Source: Candidatus Thorarchaeota archaeon
GTDB lineage: Archaea; Asgardarchaeota; Thorarchaeia; Thorarchaeales; Thorarchaeaceae
Length of the DNA stretch: 64,000 nt
Direction: 5' to 3'
Assembly: GCA_029855935.1 (NCBI GenBank)
Contig: JAGSHN010000012.1
Location: forward strand, 32,001 to 96,000
Both the position numbers and the translations under genes were made by a program. Numbering within the stretch: position 1 is the stretch's first letter; each line of letters begins with the position of its first letter. Shown piece after piece: positions 1 through 64,000 of this stretch. A model generated the notes under the pieces. That model saw only the letters and a program-made list of their open reading frames with translations, had not been told where the DNA came from and did no database searches.

Positions 1-3000
1 CCCTTGGCCCACTGACCTCAGCCTCAGTGTTTCGCCGAGTCCTGCTCATCCCGATGAGGACATCACCATCAATGGCGCGTTGACGGTTCCCGGACAGGGT
101 GGGAATCCGCTCTCAAACGGAGCCGTTACAATCTGGTGGCAGAACTCGACTGGGAGTTTCAACCTCACAGTGCAGCTGACCAATGCTACGGGCCTCTACT
201 CGTTTGTGTATCACATTCCGCTCAATCACGAATTTGGCACGGTCTTGGTCTGGGCCGAGTTTGTCTCGCCTTGGCTTGAGTACGAGGACTCCACATCATC
301 AGTATTCTCGCTCACAGTGACAAACTACACAACCTCATTGTCGATATTCTCCAATCGCAGCTACTACCATCTCAATGAGACAGCCTACATTTGGGGTCGG
401 CTGACCTTTGAGAATGGGACGCCCATTGCAGGCCACAATGTTACCCTGTATTGGATCAACAGTACTGGGTCATTCTCTTATCCGCTGGCGACAAACAGCT
501 CTGGCTGGTTCAACTTCTACTACGCCCTCGACCCCGCGAAGGACAGTGTGGAGAATGTCACAGTCACAGTCGAGTTCATCTCATGGACGCGTCTGCACTC
601 AGATGCCACCGCATCAATATCCCCCCTTCCTCTACAGCTCTACCAGCTCGACCTCGCAGCCGCTCTCAATGCTTCCCAATACCATCAGGATGAGGCCTTG
701 TTGCTCACAGGTACGCTGACCTTCCATGAGAATGGTGCAGGAATAGCCGGTGAGACGATATATGTCTACTATCGCAACTCAATGGGTCTGTTCCAGTATC
801 TCAAGGTCACCAACAGCTCAGGAGGGTTCTCCTTTCAGTACAACTTCACATTGAACGATACGCTTGGCGCAATCTATGTCTGGGCCGAGTACAATAGCAG
901 TAATCAGCTCTGGGCTGATGCTCAATCGGCCAATCGGACCGCCACAGTCATCCTGTACTCTCTATCTCTGACAACCTTCACCAACTCGACCTCATATCAT
1001 CTCAACGAGACAATCCACGTCTACGGGCAACTGACGTTTCAACACAACGGCACTGCAATTGTGGGGGAGTCCGTTACAATCTGGATGCTTTGGAACAATG
1101 GCACGCAACATAGTTTTGCGGGATATGTGACCAATGCGACAGGATACTACAACTTCTACTACAATTGTTCCGTGACCAAGGACTCTGCGGCGACCATTAC
1201 CATCTGGGCCAAGTACGTACGTACCAACGTGTTATGGGATAATGCCTCATCATTACCTGGCAAGGATGTTGACCTGATACTCTATCCCCTCACTCTGACG
1301 CTGAGCAGTCCAAGCCCCATCTACCTCGACGAACCGCTGGTGTTCACTGGCCAGCTGACGCACCAGGGAGGGAGTCCCCCACTGGCCTCACAGACTGTGA
1401 ACATCTACATCCTGCAGGGATCGGACTGGGTATTGCTCACATCTGCCGTCACGAACAGTACTGGCCATTTCGTGGTCAGCGTGTCCGGTGCACTCACGGC
1501 TGAAGGGACCTACTACTTCAAGGCCAACTACTCGAGTACCAACCCGCTGAATGCTGATGCAGAGACTCCAACAAGCATCACTGTTGACGCCCAGAGGTAT
1601 CCTATCTTCGTAGACATCTGGGTCACACCGACCACCGTCAAGCTCAACGAGTCAGTACTGATTCAGGCGCAGTTGACCTTTGGTAACAACGCGTCTGCGG
1701 TTGTCGGCGAGACTGTGCTCCTGCACTGGTACAACGGCACCGACTATGTGATCCTCTCTGCCGTGACCAATGGAAGCGGATTCGTCACTCTCAACTACTC
1801 CGATTTGGAGGGCCACACGGTCTGGACTGGCATTGAGGTATATGCCACCTTCGCGGGCACGTGGCTCTTGGGAGCCAACAGCTCGGTGCACGTGAGCGTC
1901 ATACTCGAGCAGTGGCTGACACTCATCACTGGTTTCACAACGTATGGTCAGGCATCGTTCTATATCTTGGACTACATCCACATCAATGGGACACTCTACT
2001 ACGACTTGCCGGGGCCAGACAAGCCATTTGCGTACGTAGATGTGACAATCCTGTTGGATGGCAACCCAGTCGGTACCGTGACCACGCTCTGGAATGGCAC
2101 GTTTGACGCATTCTGGAGGATTCCCGATGATGCGTCAGAGGGTTCGCATCAGCTTAGTGTGGCCTTTATGTCGCCGTACTCTTGGATTGCAGACTACGAG
2201 ACCTCCCCCACAACGGTTGTCTTCAACAAGTACGACCTTGTATGGACGTTTGATGCCACTCCTCAGGATCCCGTATATCTGACAGAGATGCTGAGTGTCA
2301 GTGGCACGGTCTATCTCAGCAACGGCACGCCACTCGCCAACGAAGAGGTGACTCTCTACTGGCTGCTCTCAGGCGCAACGACATCAACGATTATTGCGCA
2401 GTTCTCAACAGCTCCTGACGGTTCATTCAGTTATGCGTTTAGTGTTGGCGAGGACACCGCCACGGGCCCAGCACAGATCTGGGCGTACTGTGCTCCCACC
2501 CAACCGTACATCAACTCTGGAGCCAGCACTCATGTGAATCTGAACATTAGTGCAATCCCAGTCGACCTGAATATCGCTCCCTACCCGACACTGTTCTATC
2601 GTGGCGAGCGGTTCCGTGTGACGGGGCATCTCGCGTGGGGCAACGGTACTGGCGATGATATGGTCGGCTACTCCGTGGGACTCTACATCAATGGCGAGCT
2701 GATGGCAGCAAACATGACAGGCTCGGACGGCAGCTTTATTCTTGTCTTTGATTTCAACTGGACCTATCCTGTGGGGGCCGTACCCACGAGGATTGCCTTT
2801 CTGAGGCCCAGTATCGCCTTTGAGGAGACTCAGACAGGTCCTGTTACCGTCGAGATTCACGACAGGATAACAATCACACTTGACTCTCCAACGGTCTCAA
2901 TGATCGTGTTTGGGGAGACCCTCACAATATCTGGTGTTGTGAACAACGCTCATGCCGCTGTTGCTGGAGTTCCTCTGATTGTGCTTATCGATGGCTCTAG

Positions 3001-4225
3001 GTCGTCCTTTGCCACAGGAAACAGTCTTCCTAATGGCACATTCTCTCTCTCCCTTGTCGTATCGGACTCTCTTGCGCCGGGTGACCACAACTTCTCTGTC
3101 GCTCCTGACTCGGACTACTACGAGCTTAGCGAAAGCGTGGCGGGCTGGGACATTGCTGTCTACATCGGCAGTGACCTCTCAGTCTACGTGCCATCGGCCG
3201 AATCGGTCACCCGCGGGGAGAACTTTACGGTTCAGATTCGTCTGCTTGACCAGTACGGCCAGAGCGTGGTGGGTATTGTCACCGTCTACTTGAATGACAC
3301 TGCCTTGCAGTCTATTGAGGTGGACTCGACCACTTGGGCATCATTCGAACTGACAGTGCCCACATCTTGGTCAGAGAGCGGATACTACTTTGTGAAGGTA
3401 GAGTATGCGGGAGACCGTCCGAACTACATCAACGGCTCCTCTGCAGTGGCCAATACTCCCATTCATGTCTTTGCAAACGCCGAGGTGGTTCTCGACTCCC
3501 CATCAGGTGACACGATTGCTGTCGGGACGTCCCTTGTCATCAGTGGCACATTGGTGGACGACTCTGCCTCCGCGTTCCCCGTGGCCGGAAGGACACTCAC
3601 AATAACTGTAAATGGTCAGAGCAGTACTGTCATCACTGATCAAGATGGCAGGTTCTCGGTCGTGGCTGTGGACCGAACCCTTAATGGTACGTACTCGATC
3701 AGAATTACGCTGAGCACGAGCACGGGCACAGACATCACTGTGTCGAGCTTCACAGTCCTAGCTCAGGCAAACACAGGTGGTAATATGCAGCTTGCAGACC
3801 TACTGATTCCGGGGATAGCGCTTGCCGCTGCTGTTGTGGCAGTGCTACTGTATCTGTACTTCGTGCGTGGCTACTTCAGAGGCCGTGCGCCGACTGTTGG
3901 CATCGACATCGCTGGAAAGCTTCGGAATATCAAGCGCTTGGCCGATGCAGGCAAGTATGATGCTGCAGTGTCATTGGCGTACCGTACCTTTGAGCAGATG
4001 TGCGGAATCAAGACTGGTGACGAGCGGAAGAGCTCGGAGACATCCCGCGAGTACTTGGAGCGCGTGGTGAAGTCACTGCCAGTCGACCCCGCCACCGTCG
4101 AACAGTTCGTGGAACTATACGAGGAGGCACGATTCTCGCATCACCAGGTCACCCGCGAGAAGTACGAGGATGCAATCAGAATCTTCACAGACCTGTATCC
4201 GCGCATTGAGATTAGTCCCAAGTAG
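1..4225 (+). CDS. Giant cell-surface glycoprotein (5'-truncated): tandem ~100-110 aa Ig-like beta-sandwich repeats, C-terminal TM helix and cytoplasmic DUF4129-like domain
   Basis: Frame is open from position 2, so the gene starts upstream of the window. Repeats of the type Y.L.E...I.G.L...G..I.G..V...TN.SG.F, many NxS/T sequons, TM segment LLIPGIALAAAVVAVLLYLYFV, tail ETSREY...LYEEARFSHH typical of DUF4129. Confidence 0.85.
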   Translation, partial: PWPTDLSLSVSPSPAHPDEDITINGALTVPGQGGNPLSNGAVTIWWQNSTGSFNLTVQLTNATGLYSFVYHIPLNHEFGTVLVWAEFVSPWLEYEDSTSSVFSLTVTNYTTSLSIFSNRSYYHLNETAYIWGRLTFENGTPIAGHNVTLYWINSTGSFSYPLATNSSGWFNFYYALDPAKDSVENVTVTVEFISWTRLHSDATASISPLPLQLYQLDLAAALNASQYHQDEALLLTGTLTFHENGAGIAGETIYVYYRNSMGLFQYLKVTNSSGGFSFQYNFTLNDTLGAIYVWAEYNSSNQLWADAQSANRTATVILYSLSLTTFTNSTSYHLNETIHVYGQLTFQHNGTAIVGESVTIWMLWNNGTQHSFAGYVTNATGYYNFYYNCSVTKDSAATITIWAKYVRTNVLWDNASSLPGKDVDLILYPLTLTLSSPSPIYLDEPLVFTGQLTHQGGSPPLASQTVNIYILQGSDWVLLTSAVTNSTGHFVVSVSGALTAEGTYYFKANYSSTNPLNADAETPTSITVDAQRYPIFVDIWVTPTTVKLNESVLIQAQLTFGNNASAVVGETVLLHWYNGTDYVILSAVTNGSGFVTLNYSDLEGHTVWTGIEVYATFAGTWLLGANSSVHVSVILEQWLTLITGFTTYGQASFYILDYIHINGTLYYDLPGPDKPFAYVDVTILLDGNPVGTVTTLWNGTFDAFWRIPDDASEGSHQLSVAFMSPYSWIADYETSPTTVVFNKYDLVWTFDATPQDPVYLTEMLSVSGTVYLSNGTPLANEEVTLYWLLSGATTSTIIAQFSTAPDGSFSYAFSVGEDTATGPAQIWAYCAPTQPYINSGASTHVNLNISAIPVDLNIAPYPTLFYRGERFRVTGHLAWGNGTGDDMVGYSVGLYINGELMAANMTGSDGSFILVFDFNWTYPVGAVPTRIAFLRPSIAFEETQTGPVTVEIHDRITITLDSPTVSMIVFGETLTISGVVNNAHAAVAGVPLIVLIDGSRSSFATGNSLPNGTFSLSLVVSDSLAPGDHNFSVAPDSDYYELSESVAGWDIAVYIGSDLSVYVPSAESVTRGENFTVQIRLLDQYGQSVVGIVTVYLNDTALQSIEVDSTTWASFELTVPTSWSESGYYFVKVEYAGDRPNYINGSSAVANTPIHVFANAEVVLDSPSGDTIAVGTSLVISGTLVDDSASAFPVAGRTLTITVNGQSSTVITDQDGRFSVVAVDRTLNGTYSIRITLSTSTGTDITVSSFTVLAQANTGGNMQLADLLIPGIALAAAVVAVLLYLYFVRGYFRGRAPTVGIDIAGKLRNIKRLADAGKYDAAVSLAYRTFEQMCGIKTGDERKSSETSREYLERVVKSLPVDPATVEQFVELYEEARFSHHQVTREKYEDAIRIFTDLYPRIEISPK

Positions 4226-4244
4226 AGGCCGGATGTGAGTCGGA

Positions 4245-5633
4245 ATGGTTTGGAAGCAGACCCTCTGGATTGCCCTGTTTATGCTCTCATGGTTCCCAGT
4301 GGGTATGCTCATCTATGCCAGCAGCACGACCACGACCTACACTCAGGACTTCAGCATCTTCAATGAGGACTGGAACGGATACAGTACGTGGCGACAGGAC
4401 ATCAGCGACATGGGATACGAAACCCTAGCAATTCAGTCCTCGATGAGCGTAGTCACCAGATACAACGGCAGTGCAGTCCTTGTGGTTTCCGGCCCAGTCA
4501 TAGGTTTCTCCATAGACGCCGTGTTTGTGATATTCAATCACCTGATGCGTGGTGGGGGTGTGCTCATCGCCGACGACTTCGGGTCTGCAAACAGGTCTTT
4601 TGCACTGCTGAATAACCTCGTTGCAGGGGCTGCGAGCGGCACTGCACCTGTGAAGGTTCAAGGACTACTCGCCTTCACTGGCGGAGTGTTGCTGGACTTG
4701 GACTCCTACGACAAAACGCCCAAGCTGCCCGTCATCACGGATCTTCGGCCTGGGCTGGATGGTGGCGCTCTCACACAGGGAGTCACGAGTCTTCATCTCA
4801 ACTGGGCCACAGCCCTGAGCCCGAAGTCCGCCCTTGGCCTCTCAGGAATAGCGTGGACAACGCGCCGTGCGTGGTGCGACAAGAACATCTCGGATCCCAA
4901 CCCCTATCCCGACCCTGACGAGTGGAACGGCTCACTACCAGTTGCTGGAGCAATCGACCTCAGTCTTGTGCTGAGTCCCCGAGCGGGACGCATTGTTGCA
5001 GTCAGCGATCCGAGCATGTTCACCAATGACATGATCAACCGCGGCGACAACCGCCGCTTCGCCCAGAACATAATCTCGTGGCTCTCCCACGGGGACACGG
5101 ATCAGCCCGTTGTGTTCTGCGAGGACCTGCTGGCGACACCATGGTATGCTCCGGAGTTCTTCTTTGGCGCGTATCTGTCGCGCGTCCTCTGGCTATCTAC
5201 ACTGCCCTACATCTCCGCGGTGTATCCCTTCATCACGGTTGTCGGCATCAAGAAGTATCTCCCGGACATAAAGAAGCCAGAGGTCAAGGCGGTGTCCGAG
5301 GTCTTTGTGAGGCGCGGCCGGACCTACTTCAGTGAACGAATGGCGTACTATCGTACAGAGGGGAACTATGCTCGCGTGGTCAAGATGCTGTATCGGAAGT
5401 TGAAACGGGATCTGAAACGTACACAGGGCTGGGCGGACTACGATGCGCTCAAGGTATGGGACCTGCTGAAGAGCAAGGACCCTCAGATGACGAGGGACGA
5501 CTTTCTCAAGCGGATACAACGGATTGAGGCGATATCATCAAACCCGCGAATGAAGATTCGCGAGAGCGAGATGATGGACCTATTCTTTTTCATGCGTACT
5601 ATTCAAGACAAGCTTGTTGAATCAAAGATGTAG
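4245..5633 (+). CDS. DUF4350-like (GATase1-like fold) membrane-anchored protein of the MoxR operon
   Basis: N-terminal TM; FSIFNEDWNGYS, GGGVLIADDFG, GRIVAVSDPSMFTNDMI...DNRRF motifs; lies upstream of MoxR. Confidence 0.75.
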   Translation: MVWKQTLWIALFMLSWFPVGMLIYASSTTTTYTQDFSIFNEDWNGYSTWRQDISDMGYETLAIQSSMSVVTRYNGSAVLVVSGPVIGFSIDAVFVIFNHLMRGGGVLIADDFGSANRSFALLNNLVAGAASGTAPVKVQGLLAFTGGVLLDLDSYDKTPKLPVITDLRPGLDGGALTQGVTSLHLNWATALSPKSALGLSGIAWTTRRAWCDKNISDPNPYPDPDEWNGSLPVAGAIDLSLVLSPRAGRIVAVSDPSMFTNDMINRGDNRRFAQNIISWLSHGDTDQPVVFCEDLLATPWYAPEFFFGAYLSRVLWLSTLPYISAVYPFITVVGIKKYLPDIKKPEVKAVSEVFVRRGRTYFSERMAYYRTEGNYARVVKMLYRKLKRDLKRTQGWADYDALKVWDLLKSKDPQMTRDDFLKRIQRIEAISSNPRMKIRESEMMDLFFFMRTIQDKLVESKM

Positions 5634-5652
5634 TGATGAGGTGTTGAACGAG

Positions 5653-6639
5653 ATGACAATTGACGAGACCAGCGGACATGGTCACGGGTCGATGGATGTG
5701 ATGACTATAGACGAGGTCCACGACCTCACCCGTGAGATAATCCGTGAGGTACAACGCGTAATAGTCGGGAAGACTGAGATTCTGCGTGACTGCCTCATAG
5801 CAATGCTATCAAATGGTCACGTTGTTCTGGAGGGCGTCCCAGGACTTGCAAAGACCTACATGGCAAGGACTTTTGCATCCATCTTGGGTCTGCAGTTCAA
5901 ACGCATTCAGCTGACAGTAGACACACTCCCTGCGGACATCCTGGGAAGCAACGTGTTCAACCAGAAGAGCGGCGAGTTCTGGTTCAGGAAAGGACCAGTA
6001 TTTGCCAACCTGGTATTGGCCGATGAGATCAATCGCTGTCCTCCGAAGTCCCAGAGCGCGCTGCTCGAGGTCATGGAGGAGCGTCAGGTTTCCATCGAGG
6101 GTGTGACCCGGAAGCTCCCCGAACCGTTCTTGATAATCGCCACGCAGAACCCTGTCGAGCAAGAGGGAACCTATCCTCTTCCGGAGGCACAACTCGACAG
6201 GTTCATGTTCCGACTCATCCTCGACTATCCGACAAAGAACGAGGAGGCTGAGGTGATTCGGAGGAAGCATCAGGGCGAGGTGACCGATCTCAGGGTCCTT
6301 GCGGACGCTGAAACAATCATCCGGATGCAGAACACATGCAAGCTCGTCTACGTGGATGAGGACATAATCAACTATATCCGTGACATAATCGTCCGCACGC
6401 GTAACGACCCTCAGATACTCCTCGGTGGCTCACCACGCGCCTCGCTGGTACTTCTCAGTGCGTCGAAGGCACGAGCGGCGATGCACGGACGAGACTATGT
6501 CATCCCCGAGGATGTGAGGAAGCTCGCCGTACAGGCTCTGAACCACAGACTTCTGCTGAAACCAGAGGCCGAGCTTGAGGGAATGACGGTCGAGCGCGTG
6601 ATTGCCAAGATACTCGGCGAGGTTGACTGTCCTCGCTAG
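5653..6639 (+). CDS. moxR: MoxR-family AAA+ ATPase
   Basis: GHVVLEGVPGLAKT Walker A, LADEINR Walker B, ATQNPVEQEGTYPLPEAQLDRF; start approximate. Confidence 0.95.
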   Translation: MTIDETSGHGHGSMDVMTIDEVHDLTREIIREVQRVIVGKTEILRDCLIAMLSNGHVVLEGVPGLAKTYMARTFASILGLQFKRIQLTVDTLPADILGSNVFNQKSGEFWFRKGPVFANLVLADEINRCPPKSQSALLEVMEERQVSIEGVTRKLPEPFLIIATQNPVEQEGTYPLPEAQLDRFMFRLILDYPTKNEEAEVIRRKHQGEVTDLRVLADAETIIRMQNTCKLVYVDEDIINYIRDIIVRTRNDPQILLGGSPRASLVLLSASKARAAMHGRDYVIPEDVRKLAVQALNHRLLLKPEAELEGMTVERVIAKILGEVDCPR

Positions 6640-6673
6640 GTCGGACGGAATACCTTCCCGGAGAAGATCTGCG

Positions 6674-7996
6674 GTGCTGACCCAGAGAGGCTTTGTCGTG
6701 GTCTTTGGCGGCGTGCTACTACTGAGTAGTGGATTCTCCTACCAGAACTTCTACCTTACCCTGCTAGGTATATATCTCCTCGTCGGTCTCGTCGTCACAC
6801 TCCCTCTGTTTGCCCTGACTGCAAACGTGGCAGGGATTGAGGTAGAACGAACTCTCGACAAGACAAAGGTCTTCTCGGGCGACTTTGTACGTGTGCGTGT
6901 CACAATTCACAACCGTTCTCGTCGTCACTTCGACTTTATCGAGGTATGGGATCAGTACCCAGAGACGTGGATCCTAGCGATTGGTGAGAACTTTATGGCA
7001 TCTCGGATTGAGCCCGGGTCGAGCATCACGTTCTCGTACATTCTTCAGGTGCGGATGCGAGGCAAGTACCATATCGGCCCGACTGAGGTGATAATGCGGG
7101 ATCGTCTTGGTCTCCACTACTACAAGAGGACCCTGAAGGCTCAGACAGAGATACTCGTCTACCCGACGTGGAAAGACGTCCGCAGGATGGAGGCCCTTGG
7201 CAAGCAGCGTCAATTGGGACTTATGTTCGGTGCGCACAGGACAAGAGTGGTCGGTATGGGCACCGACTTTGCTGGTTTCAGAGTCTACGTCCCGGGCGAT
7301 GCGTTCAGACTGATTGACTGGAAGACCACGGCGAAGAGAGGCAAGCTGGTGGTCAAGCAGTTCGAGATGGAGAAAAATATTCAGATAATGTGCATGGTCG
7401 ACACGTCAGGTTCGATGGGTAACGGATATCCGGAGAACACTAAGCTCGAATACGCGATTCGTGCAGCCGTCTTGTTGACATATATGGGTCTGGAGCGCAA
7501 GGATCTGGTCGGCACGTGTGTCTTCTCGGACAAGGTTCACTCCTTCGTCGCACCAGCACTCAGCCCGAGCCACATGTATGATGTTCTTGAGGCGTTGGCT
7601 CTGGCTGAGCCCCGTGGTTGGAGCAACTTTGAGGCCGCCGTCGAGTATGTGACGAAACAGCTAAACAAGCGCACACTGTTCATATTCCTGACTGACCTTG
7701 AGGAGAGTCCCGCCCCACTACTCAATGCAATGAAGAGAGTCATTGCCAATGGCCACAAGGCACAGGTCATCAGTCCCTTCGGACCCTGGTTCGAGGCTCC
7801 TGTTGGTCAGTTTGGGCCCGTCGAACGTGTTCTTGCTGAGGCTGTCCAAGAGGAGCTATGGGAGCGGAGGAGCAAGATCGCTCGCGCCTTGGCACGATTC
7901 GGGATTGATGTTGTCAACGTAGGTCCAGAAGACTTCCTGCCCGTCATCATCAAGCAGTACAACTTGGCCAAACAGAGGGGGGTGGCGCTGTATTGA
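6674..7996 (+). CDS. DUF58 (VWA-like) protein with N-terminal TM helices
   Basis: DFAGFRVYVPGDAFRLIDWKTTAK and DTSGSM (MIDAS-like) motifs; classic MoxR partner; GTG 6674 chosen as start. Confidence 0.9.
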   Translation: MLTQRGFVVVFGGVLLLSSGFSYQNFYLTLLGIYLLVGLVVTLPLFALTANVAGIEVERTLDKTKVFSGDFVRVRVTIHNRSRRHFDFIEVWDQYPETWILAIGENFMASRIEPGSSITFSYILQVRMRGKYHIGPTEVIMRDRLGLHYYKRTLKAQTEILVYPTWKDVRRMEALGKQRQLGLMFGAHRTRVVGMGTDFAGFRVYVPGDAFRLIDWKTTAKRGKLVVKQFEMEKNIQIMCMVDTSGSMGNGYPENTKLEYAIRAAVLLTYMGLERKDLVGTCVFSDKVHSFVAPALSPSHMYDVLEALALAEPRGWSNFEAAVEYVTKQLNKRTLFIFLTDLEESPAPLLNAMKRVIANGHKAQVISPFGPWFEAPVGQFGPVERVLAEAVQEELWERRSKIARALARFGIDVVNVGPEDFLPVIIKQYNLAKQRGVALY

Positions 7997-9378
7997 AGAC
8001 AGTCACATGGATACTCCGCATACTGTCAACAGCGACATTCGCCTACATGTGCTTTATCGTATACAATCAGCTGCGCGGGTACTGGGACTGGAACTCCCCA
8101 TACGTCTTCATTGTGACAGTGTACCGCATTCTATCGCTCCTCCTCTTCTATCTGGTCATCATAGTGGCGCAAGGGTTTGAGCAGCTTGTTGGAGGTGGCG
8201 CCAGTAGCTCGCTCGCAACGGCGCTCTTCAACACCATCATGCTCAAGTTCTGGTACCTGCAACCCTACGGAGGAGCAACCCCTTTCACGGACATTCAACA
8301 GGTCTTCCTCTACCTGAATACGCAACTCGGCATAATCGCGATGGATCTCTGGGACCGCACCTTTACATTCCTCTACTTTCTCTTCGCAGGTATTGGAGTG
8401 GCAATGTTTCTGCAGTCCCTGTTCCGAATGGAGCACAAATTTGTTGCTGGTGCATTCCTCTCGATCCAAGCGATAATGATTGTGGCAGCCTTCAGGGGCC
8501 TTCCCATCTACGGTCAGGAGCCTATAGCCACTGGTTTCCTCGGCTTCCTCACGTCAGGACTACAGATTCTCGCTCTTGTGTCCTTTGCCTATCTTGAGAT
8601 CAGCTATCAGATGATCTACAGCTACTCAGTCGGGAAGCCTGTTGAGGATCGGCAAGAAACGCTCAAGAAACAGCTTCTAGCGCTGCGGGCCGAAGTCCGG
8701 AAACAGGATGCCATTGAGAGAGGTGAGAAGGTTGCGGCGACATCTACCAGCAGGCTATCAGGTGGTGCGACAGCGTTCTCATTCCTCCGTGAGGTGATAG
8801 AGCGCAAGTTATTGGGATCACGGGAAGCGCTTGAGAACCTCGATGCTGTCAGCGACATCCGACGTCTCAACATCTACATAGACCAGCTTCTTGCATCGGA
8901 CCCGAGTGCCCGTGACGAGCTGACAGCACGAGCAGCCGCCCCGTCCTCAGGATATGTGATCTACTCGACAGTCCTCGGCTCGATAATCCGGTTCCTGAGC
9001 GTGGTGGCGCTATCATATATTCTCGTCAACCCGCTTATACTGATAGAGCTGCTCAATCTCCCCCCGGGCATTTCGTATAGTGTGGAACTGCAGCAACCCG
9101 AGATGGTCGTGATTCTCCTTGTTCCAGTCCTCTTGCTCCTCGCCTTCATTGCTGCGATGATCCGCTGGTACTCTCAATGGGAGGAGGAGGCCCTCCAGCG
9201 GCAGATTGAGGCCGAGGAGAAGCGCAAGGCCCGTGAGAAGAAGAGAGAGGCCCGGCGGCTCCGCAGGGAGGCAAGAAAGAGGAGGAAGGCCCTGGAGAGG
9301 GGCCCAGAAGAAGGGGAAATCGACGAGTGGGATCGTGTGTTAGGAGAACTATACCAGTCGGAAGGCTCAGAGTCATGA
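7993..9378 (+). CDS. Polytopic membrane protein of unknown function with a highly charged C-terminal coiled tail
   Basis: Several hydrophobic segments; 4-nt overlap with the DUF58 stop; E/K/R-rich C-terminus. Confidence 0.75.
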   Translation: MKTVTWILRILSTATFAYMCFIVYNQLRGYWDWNSPYVFIVTVYRILSLLLFYLVIIVAQGFEQLVGGGASSSLATALFNTIMLKFWYLQPYGGATPFTDIQQVFLYLNTQLGIIAMDLWDRTFTFLYFLFAGIGVAMFLQSLFRMEHKFVAGAFLSIQAIMIVAAFRGLPIYGQEPIATGFLGFLTSGLQILALVSFAYLEISYQMIYSYSVGKPVEDRQETLKKQLLALRAEVRKQDAIERGEKVAATSTSRLSGGATAFSFLREVIERKLLGSREALENLDAVSDIRRLNIYIDQLLASDPSARDELTARAAAPSSGYVIYSTVLGSIIRFLSVVALSYILVNPLILIELLNLPPGISYSVELQQPEMVVILLVPVLLLLAFIAAMIRWYSQWEEEALQRQIEAEEKRKAREKKREARRLRREARKRRKALERGPEEGEIDEWDRVLGELYQSEGSES

Positions 9379-10334
9379 AGCACATTGTTCTCACTCACGG
9401 CGATGTTGATGGGCTGACGTCAGGGACGATCGGGGTGCTCGCTCTCCCTGGTGCGGACGTATATCTGACGCGACCCTCTCAGATTCACCAAGACCTGTAT
9501 CGTGTCGCCAAGGACGAACCCGATGTGGTGTCGATTAGTGACATCGCAGTGAATGTTGCCAGATTCGACGACATCATGCGGGCACTCTCTCGGTTTCCCG
9601 ACAAGACCACAATTCACTGGACCGACCACCATCCCCTATCAGCGCGTCTAAAGAGGAGATTGTCACAATGCGTCGAACTGTTTCACGAGATAGGCCCTTG
9701 CGCAGCAGAACTGATGTACCGGAAGTTCGAGGACGCTCTGCCTGAGCACGCGCTGCGTATAGCACTCTACGGGGCGATTGCTGACTACTGTGACAACACA
9801 CCCTTTACAAGGCGTCACTTCGATGACTTTGACAAGCGGACCCTCTATCTGGAGTCAGGCCTTCTCGTGCAGGCGCTGCAGGAGATTGACTACCGCCGAG
9901 AGTCGAAGGACATCATCTGGAGTATGGCTCTGGGGCTGGAGCCTAGTGCAATGCCCAACATTGTCTCCCTAGCAGTACAAGCCACGCGCATTGAGCATCA
10001 GATGTTTCAGTACGTACAGCAGTATGCGAAGAAGATGGGGCCGATAGGCTACGTCCTCGACGTCCCAATGGGTGGCTACCGGGGGAAGACTGCCAAGTTT
10101 GCTGCCTACGTCACAGACTCCGAGATTGGAATCAGCGCCAGGACAAGTGGCGACGAAGTGGATATGTCAATCAGGAGGAGGGGATCCCGTGTCGACCTCA
10201 ATAGACTCCTCAACAAGGTGATACCACAGCTCGACAACGCACAGGGCGGAGGCCATCCAGCCGCCTGCGGGGCTGCCGTGAGCCGTAGTGACTTTCCCCG
10301 CTTTCTGCAGCTGATGGGCGAAGAACTGGTGTGA
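9375..10334 (+). CDS. DHH/DHHA1 family phosphoesterase
   Basis: THGDVDG, SDIA, WTDHH and GGGHPAACG motifs; ATGA overlap with the upstream stop. Confidence 0.9.
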   Translation: MKHIVLTHGDVDGLTSGTIGVLALPGADVYLTRPSQIHQDLYRVAKDEPDVVSISDIAVNVARFDDIMRALSRFPDKTTIHWTDHHPLSARLKRRLSQCVELFHEIGPCAAELMYRKFEDALPEHALRIALYGAIADYCDNTPFTRRHFDDFDKRTLYLESGLLVQALQEIDYRRESKDIIWSMALGLEPSAMPNIVSLAVQATRIEHQMFQYVQQYAKKMGPIGYVLDVPMGGYRGKTAKFAAYVTDSEIGISARTSGDEVDMSIRRRGSRVDLNRLLNKVIPQLDNAQGGGHPAACGAAVSRSDFPRFLQLMGEELV

Positions 10335-10349
10335 GTTGTGCGGAACGGT

Positions 10350-12578
10350 TCACAACGAAGGCAGAAAGAACATGATGGCGCTCCAGAGGACCCATATGAC
10401 TGTGACAATGGCCTCACCCGCCACGACCCCGCTCAGAACCCTACTGGGCCTGTCCGTCCGCATCTCCTGTACCTCTATGCGCTCTGGAAGCGGATCCCGT
10501 GGTGCGTCTCTCTTTATCTTGTAGTCGACTACTCCTCCAATCAACATTGCCATCGAGGTCGCAGGAGGGATGAGAAGGCCCACTACGAGACTCATCGGAC
10601 TCAGGCCGCGCCTGTTGAGGAACCGCCCCATAAGATACCCGCTTATGCCGAAGGAGAGGAGGTAGACGAACTGCAACCAGGCTGGCACACCTGGGAAGAG
10701 TGTGGTGTCCATTCCCGGCAGCACAAGGTTGCCGATGTTCTGCAGGCTGATCACGAGGAATCCGAAGAGCTGGGCCGCAGGTGCCGGAAAGTCTGTTGTC
10801 CCGAAGTGATACGTCCTGTATATCATGTAGATCATCAGAGATCCCACAAACGTCCCAAGGAGCGCGCCGAGGAACACCGCTTTGAATATGTCACGTCCCC
10901 GGACTCCTGTGAGTCTTCCCAGCTTGAGATGAACCAGCAGTGCGACCGCCGCGTCCTGAAGTGCTCCCAACATCGATATGAACGTCGTTATGGCCTGAAA
11001 TGTGGCGTGAAAGACGAGTATTGCTGGTATTGACATCACATCTGAGATGTAGCCTGCCAGCATCCCTGTTTCACTGATGGCTCTTGCCGTGAAGTAGGCG
11101 GAAATAAGCGCGAGGGGAGCACCGAGCACGAACAACAACCAGTGTATCTCAAGACCTGGGAACGGCCTGATGATGGAGAATATGGCAATTCCAATGATCG
11201 TGTAGATGGTGACCGAAACCAAGGCCACCCAGACTGGGACTTGGCCACGCCTAGAACTGAGGTATTCTCGAGGGTTGTGAACCATCTCCCGAATCTCCTC
11301 CCTGAGCGAGGTCATCGAGACCGTGAGGCGTCTCTCCATCATCCGTCTTATGTCCGAAACAGAGTGGGGATGGTCTATGGTGACGACCTCCTCCTCCTCC
11401 TTCTGCCTCCCCAGCCCCTCAGATGCCAACTCCTCAAATTCATCGGGTGTGAGCGAGTCGCCTCCCCTGCTCAGTGCAATGTCGCCCGATATGATGGTCG
11501 CGAAGACCCCGAGGACGAGATAGAGTATCTCCGGCCGGTGCAGATGGCTCCCATACGGAATGGGCTGGGCCCCTTCCAACACCACCCATATGCCCAGTGA
11601 TATGACACTCCCCAGCACGAGGATAACAGTTCTCTTCCATCCCACAAAGTATCCTATTGCAGCCACAAGTGGAGAGTTACTAATTCCAATCCAGTCGGGG
11701 ATGGCTGCCGCAGGGGCCAGCACAGACTTTAGCATATGCGGTAGCGATGAGAGACTCTCTCCGCTGATGGTCTCCGCGACCTTGGTGACCCCCACCCAGG
11801 CGCCTGAGGTGACGAGTCCTGTCGCCACATCCATCTTGGCAGCCCTGTCCATTCCGAGCGAGACTATGCACTCAGCCTGTGGCTTGACCTGGGGCCACGG
11901 CTCGCTCTCGAACCTGTCCCTCAACGGAGCAAGCAGAATCAATCCGAAGACGGCACTGGCCCCAGTCACGAAGACTATGAACGGGTACGTTATCAGGGCG
12001 GGAGCAACATCAGGGGCAAAGATCTCAATCGCCGGAAAGGTGATCAGAACACCCATCGATATCATCGACGAGCCGTTGGCAATGGCCACAGCGATGGTGT
12101 TTTCCTCAGGGGTGTATCTGCCCCTTGCACCAAGGATGAGTGCACCGAGCATCTCTGCACCGACAAAGTAGACGACTCCGAGCTTCAGCGCGAGGTATAT
12201 CCCCATGAAGGTCATCACTATCCCAACAAGTATACCTGTCGATATGGCGCGCTTTGTCAATGGGAATTTGGGCTCAATCATCACCAGAACGAAGATGGTG
12301 ACTCCGCCAATCGCCATGACTGTGATCTCCGTGAACATATGCAGGGTCATACTTGCAAAGAGGTAGATGACCACACCAAGAAAGATGGCTCCGACATCGC
12401 GCTTCGTGACTGTGGGACGATTGAGCGAGAGGTGAACAAGTGCAGCCTCAATCACAATGGCACAATACACACTTGGGTCCAGCCACCGCCCTTCGAGAAG
12501 AATGACGATTGCGTAGAAAAGCCCTGCTCCGAAGAGCCCGGCCAGGGTCATTCTCGTGGATCTGCGGTCTGTGAGCAA
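10350..12578 (-). CDS. OPT/YSL-family oligopeptide transporter
   Basis: YLALKLG, TPEENTI, DFPAPAA and SGVVAGEAI motifs; many TM helices. Confidence 0.8.
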   Translation of the reverse strand: MLTDRRSTRMTLAGLFGAGLFYAIVILLEGRWLDPSVYCAIVIEAALVHLSLNRPTVTKRDVGAIFLGVVIYLFASMTLHMFTEITVMAIGGVTIFVLVMIEPKFPLTKRAISTGILVGIVMTFMGIYLALKLGVVYFVGAEMLGALILGARGRYTPEENTIAVAIANGSSMISMGVLITFPAIEIFAPDVAPALITYPFIVFVTGASAVFGLILLAPLRDRFESEPWPQVKPQAECIVSLGMDRAAKMDVATGLVTSGAWVGVTKVAETISGESLSSLPHMLKSVLAPAAAIPDWIGISNSPLVAAIGYFVGWKRTVILVLGSVISLGIWVVLEGAQPIPYGSHLHRPEILYLVLGVFATIISGDIALSRGGDSLTPDEFEELASEGLGRQKEEEEVVTIDHPHSVSDIRRMMERRLTVSMTSLREEIREMVHNPREYLSSRRGQVPVWVALVSVTIYTIIGIAIFSIIRPFPGLEIHWLLFVLGAPLALISAYFTARAISETGMLAGYISDVMSIPAILVFHATFQAITTFISMLGALQDAAVALLVHLKLGRLTGVRGRDIFKAVFLGALLGTFVGSLMIYMIYRTYHFGTTDFPAPAAQLFGFLVISLQNIGNLVLPGMDTTLFPGVPAWLQFVYLLSFGISGYLMGRFLNRRGLSPMSLVVGLLIPPATSMAMLIGGVVDYKIKRDAPRDPLPERIEVQEMRTDRPSRVLSGVVAGEAIVTVIWVLWSAIMFFLPSL

Positions 12579-12675
12579 GCCATTGGCACCTCTCTAGTTG
12601 GGACGTCAGGGGCAAGACGCAATGCGTTTACGGTGGTTCTCGGCCGGCGGAAGACATTGTTCTGTTGATTGTCTT

Positions 12676-12996
12676 TTATACGTTGTTGGCCCTTTTCCTC
12701 TTCCTGAAGGAACTCTTGAGTGCGCGCGTGACATATTGGGCCGATACGCCAACGACCTCTATTACCTTCTCTCTATCTCCAAGGCCGCTCACGACCCTGA
12801 GACTGGCGGTTGACACTCCTAGTGTCTTGGCCAGCCTCTTGAGGAGCTCTGCATTGGCCTTTCCCCCGTGCGGCGGGCTCCGTACGTTCAGTACTATCTG
12901 ACCGTCATCAATGTCAGCTATGAAGGTCCTAGACTTGGACCGTGGGTGCACCAGTACTCTCAACAGAACTCCTGATGGGGTTTCTCTGACCGCCAC
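12676..12996 (-). CDS. DUF167 (UPF0235/YggU) family protein
   Basis: V.V.PRS...VRSPPHGGKANAELLKRLAKTLGV...SG...REK pattern. Confidence 0.9.
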   Translation of the reverse strand: MAVRETPSGVLLRVLVHPRSKSRTFIADIDDGQIVLNVRSPPHGGKANAELLKRLAKTLGVSTASLRVVSGLGDREKVIEVVGVSAQYVTRALKSSFRKRKRANNV

Positions 12997-13174
12997 TTTT
13001 CATCCGGCCATCTGAGAGAGTCCTTGACTCTCTCATAATCTCTCTGGTCAGACGATATTGAACGCAATGTGGACCTGCACCCAGCCCGGGGGCGCATCTG
13101 AGATTAACTTAAATCTTGGACCAGAGGACATCGTTGGTGAGATAGTGCTGAGCACTAGCAAGGGGTGAAACATA

Positions 13175-13555
13175 GTGTCTGATCCTGTAATGGAAGCCTA
13201 CACTCAGGCGTATAATAACTCCGGCCAGCTTGTTCAGGCGTTTGGCGTGATTACGACCTCTGGTCAAGTACTGTGGCAGAGCAATAACTGGGACCTCACT
13301 CAGGATGCCCCGGGCCTGATTGCGGCCCTCACGAAGGGGGCGCCCTCGGTTGTCCAGAACAACGTGAAGTATAGCACACTACGCACTACACCTGACAGTC
13401 TTGTCGCCCGAAATGTCGCTGGTAACGGAATACTGATACTCTCGCGCATCGATAGCGACAAGTTTGTCGTGGCTTGGGCCGCCCCAGATGCTGCTCCCGA
13501 TCAGGTATACGTTGATGTTGACCGGGCTGCAAAATGGCTCAGGGGCAAGATCTGA
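13175..13555 (+). CDS. Asgard-type profilin (copy 1)
   Basis: 126 aa; FGVITTSGQVLWQSNNWDL, VVQNNVKYSTLRTTPDSLVARNVAGNG match the profilin pattern; SD GGGGTGA upstream. Confidence 0.85.
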   Translation: MSDPVMEAYTQAYNNSGQLVQAFGVITTSGQVLWQSNNWDLTQDAPGLIAALTKGAPSVVQNNVKYSTLRTTPDSLVARNVAGNGILILSRIDSDKFVVAWAAPDAAPDQVYVDVDRAAKWLRGKI

Positions 13556-13742
13556 GACGCAACTGCCAATGGTGAGTGGGGCTGGAGAGGAGGACTGGCG
13601 TGTCACAATAGTGCGGCATCATCTGTGTGTCCACTGTGAGAACGACAAGGCCCTGTCCCTCTCGTGTGCGGCGTCATCCGCAGACGCACAATCTCTCCTC
13701 TCCCACATACTATTGGTAGATGTTGTGGGAGCCGTGACAGAG

Positions 13743-14123
13743 ATGACTGCGACGGACAGGATAGGAGATCTCTGGATGAAACTCTACTCGTACAATCCAA
13801 AGATTCAAGCATTTGCCGTCATCAAGGATTCACAGGTGGTCTGGCAGACCTCCAACTGGGACTTGGTTCCAGATGCTGAAGTCATCGCTCAGGCTTGCAA
13901 GAATGCCCCTCCCAGAATAGTTGTCGGTGGAATCGAGTACACGCGAATCTACTCTGACGACACATCATTTATTGCGAGTGCTGAGGGAGAGGGTGGCCAT
14001 ATTCTCGTCAGCCTCGTAGATGGCGCGACTTGGGTTGTTGGATGGGCCACACCCGATGCGGTTCCCGAGCTTGCTCAGATTGATCTCGGGATGGCTGCTG
14101 TCGCACTGGCTGGCACTATGTGA
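13743..14123 (+). CDS. Profilin-like paralog (copy 2)
   Basis: 126 aa from ATG 13743; FAVIKDSQVVWQTSNWDL and WVVGWATPDAVP align with copy 1 (FVVAWAAPDAAP). Confidence 0.75.
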   Translation: MTATDRIGDLWMKLYSYNPKIQAFAVIKDSQVVWQTSNWDLVPDAEVIAQACKNAPPRIVVGGIEYTRIYSDDTSFIASAEGEGGHILVSLVDGATWVVGWATPDAVPELAQIDLGMAAVALAGTM

Positions 14124-14190
14124 AGAACAATGGACCGGGCGCTAGACTTAGATATTCCTTTTCTCACTATTGAGGTCGAGGGAAATCCTG

Positions 14191-14424
14191 ATGGGTGTTG
14201 TGGCGTTCATAATGCTCAAGGTACGATCCGACTCCACGAGAAAGGTCCTTGAACAGGTCAAGTCGTTCAAGGAAACAAAGCAGGCACACATAATCTTTGG
14301 TGCCTACGACATGATAGTCAAGGCCGAGTTTGAGAACAACGACCAGCTCAGCAGGTTTGTGGTCGACAAGCTCAAGTCAATAGACGGTGTGATTGATACG
14401 GCCACAAATGTCTGTGCCCTTTGA
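14191..14424 (+). CDS. Stand-alone Lrp/AsnC ligand-binding (RAM) domain protein
   Basis: 77 aa; IFGAYDMIVK...IDGVIDTAT pattern; no HTH. Confidence 0.9.
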   Translation: MGVVAFIMLKVRSDSTRKVLEQVKSFKETKQAHIIFGAYDMIVKAEFENNDQLSRFVVDKLKSIDGVIDTATNVCAL

Positions 14425-14452
14425 GAGAGGGGCTTGGCCCCTGTGTCTACCA

Positions 14453-15220
14453 CTACTGTGGGAACAGAATCTCTCTCAGTTTGGAGTGGAGTCCGACCCA
14501 CTCTGGATGGCCACAGGCCTGTATTCTCCTGAGGAAGTTGTAGAGATCAAGCACCTCAGAGTCGATGACATCACCTCTAATCCTCTTGGCCACCTCTCTT
14601 CCCGCCTGCGCCTCTATTCGTGACAGGCGGATCATTGTCTCTATGAATTCCCTCTCCTGCTCTGCTGAAACGGTGATGCCGAATACTCTCCCGAGTCTGT
14701 CCAGCGTTCTGCGAATCTCGCGTTTGAGCACTGTTGAGTTTCTTCGGTAGGGATGTGGCACGATGACAAAGCCTCTTGCCGTACGTCTGTAGTAATCGGT
14801 GCTGCGCTTGCCTGTTCTCACAGTGCCGTACTTGATGACAAACCCCGTCTCGATGAGCCTGGGGAGATGGTGGTACACCTGATTCTTGGTCACCGGCTCG
14901 AACTCTCTATCCTCTGCGGATAGTTTCACAATCTCCATCACCGAGAGGGCGTGGCGCCTGACCTCCCGCTGGCGAATGATGAGCTCCCCTGTCTTTTCAT
15001 CGCGCGTCCTAGTAGTTATCGTGTCGGGAATCCCCTCTCTGAGCACCTTTATGATTGTCAACCTCACGGGGTCATCAATGACGTGCGCTGTTTCTTCATC
15101 GGTGACAAACACAAGCTCCCTCTGTGGTTTCTTACCCTCCTCCGTCAACTCCACATTGAGCAGAGTGTCCGTGAGGCGATCAGTATCTTCCGAATCCGTC
15201 GTGCCACTAGCTGGGGTCAT
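14453..15220 (-). CDS. ArsR-like winged-helix transcriptional regulator
   Basis: DDPVRLTIIKVL, KNQVYHHLPRLIETGFV, YYRRTA. Minus-strand TATA (15245-15252) about 25 nt upstream supports ATG 15220; alternative GTG 15235. Confidence 0.8.
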   Translation of the reverse strand: MTPASGTTDSEDTDRLTDTLLNVELTEEGKKPQRELVFVTDEETAHVIDDPVRLTIIKVLREGIPDTITTRTRDEKTGELIIRQREVRRHALSVMEIVKLSAEDREFEPVTKNQVYHHLPRLIETGFVIKYGTVRTGKRSTDYYRRTARGFVIVPHPYRRNSTVLKREIRRTLDRLGRVFGITVSAEQEREFIETMIRLSRIEAQAGREVAKRIRGDVIDSEVLDLYNFLRRIQACGHPEWVGLHSKLREILFPQ

Positions 15221-15275
15221 TATGATCTCTCTCACTCCCTCCCGATATATAAGGAACTAGATTGCGGTTGATATG

Positions 15276-15358
15276 ACCAACCATATACGTTGATATGGTA
15301 CGTTACACAAACCTTTTATGGCTTAGAATACCAACCATCCTGATACTAATGGTTGGTA
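15276..15358. promoter_or_regulatory. Two palindromic operator sites, ACCAACCAT-N10-ATGGTTGGT, flanking a TATA-like element
   Basis: Perfect TACCAACCAT-N10-ATGGTTGGTA at 15329-15358; degenerate ACCAACCAT-N10-ATGGTACGT at 15276-15303; TTTTAT lies between them. Confidence 0.75.
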
Positions 15359-15448
15359 GAGTAAACCATCGTGGCCTTGCTGTGTGCCTCGTCGTGTTGA
15401 ATGACGGTGACGGGCTCACTGCCAACACAACCAGCCGGAGGTGATGGA

Positions 15449-15556
15449 ATGGCGGTCGCAACGATTCGGAGTCGGTCACGTGACAGGGACGTGCGTGTAC
15501 CTCGCAGGATAGTCTCAACCGATGCAATCGGCTTCGCCTATGTGTACCGGAGGTAG
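15449..15556 (+). CDS. Unannotated 35-aa Arg-rich peptide MAVATIRSRSRDRDVRVPRRIVSTDAIGFAYVYRR
   Basis: Perfect SD GGAGGTGA at 15437-15444, ATG 15449, TAG 15554-15556, terminator immediately downstream; below the ORF-track size cutoff. Confidence 0.65.
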   Translation: MAVATIRSRSRDRDVRVPRRIVSTDAIGFAYVYRR

Positions 15557-15566
15557 GAAAGCACTA

Positions 15567-15600
15567 GGGCCTTCAGAGGCCCCCTCCTCTCTTCTTCTTC
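15567..15600 (+). terminator. Hairpin plus pyrimidine tract after the 35-aa ORF
   Basis: GGGCCT-tcag-AGGCCC followed by CCTCCTCTCTTCTTCTTC. Confidence 0.6.
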
Positions 15601-15728
15601 GGTCTGCCCACAATCTGCCTTAGTCTCCTATTGGGTGGACAGGGCCCGGATCTCATCGCGCTAGGCAGACCTGTCCTACTGCCGGGAGATTTGCAAGGAC
15701 TGTTGATCTCAGGGCATCGCTCAGGATA

Positions 15729-16118
15729 TCAGGTCCGTCTGATTGCCATGAGGTCCTCCAAGAACAACAGCCCGAAGATTAGGTCGACCGTCACCACGGC
15801 GGCGAGAAGGGCTGATGCCTGTCCGATAAGGAAGTAGCCGAGACCGACAATGAAGACCCACGTCTTCTCAAAGATTGCTATCTGCACGAGACCGTGATTC
15901 TTCTGGGGATCGAGGCCAATGAGATAGAAGCCTATTCCAAAGGCAAATATCAGGCCCATAAGGCAGTCGAACCAGAGCAGTGTGGGTGGGATGGTGTTTC
16001 CGCCGAGATAGAAGTAGGTGATGTCTATCCGCGGAAGTGTCAAGAAGAGGACAGACAGAATCCAGTTCCACAATGCAGCCACAGTGTACATTGCTCTATG
16101 ATATCTCTCGCGATTCAC
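15729..16118 (-). CDS. Small 4-TM membrane protein of unknown function
   Basis: Four hydrophobic segments, AALWN...EK...D..FG.LF pattern; start approximate. Confidence 0.7.
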   Translation of the reverse strand: MNRERYHRAMYTVAALWNWILSVLFLTLPRIDITYFYLGGNTIPPTLLWFDCLMGLIFAFGIGFYLIGLDPQKNHGLVQIAIFEKTWVFIVGLGYFLIGQASALLAAVVTVDLIFGLLFLEDLMAIRRT

Positions 16119-16170
16119 GAGCGGCCACCGGGAGCCTACTGGGCCCACCGGGATATAAAGGTCCAGCGGC

Positions 16171-17100
16171 TTACAAGGCAACCTGCTTGTTCTTGGCTGT
16201 GCGGAGATTCATCTCTGCTATCTGGAACTCTGGGTCAAGACGTAGAGCCTCCCTGTAGCACTCCATGGCCCGCTTCACTTCCCCCTTCTCTCGCAGGACG
16301 ACTCCAAGGTTGTTCCAGCCCCGTGGGTCCTCGGGGGCCATCTCCACGTACTGTTCGAAGAGCGGAATGGCCGCCTGCCATCGTCCCACTATCCATAGAC
16401 AGGTCGCAAGTCTGAAGAGGACCCGTGGCTGCTCCCACTCCGCCGCGAGGCTGGACCTGTAGAACTCCAGGGCGCGCTCATAATTCTCCTCCTCATAGCA
16501 CAGATCGCCTACGGTGTTGAATGCGTACACGGAGTCCTTGTTGAGTTCGAGTGCCATGTTCAGGCTCATCACCGCTGCATTGTATCGCTTCAGCCGTGCT
16601 TGGCAGATGCCGCGGAGCTCCCACGCCTCGTACTGGTCCTCATCCACGTCTATGATCTTGCTCGTCACGGACAACACTCTGTCACAGTCGGTGAGTCGGA
16701 ATGCCGCCTTTGCGAATGTAAGGAGCGTGTCTATCTCTGAACCGCCCAGCTTCACATACTCGCTGAACGCACGGACCGCATCACGGTATCTCTCCTCAGA
16801 GAACTCCAGTCTGCCGAGTGTGGACCAGATCTCCGCCCTCCGGGGATTAAGCCTTGCAGCGGTCTCGAGGGAGGATCTTGCCTCCTCTATCTTGCCCGTT
16901 TCATAAAGGAGTGACCCAAGGAGATACCATGCATTGCCTAGCTCGGGGTCAGCCGTGACAGCCTGGCGCAGGGTGTCAATTGCAGCGTGAATCTCTCCGA
17001 AGTCGACCAGACGCTGGGCCCTCTTGAGAAGGGAATATGCCTCACTCTCATTCTCTCGCCTGTCCAATGCAGAAGACCTCTGGGAGTTGTGTCGCGTCAT
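16171..17100 (-). CDS. Tetratricopeptide-repeat protein
   Basis: Multiple 34-aa repeats (AWYLLGSLLY, GWNNLGVVLREKG...ALRLDP). Confidence 0.9.
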   Translation of the reverse strand: MTRHNSQRSSALDRRENESEAYSLLKRAQRLVDFGEIHAAIDTLRQAVTADPELGNAWYLLGSLLYETGKIEEARSSLETAARLNPRRAEIWSTLGRLEFSEERYRDAVRAFSEYVKLGGSEIDTLLTFAKAAFRLTDCDRVLSVTSKIIDVDEDQYEAWELRGICQARLKRYNAAVMSLNMALELNKDSVYAFNTVGDLCYEEENYERALEFYRSSLAAEWEQPRVLFRLATCLWIVGRWQAAIPLFEQYVEMAPEDPRGWNNLGVVLREKGEVKRAMECYREALRLDPEFQIAEMNLRTAKNKQVAL

Positions 17101-17205
17101 GCAGCCGTCCGCATCCTGCAACCCCTGACCCGCGAGTCGCCTTTTCAACAATTCTAATACGTATCAGCAGATTCAAGGCATGTGGCTGAGTCCCCCTCGT
17201 TCCAC

Positions 17206-17661
17206 TCATAGTTCGAGTCGGATGGTTTCCCACTTGACGCGGCCCTCACGTACCGCATCTCTTATCTGCCTCTCCGTGCGGCTCAGCCGCGCGTTTCCCG
17301 TCTTCACATCGGCAAAGACTATCGTTATGGGCTCCCTGCTGCCACTGTCCTTTGCCCGTGTGTACCCGTCAAAGATTATGTAGTCAATCGGCGCACCAAT
17401 GAATCTCGCATCAGCCGGGTCGTACCTGAACACGCTTCGAAGCAGGGGAACAATCTGCTCCGCTATCTTTCCCTTCAGTACTTGGCGGCTGCGGTCGGCG
17501 GTTTCCTTCCGCAGCTTGTCCTCCTGTTCAGCCCACAGCTGTCTGAACCGTGCCTCCACAACCGCTATCCTGTTCCTCACGTACGCTCTCATCGCCAAGA
17601 AGACGATGGCCGCGATGGTCAGCCCGACTGCCAATCCTATCGCAAGATCGAGTGTTGTCAC
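17206..17661 (-). CDS. Membrane-anchored Holliday-junction-resolvase-related endonuclease (PD-(D/E)xK)
   Basis: N-terminal TM; SR.VLKGKIAEQ..P, DARFIGAPIDYIIFDG, F.DVKTG.ARLS..ERQIRDAV..GRV.W; start approximate. Confidence 0.85.
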   Translation of the reverse strand: MTTLDLAIGLAVGLTIAAIVFLAMRAYVRNRIAVVEARFRQLWAEQEDKLRKETADRSRQVLKGKIAEQIVPLLRSVFRYDPADARFIGAPIDYIIFDGYTRAKDSGSREPITIVFADVKTGNARLSRTERQIRDAVREGRVKWETIRLEL

Positions 17662-17879
17662 ATTCCAATATCTTGGCTCCCGCCTTTTATCTTCAAGTAA
17701 TCCGTGGGTCTGATGGCGCACAGCCCTCTGTTGCTGTGTCGAGGGGCGAACCATAGTCTACAGAGGCGGGTGCGAGCTAGTGATTCGGAACACGTTGGCG
17801 TCGGAGTAGATAAAATCAGTTAAATATGGGGGTTTACTCCATCGCATTGGTAGACTTGAACACAAAATGCGAGTTTCGG

Positions 17880-18347
17880 ATGGTGAGCCCATTGAGAGGA
17901 CGGGCACTGCTACTTGCTGTCATCATAGCCCTGTGGTTGGTCCCCACTGTATACGCATCGCCACGAACAACAGATGCAAGACTGGTCTATATCTCCAATG
18001 CATACTACACGGACCTTGACGGAGACTCCTGCCCTGATGACATCAAGATTCTCGTTGAGTTCGCGTTCGGCGAACTCGACCCGTCGAGGGTTGCCATAAA
18101 CCTGTGGATCATTCTGCCGTCTGGCGTGACCTACACGTTCAAGATCACCGTCTATCGTCCGCCTGACTGCTCCACGCTACAGATTGACTGTATGAATATG
18201 GCCTACGAGAGCGGATGGTACACTATCGACATGTCCGCCCGGCTGTCGGGCACCGTAGACGGTAGGTACGTAGTGACCGACACTTTTGCATTTGACCCGC
18301 CCACCGGCGGTGGCCCTGGTCTGCCAACCGTCAATGCGTACTTCTAG
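17880..18347 (+). CDS. Small secreted protein (module copy 1) with DxDGD motif and FDPP-GG C-terminus
   Basis: Signal peptide RGRALLLAVIIALWLVPTVYA; YYTDLDGDSCPDD, LPSG..YT, ESGWYT, FDPPTGGG; paralog of 48302-48796. Confidence 0.8.
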   Translation: MVSPLRGRALLLAVIIALWLVPTVYASPRTTDARLVYISNAYYTDLDGDSCPDDIKILVEFAFGELDPSRVAINLWIILPSGVTYTFKITVYRPPDCSTLQIDCMNMAYESGWYTIDMSARLSGTVDGRYVVTDTFAFDPPTGGGPGLPTVNAYF

Positions 18348-18361
18348 AGGGTTGCGTCCCA

Positions 18362-19474
18362 GTGAACCAAGGGATGCTTGAACTGCTGTTCAAGCTGCAG
18401 GAGATGCCTATGGCGCCGGCCAAGCGCCTTGCACAGGAGATTGGCCGTTCCACTCCGACTGTAATCTCTTGGCTGGAGAAGCTTGCTGCAGAGAAGGTGT
18501 TTCTTGGGGTCAAACCGTATCTTCGTGTCCGCAGGCTGGGCTTGGAGATATACGACTATCTGCTGGAGACAACATCGTATGATGCTGTTGTGAAGATCGA
18601 GGGGTTCTGTGAGCGGCATCCCTACACGTTATATCGTGCAAGGGTGTTTGGCGGTCCTCTCCGCGGAATGCTCGTTCAGTTCCGCCAGCCACCTGCTGCC
18701 CTGCCCCATCTCGAAGAGGCCTTTCGAGTCATGACAGATGCTGGCGTCATCAAGTCGATCAGAGAGCTGCCGACTCTTCAGGAGATATATGGTTCGATTC
18801 ACACGCGCCCGCGACTGGATGCGTGGGACTCAGACCGAATGACATGGGTATTTGACTGGGACTCGTGGTGGGCATCGGAACCGGCGACGGATACGCAGGA
18901 TGTGAAGCGGGCCGAAACCGGACCTCCAGAACAAGAGCGGCTGGTGATTGACAAGCTAGATGCGCGACTACTTCAAGAGCTGACAGCGAATGCACGGCAA
19001 AAGAACATCGACATCATTCGTAGGCTGGGGATGAACCCGAGAGAGGGTAGCATTCAACAGAAGGTCTCGAAACGTATCCAGCGACTGAGAGGAGTCATAG
19101 ACTCCTATCGTGTATTCATCAACTGGACCCATTTTGATGTCTACAATACACCAATGCTGATTGTCCAAGCAGACCCGTCGATGACCGAGCGGCTCATAGC
19201 AAAGCTGCGTGAGGGGACATTCCCATTCTCGTCCAGCATCCGGCGAATACCAGGGGGTTTCGTGTGGTACTCGCGTCTTCCCTCTGCTCATCTCTCGGAG
19301 CTTGTTTCATTGATATGGAGAATCTCTCAGAGCTATGAGATCTTTATGATTGACTACAAGTGTTCCCAGACATATGGCCTCTGGGCTGAGACATTTGACG
19401 AGGAGATTGGCGACTGGAGGACCGATAGAGACTTTTGCCTAGACGAACCATTGCGATCCATCGGTCTCGCATAG
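18362..19474 (+). CDS. Tandem (two wHTH + two RAM-like domains) Lrp/AsnC-like regulator (module copy 1)
   Basis: N-terminal HTH (RLAQEIGRSTPTVISWLEKL), second HTH start IDKLDARLLQELTANARQ; paralog of 48884-49993. Confidence 0.8.
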   Translation: MNQGMLELLFKLQEMPMAPAKRLAQEIGRSTPTVISWLEKLAAEKVFLGVKPYLRVRRLGLEIYDYLLETTSYDAVVKIEGFCERHPYTLYRARVFGGPLRGMLVQFRQPPAALPHLEEAFRVMTDAGVIKSIRELPTLQEIYGSIHTRPRLDAWDSDRMTWVFDWDSWWASEPATDTQDVKRAETGPPEQERLVIDKLDARLLQELTANARQKNIDIIRRLGMNPREGSIQQKVSKRIQRLRGVIDSYRVFINWTHFDVYNTPMLIVQADPSMTERLIAKLREGTFPFSSSIRRIPGGFVWYSRLPSAHLSELVSLIWRISQSYEIFMIDYKCSQTYGLWAETFDEEIGDWRTDRDFCLDEPLRSIGLA

Positions 19475-19503
19475 GCCGTTGTTCGGCTCAGTGGGTCGAG
19501 GTG

Positions 19504-19911
19504 TCACTCGTCGGTGATCTCATCCTCTAGTGGAGCCACGAGAAGGACAAGTCGATCACGTCCCACCACTCTGACGGGTGAACCGGTCTTGATGACATCA
19601 GTCTCGTCACACCTCGCATGCCAGATCTCCCCACCGATACGTACTCTGCCGTCTGATGTGGTGACATCTCTTATCACGGTGCCTGTCTTGCCAACTACAT
19701 CGTAGACCACTCCAGTAGTGTCACCTATCACGGGGTAGATCAGATAATACTTGGCCGCTATTAGCACGACGAGTCCAATCATCACGAGTACGATGGCAGC
19801 GAGAAGATACCCTGGGAAGAGAAAATAGACTATGACGAGTATCACCGCCGCTACAGCAATGTCATCGAGGTTTATCAGGACAAACTTTGACCGGGCGCTC
19901 ATATCACTCAT
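19504..19911 (-). CDS. NfeD-family protein (short form, C-terminal OB domain)
   Basis: TM helices, then VGKTGTV...GRVRIGGEIWHA...G..VRVVG...L.L.V. Confidence 0.85.
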   Translation of the reverse strand: MSDMSARSKFVLINLDDIAVAAVILVIVYFLFPGYLLAAIVLVMIGLVVLIAAKYYLIYPVIGDTTGVVYDVVGKTGTVIRDVTTSDGRVRIGGEIWHARCDETDVIKTGSPVRVVGRDRLVLLVAPLEDEITDE

Positions 19912-20051
19912 CTATGGTATCACCCACGTTACTATCTGCAACGCTTTCCGCGATATTGTATGGCTGGTGTGAAAAAGTCTTCGTCTGGCCGTTGTCGGTA
20001 TCGGTCGGTTAATATTGGTGCCGCCGATTCTCGCATTGTGGGTTCTGGGAC

Positions 20052-21197
20052 TTGAAGACAGAGCTGATTCAATTTATGGCAGGTGCAGCGGTACTCTCGG
20101 CGTTCACCTATGTCCCTATTCTTGCACGCGACTATCTGGGAGCAGACGCGTTCTATGTAACGCTCCTTGTCGAGGGATATGCAGTCATGTCCTTCGTGTC
20201 CAGCTATATCTTTGGACGTGCTGGTGACATTCACGGGCGCCGGATTGTGCTTCGCTTGGGTCTGTTGGTGTCTGCCCTGTCATTCTCTCTTCTTCTCCTT
20301 GCGCAGGACCAGACGTTACTCTTCATTGTCAGGGCTCTCAATGGCTTTGCAGTGGGAATGTATCCCGGTGCGCTTGCAGCCTACGCATATGACTCCCACA
20401 TGCCGATGGGCCGGTTCGCATCGTTCGGGGCGCTGGGATGGGGAGTGGGTACATTTGTCACTGGCATTGCAGCATCAATGAATATCCACTCAGCCTTTGC
20501 ACTGTCGAGCCTGTTCTTTGTCGTCGCCTTTGGTAGTGCCCTGACGCTCCCCAAGGTCGACAGAGTGCGTGTCTACGTCCCGCTGTTTCCCATCGAGACA
20601 CTAAAGCGTAACTTGGCGGTATACATTGCAGTCCTAATTCGTCACAGCAGTGCGTTTGCAATATGGACACTGTGGCCCCTTTTCCTCGCCGACCTGGGCG
20701 CGGACCTGTTCACAATCGGGATCATTCAGGCAGCGAACTCGCTGTCACAGGTCTTCTTCATGGTCTTGCTCACGGACCGTGTTGAGTGCGTTCGCCTGAT
20801 CACGATAGGCCTCTTGGGAAGTGCTATCACGTTTGTCTGGTTCACTCTCGCCACAACCGTGATTGAGATACTTCCGTCTCAGATTCTTCTCGGCTTCTCG
20901 TGGGCGTGTCTCTACGTTGGGGCGTTGAAATACGTCACGGAGAAGAATGTCGAGAGGTCGACAGCGTCAGGCCTACTCTCGTCGATGCTCTCCATATCTG
21001 CAGTGTTCGGGCCGATCTATGCGTCCGTCCTATACTATCTGTGGCCAGGCTACACCGCCATCATGCTGTTTGCAGCCCTGATGTCAACGCTTGCTCTGCT
21101 CCTATTTCTAGGTGCGAGTCGGGGGGCCGAGCTGGTGAAACATGCATCCGCTCCCCTCGTGACGCCGGAGTCTACTGTGCTTCGCACCGCTATGTGA
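20052..21197 (+). CDS. MFS transporter
   Basis: About 12 TM; motif A variant FGRAGDIHGRR. Confidence 0.9.
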   Translation: MKTELIQFMAGAAVLSAFTYVPILARDYLGADAFYVTLLVEGYAVMSFVSSYIFGRAGDIHGRRIVLRLGLLVSALSFSLLLLAQDQTLLFIVRALNGFAVGMYPGALAAYAYDSHMPMGRFASFGALGWGVGTFVTGIAASMNIHSAFALSSLFFVVAFGSALTLPKVDRVRVYVPLFPIETLKRNLAVYIAVLIRHSSAFAIWTLWPLFLADLGADLFTIGIIQAANSLSQVFFMVLLTDRVECVRLITIGLLGSAITFVWFTLATTVIEILPSQILLGFSWACLYVGALKYVTEKNVERSTASGLLSSMLSISAVFGPIYASVLYYLWPGYTAIMLFAALMSTLALLLFLGASRGAELVKHASAPLVTPESTVLRTAM

Positions 21198-21272
21198 TGC
21201 TCTCACCTGTTCTATCTCAGAAGCCTCCGGTCGCAGCACTCTGAGTCATAAGTGCGACACCAGAAATCCCTG

Positions 21273-23117
21273 CTACTCCACCATATCGCCAAGAGCAGAC
21301 AAGTTCTCGGGTGCGGGTGCTCCTAGCTTGAGCATCGCTATTGCCCATTCATAGGCCCTAAAGACATCGGTCTTGGTCAGGAATCCTATCATCTTTGTGC
21401 GGTCGCGAGGATCGAGGACTACCGCATGACCCTCCTTGCGTTCCATCATCCGGTGCAGTACCTCATCCATCGGAGTGTCAAGGTCGACGACAAGAAAGTC
21501 CGTGTCCATCAGGTCCTTGACTCTATATGCACATCCATTTTGGTCGCACCGTTCCTCAAGTGCCTCTGCAATCACGGTCCCGACGATTCTGCCCTCAGAG
21601 TCAACGACTGGGAACTTTGTGTGGTGCGTCAGGGTCAGCATGTGCAGGGCCTCCTCGGCGGTCATGTCTGGGGATAGTGTCGTTGGATTGGTCGTCATGA
21701 CTTGCTTGACCTTGACACTACGTAGGGCATCGATGTAGAGGCCCTTCTTCACATTGATTCCCCTGAGCCGGAGCTTCTCGGTGTATATACTCTCCTCCAT
21801 GACAGCAGAACCGACTATGTATGAACTCGACACGGCAATCATCAGCGGCAGTATGAGTGCGTAGTCTCCAGTCATCTCCATCGTCATGACGATGCATGTC
21901 ACAGGTACGTGCGCAGCTCCTGCAAACATGGCCGCCATTCCCACCAGCGCATAGGCTGTTGGGTGTGGGGCGATCTCGGGCGCCAGTGAGTTCAATACCA
22001 GCCCCAGAGCGCCACCAAGACCTGCACCAACAAAGAGGGTCGGTGCAAAGACTCCCCCCGAGCCCCCGGAGCCAATTGAGAACGCCGTTGCGAACATCTT
22101 CAGCACACCAAATGTCACAAGTGCCAGTATTGGAACTCCTCCGAGCATTGCCGCATTGATGAACCCATATCCGCTGCCCATCACTGCGGGAACGTACGGA
22201 GAGCGTCCGGTGAATACGCCGTGATAGTTGAATATGGACTCGAGGACAACGACCCAAGCAGCCAGCAGACCTAGGAGCGCACCACCAATCACAGGCTTAG
22301 CATATTCTGTTGTCTTCAAGTTCTTGAAAAACGCCTCGGTGGCGTACAGAATCTTTACCCATATCTTGCTCACAACGCCGAGGGCAAGCCCCATCAAGAA
22401 GTAGAACAGTAGCTCGGTGTAGCTGCCAAGTCCCAGTTGCGGGGCCACGAATGATCCCGCCTCCTCACCGAACAGACCATTCGCGACTGCGACACTGATG
22501 ACCGAGGCGAGAATGACGGGAATGACCGAGATGGCGGACAACTCCCCGACGAGAACCTCGATTCCGAACAATGCACCTCCTAGTGGGGCGCTAAAGGTGG
22601 CCGCAATCCCTGATGCGAGCCCACACACGACGAGTGTTCTTGTCTCCAGCTTCCCAAGTCTGAACATCTGTGCCAGTGCCGACCCGGTCCCTGAGCCTAT
22701 CTGTGCAATCGGCCCCTCCCGTCCACAGGAACCGCCTGAACCTATTGTGAATGCTGCTGAGATGGTCTTGACTATTGGGACTCTAGCACGAATATTGCCC
22801 CCCTCAAGCACATAGGCCTCCATTACCTCAGGGACGCCATGACCACTGGCCTCAGGTGCATAGCGCGTTGTGAGGAATGAGCTCACTGCAGAGCCTAGGA
22901 TTGGCACCAATATCCATCCTAGGAAGCCCACCTGCCTAGGGACATTAGAGAATACATTAGTCAATGCGTAGACGGAATACCTGAAGATGACTGCAACGAC
23001 TCCAGAGACCGCGCCCGTGATTGCCGCGAGGACGTACAGCGTCACCTGTTGCCTAATCTCGTATCTCTTCAACCACTGCTCATAGGTCTGTTTCTTCTCC
23101 GGGTTGTCCCCCGTCAA
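21273..23117 (-). CDS. ClC chloride channel / Cl-:H+ antiporter with two CBS domains
   Basis: GHGVPE, GREGP, GGVFAP and SIY motifs; C-terminal CBS pair. Confidence 0.95.
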   Translation of the reverse strand: MTGDNPEKKQTYEQWLKRYEIRQQVTLYVLAAITGAVSGVVAVIFRYSVYALTNVFSNVPRQVGFLGWILVPILGSAVSSFLTTRYAPEASGHGVPEVMEAYVLEGGNIRARVPIVKTISAAFTIGSGGSCGREGPIAQIGSGTGSALAQMFRLGKLETRTLVVCGLASGIAATFSAPLGGALFGIEVLVGELSAISVIPVILASVISVAVANGLFGEEAGSFVAPQLGLGSYTELLFYFLMGLALGVVSKIWVKILYATEAFFKNLKTTEYAKPVIGGALLGLLAAWVVVLESIFNYHGVFTGRSPYVPAVMGSGYGFINAAMLGGVPILALVTFGVLKMFATAFSIGSGGSGGVFAPTLFVGAGLGGALGLVLNSLAPEIAPHPTAYALVGMAAMFAGAAHVPVTCIVMTMEMTGDYALILPLMIAVSSSYIVGSAVMEESIYTEKLRLRGINVKKGLYIDALRSVKVKQVMTTNPTTLSPDMTAEEALHMLTLTHHTKFPVVDSEGRIVGTVIAEALEERCDQNGCAYRVKDLMDTDFLVVDLDTPMDEVLHRMMERKEGHAVVLDPRDRTKMIGFLTKTDVFRAYEWAIAMLKLGAPAPENLSALGDMVE

Positions 23118-23269
23118 GGTCCTTCGCCTCCCCCCACCGGCCTCGGCTGGTTCTTAAGTCTAGCGGCAAGGGGACCACTCAGTTGGGGCCAGCAACTCTC
23201 CCTCGGCCTCTCGGGGGCCGATCGTGATTGATCGCAGGTAGTGACCTCTGGCCAGAGCCTTGAAACCTA

Positions 23270-23680
23270 CTACTTCAACGGGATGTACTGGGACGACTTA
23301 GTCGCACCGATTCCTGGCGAGCCGTGTCGCACCTCCTTGATTGTAGGCGCGAACTCGCCAAGGACATGGCCGATCATCTGGGGAATTATCCTGAACTTGA
23401 TGAAGTCCTTGCCGTTGTGAACCGCAACAGTGAGGTCGACCATCTCAGGTAGGATCACCATGTCGCGACAATGAGTCTTCACCACTACCTCCTTGCCCTT
23501 TCTCTGGGCCTTTCGTGCGGCTCTCAGTTTCATCAGAAGCTTCTTCTGCCTTGGGGGCAGTCCTCTCTTCAGGGTGCGCCGTCTGTGCGAGGGCAGCAGC
23601 TCTATCAGCTCGTCCATGCTCATCTTCACGAGTTCTTCGAGTTTGTAGCCCCTGTACATCGGCTCGGCCTTGCTCGACAT
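23270..23680 (-). CDS. rps19p: 30S ribosomal protein uS19 (S19P)
   Basis: YRGYKLEEL...[32 protein letters not shown]...[16 protein letters not shown]. Confidence 0.97.
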
Positions 23681-23807
23681 GTGATCACCTGAGATATCGT
23701 ACGGAGGGTATAGTCTTAACGACTGGACAGCTCCTTGGACGTTGCAATTTAAGCTTATCTTTTTGGGTCCAGTGTTGGGTCGACCTCTCGACCGCTCACT
23801 TCTCTGT

Positions 23808-24323
23808 TTACTGCCGTGTATCGAGCCGTCCCGCCTTCTGAAGGGCGTCTTTCACCCACGTCAGTGCCTCTGCGAGTCCGGGATCACGGATGAGCGCAAG
23901 ACGGGCGTACTCTATCGCCTCATCCCAGTTCCCGATCTCGTAGTTTATCTCGGCGAGGTGGAGCAGCGCAAGAGGCTGTTTCTTCTCTATCTCCAGTGCA
24001 GCCTTGAAGCTCTCAATGGCCCTGTCTAGTCGCCCCAACTTTCTCTCGATGACGCCCCGGTTGAAGAGTGGAATCGGGTCGCGGGGCGCCATGCTGTGTG
24101 CCTCATCCAACAGTGACAATGCCTCCTTTGTCGCCGGGCTGGAGACATCGGGAGTTTCCTGCTGCTCCATCAGTGCCACTGCGAGCGTGACTTTGGCGTC
24201 GACATGCGATGGGTCCCGCTTGACAATCTCTCTCAGACGTTCTATCGCCTCGCGGACGTGGCCGTCCACAAGGAGTTTTGCAGCGGCCCGATACTCCTTT
24301 TTCCCGCGTCTCAGAATAGGCAT
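23808..24323 (-). CDS. TPR protein
   Basis: TPR-like helices ([27 protein letters not shown]). Confidence 0.8.
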
Positions 24324-24403
24324 GGCAAGTCACTCCTCCCCGACTAAACACACTCTTAAGCAGATTGGCTTGTTATCCCGGGCGATGACGGAGGAGTGAT
24401 GAA

Positions 24404-25762
24404 TTGAACCGGCTGTTTGGTACGAACGGTGTCCGTGGGACCATCAATGACTCTCTGACTGTGGAACTTGTCAGTGGACTTGCTCGCGCAACAGGTACAG
24501 TCTTGGGACCGGGGAGAATTGCCGTCGGGCGTGACAGCCGGATGGGTGGCGAGATGTACGTTTCAGCAGTTGTTTCGGGCCTTCTCTCAACTGGATGCGA
24601 TGTCATAGACCTCGGCCTGGTGCCGACACCGTGCCTGCAGTTCATGGTACCGCGGCTTGGATGCAGTGGTGGTGTCATGGTCACGGCCTCACACAATCCT
24701 CCGGAGTTCAATGGTGTCAAGGTGCTTGGCAGCGATGGCATCGAGGTGCCACGTAGTGCGGAGGAGCAAATTGAGAAGGTGTACCGTGAAGGCGGGCACA
24801 GGATAGTCTCGTGGGATCGCATTGGTCGGTACTGGCGTCATCCAACCTCCGTCCGGGAGTACATCGACGTGATAAAGCGCCATGTCGATGTGGAGTCCGT
24901 CGCACGGGCACAGCTGACAGTTGTGGTGGATGGTGCCAACAGTGTAGGCTCGCTGGTCACACCACTGCTTCTCAGGGAGCTTGGATGTAGGGTCATATCG
25001 ATGAACTGTCAGCTGGATGGCAAGTTTCCAGGTCGATTGCCCGAGCCCCTGCCTGAGAACCTTACTGACCTGAGCAGGGCCGTACGTTCTGTTGGCGCCG
25101 ACCTCGGTATCGCACACGATGGCGATGCGGACCGTGCAACCTTTGTAGACTCAAAGGGCAGGGTTCTGTGGGGCGATCAGTCCTTTGCCATAATCGCATC
25201 ACGGGTTCTGCACCGCAGGCCGAAATCAATCTTGGTGACTCCTGTGAGCAGCGGGCGACTGATTGAGGATGTTGCAAGGGCTGCGGGCGCTGTGATTGAG
25301 TGGACCCGTGTGGGGAGTGTTGATGTTTCTCACAGGATTGTGGAGGTCGATGCTACCCTCGGTGGGGAGGAGAACGGTGGTGTCTTCTATCCACCGCATC
25401 AGCCCGTACGCGACGGTGCCATGACGGCCGCTCTGATGCTGGAGATAATGGCCAAGGAGGAGAGACCCCTTGAGAGCCTTGTTTCCGAGCTGCCACAGTA
25501 CTACAGCACGAAGGCCAAGGTCCCTGTCCCTGCCGACAAGAAGACAGCAGTGCTAGAGGTGCTCCTTCAGCTCACAGCAGATGAGGAGAGAGTCACACTG
25601 GACGGTGTGAAGGTATTCTATGACGAGGGCTGGGTCCTGATGCGGCCGTCGGGGACAGAACCACTCTGGCGCTGTTTTGCTGAGGCTCGAACTCAGAACG
25701 AGGCAGACATGCTCTGTCAGCGTGGCATCGATCTTATCAGAAAGGCAGTGGACAGGCTCTGA
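24404..25762 (+). CDS. Phosphohexomutase (phosphomannomutase / phosphoglucosamine mutase family)
   Basis: LFGTNGVRG, TASHNPP, HDGDADR, GGEENGG, RPSGTEP. Confidence 0.95.
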   Translation: MNRLFGTNGVRGTINDSLTVELVSGLARATGTVLGPGRIAVGRDSRMGGEMYVSAVVSGLLSTGCDVIDLGLVPTPCLQFMVPRLGCSGGVMVTASHNPPEFNGVKVLGSDGIEVPRSAEEQIEKVYREGGHRIVSWDRIGRYWRHPTSVREYIDVIKRHVDVESVARAQLTVVVDGANSVGSLVTPLLLRELGCRVISMNCQLDGKFPGRLPEPLPENLTDLSRAVRSVGADLGIAHDGDADRATFVDSKGRVLWGDQSFAIIASRVLHRRPKSILVTPVSSGRLIEDVARAAGAVIEWTRVGSVDVSHRIVEVDATLGGEENGGVFYPPHQPVRDGAMTAALMLEIMAKEERPLESLVSELPQYYSTKAKVPVPADKKTAVLEVLLQLTADEERVTLDGVKVFYDEGWVLMRPSGTEPLWRCFAEARTQNEADMLCQRGIDLIRKAVDRL

Positions 25763-25886
25763 GAGTCACCGACACTGCGGGCAGAAAGAGCAAGTCAGCG
25801 GGACTAGAAGTATATGATGTGAAGGGGCTGTATGCCCCCACATCAATGTCAGGTATCTGTGTATAAGCATCACAGATGAAGAAGGC

Positions 25887-26234
25887 CTACTCCTTCTTCT
25901 CCTCTTCTTCCTTCTTGTCCTCCTCTACTGCCTCTTCGTCAAAGTCGAAGTCCTCGAGAGGCTCAGGAGCGGGCGTTGTGAGCATAGTGTATCCAATCCA
26001 GATACCGATTACGCAGATCAGCAGAACCGCAAGGAGGATTGGCAGGATGATGAGAAACATCGGGTCAGGACCGAGGATTGACCGAAGCAGGGGATCTTGA
26101 ATTCCCTGCACCCACTGCTGGAAGGGTGCATTCCACCACGGACCCTGAAGGAGAACGAGTCCCCATGTGTAATATATCGCCGCGAGTGCCGCGATGATGA
26201 TTAGGAGTGCGCCAATGATCTTCTCTTTGCCCAT
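25887..26234 (-). CDS. Two-TM membrane protein, DPM2-like, with acidic C-terminal tail
   Basis: IIG..L....YYT...VLL and LP........IG.WIGYTML patterns resemble eukaryotic DPM2. Confidence 0.55.
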   Translation of the reverse strand: MGKEKIIGALLIIIAALAAIYYTWGLVLLQGPWWNAPFQQWVQGIQDPLLRSILGPDPMFLIILPILLAVLLICVIGIWIGYTMLTTPAPEPLEDFDFDEEAVEEDKKEEEEKKE

Positions 26235-26433
26235 GAAAATCCACTACCTTCTGTCTTTTGGATTCTGGATGGATTACCGCTTATGCCCCAATAAAAGGAT
26301 TGTGCAGAGCCCGCAGCCCTACTCCTAGAGACGTGGGTGTCTGGCCTCCTGCCATCCTTGCGCATGGCTTATAATACCGACTTGTCTTCAGCACCTCAAT
26401 GTTCCAAAGCGGCTATCCGAGGAGTGCATCCCA

Positions 26434-27222
26434 ATGAAGATCATCGTGCCCATTAAGCAGGTCCCTGAGGTCGCCGAGGTGAAGATAAACCCCGAAACCG
26501 GGACCCTCATCAGAGATGGAGTACCAAGTATTCTGAATCCATTCGATGAGTACGCAGTTGAGGCTGCAATACAGCTGAAGGAGAAATTTGGCGGAGAGGT
26601 CACTGTCATAACGATGGGTCCGCCGCAGGCAAAGGATGCCCTCTTGAAGGCGCTCGCGATGGGCGCCGACCGGGCTGTTCATCTGACTGACAGGGCCTTT
26701 GCCGGGGCAGACACCTGGGCCACGGCGTACACGCTTGCCGTGCAGATCAAGAAGATGGAGTTTGATATGGTCATCTGCGGCAAGCAGGCAATTGATGGTG
26801 ACACCGCCCAGGTCGGCCCAGAGCTGGCCGAGCTGTTGGGTGTGCCCCAGATATGCTACGTCCGTCATCTTGAGGTCAGTGAGGATCAGAAGTTCGTGAT
26901 TGCGCATCGCGAGACGGACGATGGCTATGAGGTGATCAAGGCCAAGCTCCCGGTCCTGTTGACTGCCACCAAGGGACTGAATGAGCCCAGATTGCCCAAT
27001 ATTATGGGTATAATGAAGGCCAAGAAGAAGCCGATGGATGTCATTGATGCGGCCACACTGGGCGTCCCCGAGGATGAGATTGGACTGAAGGGATCCCCGA
27101 CCACCGTGAGAAAGGTGTACCCGCCACCCAGACGTTCTGGTGGCATAAAGATAGAGGATATGGATCCGAAGGAGGCGGCCAAGAAACTGGTCGAGTTCCT
27201 TGCCAGCAAGGGGGCGATATGA
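26434..27222 (+). CDS. etfB: Electron transfer flavoprotein beta subunit
   Basis: IKQVP, NPFDEYAVE, GKQAIDGDTAQVGP, NEPRLP. Confidence 0.95.
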   Translation: MKIIVPIKQVPEVAEVKINPETGTLIRDGVPSILNPFDEYAVEAAIQLKEKFGGEVTVITMGPPQAKDALLKALAMGADRAVHLTDRAFAGADTWATAYTLAVQIKKMEFDMVICGKQAIDGDTAQVGPELAELLGVPQICYVRHLEVSEDQKFVIAHRETDDGYEVIKAKLPVLLTATKGLNEPRLPNIMGIMKAKKKPMDVIDAATLGVPEDEIGLKGSPTTVRKVYPPPRRSGGIKIEDMDPKEAAKKLVEFLASKGAI

Positions 27223-27225
27223 GAG

Positions 27226-28425
27226 ATGGGACTGCTGTACGATAGAGAGACCTGTACTGGATGCATGCTATGCATCAAGGTGTGTAACTTTGGTGCTATC
27301 GAGAAGGACGGTGACAAGGTCAAGTTTGACATCGACAAGTGTGTTCTCTGCGGCTCGTGCGAGGAGGTCTGCCCTGTCGACGCCATCAAGATTGAGAGAA
27401 GGACTGTTGACGAGGAGGCTCTCGCTGAGTACAAGGATGTCTGGGTCTTCTGCGAGACTCACGAGGGTAGACTGAGGAACGTCGCCCTTGAGCTGGTCAC
27501 GAAGGCCCGTGAGCTCGCGGACAAGCTCGGCGAGAGGGTCGTTGCAGTGCTCATTGGTCACGAGATCGAGGGACTTGCCGAGTGTCTCATCCATCAGGGT
27601 GCCGACAAGGTCCTCGTCGTGGACGACAAGATCTATGCAGACTACTCAACCGATGCATACACCATTGCGATGGCATCGCTCATCGCTCCGCGCAAGCCAG
27701 CGATTGTGCTCTTTGGTGCGACCAACAACGGTCGTGAGCTGGCTCCACGCGTCGCTGCACGGCTAAAGCTCGGGCTGACGGCCGACTGCACGGGTCTGGA
27801 GATTGATGAGAACCGTCAGCTGGTTCAGATACGACCAGCGTTCGGCGGCAACATCATGGCCGAGATTCTCTGTCCCTACACCCGTCCTCAGATGGCGACG
27901 GTGCGTCCCAACGTGTTCAAGCCATCAGAGCCTGACACGTCCCGGACTGGTGAGATCGAGAAGGTGGAGATAAAGGTCAACCCGCTGCAGGTGAGGACCC
28001 GCATCCTCGACCGTGTGGTAGAGGTCACCGAGGGCATGAAGTCCGTCGAGGAGGCGGACATCATCGTCAGCTGCGGCCGCGGCATCAAGGACCCGTCGAA
28101 TCTCAATCTTCCACAGGCTCTTGCAGACCTACTCGATGCGGCTGTCGGTGGTTCCCGCCCCATCGTTGATGCGGGCTGGCTGCCCCCCACCCAGCAGGTT
28201 GGCCAGTCCGGCAGGACGGTCTCCCCGAAGCTGTACTTTGCCCTTGGCATCTCCGGTGCCATACAGCACATCGCGGGAATGTCGTCCTCGGACATCATAG
28301 TGGCCATCAACAAGGACCCTGAGGCCCCAATCTTCGAGATAGCCGACTTTGGGATTGTCGGCGACCTCTTCGAGGTAGTGCCAGCCATAATCGAGGAGAT
28401 CAAACAGCTCAAGGAGAAGCGTTGA
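27226..28425 (+). CDS. etfA: Electron transfer flavoprotein alpha subunit with N-terminal 2[4Fe-4S] ferredoxin domain
   Basis: CTGCMLCIKVC and CVLCGSCEEVCP; GLTADCT; QVGQSG; GISGAIQH. Confidence 0.95.
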   Translation: MGLLYDRETCTGCMLCIKVCNFGAIEKDGDKVKFDIDKCVLCGSCEEVCPVDAIKIERRTVDEEALAEYKDVWVFCETHEGRLRNVALELVTKARELADKLGERVVAVLIGHEIEGLAECLIHQGADKVLVVDDKIYADYSTDAYTIAMASLIAPRKPAIVLFGATNNGRELAPRVAARLKLGLTADCTGLEIDENRQLVQIRPAFGGNIMAEILCPYTRPQMATVRPNVFKPSEPDTSRTGEIEKVEIKVNPLQVRTRILDRVVEVTEGMKSVEEADIIVSCGRGIKDPSNLNLPQALADLLDAAVGGSRPIVDAGWLPPTQQVGQSGRTVSPKLYFALGISGAIQHIAGMSSSDIIVAINKDPEAPIFEIADFGIVGDLFEVVPAIIEEIKQLKEKR

Positions 28426-28560
28426 GCGTGGGCTGCCGCACAGGCAGTCCTTCCTCTCCCTCTTTCCTTCTTCCCTACGGCGCATTCGGTATCACTGATA
28501 CTGGACCACGTACCAAGCGTCCGCGCTACTGTACTCTGACCGAAGATTTATAAGAACTGT

Positions 28561-28576
28561 AGTATTGTACAGTACT
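28561..28576. promoter_or_regulatory. Near-perfect 16-bp palindrome AGTATTGTACAGTACT just downstream of TATA (TTTATAAG); probable ArsR autoregulatory operator
   Basis: One mismatched pair; lies between the TATA box and the regulator start. Confidence 0.6.
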
Positions 28577-28601
28577 GATAGTTTCAGTGGGACTGATTGA
28601 C

Positions 28602-29447
28602 ATGTCCGAGCCTGATGAGATACGAAGAGAGCTTGAAGAGATCAGACGACTGCGTGAAGAGCTACGGCAAGAACTCGATGCTGTCCGACGTGAGCGAGAG
28701 GCCCTGAAGACACTACGGGAGGAGACAATCGAGCGGGCAGGAGGGCCCCCAGAGGAGCCACCTGCTCCACCAGGTCCTCATAGACGTGACCGCCCTGGGC
28801 CGCCTCCTCCACATCGGCCACCACGTGTTCGAGGACCTCGTCCACCTCACCCGCCTCATCCACCTCATCGCAGGGTGATTGACCTCGATGCACTTGCTGA
28901 GAGTCTTGAGGACATGATGGCGGGCCTCGGTGAACAGATTCGGTCAGCTGTGGAGAGCGTGGCGACGAGTTTCGAGCGTCCTGTCGTGCTCCACCATCCC
29001 CCAAGAAGGGCCGTCAGACGCAGCACCCGGCGAAAGATTGTGGAGTCCATTCCGCCGGAGCGCATCTCACGAGTGATAGGTCCGCTGGGCAATGTCGAAC
29101 GGCTGAGGATCCTCAACTTTCTGATGGACGGAGGCAAGACCTTCAATGAGATTGAGACCTACACGGGCAAGACAGGTTCCTCTCTGACGCATCACCTCAA
29201 TCCGCTGCTGGACGCGGGATACATCGTCAAGGGCCAAGTTCGCGGTACGTACTACATCACGGTCACGGGCAGACTGGCCTACCGTCTTGCGCAGTGGCTC
29301 ACAAGTCAAGTCGAACGCGAACAGGGCTCGTCAGTGACGCGGAAGGCCTCTGACATCGAGGTGGAGTTCGAGGACGAGGATGAATATCCCGAGAACGAAG
29401 ACGCCCCATCTGAGGATGATGGGAACACAGACCCGGAGGCGACATAG
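28602..29447 (+). CDS. ArsR-family regulator with N-terminal coiled coil and Pro/Arg/His-rich linker
   Basis: PLGNVERLRIL...GSSLTHHLNPLLDAGYI...YYITVTG; PPH repeats; acidic tail. Confidence 0.85.
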   Translation: MSEPDEIRRELEEIRRLREELRQELDAVRREREALKTLREETIERAGGPPEEPPAPPGPHRRDRPGPPPPHRPPRVRGPRPPHPPHPPHRRVIDLDALAESLEDMMAGLGEQIRSAVESVATSFERPVVLHHPPRRAVRRSTRRKIVESIPPERISRVIGPLGNVERLRILNFLMDGGKTFNEIETYTGKTGSSLTHHLNPLLDAGYIVKGQVRGTYYITVTGRLAYRLAQWLTSQVEREQGSSVTRKASDIEVEFEDEDEYPENEDAPSEDDGNTDPEAT

Positions 29448-30149
29448 ATGGAGTATTCTGTTGGTCCTGAGCTGAGTGTGACCACACAGGTGTGCAGTGT
29501 CCTCGACTCTGACATCTGTAGAGTGGAGCTGGCATCAGGTAGTCTCTGGACACCAGTTCGGCAGGATGAACGTACAGTAGGCCTGGCTGCGTTCGGCCGG
29601 GGGCACCTCGTTCTCGATGCCATACTTGAGACGGATGAGGGTGCGGTGGGTGAGTCTGTGACCGTGTATTTGGAGGGTGCCCACGTGATCCTTGGTGGTG
29701 TCTTACCGCAGTCAGAGTCCCGTCCGGCGACTGATGACGACGTGAGCGACGCTGGGTTTAGCGAGCTGTCCGAGCTCCACAGGACAGCGACGGACCTCTT
29801 GGACGAGCCCGCGTTTCAGCAACTCGAATATACCTCCTCCCGACATAGACTGGTCTTCGGAACAGAGTCTGCGGGTCGGAGAGTGATCTTTGTCACGGAT
29901 GATGTACGTGCAGTCCTTCTCTGGGGGGACGACCTAGTGGCTCTGACCCGTGAGATGCTCCTCCGTATCGGGAACGGGCGACTCAGCGTGGCGTGGTCAG
30001 ATGGCAGAGAGATTGTCCTTGGTCATGGGCGGTCGCGACACAGTATCCTGCGCCATCTGTGCAGGGTAGGGCCCACGATGATGTTTGCCACGGGAATATT
30101 TCCTCAGAGGCGTCTGCCGTGGTGGGACTGTTCAGACGACATAGACTGA
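29448..30149 (+). CDS. Hypothetical protein directly coupled to the ArsR gene
   Basis: ATG immediately follows the ArsR TAG; beta-rich; no recognised motif. Confidence 0.6.
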   Translation: MEYSVGPELSVTTQVCSVLDSDICRVELASGSLWTPVRQDERTVGLAAFGRGHLVLDAILETDEGAVGESVTVYLEGAHVILGGVLPQSESRPATDDDVSDAGFSELSELHRTATDLLDEPAFQQLEYTSSRHRLVFGTESAGRRVIFVTDDVRAVLLWGDDLVALTREMLLRIGNGRLSVAWSDGREIVLGHGRSRHSILRHLCRVGPTMMFATGIFPQRRLPWWDCSDDID

Positions 30150-30203
30150 ATGTACAACGAGAATCTCCCCCGCATCATCACTGCACCCGGTATACTTTGG
30201 GGT

Positions 30204-32000
30204 CTATCGTGCAGCTAGTGCGTGTTGGACCTGAAGACTGTAGAGGGAGTGGTACTTACCGCGCTTGGCCACAAGTTCGGAGTGAGTACCCTCCTCTACT
30301 ATCCGCCCATCCTCCAGGACAATGATTCTGTCAGCTTGGACTATTGTGGAGAGCCTGTGCGCGATCACAATGGCCGTGCGCCCACGGAGAAGCATCCGCA
30401 TCCCCCTCTGTATCGCATGTTCTGTGTATACATCCACTGAACTTGTGGCCTCGTCGAGCACAAGGATGCGAGGATTCTTCAGCAGAGCCCGTGCGAAGCT
30501 TATCAGCTGGCGCTCGCCCTCGGAGAGTCGACCCCCTCTCTCGCCCACTTCGGTGTCAAGGCCGTCCTGAAGACTCTCAAGAACACGACGGGCGCCTATT
30601 GTGTCGAGGGCCCTGATTACCTCTTCGTCGGTCGCATCAGGTCTACCATACCTTATGTTGTCCCTCACGGTGCCCATAAACAGAAACGCCTCTTGTAGGA
30701 CGAGCCCGATTGCTGCGCGCAATGACCTCTGAGTGACCCTCCTGATGTCCACCCCATCAATCTCTATGCTACCGCTCCTGATGTCATAGAATCTGTTGAG
30801 AAGGTTGACGACCGTGGTCTTTCCGGCACCTGTATCGCCGACTATGGCAACAGTCTCACCGGGCTGGATCTCAAGACTGAAGTCGGTGAGGATGTCAGTC
30901 CCCTCGATGTAGCCAAAGGTCACGTTCCGGAACCTGATGTGGCCTCTCACGTCTGTCAGGTCAATGGCATCGGGGACATCTCTGACTGTGGGTTCTGTGT
31001 CAATGATTGAGAAGACCCGTTCTGCCCCGGCAAATGCGCTCTGGACGTTGGTGTAGAAGTTGGCGATGATCAATATCGGCCTGAAGAACTGGTTTGTATA
31101 CCTGATGAAGAGCACAAGTGTGCCCAGTGTCAGCGTGCCCTCCATCAGTCTCAGGCCACCAACCCAGAGGATGAGGAAGATGCCTATTCCACCGATGAAC
31201 CTGATGGCGGGAAAGAATGTTGCCTGGGCCTTGCCAGCCTCGATATTGGCCCTGTAGTCGAGATCGATCACCTCATTGAACCTCGCAATGCTCGTTTTCT
31301 CGCGAGCAAAGCTCTTTGTCACTATGGCGCCAGCAATGGATTCTGCAAGGCTTGAGGTCACGATGGAGATGGTCTTTCTCGTCTTGCGATATGCGCTCTT
31401 TAGTTTCCCTCTGAAGTATATCGTGGCGACCAGCAGCAGTGGCATTGCCAGTAGGGTGACAAGAGCCAGCTGCAGGTCAACAGTGATGATGATAGCTCCA
31501 ATCATAGTCACAATGAAGACTTGTGCAAAGGTCGTGATCAACCCACCATTGAGGAGTTCTCCCATCCTGTCGATGTCATTCGTCAGTCTGGATATCACCC
31601 TGCCGCTCGTGGAACGGTCATAGAAGTCTTGAGACATCATCTGCAGTCTGTCGTACAGGTCCTGCCGGATGTTGAATATCGCCCGTTGTCCCATCCCGGT
31701 CATCAGATACTGCATGGAGTAGCCTGTGAGCCATGCGGCAATCTGCAGTCCAACATAGAGAAGCGCGGTGGTGGCCAGAGCGTTCAGGTCACCGGTTGGG
31801 AAGTCGATGTCTATTGCATGCTTGAGAACAAAGGGACTGTACAGGATTGCGGCCATATTGGCGGCCATCAGTATGATGACTGCAAGAAACTCCTTGCGAT
31901 ACACTAGGAGATAGCCCACCATCCTCGCCAGAAGTGTCCTGTCCGGATAGTCGTAGCTCCTTGCATCGGGATCGTCCTGCTCGTCGAGATGATAGCCCAT
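30204..32000 (-). CDS. ABC exporter half-transporter (TMD+NBD), heterodimer subunit
   Basis: GDTGAGKT, LSEGERQ, ILVLDEATS, IAHRLS. Confidence 0.95.
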   Translation of the reverse strand: MGYHLDEQDDPDARSYDYPDRTLLARMVGYLLVYRKEFLAVIILMAANMAAILYSPFVLKHAIDIDFPTGDLNALATTALLYVGLQIAAWLTGYSMQYLMTGMGQRAIFNIRQDLYDRLQMMSQDFYDRSTSGRVISRLTNDIDRMGELLNGGLITTFAQVFIVTMIGAIIITVDLQLALVTLLAMPLLLVATIYFRGKLKSAYRKTRKTISIVTSSLAESIAGAIVTKSFAREKTSIARFNEVIDLDYRANIEAGKAQATFFPAIRFIGGIGIFLILWVGGLRLMEGTLTLGTLVLFIRYTNQFFRPILIIANFYTNVQSAFAGAERVFSIIDTEPTVRDVPDAIDLTDVRGHIRFRNVTFGYIEGTDILTDFSLEIQPGETVAIVGDTGAGKTTVVNLLNRFYDIRSGSIEIDGVDIRRVTQRSLRAAIGLVLQEAFLFMGTVRDNIRYGRPDATDEEVIRALDTIGARRVLESLQDGLDTEVGERGGRLSEGERQLISFARALLKNPRILVLDEATSSVDVYTEHAIQRGMRMLLRGRTAIVIAHRLSTIVQADRIIVLEDGRIVEEGTHSELVAKRGKYHSLYSLQVQHALAAR

Positions 32001-32008
32001 CCTCTACG

Positions 32009-33910
32009 TCACCCCTCCTGTGTTTCCACTGACGTCCGTTGCAGTGCCCTCGTTTCCATCTCTGTCAAGGTCTCGTATATCCCTGCATAGATGCCGCCTG
32101 CAGCCAGAAGCTCCTCGTGCGTTCCAATCTCGACAACACGTCCTCTCTCCATCACGACAATGAGATTGGCATTCCGGATGGTGCTCATCCGGTGAGTGAT
32201 GACGAACGTGGTCCGCCCTCTCATCAGATTCTCGAGTGCCTGCTGTATGAGCATCTCCGTCCTAGCGTCTACCGCGCTCGTTGAGTCATCCAATATCAGT
32301 ATTCTGGGGTCGGCGAGCAGGGCCCGTGCTATTGCAATCCTCTGTCGCTGACCACCACTGAGCGTGACCCCACGCTCTCCCACCATCGAGTCATATCCCT
32401 CTGGTAGCCTCTCGATGAACTCGTGTGCCATGGCAGCCCGCGCGGCGGCCTCTATCTCCTCTTGTGAGGCATCAGGTCTTGCAAAGGCAATGTTCTCCCT
32501 GACAGTGGCGGAGAACAGGAACGGGTCCTGATGTACGATGCCAATCCTGCGCCGGAGGTCAGTAAGACGATACATCCTCACGTCTATTCCGTCGACCAGC
32601 ACACGGCCTGGCGGTCTCACAGGACAGACAGTACCGTCTATCTCAATCTTCCCATCTTTGGCATAGTATCGTCGTCCCTCAATCTCCACGCAACCGTGTT
32701 CGTCCAGTCTGTACGTCCTGCCCCGATACTGGATAGTCGGACTGGGGTCAACATCGTAGAGCCGAGGAATCAGTCTTGTCAGACTCGACTTGCCAGACCC
32801 CGTTCCTCCGACGAGGGCCACAATCTGCCCGGGTAGGACTCTGAAGCTGACCCCGTCCAGAATCATTCTGTTTCCATCATAACCAAAGCATACGTTCTCG
32901 AACTCCACCTCGCCCTGTATGTCTGAAATCTCCACAGGTTGTTCCGGGTCCCTTATCTCGTCTTCGTGGTCGAGAACATAGAAAGTCCTCTCCGCAGCGG
33001 CCGAGGCGCGTTGATACATCCCGATTCCCCAGCTCAGGAATCTGGCTGGCAGGATTAGCATTCCAATGAGTGCGACAAAGGCGACGAACTCGCCGTACGT
33101 GAGACTACCCTCGACGAATCTGACCCCACCGACATAGACCAGCAGACCTGTGATCACTCCCAGCAGTGCTGGCAGCAACGGCTGATACAGCGCCGCCAAC
33201 CTGAACGCCCGTGTAGCCACATCTCTGTACTCCTCGTTGGCCCTGCGGACGCGCTGTCCCTCTCTGTCCTCCGACGTAAAGGAACGGATTATCTTGATGC
33301 CCACTATGTTCTCGGTCAGCACGGAGCTGAGCCGGCCGTACATCTGTCTGGCCCTGAAGAACACTGGTCTGACGTGTTTCGCAAAGGCGACACCGAACAA
33401 TGCGACGACTGGTAGGGCGACAAACATGTACATTGTCAGGCCGGGACTGATGAGCCACATCATGACATAGGTGCCTATCAGCTGGACTATGCCCATGAAT
33501 ATGACACGGTAGCCCCAGACGAGAAACTCCCTCATCGTAGTGACATCGGTTGTGACGCGTGCGATCAGCTGTCCCGTTTCGTTTCTGTCGTAGAAGGCAA
33601 GATCTTTCTCCATCAGCGCCTCGTAGAGGTCCTGCCGGAGTTCGTATATTGATCGATGCGCCGAGAGTACCGCACCGTACCTCGCGATGATGTCAAACAC
33701 TGAGTAGAGGCCCGTGAGCCCCAGATACAACAAGGAGTATGGAATGAGGAGCGCTGGGTCGGCACTGGGAATGACGCTGTCGATGATGGTCGACAGCACT
33801 GATGGAGTGAGAACATTGAAGGCTGTGCCAATTGTGGCCGACACTAGAAAACCAAAGAACAGTCTCTTGTGGCGAAGCGGATACTGCGTCAGCCTCCATA
33901 TGTACCCCAT
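32009..33910 (-). CDS. ABC exporter half-transporter (TMD+NBD) with degenerate Walker B and an NBD insertion
   Basis: GGTGSGKS, LSGGQRQ, ILILDDSTS (Glu to Asp); ~45-aa insert after Walker A. Confidence 0.95.
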   Translation of the reverse strand: MGYIWRLTQYPLRHKRLFFGFLVSATIGTAFNVLTPSVLSTIIDSVIPSADPALLIPYSLLYLGLTGLYSVFDIIARYGAVLSAHRSIYELRQDLYEALMEKDLAFYDRNETGQLIARVTTDVTTMREFLVWGYRVIFMGIVQLIGTYVMMWLISPGLTMYMFVALPVVALFGVAFAKHVRPVFFRARQMYGRLSSVLTENIVGIKIIRSFTSEDREGQRVRRANEEYRDVATRAFRLAALYQPLLPALLGVITGLLVYVGGVRFVEGSLTYGEFVAFVALIGMLILPARFLSWGIGMYQRASAAAERTFYVLDHEDEIRDPEQPVEISDIQGEVEFENVCFGYDGNRMILDGVSFRVLPGQIVALVGGTGSGKSSLTRLIPRLYDVDPSPTIQYRGRTYRLDEHGCVEIEGRRYYAKDGKIEIDGTVCPVRPPGRVLVDGIDVRMYRLTDLRRRIGIVHQDPFLFSATVRENIAFARPDASQEEIEAAARAAMAHEFIERLPEGYDSMVGERGVTLSGGQRQRIAIARALLADPRILILDDSTSAVDARTEMLIQQALENLMRGRTTFVITHRMSTIRNANLIVVMERGRVVEIGTHEELLAAGGIYAGIYETLTEMETRALQRTSVETQEG

Positions 33911-33956
33911 TCTCTCACCGTCAGTACTATCAGATCATCCGAGTCATTGATGCGTT

Positions 33957-34373
33957 TCATCTGCACTTCTCGACAAGAAGTCTTCCGAGATTCTCGCAGG
34001 CCTCGATGTCCTCCTGTGTCGGATGGCCCTTCACTCGCAGTGGTCCGTCACCCACAAACTCTCCACCGAGTTCCCGCAGCCTGTCAGCCACAATGCCTGG
34101 AGCCTCTCCACTCCACCCGTAAGAGCCAAAGGACGTGACCTTTAGACCGTCCAGCCGCGGAAGCTCGGCCATTATCTGTCGCACCTTTGGCAGAGGCCTC
34201 TTCATCCTAGTCGAGCAGCCCAGTGCCAGCGCACATGCATCGCCTAAGCCGTCAAACTCTCTAGCACGTTGCAGCACGCACTCGCCACCAGCCTCAGTGA
34301 TTCCTCTGCATATGGCCTGAGCCATTGCCTTTGTCTTGCCGGTCGTGCTCTCGTAGACAACAAGAATCTTCAT
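33957..34373 (-). CDS. Flavodoxin-like protein
   Basis: MKILVVYESTTGKTKAMA, FGSYGWSGEA. Confidence 0.9.
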   Translation of the reverse strand: MKILVVYESTTGKTKAMAQAICRGITEAGGECVLQRAREFDGLGDACALALGCSTRMKRPLPKVRQIMAELPRLDGLKVTSFGSYGWSGEAPGIVADRLRELGGEFVGDGPLRVKGHPTQEDIEACENLGRLLVEKCR

Positions 34374-34498
34374 CGTTGTTCCAGCTCCCTTCTCACTCCT
34401 GTTTGAAAAGCCTTCCAAATCGGCATCGCACACTCGTGTGTCAGAGCGTATTTGGTCGTACCGTCCCATCTATATCTCTGAACGCTCACAGTCAACGG

Positions 34499-35194
34499 GT
34501 GTCATCTCAGGAGTTTCTCAGAGAGAAGGCCCGCAGATTGTGTGATCTGCTCGTCTTGCATTACGGGGACCACATATCCGCTCGGACGTTGCCACCGGTG
34601 GACGAGTTGGTCCTGACCATTCTCAGTCAGAACACCACCGACACGAATGCCCGTCGGGCATTCGAGGCACTCAAGGCAAGATATTCCAGTTGGGATGATG
34701 TTGCCGGGGCACCGCCCTCGGATGTGGCCGATGCCATCCGCTCCTCAGGAGCATTCCGGGTGAAGGCCAAGAGAATACAGACAGCATTGCGCGAGATAAG
34801 GCGACGTATGGGCAGCATAGACCTGTCATCACTGGCCGAGATGTCGCTCGAGGAGGCAAAGCAGTTCCTGACATCGCTACACGGCGTCGGCCCCAAGACA
34901 GCTGCAATCGTTCTACTGTTCTCGTTCCATCGTCCTGTCCTCCCCGTCGACACACACGTCTATCGTGTGACCCGTCGCCTCGGTCTGATTGACTCAAGGG
35001 TTTCTCGGGAGAAGGCACACATCATCCTTGAGGGAATGATTCCCCCTGAGTGCATCTTCTCGCTGAATCACAATCTTGTCCGTCACGGGCGTTTCGTCTG
35101 CCGTGCAAGGTCACCCAAGTGTGATGAATGCTTCCTGTTCGAGATATGTGACTATGCACTCGTAGGAGATGCTGGGTCCATCCGACAGGGGTGA
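34499..35194 (+). CDS. nth: Endonuclease III (HhH-GPD glycosylase with 4Fe-4S cluster)
   Basis: TILSQNT, LHGVGPKTA, PVDTHVYRV, C-x6-C-x2-C-x5-C; start approximate. Confidence 0.9.
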   Translation: MSSQEFLREKARRLCDLLVLHYGDHISARTLPPVDELVLTILSQNTTDTNARRAFEALKARYSSWDDVAGAPPSDVADAIRSSGAFRVKAKRIQTALREIRRRMGSIDLSSLAEMSLEEAKQFLTSLHGVGPKTAAIVLLFSFHRPVLPVDTHVYRVTRRLGLIDSRVSREKAHIILEGMIPPECIFSLNHNLVRHGRFVCRARSPKCDECFLFEICDYALVGDAGSIRQG

Positions 35195-35262
35195 CAACCT
35201 TCAAAAGAAGTGTGATGGAATGAGGCCGTCATCCTTGAGTGTGTCACTTGGTGTGATCCCCC

Positions 35263-36570
35263 ATGGTCCTTCCGATACTGGAACCCTCTGCATGGGAGCC
35301 TCTGTTGGTCATCGGCCTCGGCATTGTGCTCGCCTTTGCGGGAGCAGTCGTGATGAAGCGACTGGGAATACCGCAGATACTGGGATTCATGCTGGCCGGG
35401 GTCATCCTCAGTGTCCTTGGCGTGATCACCTCGGATGTCAGGGCCGCACTGTTCCCGGTCGTCAATCTTGCCCTTGGGATGATTGGCTACAATATCGGTC
35501 TTGAGATTCGTAGAGAGGTCTTTCGTGGCAAGACGCGTCAGATGGGGACTATACTCGTTCTTGAGTCAATACTGACGTTTGTCGTGGTCACACTGCTGAC
35601 CAACCTCCTACTCTCAAACATCTATGTTGCAATTGTCTTTGGCGCACTTGCCAGTGCCACGGATCCTGCCTCCACTGTGATGGTCATCTGGGAGCGTAAC
35701 TCGAAGGGCACACTGACGGACACGCTGATGTTCGTCCTCGCCCTTGATGATGTGGTGGCAATACTTCTCGCGAACATCTCCATGTCGCTGGTCACAGTAG
35801 CATACTCCGGTTCTACTCTGCTCGGTGATGCACTCCTCGTCACACTCTTCGACATAGTCGCTTCAGCCGGCGTTGGTGCAGTCTTTGGTGCTGGAATGGT
35901 CTACTTCATTAATCGGGAGGACGACCGAGCCAAGCTTCTTGAGTTCGAGCTGGGCCTGATAATACTGCTCGTCGGGCTGATGACTTGGCTGCACCTGAGT
36001 GCAATCCTGTCGTGTATGATCTTCGGCTTTGTAGTTGGTAACTACGTCAGTCCTGAGAAGGACCCCGTCTGCCACACACTCAAGGTCGTGATGTCGCCGG
36101 TCGTGATGCTCTTCTTTGTGATTGTAGGTGCCTCGATCAATGTGTGGAACGTCCTGAGTCTGACCACGGTCCTGCTGGCGGTACTCTACGTGGGTGGTCG
36201 GAGCGTTGCCAAGTACGTCGGCGCATACACTGGTGGCAGGCTGACGGGCGCCCCCTCGGTCACAACGAGGTATCTCGGCTACTGTCTGATGTCGCAGGCA
36301 GGTGTGGCGGTGGGTCTCTCGCTCATTGTGGAGGAACAGTTTGGTGCCGCGGGCCTTGCCGATATGGGCCTCCTGATTCTAGACGTCGTTGTCATAACGA
36401 CGATGATTCTGCAGATACTCGGCCCCATCTTTGCCTCTGAGGGTCTCCGGCGCGCAGGAGAGTATCCTGTGACATGCGCCCCCCGAACGGGGGTGGCCAC
36501 AACAGGTCCTCCCAATGAACGCTCAATACTAGACGGCGGTCCTCCCGATAGCGCGCCACCTGACCCGTGA
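35263..36570 (+). CDS. Cation:proton antiporter (CPA2 / Na+:H+ exchanger family)
   Basis: ASATDPA, ALDDVV, SQAGVAVGL; many TM helices. Confidence 0.9.
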   Translation: MVLPILEPSAWEPLLVIGLGIVLAFAGAVVMKRLGIPQILGFMLAGVILSVLGVITSDVRAALFPVVNLALGMIGYNIGLEIRREVFRGKTRQMGTILVLESILTFVVVTLLTNLLLSNIYVAIVFGALASATDPASTVMVIWERNSKGTLTDTLMFVLALDDVVAILLANISMSLVTVAYSGSTLLGDALLVTLFDIVASAGVGAVFGAGMVYFINREDDRAKLLEFELGLIILLVGLMTWLHLSAILSCMIFGFVVGNYVSPEKDPVCHTLKVVMSPVVMLFFVIVGASINVWNVLSLTTVLLAVLYVGGRSVAKYVGAYTGGRLTGAPSVTTRYLGYCLMSQAGVAVGLSLIVEEQFGAAGLADMGLLILDVVVITTMILQILGPIFASEGLRRAGEYPVTCAPRTGVATTGPPNERSILDGGPPDSAPPDP

Positions 36571-36609
36571 TGCATGCATCTTATGAGGCGACGCCCGCAT
36601 TGTCTTGCT

Positions 36610-36921
36610 ATGTCGTCAAGCAGAGACTGTGTCAGAGATCAGCCGTGGAACGTCCGATGCGGTGTGAAGAGTCAGAAGGGCATCTGTGCCATTGGCCACA
36701 AAGTGGGTGATGAGGTCCTCTTCACAGAGAGAGGCCTGCGTGGCGAGCTATGTATCAGTGCTTTGTACTCGATGCTACCGAAGGTGTTCGCAATGATGTT
36801 CAACGCGTACTTTCCGTGGCTTGAGAATCAGTGTACTGCCATTCACGCGTGCCCCGATGCCGAGAATCCCGTTGTCTTTGAGTTGATGCGGGTCGAACGC
36901 GAGAAAAAGGATGACGAGTAG
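36610..36921 (+). CDS. TIGR04076-like small Cys-rich protein
   Basis: G.C..GHKVGD...LC..AL...CPD..NPVVFEL.R. Confidence 0.8.
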   Translation: MSSSRDCVRDQPWNVRCGVKSQKGICAIGHKVGDEVLFTERGLRGELCISALYSMLPKVFAMMFNAYFPWLENQCTAIHACPDAENPVVFELMRVEREKKDDE

Positions 36922-36951
36922 GTGGATCTGTGATATCGCTCCGTTTCCCAC

Positions 36952-37380
36952 TCACGAGTCACTCTCTCTCATCTCGCTGTCGTTCCCAAAGGTTTCAATC
37001 ATGTCGCGATGGACCGCATCGCTGTCTGGACGATTGGTCATCACAATTAGTGTGCGGCCGTACCAGCCGCAGTCGAGGCAGTAGTAGGCCGGCTGGAGGG
37101 CCCCAAGAAGACCAAGGTCAACCTGAGATGTTATCTGAATCACTCTGAAGCTCTTGCAGTTCGGGCAGATGGGGATATCCTGTGAGATACCCTTCTTCTT
37201 CATCTCTTCAAGAGCGTGCCTGACAAACTCAAGTCTACGAAGCTCGACTAGCTCCCTCCTTGAGAGCACAGAACCTACCGTGTTGCGCAATCGCAGCATC
37301 TCCACAAGGTGATACCGTGATGTCACCTGCGGCTCAGGAAAAGACACCGCGTACCACTGTTCGGTCCCGCGTGCACTCAA
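36952..37380 (-). CDS. Small zinc-ribbon protein
   Basis: ICPNCKS...YYCLDCGWYG; true start probably downstream of 37380. Confidence 0.7.
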   Translation of the reverse strand: MSARGTEQWYAVSFPEPQVTSRYHLVEMLRLRNTVGSVLSRRELVELRRLEFVRHALEEMKKKGISQDIPICPNCKSFRVIQITSQVDLGLLGALQPAYYCLDCGWYGRTLIVMTNRPDSDAVHRDMIETFGNDSEMRESDS

Positions 37381-37597
37381 CTTATTAATTCATTTACGCA
37401 TTCCGCTCACAACCGCGTCAGCGAGGTATAATCATGTCATCCGAGTTACGCTCCCTCGGACAATCACCGTGCCGTACGCACATCCTCCCGCCGTGGGGTA
37501 GCAGTCTAGTCACCCCCCGCAGTCCACTCGGGGTGCAGTCTCTCCCCCATAATCCGGCTGCAGAATACTCCGCGGCGTCTGTCAGACTGTTCTGGAG

Positions 37598-38101
37598 TTG
37601 GTCTGCTTGAGCGAGCGCCCCGGCCTGAGTGGCTCACTGATCGACATTGTCATTGTTGTCTTCTCCGTCGGTGTTCTTCTTGGGTCCGTCACTGTCTGGA
37701 TGGCGTCCGCGACAGTCTCGCGCGAGATAGTCTTCGTCACAACAACGGTGGCACTCGTCATTTCTCTAGTCCTTGTGATCAGCGTGGCTGCTCTCGTTGT
37801 GGTTCGACTTCACAGACGCGTGGCCCGTCTTGAGCAGTCGTTGAACAATCGGGATGAGAGGCTGCCCGCAGTGGAGCCATCTGTGGTTGTCGTAACTCTC
37901 ACGAACATCGAGCGTCGGATTCTGAACCGGCTGGAGGAGAATGATGGGATCATCGCACAGGACGAGCTCAGACGTGTCACAGGTCTGAGCAAGTCCACAC
38001 TCAGTGTTTCGTTGTCCTCGCTGGAGCGAAAGGGGCTCATCCGACGGGAAACACGGGGCAGGACGAAGATTGTCCAGATGGTCTCCAGTGTGCGTCGATG
38101 A
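37598..38101 (+). CDS. Membrane-tethered winged-helix (MarR-like) regulator
   Basis: Two N-terminal TM helices, then LT..ERRIL...QDELRRVTGLSKSTLSVSLSSLERKGLI.RE..GRTK. Confidence 0.85.
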   Translation: MVCLSERPGLSGSLIDIVIVVFSVGVLLGSVTVWMASATVSREIVFVTTTVALVISLVLVISVAALVVVRLHRRVARLEQSLNNRDERLPAVEPSVVVVTLTNIERRILNRLEENDGIIAQDELRRVTGLSKSTLSVSLSSLERKGLIRRETRGRTKIVQMVSSVRR

Positions 38102-38267
38102 TATCGTCCCTAGAACGGTCTGCGCCTCAGGTAACTCTCCATTGTTGTGAATCAGCAGCATAAGCCCCTCCCTCGTTGGCAGAGTGAACGGTTCACAGCG
38201 AACATCTATTACTATCCACTCCGGAAGATGTTCCAGAAACAATCTCCAACGGAGGAAAAGAAGAGCT

Positions 38268-40055
38268 ATGAAGCGCCACATACTGTTGGCCGCACTGATC
38301 GGCCTTCTGATAGGGACTGCAGTTGTCGGGATCGTGCCGGCGCACGCTACGACGCCCTCTGCGTCGCATCACGCTCTGCAGGCCTTTGAGCCATTCGAAG
38401 AGGTTCAGCCAGGAGTCTACCTCTACTGGCAATGGTGGAATGAGAGCTATACGGAGAGCTCCCCCAGTTACCCGAATGGGAGTGATGACTGGAGCGACGG
38501 CTGGGATGACGACTGGAGTGAGCCCAACTGGACCCCGGCTGACGGGGGCGAGTTCTTCTACTATGTGATGGATACGGACGGCAACGGCTACTGGATTGCC
38601 CAGAATATGCAGTTCAAGTCGAACTTCTCGTGGACTTGGAACAATCTGCTGGTCAGCATAGTTGTCGATCCGGACGGGTCCTACGTGTCTTGGCTTTCAG
38701 GCCAAGGTATCGAGGAGGACATCTGGGAAGTGATCTACAGCGAGGAACCGGAGGCACTCACAGGCGACGAGATTGTCGTCTTCTCTGGCTTCTACTACGC
38801 CGACACCTACAGCAGCTATCTCTTCAACATTTCATATGAGTGGTATGACGAGGAGATGCATCCTGTAGACCCGAACACCGTGATTCCTAATCTCGCCGAA
38901 GGCTACGAGTGGGCCGCCGCTATGAACGAGTCGATCAGTGATTCGTTCGAGTGGTCCTACAAGGGATTCGGCTATGACATCCACGAGATGGCTGTTGTCG
39001 CCAACCAGACACGGTGGATGGAGCACTACTTCATGGGTATGAGTGCGTTCAACGACACCAATGGTAATGGAGTTCTTGACCTGGTGTACAACACTATTGG
39101 TATCGACTTCAATGGGGACGGCCAGGTCGACTGGACGTATCAAGAGCTGAACGACACAGCCTCAGAGACCGCCTATGCCTTCTACTCAGAGGAGGCCGAG
39201 CTCGGCGCAGTTCGGACACCGTTCGTAAACTCGGATGGTCAGATTGAGTGGGGCGCAGAGGTGACGGACATCGATGGTGCCTTCTATTCGGACGACTACT
39301 GGGCCTCGATGATGCCAGCGATGCCAGGTGGGTACGAGATGGGCTGGGGTGAGGATGACCCCTCAGAGCCTGTGTCAATACCCGCGACTGTCGACTCGAT
39401 GTCCATGACGTACAGGTTTGAGATGACAGACACGGCTGCGGTTCTCAAGATAGACCAGTACGTCGGCGATTTCCACCAGCCTGGCACGAGCGACCCCGTA
39501 CCGGAGCTTGAGGGACTCAGTCTCTCTCTCGCATACTGGAGCACGTTCTCCACATACAACCTCACGGTCGAGAGTGACGACGAGATCGTCTTTGGCGATG
39601 ACTACGAGGCGGAAGAGGAATTGGTCATAGAGCCTGTCCCTGTTTCCAGTGGTGACGTTTCGTTCCAAGTACAGGACGACCTACTTGCCTCGGTCAACTT
39701 TGGAGGCACCTACGTCTGGGGCCGCGATGGTCAGACATATGATGTGGGGACTGCCCTCTATCCTCTCTTCGAGTTTGAGATGCCCTTTGAGCAGGGTGGT
39801 GGAGAGGGTGCTTTCCTGACTGAGGCTGGTCCACTCTCTGGCGGGGTCTACTACTACAGCTCATCCTACAAGAACTGGGACGGATACTCGATCACTCACG
39901 ACCCCATGTTTGAGGTCTATCCCGATGTGCCCCCAGGGCAAGTGAGTAGCTACGTCAGTGGCCTCGTCACCGCTTCCACGGTCCTCTCAATCGGTGGCGT
40001 AATCGCTGTAGTGGCAGTTGTAGCACGCATATACGTGCTGCGCAAGAGGAAGTGA
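38268..40055 (+). CDS. Acidic secreted, C-terminally anchored surface protein with DxNGxG Ca-binding-like motifs
   Basis: Signal peptide MKRHILLAALIGLLIG...AHA with SD GGAGG; DTDGNG, DTNGNG, DFNGDG; C-terminal TM + RKRK. Confidence 0.85.
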   Translation: MKRHILLAALIGLLIGTAVVGIVPAHATTPSASHHALQAFEPFEEVQPGVYLYWQWWNESYTESSPSYPNGSDDWSDGWDDDWSEPNWTPADGGEFFYYVMDTDGNGYWIAQNMQFKSNFSWTWNNLLVSIVVDPDGSYVSWLSGQGIEEDIWEVIYSEEPEALTGDEIVVFSGFYYADTYSSYLFNISYEWYDEEMHPVDPNTVIPNLAEGYEWAAAMNESISDSFEWSYKGFGYDIHEMAVVANQTRWMEHYFMGMSAFNDTNGNGVLDLVYNTIGIDFNGDGQVDWTYQELNDTASETAYAFYSEEAELGAVRTPFVNSDGQIEWGAEVTDIDGAFYSDDYWASMMPAMPGGYEMGWGEDDPSEPVSIPATVDSMSMTYRFEMTDTAAVLKIDQYVGDFHQPGTSDPVPELEGLSLSLAYWSTFSTYNLTVESDDEIVFGDDYEAEEELVIEPVPVSSGDVSFQVQDDLLASVNFGGTYVWGRDGQTYDVGTALYPLFEFEMPFEQGGGEGAFLTEAGPLSGGVYYYSSSYKNWDGYSITHDPMFEVYPDVPPGQVSSYVSGLVTASTVLSIGGVIAVVAVVARIYVLRKRK

Positions 40056-40057
40056 TT

Positions 40058-40095
40058 GGGCCGCGCCGCCCTCCCCTCTTTTTCTTTTTTTTCTT
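40058..40095 (+). terminator. GC-rich segment followed by a long U-rich tract
   Basis: GGGCCGCGCCGCCC then a long T-rich pyrimidine run right after the stop. Confidence 0.7.
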
Positions 40096-40187
40096 GACTC
40101 ATCTGTGTGATTAGCATCAATCTGTGCGCGGAAGACTATTTTACCGCTCTGTGTTCCTCAGTCATCTCCGCAGATGAGGTCAGTACC

Positions 40188-41216
40188 TTGAACAAGACGA
40201 GTATTCTATCGTGGTTTCTGTTGGTGCTCATCATATCGATAGCTGGCACCTTGAGCGCCCGGTCCGGGCCAATCCAACAGAGTAGTCTCTCGGATGATGG
40301 CGGCGCTGTGATAGTCGACCATACGTGTGTCAATCTTGACATTGTTCCCGAGCGGTGGATCTCAGAGGCCAAGAGCGATCTCCGGGTCCACTATGCCCAC
40401 ACGAGTCATGGTGGTCAGATAACCATAGGCCTTGAGAGACTGATGGCCTCCAACTCCTCTCTCGGGGTCGACATAGGCGATAACTATCTGCCAGACTCCA
40501 GTGGTCTGCTGTGCATCTATGACGGGAACGATGGCGAGTCATATATCACTCCTGATCTCTACTGGCAGGCACCGGACGGCCTGCAGATGACACAGAACAC
40601 GCTTGATGCGAACCCTGAGATATCAATCTCCCTCTGGTCGTGGTGCACGCAGCTCGACTACTACTCAGAGGAGTCTGTGCAGGAGTATCTGGATGCAATG
40701 GCATATCTGGAGTCCCAGAACCCGGATGTCACCTTCATCTATATGACAGGCAATGCACAGGCCACTGATGAAGGGGGCTACAACCGGTGGCTGAGGAATC
40801 AGATGATTCGAGAGTACTGCATCCAGAACGGGAAGGTCCTCTTCGACTTTGCAGATCTCGACTCGTGGAGTAACGGCGAACAGGCCACGTACGAATACGT
40901 CGATGGCGACACGACCTATTCGGTACCTGTGGAGCATCCAGACTTCCACGGTGATGAGGCCGGACACACGACCTTCACCAGTTGTGAGCAAAAGGCGCGT
41001 GCATTCTGGTATATGATGGCGATGCTGGCTGGTTGGACGGGACCTGATGGCGAGCACTCTACAACACCCTCGACGACATCCTCCGATACTTCGGCCGGAG
41101 GTTCAACCAACACACTGTGGTCCTGGGTGACTAATTCACAGACACTCATCATAGTTCTCTCCGTGTTCGTGGTGGCCGTCGCGGTGATTGGCGTCCGACT
41201 GCGCAGGAGAGGCTGA
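40188..41216 (+). CDS. Secreted, C-terminally anchored protein with an alpha/beta (SGNH-hydrolase-like) domain
   Basis: Signal peptide; YAHTSHGGQI, WSWC, YMTG, LFDFAD, GH motifs; S/T linker, TM and RRRG tail; TTG start with SD GAGGT. Confidence 0.7.
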   Translation: MNKTSILSWFLLVLIISIAGTLSARSGPIQQSSLSDDGGAVIVDHTCVNLDIVPERWISEAKSDLRVHYAHTSHGGQITIGLERLMASNSSLGVDIGDNYLPDSSGLLCIYDGNDGESYITPDLYWQAPDGLQMTQNTLDANPEISISLWSWCTQLDYYSEESVQEYLDAMAYLESQNPDVTFIYMTGNAQATDEGGYNRWLRNQMIREYCIQNGKVLFDFADLDSWSNGEQATYEYVDGDTTYSVPVEHPDFHGDEAGHTTFTSCEQKARAFWYMMAMLAGWTGPDGEHSTTPSTTSSDTSAGGSTNTLWSWVTNSQTLIIVLSVFVVAVAVIGVRLRRRG

Positions 41217-41261
41217 TGATCCGGACGCCCACGTGGGAGCATTCGCTCACCCTGCTCCGGT

Positions 41262-41876
41262 CTAGTTCCTTCCCCTCAGTCTTGGAATGAACATCGGCAC
41301 GCGTCTTCGATACTCGGCATACTCCTCACCGAACTCTCTGAGCAGTTCGGTTTCCTCCTTGTGTGCCACTAGGTAGTTGACCAGACACACTAGCGGGGTG
41401 GCGGCTAGGGAGTACAGGGCCGACAGGATCAGTGTCATGCCGATGTGAGACAGCACACCCCCCAAGTACTGTGGATGCCTCACGAACGAGTACACTCCAG
41501 TGGTGACAATTTGCTCTGGCCGGTGTAGTTCCGCGACGCGCAGGCTGACCGCGCGAACACCCGCCACACCTAAGATGGCACCTGGTACGAGGAAGGCGAG
41601 TCCTAGCAGCAGATGGTCCAGAGGGATGGAGATGGCCCACATACTCATGTTGCCAGCTGGCACTATGTTGAGCTTGAACCTCTCCTGGGGCGCGAGCCAG
41701 ACTCCAGCCCAGAATCCGAAGTAGAGATATCCCGACACCAGCCCGAGCTGCTCGCCTATCCTGTCGCCGCGTTCCCTGCCGTACTTCTCTCGGAGCTCTT
41801 GGTGTTCATACGACCTGAAGAGGAGAGGGAGGTCGAGGAGGAATCCCACCACACAGAGAAGGAACAGTAACGCCAC
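41262..41876 (-). CDS. Isoprenylcysteine carboxylmethyltransferase / PEMT family membrane protein
   Basis: IVTTGVYSFVRHPQY, EE..L...FGEEYAEYRRRVPMFIP. Confidence 0.9.
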   Translation of the reverse strand: MALLFLLCVVGFLLDLPLLFRSYEHQELREKYGRERGDRIGEQLGLVSGYLYFGFWAGVWLAPQERFKLNIVPAGNMSMWAISIPLDHLLLGLAFLVPGAILGVAGVRAVSLRVAELHRPEQIVTTGVYSFVRHPQYLGGVLSHIGMTLILSALYSLAATPLVCLVNYLVAHKEETELLREFGEEYAEYRRRVPMFIPRLRGRN

Positions 41877-42040
41877 ATATCACATCAATGACGTCCCATC
41901 TTATCTCCCCTACGCTGCCAAGCTGGGCAGACGATGAGTCGTGCCGTCGTGCTCGTCTGCTCCCTCGACTGTTGTGATATAGGAAAGAGATTTCTAGGAG
42001 CGAGTCAGATGTCCTGTACGCATCTGCGGGAGTCTTTGTC

Positions 42041-43258
42041 TTGACGGAGCGTCGGGTTGCCACTCAGATGTTATTGCTCTGCGTTCTGGGTGCTCTGGCC
42101 ATCTTCAGCTCAACGATGGCCAAGTCGCCTGTGCTACCTTACTTTGCCAAGTACCTGAACGCTGGGGACGCGGAAAGAGGTCTGATTGGTGCCGCCTCTC
42201 CTGCAACTGGTGTTCTTGTCAGTGCGCCCGTCGGGGTTCTGATGGATCGGAAGGGTCCCAAGCTGCTTCTATGGACTGCGGCCTTTCTGTTCGCATTTGT
42301 CCCCTTCCTCTACTTCTTTGTGACAATGCCAATCCAGCTCTTTGTCGTCCGTTTCATTCACGGATTCGCTACAGCCATTCTCGGGCCAGTGGCACTGGCC
42401 ATTGTGGCTGGCTGGTTTGGAGAGGACCGTGGCGAGAAGATGGCGCTATACTCCTCGTCCACAAGAGTCGGTCGTACGATGGCACCACTCGTGGGCGGTT
42501 TCCTGCTTGCAGTGCCCATCTTCGAACAGCTCGGTGTTGATGTCTATCGAGGGGTGTATCTCCTCTGCGGCCTTGTTGGTCTCTCAGTCCTTGCAATGGC
42601 GATACTTCTCCCCGTCGAGGTCGATAGGATCTCTAGAATGCCCTCTCCGGAGAACACCGTACCCATCTCTGCTGTACTGAGAAGGGACGTACTGGTGATA
42701 TGCGCTGCGCAGGCTGCGACCTTCTTCTTCTATGGCGCGTACGAGTTCTTCTTCCCCCTCTTTTGGGAGGAGCAGATTGGGGCTCCTGAATGGATTGCTG
42801 GCCCTGCGTTCACTCTTCTGACAATCACCCTGTTGGTGGCAGGCCCCGTATTCGGCCGCATATCAGACCGGCGTGGCCGAGTGCCATTCATAGTATCGGG
42901 TCTGTTGTCGCTGAGTGTCTTGGTTGCATTTGCCACGTTTGTCCCTGATATGTTGGTACAGTTCGCATTGATTGTCCCGATTGGCCTGTCCATTGTGGCC
43001 ACAGATGCAACAACCTCGCCCCTCGTCACTGAGCGTGTAGACCCATCCCAGAAGGGCACGGCGCTTGGTCTACTCAGTACAATAATGGACGTGGGACACT
43101 CAACAGGACCGCTGGTCGTGGGTCTTCTGCTTGTGCTCGGTGGTCACAGCTATGTATTCGCCTTCACTACCGCTGCACTCTTTCTGTCACCTATCCCCCT
43201 TCTTGTGCTCCTGATATTTAGGCGCAGAATGAGTGAAGTGAGTGAGCATGCGGCATGA
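42041..43258 (+). CDS. MFS transporter
   Basis: GVLMDRKGPK and GRISDRRGRV motif A copies. Confidence 0.9.
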   Translation: MTERRVATQMLLLCVLGALAIFSSTMAKSPVLPYFAKYLNAGDAERGLIGAASPATGVLVSAPVGVLMDRKGPKLLLWTAAFLFAFVPFLYFFVTMPIQLFVVRFIHGFATAILGPVALAIVAGWFGEDRGEKMALYSSSTRVGRTMAPLVGGFLLAVPIFEQLGVDVYRGVYLLCGLVGLSVLAMAILLPVEVDRISRMPSPENTVPISAVLRRDVLVICAAQAATFFFYGAYEFFFPLFWEEQIGAPEWIAGPAFTLLTITLLVAGPVFGRISDRRGRVPFIVSGLLSLSVLVAFATFVPDMLVQFALIVPIGLSIVATDATTSPLVTERVDPSQKGTALGLLSTIMDVGHSTGPLVVGLLLVLGGHSYVFAFTTAALFLSPIPLLVLLIFRRRMSEVSEHAA

Positions 43259-43279
43259 CCCTGAAACGGGTCATACCGC
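43250..43279. terminator. Inverted repeat between convergent MFS and ahpC genes
   Basis: GCGGCATGACCC-N6-GGGTCATACCGC. Confidence 0.55.
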
Positions 43280-43317
43280 TAGCATTGCTGTCTGGCCGAC
43301 AGATGGCAGAGTACCGC

Positions 43318-43896
43318 CTATATCTTGCCCACCAGACTGACAGACGGTGCTAGGTCCTTCTCACCAGGCTTCCATCTGGCCGGGCATACCCTGCCCTCGT
43401 GCTCGGAGACATACTTGGCTGCGAGAAACTTCCTGTGAATCTCCTCGATGTTGCGACCAATGTCGTTGCTATGAATCTCCGCCGACACGAGCTTGCCATC
43501 AGGGTCAATGATGAATGTACCCCGCAGAGAGAGGCCTACGTCCTCCAGATACGTACCGAACATCCTGCTGAGCCTTCCTGCAGGGTCGGCCAGCATCGGG
43601 TACTTGACCTTGGATATGGCCTGGGAGTGATCGTGCCACGCCTTGTGGACGTAGTGTGTGTCAGTGCTGACGCTCATTATCTCTGCGCCCTCCTTGCGGA
43701 AGTTCTCATAGAACTCGGCTGCATCCTCAAGCTCCGTCGGGCAGACGAAGGTGAAGTCCGCCGGATAGAACAGGAGGACTACCCACTTTCCCTTGTAGTC
43801 CGAGAGCCTGATCTTTCCAAAGTCGTCCTTCTCGGGGAGGTATGCGTCGACCTCGAAGTCTGGAACCTCTTCTCCAACCTGTATCACGTTGTCCAA
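43318..43896 (-). CDS. ahpC: 2-Cys peroxiredoxin (AhpC)
   Basis: FYPADFTFVCPTE and VCPARW. Confidence 0.95.
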   Translation of the reverse strand: MDNVIQVGEEVPDFEVDAYLPEKDDFGKIRLSDYKGKWVVLLFYPADFTFVCPTELEDAAEFYENFRKEGAEIMSVSTDTHYVHKAWHDHSQAISKVKYPMLADPAGRLSRMFGTYLEDVGLSLRGTFIIDPDGKLVSAEIHSNDIGRNIEEIHRKFLAAKYVSEHEGRVCPARWKPGEKDLAPSVSLVGKI

Positions 43897-43956
43897 TTAC
43901 ATCACCGGACTTAACGATAGTGAAGTAATATTAAACGATTTCGGTCCGGCATCATC

Positions 43957-44457
43957 TCAGGTGTTGGGTTCGGTATGGGAGATTGTTATGGCTGGCGCAG
44001 ACCGTCCTGACCTCATCCCACGTACCTCTCCTATCCTTGCCGCTATGCCCCCTGCGATTGCACTAAGAAGCCAGATCTGGCTCGGGTCTGTCACTGGTTT
44101 CGCGGCCCATATCTGTGGCCACAGTGGATGTCCACCGACAATCCAACCCAACAGGGAGTCGGAGACAATGGCCAGCAGGAGCATTATGAGGCCTGCAAGC
44201 ACTCCTTTGACAACGGGACAGATGTGGAGGCGCAGGCTGCAGCCCTGGTTCATCAGATTGGAGTAGGTCACGGGAACTACCACAACCGGCACAATGACCA
44301 ACCGGGTCCACCAGAAGAGCGAGAACTCAACGGACAGTCCCAGCATGACACCAACTAAGGTCGTGATCAGATAGAGCGGTAACCAGACCTTGACAATCCA
44401 CATCCATGTCTCGATGTCAGACCTCACAGACATTGTCTTATCGCCGTCCGAAGACAT
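43957..44457 (-). CDS. Membrane protein of unknown function
   Basis: Four hydrophobic segments, GCSLRLHICP loop. Confidence 0.6.
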   Translation of the reverse strand: MSSDGDKTMSVRSDIETWMWIVKVWLPLYLITTLVGVMLGLSVEFSLFWWTRLVIVPVVVVPVTYSNLMNQGCSLRLHICPVVKGVLAGLIMLLLAIVSDSLLGWIVGGHPLWPQIWAAKPVTDPSQIWLLSAIAGGIAARIGEVRGMRSGRSAPAITISHTEPNT

Positions 44458-44583
44458 GTGGTGATACTAATTACTGATGTGATGTGGTGCTCTGCCTGAT
44501 GCGCGCCGGGGGACCGAACACACCCTATGAGACGATATTGGGAACCTTGATAGGAACGGGTCTCACAATATGACTTGGTGAAT

Positions 44584-44733
44584 ATGGCTCGGCACATTGT
44601 GGTCGCGGATGACATCTACCTGCGACTGAAGGCGCTGAAGAAGCCAGGGGAGAGCTTTAGCAACGTGATCAGACGCCTGATAGAGGAGGCAGACGCAACG
44701 ATGCCTGCAAGAGTGCCCGCGTCAACCTCTTGA
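44584..44733 (+). CDS. VapB-family (DUF217-type) RHH antitoxin-like protein, 49 aa, missing from the ORF track
   Basis: MARHIVVADDIYLRLKALKKPGESFSNVIRRLIEE matches the I.V..D.Y.RL...K..GESFS.VI.RL pattern; SD-like GGTGA upstream. Confidence 0.85.
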   Translation: MARHIVVADDIYLRLKALKKPGESFSNVIRRLIEEADATMPARVPASTS

Positions 44734-44737
44734 CAGC

Positions 44738-46027
44738 TTATGGAGTTACTCGGTTCAGTACCCTTGGGAACGCGCATGCGTCTCTGATGTGATCCAGCTT
44801 GAGGAGCCACCAGACAAGCCGTTCTGTGCCAAGTCCGAACCCTGAGTGTGGCACCGAGCCGTATCGTCTTAGGTCGAGATACCACTGATAGTCTGCAGGG
44901 TCGAATCCCTCTGCCTTCACACGCTCTATGATGTTGTCAAGGTCCTCCTCTCGTGCGCCACCGGTGGTCATCTCGCCGTAGCCCTCCGGGGCCATCAGGT
45001 CGGCCGATAGGACATATCCGGGATTGTCCGGGTCGCGCTTCACATAGAACGGCTTGATCTCCTCCGGGTATCGGTAGATGAAGAAGGGCCTGTCAAAGTG
45101 GTTTGACAGTGCGCGCTCGGCTGGGGCACCAAAGTCTGTCCCGGGCCTCATGTCGATGCCCTTCTCCTGCACAATCTTGACCGCCTCATCATAGGTGATC
45201 CTCTTGAACGGCGGTCTGATTGAGAGCAGGTAGTCAGGGTCGCGTCCGAGTGAGCTGATTGCGTCAGGCATCTTCTCAGCCACTGTCTTGCATATGTACG
45301 AGAAGAGATGCTCCTGAACCTGCATTATCTCCTCAAGGCCCTTGAAGGGGCACTCCGCCTCGATGTGCCAGTACTCTGTCAGGTGGCGGACAGTCCTAGA
45401 CTTCTCGGCGCGGAAGGATGGAGTTATGGAGTAGACATCGCCAAGCGCGAAGATGAGTGCCTCTAGATAGAGCTGTGCGCTCTGGCTCAGGTATGCCATT
45501 CTGTCAAAGTACTTGAGGCTGAACAGCGTTGCACCACCCTCGCATGCGCTGCCCACAAGGATTGGTGGGAAAGTCTCCGTGTAGCCGTTCTCGTAGAACC
45601 ATTCGCGTGCCGCGCGCACGACCTCCGCCTTGACCTGCATGATCTGGGTCAGTTTGCGGCTCCGGATCCAGAGGTGTCTGTTGTCCAGAAGGACCTCGAC
45701 CGACTGATCCTTGGTGATTGGGAACATGTGTGAGGGACCAATCAGCTCAAAACCGGTTATCTCGAGCTCAATTCCTCCGGGCGCTCTCTTGTCCTCCTTT
45801 GCCAGCCCAGTTATCTTCACAGACGACTCTATACCAAGATTCTCTGGTATCTGGACCTGAGGGTTCAGATTGGGATGATGCACGCACTGGAGTACTCCGG
45901 TTTCATCACGCAACACAATGAAGGTTGCCTTGCCGTGTATCCTCTTCCTGTAGACCCATCCTCTGATGGTGTAGGTCTCACCGGGTACTTTCACGTCACG
46001 AATCTTGACGATGCCATCCGTGCTCAA
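44738..46027 (-). CDS. asnS: Asparagine--tRNA ligase
   Basis: OB domain GWVYRKR...LRD.TG; LSQSAQLYLE, FRAEKS..RHLTEYW, WYLDLRRYGSVPHSGFGLG. Confidence 0.93.
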   Translation of the reverse strand: MSTDGIVKIRDVKVPGETYTIRGWVYRKRIHGKATFIVLRDETGVLQCVHHPNLNPQVQIPENLGIESSVKITGLAKEDKRAPGGIELEITGFELIGPSHMFPITKDQSVEVLLDNRHLWIRSRKLTQIMQVKAEVVRAAREWFYENGYTETFPPILVGSACEGGATLFSLKYFDRMAYLSQSAQLYLEALIFALGDVYSITPSFRAEKSRTVRHLTEYWHIEAECPFKGLEEIMQVQEHLFSYICKTVAEKMPDAISSLGRDPDYLLSIRPPFKRITYDEAVKIVQEKGIDMRPGTDFGAPAERALSNHFDRPFFIYRYPEEIKPFYVKRDPDNPGYVLSADLMAPEGYGEMTTGGAREEDLDNIIERVKAEGFDPADYQWYLDLRRYGSVPHSGFGLGTERLVWWLLKLDHIRDACAFPRVLNRVTP

Positions 46028-46106
46028 TGCTCATCCCACGTAGGGGGCCTCATTGTGGACCTTATAATAGTATGGCCGTTGCTGACGGATTTCTTTCTGT
46101 GGCTCC

Positions 46107-46844
46107 CTACAGCCCGAACGAGTATACGTACAGCACCATCACAATGACGGCGATTATGAGCGAGGCAATTACCTGCCACTGTCTTGGCTCGGTCATCGGT
46201 TCCTCGACACGTGTGTATCTGAACCTGTCAAAGAAGAGATAGGCTATGGGCAGCGTGATGATGGTCGCCAGTATCTGGTCCGCGATCCAGTGCTGCCTGA
46301 CGAAGAGGGTCGATACCATCACTGCAATGGCAATGGGCCAAGACACGTAGCCATACTCTCTCTTTGCCCTCCAGAGGGCGTATGCTGAGAGCAGGGACAT
46401 TGAACCGTGGAGACTGGGGAAGCAGTTCACCTGTACATCTGTCTGATAGAGCAGCCTCACCTGTTCGGAGAAGAAGTCTGTCCCAGTGACTATCCGCTCG
46501 GGACCGAGCACAGGAAATATCAGATAGATCGCGTAGGCGACGAGGCTGACCACCACATATGAGATGAGCATGGCATTTCTGAACTCGCGCTGGACAAACG
46601 AGAGATACACGTAGCTGAAGAAGATGAACGAGTAGAACACGTACCAGTAGATTATGATCACCGGTGGAATGAGTGGTATCATCAGGTCCAGCGGTGTCGC
46701 CAGTGTCACCGGTGCATGTATGTGCAATGACAACTCTGCCACAGGCGTGTACAACAAGGACACACCAAGAATCACAAGGATGGTGATGATGCCATACAGT
46801 ACCCAGATGTATTCTCTCACGTCCGACATTGCGGTACTGGGCAT
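46107..46844 (-). CDS. PAP2 / Aur1-like membrane phosphotransferase or phosphatase
   Basis: YLIFPVLGP, NCFPSLH, STLFVRQHWIAD. Confidence 0.8.
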   Translation of the reverse strand: MPSTAMSDVREYIWVLYGIITILVILGVSLLYTPVAELSLHIHAPVTLATPLDLMIPLIPPVIIIYWYVFYSFIFFSYVYLSFVQREFRNAMLISYVVVSLVAYAIYLIFPVLGPERIVTGTDFFSEQVRLLYQTDVQVNCFPSLHGSMSLLSAYALWRAKREYGYVSWPIAIAVMVSTLFVRQHWIADQILATIITLPIAYLFFDRFRYTRVEEPMTEPRQWQVIASLIIAVIVMVLYVYSFGL

Positions 46845-47007
46845 CTCGTCCTACCAAAAATACGTTCCTCTTCAATCTGGCACGTCGCGTACCCCACTGT
46901 GAGTCGGTCGATAACAAGAGGCCGAGTCTTGTAGAGAAGAAATGGTGGACGAGGGGCTATGCACCAAGAGGCGCAAAGACCCTCATCCTGTTGCTGTTGC
47001 CGGAATC

Positions 47008-48066
47008 CTACCTCTGGATGAGCCCGTATCCGTAGGCTGGGTCCCATCCGGACGGGCCAAGATCCAGTGCGGTGCTGTGGAGATATCCACGAATCGTGTT
47101 GGTTCCCGTGTCGTCAAAGGTGCCGACGGGCATCTTCCCGTTTATGGCAATGATAAGGGCCACGAGTCCGGCCACGTGGGGGCAGGCCATCGATGTGCCC
47201 GAGAGGGTATCATAGCCGCCACCCTTGTAGGTGCTGTAGATTCCGACACCTGGGGCCGTGACCTCGACGTACGACCCGGTGTTCGAGAACGACGCCACCG
47301 CGTCATCCTTGTTGGTTGCACCAACAGCAATGACCTCTGCGTACGCGGCCGGGTAGGAGATCTCCTCGGTGGAGGGGTCTCCGTCACCCTCATTGCCTGC
47401 TGCAGCGACGAGTACAATACCCATGTTGTAGGCATGGATGATCGCGTCGTGGACCTCTGTGGGCGCGGATGAGGCTCCCAGGCTCATGCTGATGACATCG
47501 GCATCATCAGCTGTGCCCTCGATGCCATCAGGACCCTGACAGGCAAGGTAGATTCCTGTCACAAGGTCGCTCCAGTCACCTCTGCCTCCGTTGCCGAGGA
47601 CCTTGATAGCGTATATCTCGACGTTGGCGTACATTCCCACGACGCCATTGCCATCGCGAACAGCTCCAATGGTACCTGCGACGTGAGTGCCGTGTCCGTT
47701 CTTGTCATCGGCGCTTCTGCCACCAGTCGCATCGACGGTCCACTTGATGTTTGAGACAAGATCCGGATGGTCAAGGTCTATCCCAGTGTCGAGGATAGCG
47801 ACTTGGACCTTCGTTGTGGGCTGGTCTCCGTCATAGTTCCCATTGAACACTCTCTCGATGCCCCACGGCGTCTCGGGGTCGTTGTCTTGCCACGGGTATG
47901 TTGTTTCGTCGCCTCCACCCGGCCCCGCCCAGGGCGGTGGTCCGACTAGGGCGACGAACCCTTTGTGCTTCGGAGTCACTGCAAACGCTGCCACCGGGAA
48001 GGTGGACACAGCGAAGAGAAGCAGGATCAATCCGGCGAGGGTCTTAGTCTTCACTTTCTCTCTCAC
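47008..48066 (-). CDS. Secreted S8 subtilisin-like serine protease with a very short pro-region
   Basis: Signal peptide; catalytic triad ILDTGID, NGHGTHVAG, GTSMACPHVAG; oxyanion AAAGN. Confidence 0.95.
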   Translation of the reverse strand: MREKVKTKTLAGLILLLFAVSTFPVAAFAVTPKHKGFVALVGPPPWAGPGGGDETTYPWQDNDPETPWGIERVFNGNYDGDQPTTKVQVAILDTGIDLDHPDLVSNIKWTVDATGGRSADDKNGHGTHVAGTIGAVRDGNGVVGMYANVEIYAIKVLGNGGRGDWSDLVTGIYLACQGPDGIEGTADDADVISMSLGASSAPTEVHDAIIHAYNMGIVLVAAAGNEGDGDPSTEEISYPAAYAEVIAVGATNKDDAVASFSNTGSYVEVTAPGVGIYSTYKGGGYDTLSGTSMACPHVAGLVALIIAINGKMPVGTFDDTGTNTIRGYLHSTALDLGPSGWDPAYGYGLIQR

Positions 48067-48133
48067 CTGTCAAAGGAGTCTGTCCGTCATTCGGCTGACA
48101 GACTGCTCTCCAAGTGCCCTGCCACCTAATAAA

Positions 48134-48186
48134 TATTGGGTGAATTCTATAACCTACTTGGTGTAGAGTATATATTTCACCCAATA
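48134..48186. promoter_or_regulatory. 11-bp inverted repeat TATTGGGTGAA-N31-TTCACCCAATA in the divergent protease/module promoter
   Basis: Exact reverse-complement arms at 48134-48144 and 48176-48186, adjacent to AT-rich TATA-like elements. Confidence 0.65.
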
Positions 48187-48301
48187 GTCTGGGATACGTT
48201 CGTCGCAACACTCTGATAGAGTTCCATCATCCCATCTCTCAGCGGGTCAAGTCTTAACTCATAGGCTCACAGAGTTTATATAGAATGTCGTCAGACCGTC
48301 C

Positions 48302-48796
48302 GTGATGGTCATGGCCCGGCGTAATCTCATCTCCATTCTTCTCCTCTCCGTCCTGATCATAGCCGCATCATCGACTGTTGCCTATGCCTCAAGTGTCACA
48401 GTCCGGAGCAGTAATAGACAGGTCTCTGTCACGCTCTCAATTGTGGAGGCATTCTATACGGATGCGGACGGGGACGGATACGAGGACGACGTTGTCGGTT
48501 ATTTCGACATCTTTCTGGGCGGCCGACAGCGCTACACAATGGACATCTCTCCGGCATTGACTCTGCCCTCTGGAGAGTCCTACACCTACCTCTACACGGT
48601 CAACACCCGTCTGTCGACACTACACTGTACGATGTACTTCTACGACCACGCGCTGGAGAGCGGAAACTACACATTCAGTGTTGATATCGTGCTGTATACG
48701 GGTGGTGTTGCTGCAGGGCAGACCCACTACTCCTTCGACCCACCGGGCGGATCTGGCGATGCAGATCCGTGCGGCTTCCTTGTCGTGAGCGCCTGA
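48302..48796 (+). CDS. Small secreted protein (module copy 2) with DxDGD motif and FDPPGG C-terminus
   Basis: Signal peptide RRNLISILLLSVLIIAASSTVAYA; FYTDADGDGYEDD, LPSGESYT, ESGNYT, FDPPGG. Confidence 0.8.
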   Translation: MMVMARRNLISILLLSVLIIAASSTVAYASSVTVRSSNRQVSVTLSIVEAFYTDADGDGYEDDVVGYFDIFLGGRQRYTMDISPALTLPSGESYTYLYTVNTRLSTLHCTMYFYDHALESGNYTFSVDIVLYTGGVAAGQTHYSFDPPGGSGDADPCGFLVVSA

Positions 48797-48883
48797 CACT
48801 CCTCCTCGTGACGCGAGTCAGCTCGGTCCGTGGAATGCCGCAGTCCTGAGGGCTTTGGGGGGCCAAGACGGGGTGAAACAACA

Positions 48884-49993
48884 ATGCCACTATCACAGCT
48901 TGACCTAAAGATACTGCATCTAATCGAACTGAGGCCCACAATCTCAGTTCAGGAACTGGCAAAGATGACCGGTGTGAGCTGGATCACAGCCAATCGTCAC
49001 ATCAAGAAGCTGAGAGAGGACCGTGTTCTGTCAGACCCTGTCGCAGTGTTCAATCCCGACCGACTGGGCCTCGAACGTCACGTTGTTTTTCTAGAGGCGA
49101 CAGGAGAGTCTGGTCTGCAGGCGCTTGAGATTGCATGCGATGTCCATCCCTATACTCACTACAGGTCACGGGTGTACGGCCCGTATCCCGGGCTCTTTGT
49201 CCAGTTTGACATTCCTCCCGTAGGTGCCACCCTACTGCAGGAGTTTCTCGACGAGCTGGCAGGAATGGGGCACGGTCAGGTCCGTGTCTCTCGTAGGAGT
49301 TCGGGTTTCAGGGCGTCGACCATCCCGAGCCTCACACTGTTCGACCCCAAGACGATGACGTGGCACTATGACTGGACTAAGTGGACCGAGCAGATAGGGC
49401 GCCTATCCCCGAGGCTCGAGCGCCCTGGGGTCTCTCGTGGTGCGGATCAACGCCTCAACCTCACTGAGGCCGACCTTGGAATCTTGCGCGAGCTCACCTC
49501 GAACGCCAATCTCAATCAGGCGATTCTCCAGAAGATGTTCTCCCTATCACAGAGCACGGTGAGTAGAAAGGTCATCTCCATCCGCGAGCGGTTCATCGAG
49601 TCCGTCCGTGCTCAGATTGACCGGTCCCGGTTCGACATCACGTCCACCAAGATGTTCTACAGCGAGAACGTCGACGATGCCACCCGAGCCCGGCTCTTCA
49701 ATGCATTCTCTCTTGACACTGCCCCGCCGTTCCCGATGTCCATCGACCTGCTCGATGATGGCGGTGTCCTGTTGTGGGGGCGGATGCCACCCTCTCACGA
49801 GCACAATCTGTTCTACGCGCTGTGGCGGTACCTGCATAACCTTCAGGTGTTCACGATGGACACAGTCCGCGACCACAGCCGCCTCTACTGGTTCTACCCG
49901 GCGAACTACGATGTCGAGTCCCAACAATGGAGATGCGACCGCACGTGGATGGTGGAGCAGCCCCTTGATGACCTGCGCAAGGCCCTGAAATAG
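48884..49993 (+). CDS. Tandem Lrp/AsnC-like regulator (module copy 2)
   Basis: SD GGGGTGA; LSQLDLKIL...ELAKMTGVSWITANRHIKKL; second HTH LTEADLGILRELTSNA...LSQSTVSRK. Confidence 0.85.
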   Translation: MPLSQLDLKILHLIELRPTISVQELAKMTGVSWITANRHIKKLREDRVLSDPVAVFNPDRLGLERHVVFLEATGESGLQALEIACDVHPYTHYRSRVYGPYPGLFVQFDIPPVGATLLQEFLDELAGMGHGQVRVSRRSSGFRASTIPSLTLFDPKTMTWHYDWTKWTEQIGRLSPRLERPGVSRGADQRLNLTEADLGILRELTSNANLNQAILQKMFSLSQSTVSRKVISIRERFIESVRAQIDRSRFDITSTKMFYSENVDDATRARLFNAFSLDTAPPFPMSIDLLDDGGVLLWGRMPPSHEHNLFYALWRYLHNLQVFTMDTVRDHSRLYWFYPANYDVESQQWRCDRTWMVEQPLDDLRKALK

Positions 49994-50041
49994 GCATTCT
50001 CCGGTCCCTGTCTAAAGTATCATGACCGGACGGTGCCGAAG

Positions 50042-50074
50042 AAAAAGCGGGGTGGGGGCACGGAGGGCCCCCAA
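50042..50074 (-). terminator. Terminator downstream of dps
   Basis: Minus strand reads GGGGGCCCTCCGTGCCCCC...GCTTTTT. Confidence 0.55.
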
Positions 50075-50114
50075 TTCCTAGGATGTGTCCCTGTGCGGGA
50101 CAACTGGTGTCAGC

Positions 50115-50666
50115 CTACCTCAGGAACTTGCTGACGAATGGCGAGGTCTCGCCGCGACGCATGAAGTGGCCCGACGGTCCCTCCCCGAGGAACTCTGAGA
50201 ACCACGACTCATGCTCAATCTCCTCGTGCAGGATGGCCACCACGAGCTCGTACGTCCTATGATCCTTTCCCGCCGTCATCTTTGCAAGCTGAGTGTAGCC
50301 CCTGACAGCACATCTCTCCGCCTCGACAAGGACCTTCAGAATCTCTCTGACATCCGTCGGGTCCTCGGGGAGCAGGGCGGGTGGGCAGGCGGACATGTCG
50401 TGGAACTCCTTCATGTCCTGTGGGAGCTCGCCTCCAAGCTCGTATATCCGTGGTACCAGTGCCTCGAAGTGATTTCTGTCCTCGACTCTCGCGACCTCTG
50501 CTATCTCCTTGAGTCCCTCTCCCTCAAGTCCTATGAGGTGGACTCTGAGAATTGTGTAGTAGTAGTACGTCGTCAGCTCGGCTGAGGCATTCTTGATCAA
50601 CAGCCTGAGGAGCTTGTCCAGGTCGACCCCGGCATTCTCCACCATCTCTCTTGCTACTCGCGCCAT
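50115..50666 (-). CDS. dps: DPS-like (DPSL / thioferritin) ferritin-superfamily protein
   Basis: AELTTYYYYTILR, EDRNHFE, SACP...AERCAV Cys pair, EEIEHE..F.E.L...PSGHF. Confidence 0.92.
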   Translation of the reverse strand: MARVAREMVENAGVDLDKLLRLLIKNASAELTTYYYYTILRVHLIGLEGEGLKEIAEVARVEDRNHFEALVPRIYELGGELPQDMKEFHDMSACPPALLPEDPTDVREILKVLVEAERCAVRGYTQLAKMTAGKDHRTYELVVAILHEEIEHESWFSEFLGEGPSGHFMRRGETSPFVSKFLR

Positions 50667-50753
50667 TCTATCACCTTACTTCTATCTCGAAGTAACTTCT
50701 ATATAATAGTTTCTACACATATCCTTATATTCAGCCGGTTCCAGTCCTCTGCT

Positions 50754-51158
50754 GTGATCGCCCAACTCAAGAGACATGGACTACGGCTCACGCCGCAGAG
50801 AATGGCCATACTACGCACGCTAGAGGAGATAGGTCATCATCATCCCTCCTTCTCCCAAGTCTGTTCCGCGGTTCAGAGCGACCATCCCAACATCAGTCAG
50901 TCGACCATACTGAAGAACCTCGAGGCCTTTGAGAGGATTGGCATCCTACGCAGCTTTCACTATCGTGGTGAGACCCGATACGAGCTCAACCCTGCGCCGC
51001 ACGTCAATCTGATTCGTGAGGACGGTGCAATAGTCGATATCGAAGATGATGCCATCAGGGGCCTGCTTGTCAAACTCCAGAGGGCTGTGGCAGAGAGAGT
51101 CGGCGCCGACGTGGATCGCATCCTCATAATCGCTGAGACTGAGCAGAACAGAGGCTGA
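50754..51158 (+). CDS. Fur/PerR-family regulator, divergent from dps
   Basis: LKRHGLRLTPQRMAIL, HPS, ISQSTILKNL, RYELN..PHVN; lacks CxxC motifs. Confidence 0.85.
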   Translation: MIAQLKRHGLRLTPQRMAILRTLEEIGHHHPSFSQVCSAVQSDHPNISQSTILKNLEAFERIGILRSFHYRGETRYELNPAPHVNLIREDGAIVDIEDDAIRGLLVKLQRAVAERVGADVDRILIIAETEQNRG

Positions 51159-51236
51159 GTGCGGTGTCGCGTGGACTTCCCAATCCTTAAGTGGTTTCAC
51201 GATAATATGTTCTGTTGACTATTGAGGTGAAACTTA

Positions 51237-51482
51237 GTGCAGGTGAGAAAGAGGGACGGTTCTCTCGAGGCATTTATGCCTGAGAAGATCGTCGTCAGTG
51301 CTGTGAAGGCGGGCGCACCCTACGAGGTCGCCCGTGAGATTGCGAGTTCCTTCAAGGCGTCATCGGATGTCGTTGACACGCCCAGCATCCGCGAGTACGT
51401 CCTCAGCGAGCTCAAGTCACGTGGTCACACGTCTGTTGTCAGTAGCTGGGAGAGCTATGACAAGGAGAAGCGCAAATCATAG
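51237..51482 (+). CDS. Stand-alone ATP-cone domain protein
   Basis: MQVRKRDGSLEAFMPEKI; SD GAGGTGA. Confidence 0.85.
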   Translation: MQVRKRDGSLEAFMPEKIVVSAVKAGAPYEVAREIASSFKASSDVVDTPSIREYVLSELKSRGHTSVVSSWESYDKEKRKS

Positions 51483-51809
51483 ACATCGGATACACTGATC
51501 GCAAACGATAACCATAGAGTGCATAGTAACCGGGCACCACAGAGAGAGGCGAGCGGACTAGATGCCGTGCGCCTCTCGACTATTGCTTTTCTACTGTTTC
51601 TCGTTCGTACTGTTTGCCTGCAGGGAGCAGTTTCACTATCGTATACGTGACGCTCTTGTCTGCCCGGCTCAGATCTGTTCTCTGTGATGATACATTCTCG
51701 CGAGGGCGGGCTCTGTCAGCCTGCTACTGCGTTACTGTTCGCAGGAAACACCTTGCAAGCCTCGTGCGAAGGAGGACCAGACTGTTGCCAACGGCCCGAC
51801 CGTTCATTC

Positions 51810-52427
51810 TTACTCTCGGAGGCAACTCGCCCCCGCCTTGAGTCCAAGCTCGAAGGCACGAGAGTTGGCGTCACGTGTCTTTGGCGGCACAAGTGCTAGG
51901 ACAGCCTCGCGGACCTTTTCCACGGGGATTGGAAAGTCCTCACAGGCACAGGCTGCACCCACAAGAACGGAGTTCTCAGTCCTCGGATTGCCAGCCTTCA
52001 TCGCCAGCCCGAGTGAGTCAAGCACCACCACCCTGCTCGTCACGGTCCTGACCCGCTCCTCTATCATCTCCAGCGTGACGTAGTTCCTCTCCTTATCGGC
52101 AATCAGCTCTGCTGTCTCGATGGGTGAGGGCATCACTCTGTTACTCATGATGACGACGCCATCATCTCTCAGGTATTCGATGTATCTGAGGGCCTCCGTC
52201 GCCTCCATTGCAATCATCATATCGGCCGTGCCGTACGGAATGATTGGGGAGATGGGCTCTCCAACTCTAAAGTGGACATAGATTGAGCCACTGCGCTGGG
52301 ACAGACCGTGCTGCTCTCCTGTCATTACCTCGAGGCCAGCGTCGACTGCCGCCTTACCCAAGATGGATGAGAGGAGCATCAGGCCTTGGCCACCCACCCC
52401 GGTGAAGATTATATTGTACGTCTTCAT
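51810..52427 (-). CDS. iorB: Indolepyruvate:ferredoxin oxidoreductase beta subunit
   Basis: GVGGQG, EQHGLSQRSGS, EALRY, N.VLVG. Confidence 0.92.
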   Translation of the reverse strand: MKTYNIIFTGVGGQGLMLLSSILGKAAVDAGLEVMTGEQHGLSQRSGSIYVHFRVGEPISPIIPYGTADMMIAMEATEALRYIEYLRDDGVVIMSNRVMPSPIETAELIADKERNYVTLEMIEERVRTVTSRVVVLDSLGLAMKAGNPRTENSVLVGAACACEDFPIPVEKVREAVLALVPPKTRDANSRAFELGLKAGASCLRE

Positions 52428-54328
52428 TGCCTCACCTCCATCCTCCGCGGAGCATCAACAGGACAGACCTGTCGGCACTCAAGGCATCCATCGCACAGGT
52501 CCTGCTGGATGACCATCTTGCGGTCGCTCTCATCGATGACTATGGCCGGGCAGTAGAACTCCCTGATGCAGGCGTAGATGTTCCTGCATACCTCCTTGTC
52601 ATTGACACTCGGTACGATCTTCTCGCCACGCTTCTTCTTCTCGCGGTCACCGTAGAGTGCGCACTCGCGTCTTGAGATGATGACATTGAACCCCGGTCTC
52701 TGTATGGCCTCCATTATTGGCTTGACGCACTCGCGTGTCTCGTACGGGTCGATGATGGTGACAGAGTCTGCTCCAAGGGCCTCGAAGAATCTCTCCATGT
52801 TGATCTTTCTCGCTGGCGTGTGACCTGCGTCGTAGGTGCTGTTGGGGTTCGGTTGCTGACCAGTCATTGCGGTGACAGAGTTGTCGAGGACGAATAGTGT
52901 GACGTTCGAGTTATGATGAATCAGGTTGACGATTCCGGGCAGGGCGGCGTGATAGAGCGTCGAGTCGCCGACCATTGCAATGACCTTGTCCTCAAGAGCC
53001 ATCTCCATACCTGCGGAGAGGCCCACAGACGCACCCATAGCGAGCATCGAGTCGCTGAAGTTGTTCGGAGGCAGGAACGCCATCGAGTAGCAACCTATGT
53101 CGTTGTTGAAGACGATCTTGTCCCTTATCTTGAGTCTGGTGAGCGCCTGCCGGAATGCCCACAGAGTGCCTCTGTGCGGACAGCCGGGACAGAAGATTGG
53201 CGCCCTATCCGGAAGGACACCCTCCTTTGCTCTCTTGGCCCTCTCGAGAACGGCATCGTAGTCCACGCTGGTTTCCCGACCGAGCACACCCGCAAGGACA
53301 CGTTCGACAATTGGAACATTGTACTCCAGCATCTCAGGGAAGTGTCCGCTCCGCTTTCCAATGATGCGGACCGATGGGTTCGCGTCCTTTGCCAGTGCCG
53401 TGATGCGTGTCTCGAGAAACGGTGAGAGCTCCTCGACCACAATGACGGTGCTCACTCGTTTCAGGAAGTCTGCAATCTTCCTCTCGGGTAGCGGATAGAG
53501 TGTCCCGATCTTCAGCACTGGGAGGCTCACACCGAGGTTCCGCATTGCCTCTTTGACGTGGAGATAACAGACGCCGGCTGTTATTATGCCGACGTCGCCC
53601 TCGCCCTCATCGACCCGGTTGAACTCCGACTCCTCGAACTCCTCACGTATCCTCTTCACCTTCTCAAGGAGCCTGGCCTTCAGCTCGCGTGCGACTGCTC
53701 CGACGGTGAAGTAGCTGTCACGGACATCAGCCCATCTCTTCCTCTTGAACGGTGTGCGTTTCAGGTCGCCCAGGCGCACCATCCCCCGCTGATGATTGAC
53801 CCGTGTTGTGGTCCTCACGATGACGAGGGTTCTGTACCTCTCGGAGACCTCGAAGGCCCACTTGACCATGTCGTAGGCCTCCTGTGCGGTCGACGGTTCG
53901 ATCATAGGGACGTAGGCGGCCTCACCGAAGTATCTCCCGTCCTGCTCAGACTGTGATGAGTGTGCGTGCGGGTCGTCCGCGATCAGGCACACACAACCCG
54001 CTCTGAGTCCTGTGTACGCCATACTGAGCATAGAGTCGCTGGCGACGTTCATACCCACACTCTTCATCGAGGTGAACGACCTCATTCCCGCCATTGATGC
54101 GCCGGCCACGGTCTCGAGTGCAACCTTCTCGTTGATGGCCACATGCATCCTGAAGTCACCGAAGTGCGTCAGCACCTCGCTGAATGTATCCAGTATCTCT
54201 GAGGTGGGACTGCCCGGATACGCTGCGACAACCTTGACATCGGCCTCAAGCGCTGCTCGTACGACTGCCTCGTTCGTCAGCATCAGCGCTGGGCCGTGAT
54301 CCTCTCTCTTGACATCCTCCACTGTCAT
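52424..54328 (-). CDS. iorA: Indolepyruvate:ferredoxin oxidoreductase alpha subunit
   Basis: YPGSPTSEI, NEKVALE, SSQSEQD, FCPGCPHR, DIGCY, GDST...DNSVTAMTG, C-terminal Fe-S. Confidence 0.95.
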   Translation of the reverse strand: MTVEDVKREDHGPALMLTNEAVVRAALEADVKVVAAYPGSPTSEILDTFSEVLTHFGDFRMHVAINEKVALETVAGASMAGMRSFTSMKSVGMNVASDSMLSMAYTGLRAGCVCLIADDPHAHSSQSEQDGRYFGEAAYVPMIEPSTAQEAYDMVKWAFEVSERYRTLVIVRTTTRVNHQRGMVRLGDLKRTPFKRKRWADVRDSYFTVGAVARELKARLLEKVKRIREEFEESEFNRVDEGEGDVGIITAGVCYLHVKEAMRNLGVSLPVLKIGTLYPLPERKIADFLKRVSTVIVVEELSPFLETRITALAKDANPSVRIIGKRSGHFPEMLEYNVPIVERVLAGVLGRETSVDYDAVLERAKRAKEGVLPDRAPIFCPGCPHRGTLWAFRQALTRLKIRDKIVFNNDIGCYSMAFLPPNNFSDSMLAMGASVGLSAGMEMALEDKVIAMVGDSTLYHAALPGIVNLIHHNSNVTLFVLDNSVTAMTGQQPNPNSTYDAGHTPARKINMERFFEALGADSVTIIDPYETRECVKPIMEAIQRPGFNVIISRRECALYGDREKKKRGEKIVPSVNDKEVCRNIYACIREFYCPAIVIDESDRKMVIQQDLCDGCLECRQVCPVDAPRRMEVRQ

Positions 54329-54560
54329 CCTTCTGCCGCCTCTGAGGTTGGTCGGTCTAGATTCCCCCGCCACAGATTAAGTATTGTGATGTACACACGC
54401 TAGGTGAAACGGCAGAAGCAGGTAGGTGCCCGTAGTTCCTAAAGGCGAACAGCACGAGAGTTACGACCCGACAAAGGTTGGAGAATCAGACATAGTGTGC
54501 CCAGGGGCGTGCTATCCTGTTCTGAGAGAGATATAATGCTTTATTAGCACTAGCAGGTAC

Positions 54561-55388
54561 ATGGTTCTCCACATAGTTTCTGACATTGGTGGTGATGAGG
54601 TGAGGGTTAAAGGAGGTCGGTTGAAGAAGAACATCGAGATAGATGCCGGAGAGTGGGAATATGTTGAGATTCCGTGTAGGAGTGGCAGCACAATATACAT
54701 TGATGCCTATGAACTGGATGGAGAAACATTCAACGTGTACATTGTTCCTTCAGATGATGTCAAGCGTGCACCCATTCTTGGGACTGTGACGGAATTCGAT
54801 GAAACAAAGGCGCTCTGGTCTAAGGAAAAGGTACCAGAGATTAAGAAGAAGTACGTAGCAAAGGAACGGGATACACTTTACGTCTTTTTTGATAACTACC
54901 ATGCCAAGTCTAGGTACAAATCAATTGACATCGACATCCGAGTTGAGCATCCGCCGCTATCGGTGGGTGACGAACCGTTACGAGAGAGTATCGACATCGA
55001 TCCTGGCTATCTAGAAACGATTGAAATAGATGCCAAACAGGGTGACGTAATAAGAGTCTTTGGTCGCGTCACAAAAGGCAAAGACATCACAATCCACGTC
55101 CTGAGCAAGATCTACGAAACCCCTGACTACGTCCACATCGGCAAGTCGTACTATACAGCCGAGAAGATTGATGAGATTGACATAGACTATCAGTGTCGTA
55201 AAACCGAACCTCTCCTTGTGGTTCTAGACAATACATATTCTCGTCGAACAATGAAGACGGTTGATGTGTCAATTGTTGTCATACGGGGTGGCGAATCTGG
55301 AGCCGGTGAATGGGTTATCTGTCCTTTCTGCCAGCAGAAGAACCCTCTTGGCTCTACCGAATGCAGTAACTGCGGGGCGAGGCTATAG
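54561..55388 (+). CDS. Cytosolic tandem GOLD-like domain protein with C-terminal zinc ribbon
   Basis: Two internal repeats ending FFDNYHAKSRYKSIDIDI and VLDNTYSRRTMKTVDVSI; W..CPFC...N......CSNCG. Confidence 0.65.
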   Translation: MVLHIVSDIGGDEVRVKGGRLKKNIEIDAGEWEYVEIPCRSGSTIYIDAYELDGETFNVYIVPSDDVKRAPILGTVTEFDETKALWSKEKVPEIKKKYVAKERDTLYVFFDNYHAKSRYKSIDIDIRVEHPPLSVGDEPLRESIDIDPGYLETIEIDAKQGDVIRVFGRVTKGKDITIHVLSKIYETPDYVHIGKSYYTAEKIDEIDIDYQCRKTEPLLVVLDNTYSRRTMKTVDVSIVVIRGGESGAGEWVICPFCQQKNPLGSTECSNCGARL

Positions 55389-55530
55389 GCCGACTTGCAG
55401 CTTTGATCTGCACAGAACGGTTCTCCGTACGAACCTTGACACAAGAGAAGATGGCTGCCCACTGGGGCCGCCTTTGTCCTTCTGCGGTTCAAAAAGGAGC
55501 TGAGAGGACCGAAGTCCTCTCTCAGTGCGT

Positions 55531-56772
55531 CTAGTCGAACTGACCCTTCTGGCGGTACGGGAGGTACTCCTTGCCGAAGATCTCCCTACCCATCACTATC
55601 TTCATTATGTGCGCGCCGCCCTCGGCACCGATGGTGTAGGAGCGGACGCCCCTGTACGAGGCCTCAAGCGGACACTCCTTCGTGTAGCCAAAGGCGCCGT
55701 GCCACGTCATCGCGCGGGTGATGATGTCCAGAGCGTCGTGCGGTGCTCTGTACTTCGCCGCCGCGGTGAACTTTGCGACATCCAGAGCAGTGTAGTTGGG
55801 ATCCTTCTCGCGGTACACCTTGTCCATCAACCAGGCAGACTTGTAGGTCAGGCCTCTGTCTGCCTCGAGTGCCATCCACGAGTCAACGGCCTCGAACATG
55901 ATTCCCTCGAATGCCGCCAGCGGTCGACCGAACTGCTTGCGCTGCTTGACGTACTCGACACCGATGTCGAAGGCACCCTCGGCTGCACCAAGGCAGGTTG
56001 CCGCTATGAGACACCTTGCGGCCGAGAATCCCATCATAGCGTAGTAAAAGCCTCGACCGCGCTCCCCGATGATGTAGTGCTTGGGAATCTCGACATCCTC
56101 TATGTTGAAACCGCCGGTGGAAACGCCCATTCTACCCATGTCCTCGAAGAGGGTGGTTGTGATCCCGGGATGGAGGCCATCGCCCAGGTTGAGTGGGAGG
56201 ATGAATGCGGTGAAGGCCTTGTGGTCGCCCTTCGGGTCCTCCTTCGCGAGGGTGAAGTAGACACCGCCGTACTTCTCGGACTCCCTGACGCCGCTGATGT
56301 AGACCTTCTCGCCGTTGACCACGAAGTTATCGCCCTTGGGCTTGATGATTGTCTTGGTGGAGTTGACAAGGTCGGAGCCGCCAGTGGGTTCTGTTGTGGC
56401 GATTCCGAAGAACAGGTCCCCCTTGGTCACACGCGGGAGGATCTCGCTCTTCGCCTCGTGCGTACCGTACATGTCGAATATTGCCGCCCAAGATGCCTCA
56501 ACAAGGTACATCACGGGCAATGCGATGGAGAGGTCCGCACGCGCCAGTTCCTCTGCCGCGATGCAGGCCATCACCCACGAGAGACCAGCACCACCGTACT
56601 CCTCGGAGACAGTCGGCGCCCACAGCTGCATCTCGGCCATCTTCTTGATCAGGTCGCGTGGGATCTCGTGATTCCTGTCGTAATCCTGCCAGACTGGAGC
56701 GACATACCTCTGAGCGAAGTCGCGAACGGCCTCGCGGAACATTCGCTCCTCATCAGACTCTTCGAAGTTCAT
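55531..56772 (-). CDS. Acyl-CoA dehydrogenase
   Basis: EEYGGAG, TEPTGGSD, NGEKVYIS, RKQFGRPL, HGAFGY. Confidence 0.95.
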   Translation of the reverse strand: MNFEESDEERMFREAVRDFAQRYVAPVWQDYDRNHEIPRDLIKKMAEMQLWAPTVSEEYGGAGLSWVMACIAAEELARADLSIALPVMYLVEASWAAIFDMYGTHEAKSEILPRVTKGDLFFGIATTEPTGGSDLVNSTKTIIKPKGDNFVVNGEKVYISGVRESEKYGGVYFTLAKEDPKGDHKAFTAFILPLNLGDGLHPGITTTLFEDMGRMGVSTGGFNIEDVEIPKHYIIGERGRGFYYAMMGFSAARCLIAATCLGAAEGAFDIGVEYVKQRKQFGRPLAAFEGIMFEAVDSWMALEADRGLTYKSAWLMDKVYREKDPNYTALDVAKFTAAAKYRAPHDALDIITRAMTWHGAFGYTKECPLEASYRGVRSYTIGAEGGAHIMKIVMGREIFGKEYLPYRQKGQFD

Positions 56773-56951
56773 CTCAAACTACCTCGTTCTTCTCGGGTTC
56801 CGTTGTCGGTTGACTGGCCGGCCTGAATCTTGGGTCACTTATAGATATTCCCAAAGCCGACCGTTGGAGGTAGCTCTCTGTCGGACAGGACAGACGCGGC
56901 CGGGACACTTGCTGTTCAAGATAGGTGCGCGTCAGTCACTCCTCTGAGTCA

Positions 56952-59483
56952 TCACTCGATTCTGCGCTTTGTCTCTTGGACCAAGTCCATGTGACGGAAT
57001 CCTCTGACGACAATCCACTGTACAACAATCGACGCAACGAAGACTGCGAGGACTGAGAGGATCATTGTCTGGGCGTAGATGCCCACGAGGAACTCGAAGA
57101 AGTCGTTGTTGAACGCGTTTGCCAGCTCGTTCAGGGCCGCGTGACTGAGCGGCACACCAAGTGCCAGACCCACCGTGGTGACGACCAGATTCTCCACAAG
57201 GAACAACCGCTCGATGAGAGATGGCGAGGCTCCCATCATCATCGCCGTTGCGACCTCTCGTCTGCGTTCGAGGACGTTGATGACCGCAGTGGTCAGGACC
57301 ACCGAGCCGGACAGCGCCAATGACAGCCCTATCAGAATATCGAGAAACAGCCTGAGTTCATCCATATACCGGGACATGTCGTCGGCAGCCTCTGCTGGCG
57401 AGATAGCAGAGCGTACTCCAGCAATATGTCTGAACACCCTCTGTCGAACAACAGAGGTGTCTTCCGGGCTGCGGGCCTTGATGTATATCGTGTTGGCGCC
57501 GATCTGTGCCTGACCCACCAGACCGCGGGCCACCGCATAGCTCATCCAGCAGACTAGGGTGGTACTCTCCACGGTCACTCCCGTTACGAGAACACTGGAG
57601 TTGGCCATCGTGAACGTGTACCTGAGAGGATAGAATGATGTCACATTGAATCTTGGATGAAGAACGTTGATGTAGTCACCCTTACCAATGCCGAGCCGCT
57701 TGGCAGTACCGCGAGTGATGACGATTCCACTATCGTTGAACGCCCCATCTGGACTGAGGAATTGAAACTGATGCACAGAGTCTTCAGGGTCCTGCACCCT
57801 TAGCTGGAGAATCACCCTGCTGTCAGACTGGTTCACAGTTAGAACAGTCGAGAACGTGATTCCTGCGTAGGCGGTCTTGACCTCTGGCCAGGACTCTATC
57901 ACTTCAAGGTCATGGTCGATGGCAAAGGGGTCTTTGAAGTCCGTGTACTGAACCTGAAGGTCCCAACCCTCTCTCACCCTCATTGCCTCCAGTGTGATTG
58001 CGAATGAGTCGTTTACGCCAGCAGTGGATGCCACAAGCACGAGCCCTATCATTATGCCACCAATGGTCGAGATTGTTCTGCGCCTGTTTCGAAACAGATT
58101 CCGTAAGACAATCTTGTTTCGCGTCCTCGGCTCCGAGCCTGTGAGACGTTTCATCATCCTCTCCACGAGCGGCTTGCGCCCCATCGTCACTGCTGCCGGG
58201 TCATCCCGCATCGCCTCGGTAGGAGTCATTCTCACGCATCTTCGCGCAGGTACCAGGCTGCCCACGACAACAGCGGCGATACCCAGTATCATGCTCGCCA
58301 GATCTATCTCGGGGTAGAACCCGTAGTAGCGGAAGGGGACGACCATCATGCTCAGATACGTGTCTGTGAACCAGTGACCAATGGCCTCGCCCACGACCAC
58401 ACCTGCCATTCCTCCCACAACTCCTATGACTAGGCCATAGGCGAGATACTTCCGCATTACGTCGCCACTGCCGTAGCCCAAGGCCAGTGCCACACCCACC
58501 TCCTGTCGCTGGGCATTGACCAGTCTTGACATCGTGATATACGTGCCGAGAGCAGCGAAGAGCAGAATGAATGTGGGAAAGATCGAGACCATCTCCGCAA
58601 TCCCATCGAGGTCGAGCTTGAGTCCGGCATAGGAAGGTTCGTCCTCTCTGGGCGTGGGTGGCATCACGTTGTATCCGCGGTCTACAAGGACTGCCCTCAG
58701 TGCCTCCATCGTACGATCCCTGACATCACGTGTTGTGCCGGGTCGCATTGTTACACAGATGTCGTTGGCCGCATCTTGGCTCTCTCCGAGGAGGTGCTGC
58801 ATACTGCTCAGAGGCACATAGAGCAGACCGAACCTCCGTGGCGAGGGCATCAAGTCCTGCCATGAGGCAGCGATCCAGAGATACTCCGCAGTGCCGGCAT
58901 CACCAAGGATGTGAACATCTGTTGAGTCGTTCACGTTCCCGCTGGCAAGGAGGTTGAGATGCGAGCCCGGAGTGAGACCATGATAACTGGCAAGCCGTGC
59001 ATCTACTATCCCCACATACTCATTGTCCGGTCGTGAGGCATTCCAGTTGTCATCGGCAAACCATCTCCCCTCCATAAGCTGAATGTCATTCACAGTCGGG
59101 TGCCGCCCCCCTGTCACATTGATGCCGATGACGCGGACCCCTATCAGGTTCAGCTGCCCTGAGTTGTTCTCGAGCGCTGTCATCTCGCTGACAATCCTGC
59201 ACTCAAAGGAGTCGATCGGGTACGTCTCCTGCAGTGTCGAGATGATGTCAGTGACATTGGCTATGGAGAACATCTCAGTTGAGAGGACGGTACTTATCCT
59301 GAAGTCAGCGAGATGCAGACGGTCGTACGTCAGACTGTAGGTGTTCTCCAAGTTGAGGTAGGCGGGATAGAATCCGGAGAGTGCAGCTGTACCAAGCGCG
59401 ACCATGATTGCCACTCCCGTGAACTGCAGCCTGTGGGTTGCAATATCGCGTCGGACAGAGCGGTACAGGGCACGTCTTGTCAA
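56952..59483 (-). CDS. FtsX/MacB-like ABC permease with two permease domains
   Basis: QRQEVGVALALGY and ERRREVATAMMMGAS; two large extracytoplasmic domains. Confidence 0.9.
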   Translation of the reverse strand: MTRRALYRSVRRDIATHRLQFTGVAIMVALGTAALSGFYPAYLNLENTYSLTYDRLHLADFRISTVLSTEMFSIANVTDIISTLQETYPIDSFECRIVSEMTALENNSGQLNLIGVRVIGINVTGGRHPTVNDIQLMEGRWFADDNWNASRPDNEYVGIVDARLASYHGLTPGSHLNLLASGNVNDSTDVHILGDAGTAEYLWIAASWQDLMPSPRRFGLLYVPLSSMQHLLGESQDAANDICVTMRPGTTRDVRDRTMEALRAVLVDRGYNVMPPTPREDEPSYAGLKLDLDGIAEMVSIFPTFILLFAALGTYITMSRLVNAQRQEVGVALALGYGSGDVMRKYLAYGLVIGVVGGMAGVVVGEAIGHWFTDTYLSMMVVPFRYYGFYPEIDLASMILGIAAVVVGSLVPARRCVRMTPTEAMRDDPAAVTMGRKPLVERMMKRLTGSEPRTRNKIVLRNLFRNRRRTISTIGGIMIGLVLVASTAGVNDSFAITLEAMRVREGWDLQVQYTDFKDPFAIDHDLEVIESWPEVKTAYAGITFSTVLTVNQSDSRVILQLRVQDPEDSVHQFQFLSPDGAFNDSGIVITRGTAKRLGIGKGDYINVLHPRFNVTSFYPLRYTFTMANSSVLVTGVTVESTTLVCWMSYAVARGLVGQAQIGANTIYIKARSPEDTSVVRQRVFRHIAGVRSAISPAEAADDMSRYMDELRLFLDILIGLSLALSGSVVLTTAVINVLERRREVATAMMMGASPSLIERLFLVENLVVTTVGLALGVPLSHAALNELANAFNNDFFEFLVGIYAQTMILSVLAVFVASIVVQWIVVRGFRHMDLVQETKRRIE

Positions 59484-59486
59484 GTC

Positions 59487-60236
59487 TCACCACCTCAGCT
59501 CTCTGGCCCTCTTCTGTTGCGTGTTGCTCCGCACTTCTCCCACACGACCATCCCGCAGCTCCACAATCACGTCCGCTATCTTTGCAATCTCGCGATTGTG
59601 TGTCACAACCACGACAGTCTTGTGCTCCTCTTCTCTGACCCTGAAGAGTTCGGTCAGCACCTCAACTCCCGTCCTGTAGTCGAGGGCGCCTGTGGGCTCG
59701 TCGGCAACGATGAGAGCAGGGTCTTTGGCCAGAGCTCGGGCAATAGAGACCCTCTGCTGTTCACCTCCAGACAGTTCTGCAGGAAAGTGGTCAGCTCGCT
59801 CCTCCAGGCCCACCTTTATCAGCAGACGCAGAGCGTGCGACCTGATTGCCTGCTTGCTGAAGTCTCTTCGACCGTCTGTTGTGGAAACACCGACCAGTTC
59901 GAGCGCAAACTCGACGTTCTCCAGTGCGGTGAGAGTTGGAATCAGGTTGAAGAACTGAAAGACGAAGCCGATGTTCGTCCTGCGGTGTTCCGTCAGGCCG
60001 GTGAGATCGGTGGGGAGCTCTCTCCCATCGAACAATATTGTCCCTGATGTGGGAGTATCCACTCCTCCTATCAGATTGAGCAGCGTGGTCTTGCCTGAGC
60101 CTGATGGTCCAAGGATGACGACGAATCGCTCGCGCTCAATGTCCAAGTCTACGCCGCTGAGCGCATAGACCTCGACAGTGCCCATCTGATAGACCTTTGT
60201 CACTCCTCTGATACTGACCAGCGGATCACTACTCAT
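59487..60236 (-). CDS. LolD/MacB-type ABC ATP-binding protein
   Basis: [35 protein letters not shown]. Confidence 0.95.
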
Positions 60237-60330
60237 ACTGCGGCCTCAACTCTCTCCTGATGCATCGCGGAGAGAAAAACATTGAGAGTGCATCCTGGCC
60301 AGTTGCAATTACGTCGTGTTCTGTCCCATC

Positions 60331-60747
60331 TCACCCAGTGACGATGACCCTGATGTCACACTCTCTGTCTATCGTCCCACGAAACAGGTATCTGATGTGA
60401 ATTGTGGCCTCACCAGTGCCAGTTGCTCTGAAGATCCACCTCACTCTCTCCTCATCAGCCCCAGTGATACCGGGCATCTCCATCCGCTCCGGATGAAGGT
60501 ACTCCGCCTCCTCACGTTGGAACTCCACACACTGGCCGTCGATGGTGAACTCAGCATCCTCTCCAACCGACCCGTGGCGCATATACTCAAAGCAAAAACT
60601 CTCTCCAGCTGCGACTCTGATACTGCCCTCCTCGCATGTCACGCGTCTGATGTCACCGTGTGGCGGTCTCAAGCCTCTCACTCCGTCATTGGTCTGGTGC
60701 AGTGGTCTTGAGATAGACCGCCGCCACTCAATACCTTTGTGATGCAA
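60331..60747 (-). CDS. Possible chagasin-like (I42) protease-inhibitor-fold protein
   Basis: I.V..GE.F...; PG..GA.....W.F.A...GEA.I...Y pattern; start uncertain. Confidence 0.5.
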   Translation of the reverse strand: MHHKGIEWRRSISRPLHQTNDGVRGLRPPHGDIRRVTCEEGSIRVAAGESFCFEYMRHGSVGEDAEFTIDGQCVEFQREEAEYLHPERMEMPGITGADEERVRWIFRATGTGEATIHIRYLFRGTIDRECDIRVIVTG

Positions 60748-60783
60748 TCTCTCTCACGTGTTGGGGTACGTGCCACCTGACCA

Positions 60784-61629
60784 TCAGTACAGGTCTGAGG
60801 CTTTGATCGGTTCATCTCTTGATAGGCCTCTCGGTCCATAGACAAGTACCAGTATCGTGGCAACAACGAAGACCAGCGGAATCAAGTACAGAGCGCTCAC
60901 AATCGGCAGGGCCTGTAGAACGGTCATCGCTCCGAGCGCATTCTGGGTGGCGTGAAACACCGTCACAACGAACAGATTCCCGTTCGACGAGTTGAACATC
61001 CACACGTAGACAATCGACGCGATGATGTTACCAATGAGGATAATCCAGAACGAGCCATAGATTCGGAGCATTCCACTGTCCTTGACCAGAAAGTGAGGGA
61101 CGTGCCACGCTGCCCAGATGACACCCAGAATGATGCCCGACACCAAGGCATTGTATCTCTCCTGCAGTACAGGTAGGGCGTATCCCCGCCAGCCAATCTC
61201 CTCCCACACGTTCATGACAAAGGCCTGAATGAACATCACCAGCAACAGGAGGGGATCTGGAGGTAAGATTGTCCCCGTCCCCTGGACAACGACCTGTAGC
61301 CACATCCCGGCATAGAACAGTGCCAGCTGGAGGACAAAGGCAACTAGAAGCCACCACAATGGAAACTTTCTCTTGAATAGGTCGAACAGCCCTCGTGTCC
61401 CCTCTACTCCACGGTGACGACGCAGCACGACAATCGCAGCCACTGTGGGTGAGAATCCTCCCATGATGAGGAACGGGACCACCGTGTCACTGGGAAAGAG
61501 ACCGTAGGACGACAGCACCCATGGTAGAAACCCGAGGTAGCCGATGACTAGCACAAGTACTGCATATTCAACTAACCCCAAAGGGGCAGTCCCCTCGTCC
61601 CTCTCTGTAGAGTGTTCTGTGACCGCCAT
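60784..61629 (-). CDS. CPBP (Abi/Rce1-like) intramembrane metalloprotease
   Basis: EEIGWRGY, WAAWHVP, FHATQN. Confidence 0.92.
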   Translation of the reverse strand: MAVTEHSTERDEGTAPLGLVEYAVLVLVIGYLGFLPWVLSSYGLFPSDTVVPFLIMGGFSPTVAAIVVLRRHRGVEGTRGLFDLFKRKFPLWWLLVAFVLQLALFYAGMWLQVVVQGTGTILPPDPLLLLVMFIQAFVMNVWEEIGWRGYALPVLQERYNALVSGIILGVIWAAWHVPHFLVKDSGMLRIYGSFWIILIGNIIASIVYVWMFNSSNGNLFVVTVFHATQNALGAMTVLQALPIVSALYLIPLVFVVATILVLVYGPRGLSRDEPIKASDLY

Positions 61630-61753
61630 TTTGTGCTGTCTTGCAGCCCCGCAATAAAAAAAAAACATTCTCGACCGAGGTGGCACCAGCCACAGAGCAA
61701 CAATCGCTGTGACAGGTCCTATGTGATCACACATGACTGTCTGGTCACGAGCC

Positions 61754-62494
61754 CTACCCGGTCAGTCTCAGAAGATCCGCGATGTGGTCAATGATGATGA
61801 CCGATGGATCTAATTCCTGCGGACTGACATCCGACTCGCACCACGTTATTAGCACTGGTTGCATCCCAGCTCGTTGTGCGGCCACCACGTCGTCATCCAC
61901 GCGATTGCCGACGTAGAGGCACTTGGAGGGGATCACACCAATCTTGTTGGCCACCTTGTTCAGGAGGAATGGCGAGGGCTTTCTGAGGCCCGGCACATTG
62001 GAGTACTCGATGGCGTCGAAGAGGTGGAGTATTCCGTCGTTCCTCAGCATTCTTGCTGGATCAGTGAAACGGTTTGATGCAATGCCCAGTTTCAGGCCTC
62101 TTCTCCGCAGCTCAATGAGAGTCTCGTGACAGCCATCTATGAGACTGGGTCGTTGTCGAGCGAGAAGATCGTCCCACTTAGCCTGATACTCTCGTGCCAG
62201 CCTATCGAGGTTCTCCGTGACTCCGAGGGCCATGAGAAACCGCTTGTCGTATTCGAGCCAGATGTCGTCTGTCGGTCGCCAGTGCTGTCCGACTTGATTG
62301 TCCACCATGTACTTGTCCAGCCACTGGCCTGCCGACTGCATCAATATGGCGACGAGCTCGTCGTAGCTGCGCCCCTCGTGAGTTGTGATGCCGAGCTCTG
62401 TGAGGAAATCGACACGCAGGTCGTGCGCTGGTCTGTAGAGTGTCCCACCAAGGTCAAAGATGATCGCCTTCACAGATGCGTGTTTCTGTGGCAT
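61754..62494 (-). CDS. HAD-superfamily hydrolase
   Basis: IIFDLGGTL, IASN, KPSP, YVGNRVDDDV. Confidence 0.9.
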   Translation of the reverse strand: MPQKHASVKAIIFDLGGTLYRPAHDLRVDFLTELGITTHEGRSYDELVAILMQSAGQWLDKYMVDNQVGQHWRPTDDIWLEYDKRFLMALGVTENLDRLAREYQAKWDDLLARQRPSLIDGCHETLIELRRRGLKLGIASNRFTDPARMLRNDGILHLFDAIEYSNVPGLRKPSPFLLNKVANKIGVIPSKCLYVGNRVDDDVVAAQRAGMQPVLITWCESDVSPQELDPSVIIIDHIADLLRLTG

Positions 62495-62565
62495 GACAAG
62501 GCTCCTGTGACGTTACTACAACTCAACTCTTTTTAGTACTACCCGGCTCTCCTCACCTGTTTCAC

Positions 62566-63723
62566 ATGCCCCCCACCGAGGACCTGTTGAAGTCAGTCGA
62601 GGAGCACCTTGAGGCTCACCCCAACGATGCTGCTGCTTGGAATGTGAGGGGCGTTCTTCTCGCTCAGATGAAACGTTTTGGCGAGGCGCTGCGCGCACTC
62701 GATCAGGCTGTCCGGCTCGACCCACAGCTGCGTGATGCGCACGTAAACCGTGGCAGGGTTCTTCTCGCTCTTGGTCCCAAGAGGGCCGAGGAGGCGCTGC
62801 GGTCCTTTGACCGGGCCTTGGCCATCGCACCCGAGGATGTCGAGGTTCTTCGTGACAAGGCAATGGCACTGAGGATGCTCGGCCGGTCGGCTGATGAGCT
62901 TGGATGTCTGCATCGGATGGCTGAGCACAACCCGGATGACAAGGGACTGTGGCTGCGTATTGGTGATCTCCATCTTGAGCTGGGGGAGTTTGCGGAGGGC
63001 GTGAAGAGTTATGACCGGGCGCTGGAGCTCGACCCAGAGCTGGTGCCCGCACTGATTCATCGTGCCATAGCACTCTCGCTCTCCAAACAGTGGTCGAGGG
63101 CTGTCAAGTCGGCAGAGCGGGCAACAAAGATTGCTCCTGATAATCCTGAGGCGTGGCTTGTCCTCGGCGATGTCAATCTGCGTGCTGAGAGGTACAAGGC
63201 AGCCACAAAGGCGTTGAAGCGTGCTGCCCAGCTTCGTCCTGAGGACCCCTCGATTGAGAACACGCTCGGTCTTGTTGCGTTCAAGTCCGGTCACTTGAAT
63301 GACGCTCTGACCCACTTCCGGCGCGCAGTTTCCCTGAAGAGGGACCACAAGTCAGCACTCAAGAATCTGGCACTCATCCATATGGAACTCGGGGAGTGGG
63401 ACCGTGCTCGGGATGCGTGGTTGCAGTTCATCAGAGTGGAGAAGAGCGATCCTCGAGCGTGGGACGCCTATGCCACCACCTGCGCGCGGCTGAACGATTT
63501 CTGTACAGCTCACGAGGCTTGGGAGCGTGCGAGGAAGATTCTCAAGCGAATGGGTGAGGACGCCGAGGCTGAGCGCATTGCAACGCTGGCTCGTGCGGCA
63601 AGAACGAACTGCTCCCGGCTCAAGAAGGCCGCTCGTGCCGAGAGAGAACGCGAGAGGGTGCGCCGCGCGCATCGTGACCCGCGTGACGCGTGGCGCAGGA
63701 TTCGCGAGAAGAAACGGAAATAG
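62566..63723 (+). CDS. TPR protein with a basic C-terminus
   Basis: Many TPR repeats (AAWNVRGVLL...ALDQAVRLDP). Confidence 0.9.
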   Translation: MPPTEDLLKSVEEHLEAHPNDAAAWNVRGVLLAQMKRFGEALRALDQAVRLDPQLRDAHVNRGRVLLALGPKRAEEALRSFDRALAIAPEDVEVLRDKAMALRMLGRSADELGCLHRMAEHNPDDKGLWLRIGDLHLELGEFAEGVKSYDRALELDPELVPALIHRAIALSLSKQWSRAVKSAERATKIAPDNPEAWLVLGDVNLRAERYKAATKALKRAAQLRPEDPSIENTLGLVAFKSGHLNDALTHFRRAVSLKRDHKSALKNLALIHMELGEWDRARDAWLQFIRVEKSDPRAWDAYATTCARLNDFCTAHEAWERARKILKRMGEDAEAERIATLARAARTNCSRLKKAARAERERERVRRAHRDPRDAWRRIREKKRK

Positions 63724-63773
63724 TTCGATGAGTGTCCTCATTCTTGGTCACGGTGCCCCGGCCACTATTGTGT

Positions 63774-64000
63774 CTATGTCACAACGCGTGGCGGAGCGAA
63801 TTGACGGAGCCTCTTGAGTGCCACCACTCTATCTCTGCGTCCAAGCTTGGCCTCCTCAAGTGCCTGTCTGAGGAACACGATGGCCTCATCGTAGTTCTTG
63901 CGAGGGACGGGGAATGGCACTCCATCCTTTCCTCCGAAGGCAAAGGTCATTCGTACGGGGTCCGACCACGACGGAGGCTCACCGTATATCATCTCCGATA
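63774..64000 (-). CDS. DUF763-family protein, C-terminal end only (gene continues beyond the window)
   Basis: E.IYGEPPSW.DP....FA.GGKDGVPFPV....YD motif. Confidence 0.8.
   Translation of the reverse strand, partial: SEMIYGEPPSWSDPVRMTFAFGGKDGVPFPVPRKNYDEAIVFLRQALEEAKLGRRDRVVALKRLRQFAPPRVVT

Follow-up and report, generated by a model that had tools for sequence, protein, structure and literature searches.

Transcription factors of the Lrp/AsnC (feast/famine) family, such as the archaeal FL11/PH1519, Grp/ST1022, Ss-LrpB and LysM, consist of subunits of ~150 aa in which an AsnC-type wHTH is followed by a RAM domain with the fold beta-alpha-beta-beta-alpha-beta. These subunits assemble into dimers and higher oligomers and bind specific DNA sequences under the influence of an amino-acid ligand. 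A tandem or heterodimeric Lrp-like fold is also characteristic of the siroheme decarboxylases (AhbA-AhbB, NirDL), which have catalytic histidines and are encoded among genes of haem or haem-d1 biosynthesis. In the Phr/Rap and RRNPP systems of Firmicutes the product of one gene is exported by Sec and the neighboring gene encodes a cytoplasmic regulator with TPR repeats, the precursor being a short pro-peptide whose gene lies downstream of that of the receptor. The C-terminal part of the precursor is released as the signal, which an oligopeptide importer returns to the cell. The polysaccharide utilization loci of Bacteroidota occur as several paralogous cassettes per genome; in each, a dedicated sensor/regulator is grouped with a small, secreted and non-catalytic binding protein as accessory and, often, with a secreted hydrolase.

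The present work deals with a gene pair that was found in the window, the stretch of 64,000 nucleotides of a Thorarchaeota-type Asgard MAG that was analyzed, and that is compared below with these systems. The reading favored here, with a probability of roughly 0.5, is that the pair constitutes a self-contained regulator/target cassette of an undescribed family, which controls extracellular digestion. A full-text literature search for the module found no description of it.

Organization and linkage of the gene pair

Copy 1 comprises an ORF of 155 aa for a small, predicted secreted 'FDPP' protein (17880-18347, forward strand) and an ORF of 370 aa for a single-chain tandem Lrp/AsnC-like regulator (18362-19474, forward strand); a start of the small gene at the ATG at 17826 is less likely, since the aligned Met at 17880 is invariant. 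In copy 2 the small protein has 164 aa (ORF, 48302-48796, forward strand) and the regulator 369 aa counted from its ATG (48884-49993, forward strand), with an in-frame GTG upstream at 48830. Each pair diverges from an upstream gene on the minus strand, which Pfam assigns to Endonuc_Holl for copy 1 (17206-17754) and to a subtilase of 352 aa for copy 2 (47008-48066; Peptidase_S8, 1.2e-56), the latter with an N-terminus resembling a signal peptide and thus a predicted secreted enzyme. The preliminary description had reported this duplicated arrangement, in the same order and orientation, and it was confirmed; the genome total rises to four pairs, as two more are encoded on another contig (small gene C8:37688-38131 with regulator C8:36525-37592, and small gene C8:45604-46044 with regulator C8:44353-45258). 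The copies in the window are well separated in sequence: the small proteins share 32% identity over 129 residues (E 4e-12) and the regulators 27% along their full length (E 2e-36). The motifs earlier quoted as common to both copies fall in columns that are invariant, or nearly so, when aligned across 29 small proteins (Y.D.D.D..DD, LPSG, ESG.Y, which reads ESGWY in copy 1, and FDPP) and across 28 regulators (HPYT.YR, W..DW..W and W..DR).

When loci were collected with the small gene as seed, the regulator was adjacent in 29/30 and the sole exception is interrupted by the end of its contig, so that in 29/29 complete loci the two genes are adjacent, co-oriented and in the same order; with the regulator as seed this holds for 56/56 loci, among them loci of Bathyarchaeia and Nezhaarchaeales, always with the small gene first, although these counts overstate independence because the loci come from related MAGs. 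The gap between the stop of the small gene and the start of the regulator has a median of ~48 nt. The trees of the two proteins co-vary (Mantel r 0.69; the highest value among 500 permutations was 0.16), and paralogous subfamilies, each with its own type of C-terminal tail, are kept across genera; orthologues of copy 2 with the same tail class were found at 13 other loci. Two of the checks that had been proposed for the pair, adjacency in other genomes and congruence of the trees, turned out in favor of an old and maintained association of cognate partners. Besides Asgard archaea the pair is found in some Bathyarchaeia and in Nezhaarchaeales, which occupy two distinct positions among the regulators in their tree, and it appears to be transferred as one unit between phyla.

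A regulator tied in this way to one target gene family, without exception in the loci examined, sets the module apart from Lrp/AsnC systems. The regulator family was never seen without the small gene, a pattern that a purely local regulator alone leaves unexplained and that a ligand/receptor pair would equally yield.

A single-chain, pseudo-dimeric Lrp/AsnC-type regulator

In the regulator a wHTH, a RAM-like domain and a Trp-rich extension follow one another, and all three are then repeated in the same chain. Copy 1 matches the HTH_AsnC-type model (PF13404, 4.6e-6) at residues 196-243, its second HTH, and copy 2 matches HTH_24 (PF13412, 1.7e-16) with two HTH stretches as well as PF13404 (2e-9), which corresponds to the AsnC-type wHTH of the Lrp/AsnC family; NCBIfam gives partial matches to Lrp, AsnC and LrpA. 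The RAM-like domains can be recognized only from their fold, because the Pfam model AsnC_trans_reg finds no match in the regulators: in the AlphaFold2 model of copy 1 (pLDDT 90, pTM 0.86) the HTH is followed by the secondary structure of a RAM domain, and in Foldseek each half of the regulator resembles Lrp regulators with TM of 0.62-0.76. Unlike the family's ~150-aa subunits, the 370-aa chain holds two complete units and, these being fused, the monomer is already a pseudo-dimer. Further differences from Lrp/AsnC proteins are the additional Trp-rich extension that accompanies each RAM and the motif HPYT.YR, which is present in the first half only and makes the invariant residues asymmetric; they form a single set (H86, P87, R92, Q106, W162, W169 and W352). 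The net charge is +1.8 and +2.8 for the two recognition helices, compared with -3.9 for the whole protein. The regulator is predicted to bind DNA, of which these charges and a locus-specific operator-like motif are indirect indications.

In its asymmetry this set of invariant residues is reminiscent of an active site or of a specific pocket, and the best full-length match in Foldseek is NirDL (4ch7; E 3e-11, TM 0.49/0.57, rmsd 13), with which the regulator shares the tandem Lrp-like fold of siroheme decarboxylases. Both features would suit a tandem Lrp-fold protein acting as an enzyme or chaperone, in the manner of AhbA/B or NirDL, which the small protein needs before export. This is regarded as highly improbable. 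A full-length match to NirDL is expected, because NirDL is the sole fused tandem Lrp-fold chain, and the sole solved one, among the matches listed, the TM is low and, with an rmsd of 13, the domains are arranged differently. In a comparison of the regulator profile with PDB sequences the nearest entries are DNA-binding regulators of the Lrp/AsnC family (ST1022, PH1519, NMB0573 and LrpC, ~1e-7), while NirDL reaches 3.5e-5. PF17805 (AsnC_trans_reg2) matches none of the four regulators (E<=0.1) and nothing genome-wide (E<=0.01), whereas control genomes do respond to this model. The gene context also differs, as no tetrapyrrole-pathway family, and no gene of haem or d1 biosynthesis, is among the most frequent neighbors of the module, and several copies occur per genome, each beside a secreted protein. 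An AhbA/B-type identity had been named in the preliminary description as an outcome that would overturn its proposal, and by sequence the regulator is not AhbA/B-like. The positive charge of the HTH helices and the presence of a locus-specific operator-like motif likewise speak against an enzyme.

Operator-like repeats in the promoter region

The intergenic region between the subtilase gene and the small gene of copy 2 contains an operator-like inverted repeat (48134-48186), with arms of 24 nt that are 83% complementary and a spacer of 5 nt. A PWM for the motif TTGGGTnAAnTCTnTAA was trained on 11 orthologous sites of other genomes, with the sites of the window excluded, and used to scan the 2.97-Mb genome. 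The two best matches genome-wide both lie inside this repeat, the first at 48136-48152 on the forward strand and the second at 48168-48184 on the minus strand. The ninth-best match is a promoter-proximal copy, GCGGGTCAAGTCTTAAC (48242-48258, forward strand), which the TATA-like box TTTATATA of the copy 2 small gene (48276-48283) follows at a distance of ~20 nt, and this position relative to the TATA box is kept in 13 orthologous promoters. The promoters of Bathyarchaeia and Nezhaarchaeales bear the palindrome TTTTTGC-N6/7-GCAAAAA, which we take to resemble published archaeal Lrp boxes. The promoter of copy 1 has no clear counterpart of the motif seen in its orthologues, which in other genomes display only a partial GCTTGAAA...TTAAGC element. 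No intrinsic terminators or sigma-70 promoters were detected around regulator 2, the sigma-70 model being inapplicable to archaea. Of the sequencing runs that contain the region 47000-50000 of the window, none listed is an RNA run; the matches are DNA runs from hydrothermal-vent metagenomes, one of which may be the source sample.

Candidate operators that are palindromic, AT-centered and located in the promoter region, with a local and probably autoregulatory logic, are a further likeness to the Lrp/AsnC systems, whose members are also the nearest in sequence among PDB entries.

The small, predicted secreted protein and its C-terminal tail

The small protein is predicted to consist of a Sec-type signal peptide followed by an Ig/FnIII-like sandwich with a DxDxDG loop. 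A basic n-region and a subsequent hydrophobic stretch are present in 120/133 full-length representatives, which suggests that the protein is secreted. The residues of the D-x-D-x-D-G-x-x-D-D loop (D45, D47, D49, D53 and D54) do not vary among 29 sequences and may bind calcium, as the loop pattern suggests. The AlphaFold2 model of copy 1 (pLDDT 86) shows the signal helix, the seven strands of an Ig/FnIII-like sandwich and a tail strand at 150-154. The family counts ~350 sequence clusters, all annotated as hypothetical, and Pfam and NCBIfam hold no family for it; a search of a language-model atlas returned unnamed archaeal clusters only. Fold searches (Foldseek and VIA-align against PDB, and ESM Atlas) retrieved solely generic Ig/FnIII, CARDB, NPC2, ApaG and Wzt-C types, and with VIA-align many unrelated Ig/FnIII domains reached Z of 8-9.7 over ~100 residues, none of their families being prominent. 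The domain always stands alone in a protein of ~160 aa: fused (Rosetta-stone) forms were absent from 1.84 billion representatives, bar one protein of 4885 aa. The latter contains 18 short partial matches to the small domain.

The preliminary description had emphasized the variable tails, TGGGPGLPTVNAYF in copy 1 and GGSGDADPCGFLVVSA in copy 2. Tail types do differ between paralogues, but they are not free in form, as one pattern runs through 146 representatives: FDPP, a Gly/Pro/Asp linker of 8 residues that ends in a Pro, mostly 5-8 residues of alternating hydrophobicity and the stop. The Pro that ends the linker is near-invariant (110/146). In the AlphaFold2 model the tail forms, in cis, the eighth strand of the sandwich with pLDDT ~93, and its alternation of conserved hydrophobic and variable positions is the pattern of a half-buried strand. 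In some copies of Bathyarchaeia a single residue follows the conserved Pro, and the best conservation in the alignment of 29 small proteins is located in the folded domain, not in the tail.

An Ig-like sandwich with a Gly/Pro linker of roughly 10 residues and a short amphipathic end strand has the general layout of donor-strand systems. Type V pili assemble by protease-triggered strand exchange. The small protein could accordingly be a subunit of a fiber or surface layer, which donates its C-terminal strand to the next subunit, possibly upon activation by the secreted peptidase that often adjoins, the regulator being a local one. Several observations make such a role very unlikely: the strand is modelled in cis, no pilin, TasA-, Abp- or thread-type fold is prominent among the matches, no assembly genes recur near the modules in the counts of neighbor families, and a dedicated regulator for each subunit gene would be unusual.

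The tail is also central to a reading in terms of peptide signaling, which had been put forward in the preliminary description and is here considered unlikely. It resembles the Phr/Rap system of Bacillus. The secreted protein would serve as a precursor or as a reporter substrate, and cleavage behind FDPP or within the linker, by a peptidase of the module or another extracellular one, would free a C-terminal peptide. Once taken up, this peptide would bind the cognate RAM pseudo-dimer, with specificity set for each pair. Worked out in full, and just as doubtful, the proposal holds that the folded, calcium-stabilized secreted protein presents the tail, that the released and imported peptide is read by an Lrp-fold receptor controlling peptidase genes, and that the paralogues serve as separate channels. 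It is favored by a linkage that is absolute from both seeds, by a co-divergence that tracks the tail classes and by the C-terminal position of the candidate peptide beside which, in the genome, secreted subtilases and other peptidases are encoded. Phr is processed by subtilisin, Epr and Vpr, and the layout of the module matches. As in the Phr/Rap systems, a product with predicted Sec export stands beside a cytoplasmic regulator, specificity could reside in the C-terminus, secreted subtilases are near and the genome encodes an oligopeptide transporter. The differences are considerable: the candidate receptor has the Lrp fold and no TPR match, and the 'precursor' is a conserved folded domain of 130 residues encoded upstream, not downstream; its tail is modelled as part of the fold.

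Since the modelled tail belongs to the fold as one of its strands and has a conserved pattern, the idea of a released peptide is weakened, and the conservation peak in the folded domain and the one-residue tails weigh in the same direction. The OPT importer to which re-import had been assigned (10350-12578) is a real gene of the window and to that extent favors signaling, but it is situated ~5 kb from the pair and is not conserved with it; in the counts of neighbor families at 53 loci no peptide importer recurs beside the modules. The released-tail signal is not supported and remains an unlikely reading. A complex prediction for the regulator with the mature small protein, both supplied as alignments, scored 0.01 against a mark of 0.32, which argues neither for nor against binding.

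Secreted hydrolases as neighbors

The gene immediately upstream of the pair, in a survey of 53 loci, encodes Peptidase_S8 in 14 cases, Peptidase_C14 in 5, an InhA-like M6 peptidase in 2 and Asp_protease_2 in 1, and S8 is immediately downstream in 4/53; only ~11 S8 genes exist in the 2.97-Mb genome. Within 3 kb, 35/56 loci have a member of a secreted S8/C14/Big_1 cluster defined by single-linkage BLAST, a cluster that is heterogeneous by Pfam, since Ig domains common to S8, C14 and Big_1-bearing proteins link them to one another. Its treatment as one 'subtilase' family was therefore rejected and the counts per family were relied on. The subtilase at 47008-48066 is the example in the window of the hydrolase partners that adjoin many modules. 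One partner elsewhere is a secreted Big_1 protein with a weak phospholipase-C-like match. The link to extracellular proteolysis that the preliminary description had suggested gains support from the secreted S8, C14, M6 and aspartyl peptidases that flank many modules; ~40% of the modules, including copy 1, have no recognizable hydrolase within 3 kb.

With peptidase genes so often adjoining, the small protein could be a partner of these enzymes, either as a foldase in trans that substitutes for a pro-domain, as an inhibitor or decoy, or as a surface anchor, while the regulator would be merely a local transcription factor. The Pfam search found no I9 propeptide in the subtilase of the window, where it matched the catalytic domain only, or in the module-associated S8 proteins scanned, as such a role would have it. 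The C-termini of subtilisin propeptides occupy the protease cleft, and the C-terminal strand of the small protein, with its aromatic or hydrophobic end, could fill such a cleft. This explanation is nevertheless rated quite unlikely, as the partners include serine, cysteine, metallo and aspartyl classes as well as a Big_1 protein, which argues against a class-specific inhibitor or foldase, as many modules lack a peptidase, and as no inhibitor or propeptide fold is prominent among the matches of the small protein in PDB and ESM Atlas. The variety of catalytic classes fits a substrate better than a class-specific inhibitor and in this respect favors signaling, against which the ~40% of modules with no peptidase nearby has to be set.

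A proposed cassette for the control of extracellular digestion

The cassette reading starts from the observed gene order and linkage, the folds, the hydrolase neighborhood and the conserved promoter motif. The small Sec-secreted protein and the cytoplasmic, pseudo-dimeric Lrp/AsnC-type factor would be co-transcribed, and the two wHTH domains of the factor would recognize boxes, repeated or palindromic, within the promoter region of the cassette itself; in modules with a divergent or adjacent hydrolase gene, these boxes would be placed in a shared control region. Together with their Trp-rich extensions, the two fused RAM-like domains may form one asymmetric ligand site that senses a small molecule inside the cell, the most plausible candidates being an amino acid or a short peptide derived from extracellular digestion. 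In response, the factor would tune the expression of the secreted protein and of the neighboring peptidase. Outside the cell, the secreted protein would act as an accessory in digestion and may contact the hydrolases, and the several paralogous cassettes of a genome would serve different enzymes or substrates. The layout recalls the polysaccharide utilization loci of Bacteroidota in its multiple cassettes of regulator, small secreted non-catalytic protein and, often, secreted hydrolase; unlike these, the module is archaeal, its components are unrelated and its targets appear to be proteins, not glycans.

If the signaling proposal were true, the module would represent the first pair of a peptide-type extracellular signal and a cytoplasmic receptor to be described in Archaea and a new class of RAM ligand, and thereby a novel mode of extracellular sensing among the prokaryotes most closely related to eukaryotes. 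At the level of the family, the regulator exemplifies the fusion of Lrp folds in one chain, as a pseudo-dimer whose putative pocket is asymmetric; structures with this architecture have so far been solved for an enzyme only. Asgard archaea and Bathyarchaeia are believed to feed mainly on detrital protein in sediments, and to our knowledge nothing is known about the control of their secreted peptidases. With its dedicated regulator family, its candidate operator and its uncharacterized secreted family, which is tied to the regulator, the cassette provides a testable handle on this process.

Gene Pairs in the Window and in the Source Genome

A module composed of a gene for a small secreted "FDPP" protein and a gene for a tandem Lrp/AsnC-like regulator occurs twice in the window, and both copies are divergent from a minus-strand upstream gene, as stated in the preliminary description. 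Copy 1 comprises the small gene at 17880-18347 (+) and the regulator at 18362-19474 (+), and faces an Endonuc_Holl gene (Pfam) at 17206-17754 (-). In copy 2 the corresponding ORFs lie at 48302-48796 (+) and 48884-49993 (+; alternative GTG start at 48830), opposite a Peptidase_S8 gene (subtilase; Pfam) at 47008-48066 (-). Identity is 32% between the two small proteins (E 4e-12) and, across their full length, 27% between the two regulators (E 2e-36). The source genome (2.97 Mb, 32 contigs, with the window on C21) carries two further pairs on contig C8 with the same order and orientation, which brings the module to four copies. The closest named relatives are from Thorarchaeota MAGs, with regulator identities of up to 69%.

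The Endonuc_Holl protein encoded at 17206-17754 (-) is membrane-anchored, its domain being related to archaeal Holliday-junction resolvases. Downstream of regulator 1 are genes for an NfeD-like membrane protein (19504-19911, -) and an MFS transporter (20052-21197, +), which likewise stand beside copy-1 orthologues on two other Thorarchaeota contigs. Regulator 2 is followed directly by a ferritin/Dps-like gene (50115-50666, -) and a divergent gene for a Fur-family regulator (50754-51158, +), a pair that looks like an ordinary iron-storage control unit.

Conservation of the Linkage

A profile built from the four small proteins of the source genome was searched against 301 sampled genomes of the phylum and matched in 97 of them, belonging to 37 of 70 genera, with 1 to 9 matches per genome. 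Conversely, 56 loci were fetched by the regulator motif, one genome per species; these take in Thor-, Heimdall- and Hodarchaeota, six Bathyarchaeia/Bathyarchaeota-labelled loci and one Nezhaarchaeales locus. At 29 of 30 loci fetched by the small protein alone, the next gene downstream is a regulator homologue on the same strand (the thirtieth locus ends at a contig edge), and all 56 regulator-seeded loci have a co-oriented small-family ORF directly in front of the regulator; these counts represent non-independent events, the loci being drawn from related MAGs. The median gap between the small-gene stop and the regulator start is ~48 nt. Five of the six Bathyarchaeia/Bathyarchaeota-labelled loci, together with the Nezhaarchaeales one, match the small protein weakly (E 1e-5 to 1e-7), yet have the FDPP motif. 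In the same phylum sample, strong regulator-profile matches (E < about 1e-60) occur in nearly the same genomes as the small protein; other tandem-Lrp families are the probable source of weaker matches elsewhere. Gene-tree distances of the two proteins are correlated, with r 0.69 against a maximum of 0.16 over 500 label permutations, and small-protein tail classes follow the regulator clades. Adjacency and co-phylogeny, both proposed earlier as checks on the pair, bear it out.

The modules of Bathyarchaeia and Nezhaarchaeales, which belong to the Thermoproteota, are complete (loci L053-L055, L062, L063, L069 and L078). Because the Bathyarchaeia copies branch at two distinct points of the regulator tree (unrooted, FastTree), the pair may have been transferred between phyla as a unit.

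A Single-Chain Lrp-Type Regulator

AsnC-type HTH domains were located by Pfam near residues 20 and 200 of the regulator. Its AlphaFold2 model (pLDDT 90, pTM 0.86) runs from a wHTH through a beta-alpha-beta-beta-alpha-beta domain to a short Trp-rich strand/helix extension, and then repeats all three. In Foldseek the fused siroheme decarboxylase NirDL ranks first over the full length (E 3e-11), with a TM of only 0.49/0.57 and an rmsd of 13; each half aligns with DNA-binding Lrp proteins at TM 0.62-0.76. The possibility of an AhbA/B-type siroheme decarboxylase, raised in the preliminary description, is countered by sequence comparison, in which the profile is nearest to the true regulators ST1022, PH1519, NMB0573 and LrpC (~1e-7, vs 3.5e-5 for NirDL), and by the Ahb-type RAM model PF17805, which has no match anywhere in the source genome. 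The recognition helices are positively charged and the whole protein is acidic. That this Lrp-fold protein is an enzyme or chaperone is accordingly judged highly improbable. Its invariant residues are distributed asymmetrically (H86, P87, R92, Q106 and P110 in the first RAM, followed by W162, W169 and W352), which points to a single specific pocket and not to a pair of equivalent ones. Elsewhere in the source genome, a 594-aa ORF at C29:111935-112636 (+) matches the regulator weakly (E 2.6e-4).

Secreted Hydrolases Beside the Module

When the neighbours of the 56 regulator-seeded loci were clustered, 35 loci proved to have, no more than 3 kb away, members of a recurrent group of secreted proteins, usually encoded divergently from the small gene; by Pfam the group is a mixture of families. 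The immediate upstream gene encodes Peptidase_S8 in 14 of 53 loci, Peptidase_C14 in five, an InhA-like M6 peptidase in two and Asp_protease_2 in one, and S8 lies immediately downstream in 4/53. Other immediate upstream genes encode secreted Big_1-bearing proteins, one of them with a weak Zn-dependent phospholipase-C-like match, and another upstream neighbour, of 702 aa, gives a weak HExxH metalloprotease match. The source genome has about 11 S8 genes in its 2.97 Mb, and an S8 gene adjoins two of the four modules, far more often than chance placement would give; a subtilisin gene lies downstream of one C8 cassette, and the subtilase at 47008-48066 (-) has a short pro-region. At some copy-1 orthologues in other Thorarchaeota, the resolvase-like and small genes are separated by a gene for a secreted C14 peptidase, which copy 1 of the window lacks. 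With such neighbours the small protein could be imagined as the partner of a peptidase, a reading considered quite unlikely.

The Endonuc_Holl gene adjoins copy-1 orthologues in other Thorarchaeota with or without the intervening peptidase. Secreted proteins of ~450 aa adjoin copy-2-type modules at two loci from other Thorarchaeota (L051:354-1652, +; L056:260-1615, -); they share a C-terminal Big_1/CarboxypepD_reg Ig domain, have no sequence match in the PDB and may represent an undescribed hydrolase, the L051 N-terminus giving a weak Zn-dependent phospholipase-C-like match (E 1.3e-3).

The Small Protein and Its Tail

The small protein has no family match in Pfam or NCBIfam and is named "hypothetical protein" in every source. 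Its family forms 352 clusters at E up to 1e-3 among 1.84 billion representative proteins, nearly all of stand-alone proteins of 140-180 aa and none of fused forms. A 4885-aa protein (P0084) gives 18 short matches to profile positions 94-129, which may reflect a repeated strand-pair motif or be merely compositional. A Sec-like signal peptide (basic residues, hydrophobic stretch, small-x-small site) is found in 120 of 133 full-length representatives. Invariant residues comprise a D-x-D-x-D-G-x-x-D-D loop, a putative calcium site by analogy with established DxDxDG loops, as well as LPSG, E-x-G-x-Y and FDPP.

In the AlphaFold2 model (29 sequences, pLDDT 86) a signal helix precedes a seven-stranded sandwich, to which the C-terminal tail adds a short eighth strand (pLDDT ~93); fold searches returned generic Ig/FnIII-type domains only. 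A single tail pattern holds across 146 representatives: FDPP, eight Gly/Pro/Asp-rich residues ending in Pro in 110 of them, and mostly 5-8 final residues before the stop. Because hydrophobic and variable positions alternate in this last segment, the tail has the pattern typical of a half-buried edge strand; in copy-2 orthologues C, G, L and V positions are conserved with variable ones between. A strand-exchange fibre is a very unlikely use of such a protein.

The preliminary description had proposed that the tail is released as a signal for the cytoplasmic sensor. The absolute linkage of the two genes and the newly found peptidase neighbours fit this idea, which parallels the processing of Phr by subtilases; against it stand the apparently structural nature of the tail and the lack of an importer linked to the modules. 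The oligopeptide importer invoked for re-entry is present as an OPT-family gene at 10350-12578 (-; PF03169, 8e-29), ~5 kb from copy 1; however, no importer was found to recur next to modules in other genomes. Peptide signalling is thus regarded as unlikely.

A Candidate Operator

A motif (consensus about TTGGGTnAAnTCTTAAC) lies ~20 nt upstream of a TATA-like box in 13 orthologous copy-2-type promoters. When the whole source genome was scanned on both strands with a weight matrix from 11 sites of other genomes, the window's own site being left out, the two best matches were at 48136-48152 (+) and 48168-48184 (-), with 22.0 and 20.4 bits, and the promoter-proximal site at 48242-48258 ranked ninth. 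The top two form an inverted repeat with 24-nt arms (48134-48157 / 48163-48186) in the intergenic stretch that separates the subtilase from the small gene. The motif in the 48134-48258 region is a locus-specific cis-element, and we infer that it is bound by the adjacent regulator. Bathyarchaeia and Nezhaarchaeales module promoters contain the palindrome TTTTTGC-N6/7-GCAAAAA, which in our view resembles published archaeal Lrp boxes.

A Putative Digestion Cassette

Both families are unnamed in Pfam, NCBIfam and the source annotations, and no publication on the module turned up in a literature search. In its single-chain form the regulator is a new variant of Lrp-type factors; also new, as far as these tools can tell, are its obligate pairing with a family of secreted proteins and the module's association with several hydrolase classes. 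Some small weight is kept for explanations not yet thought of. The favored reading, held at a probability of about 0.5, is a self-contained cassette in which a dedicated single-chain Lrp-type factor would control its co-transcribed secreted target and, often, a secreted hydrolase governed from the shared control region; all three would belong to the machinery for extracellular digestion in these sediment archaea.
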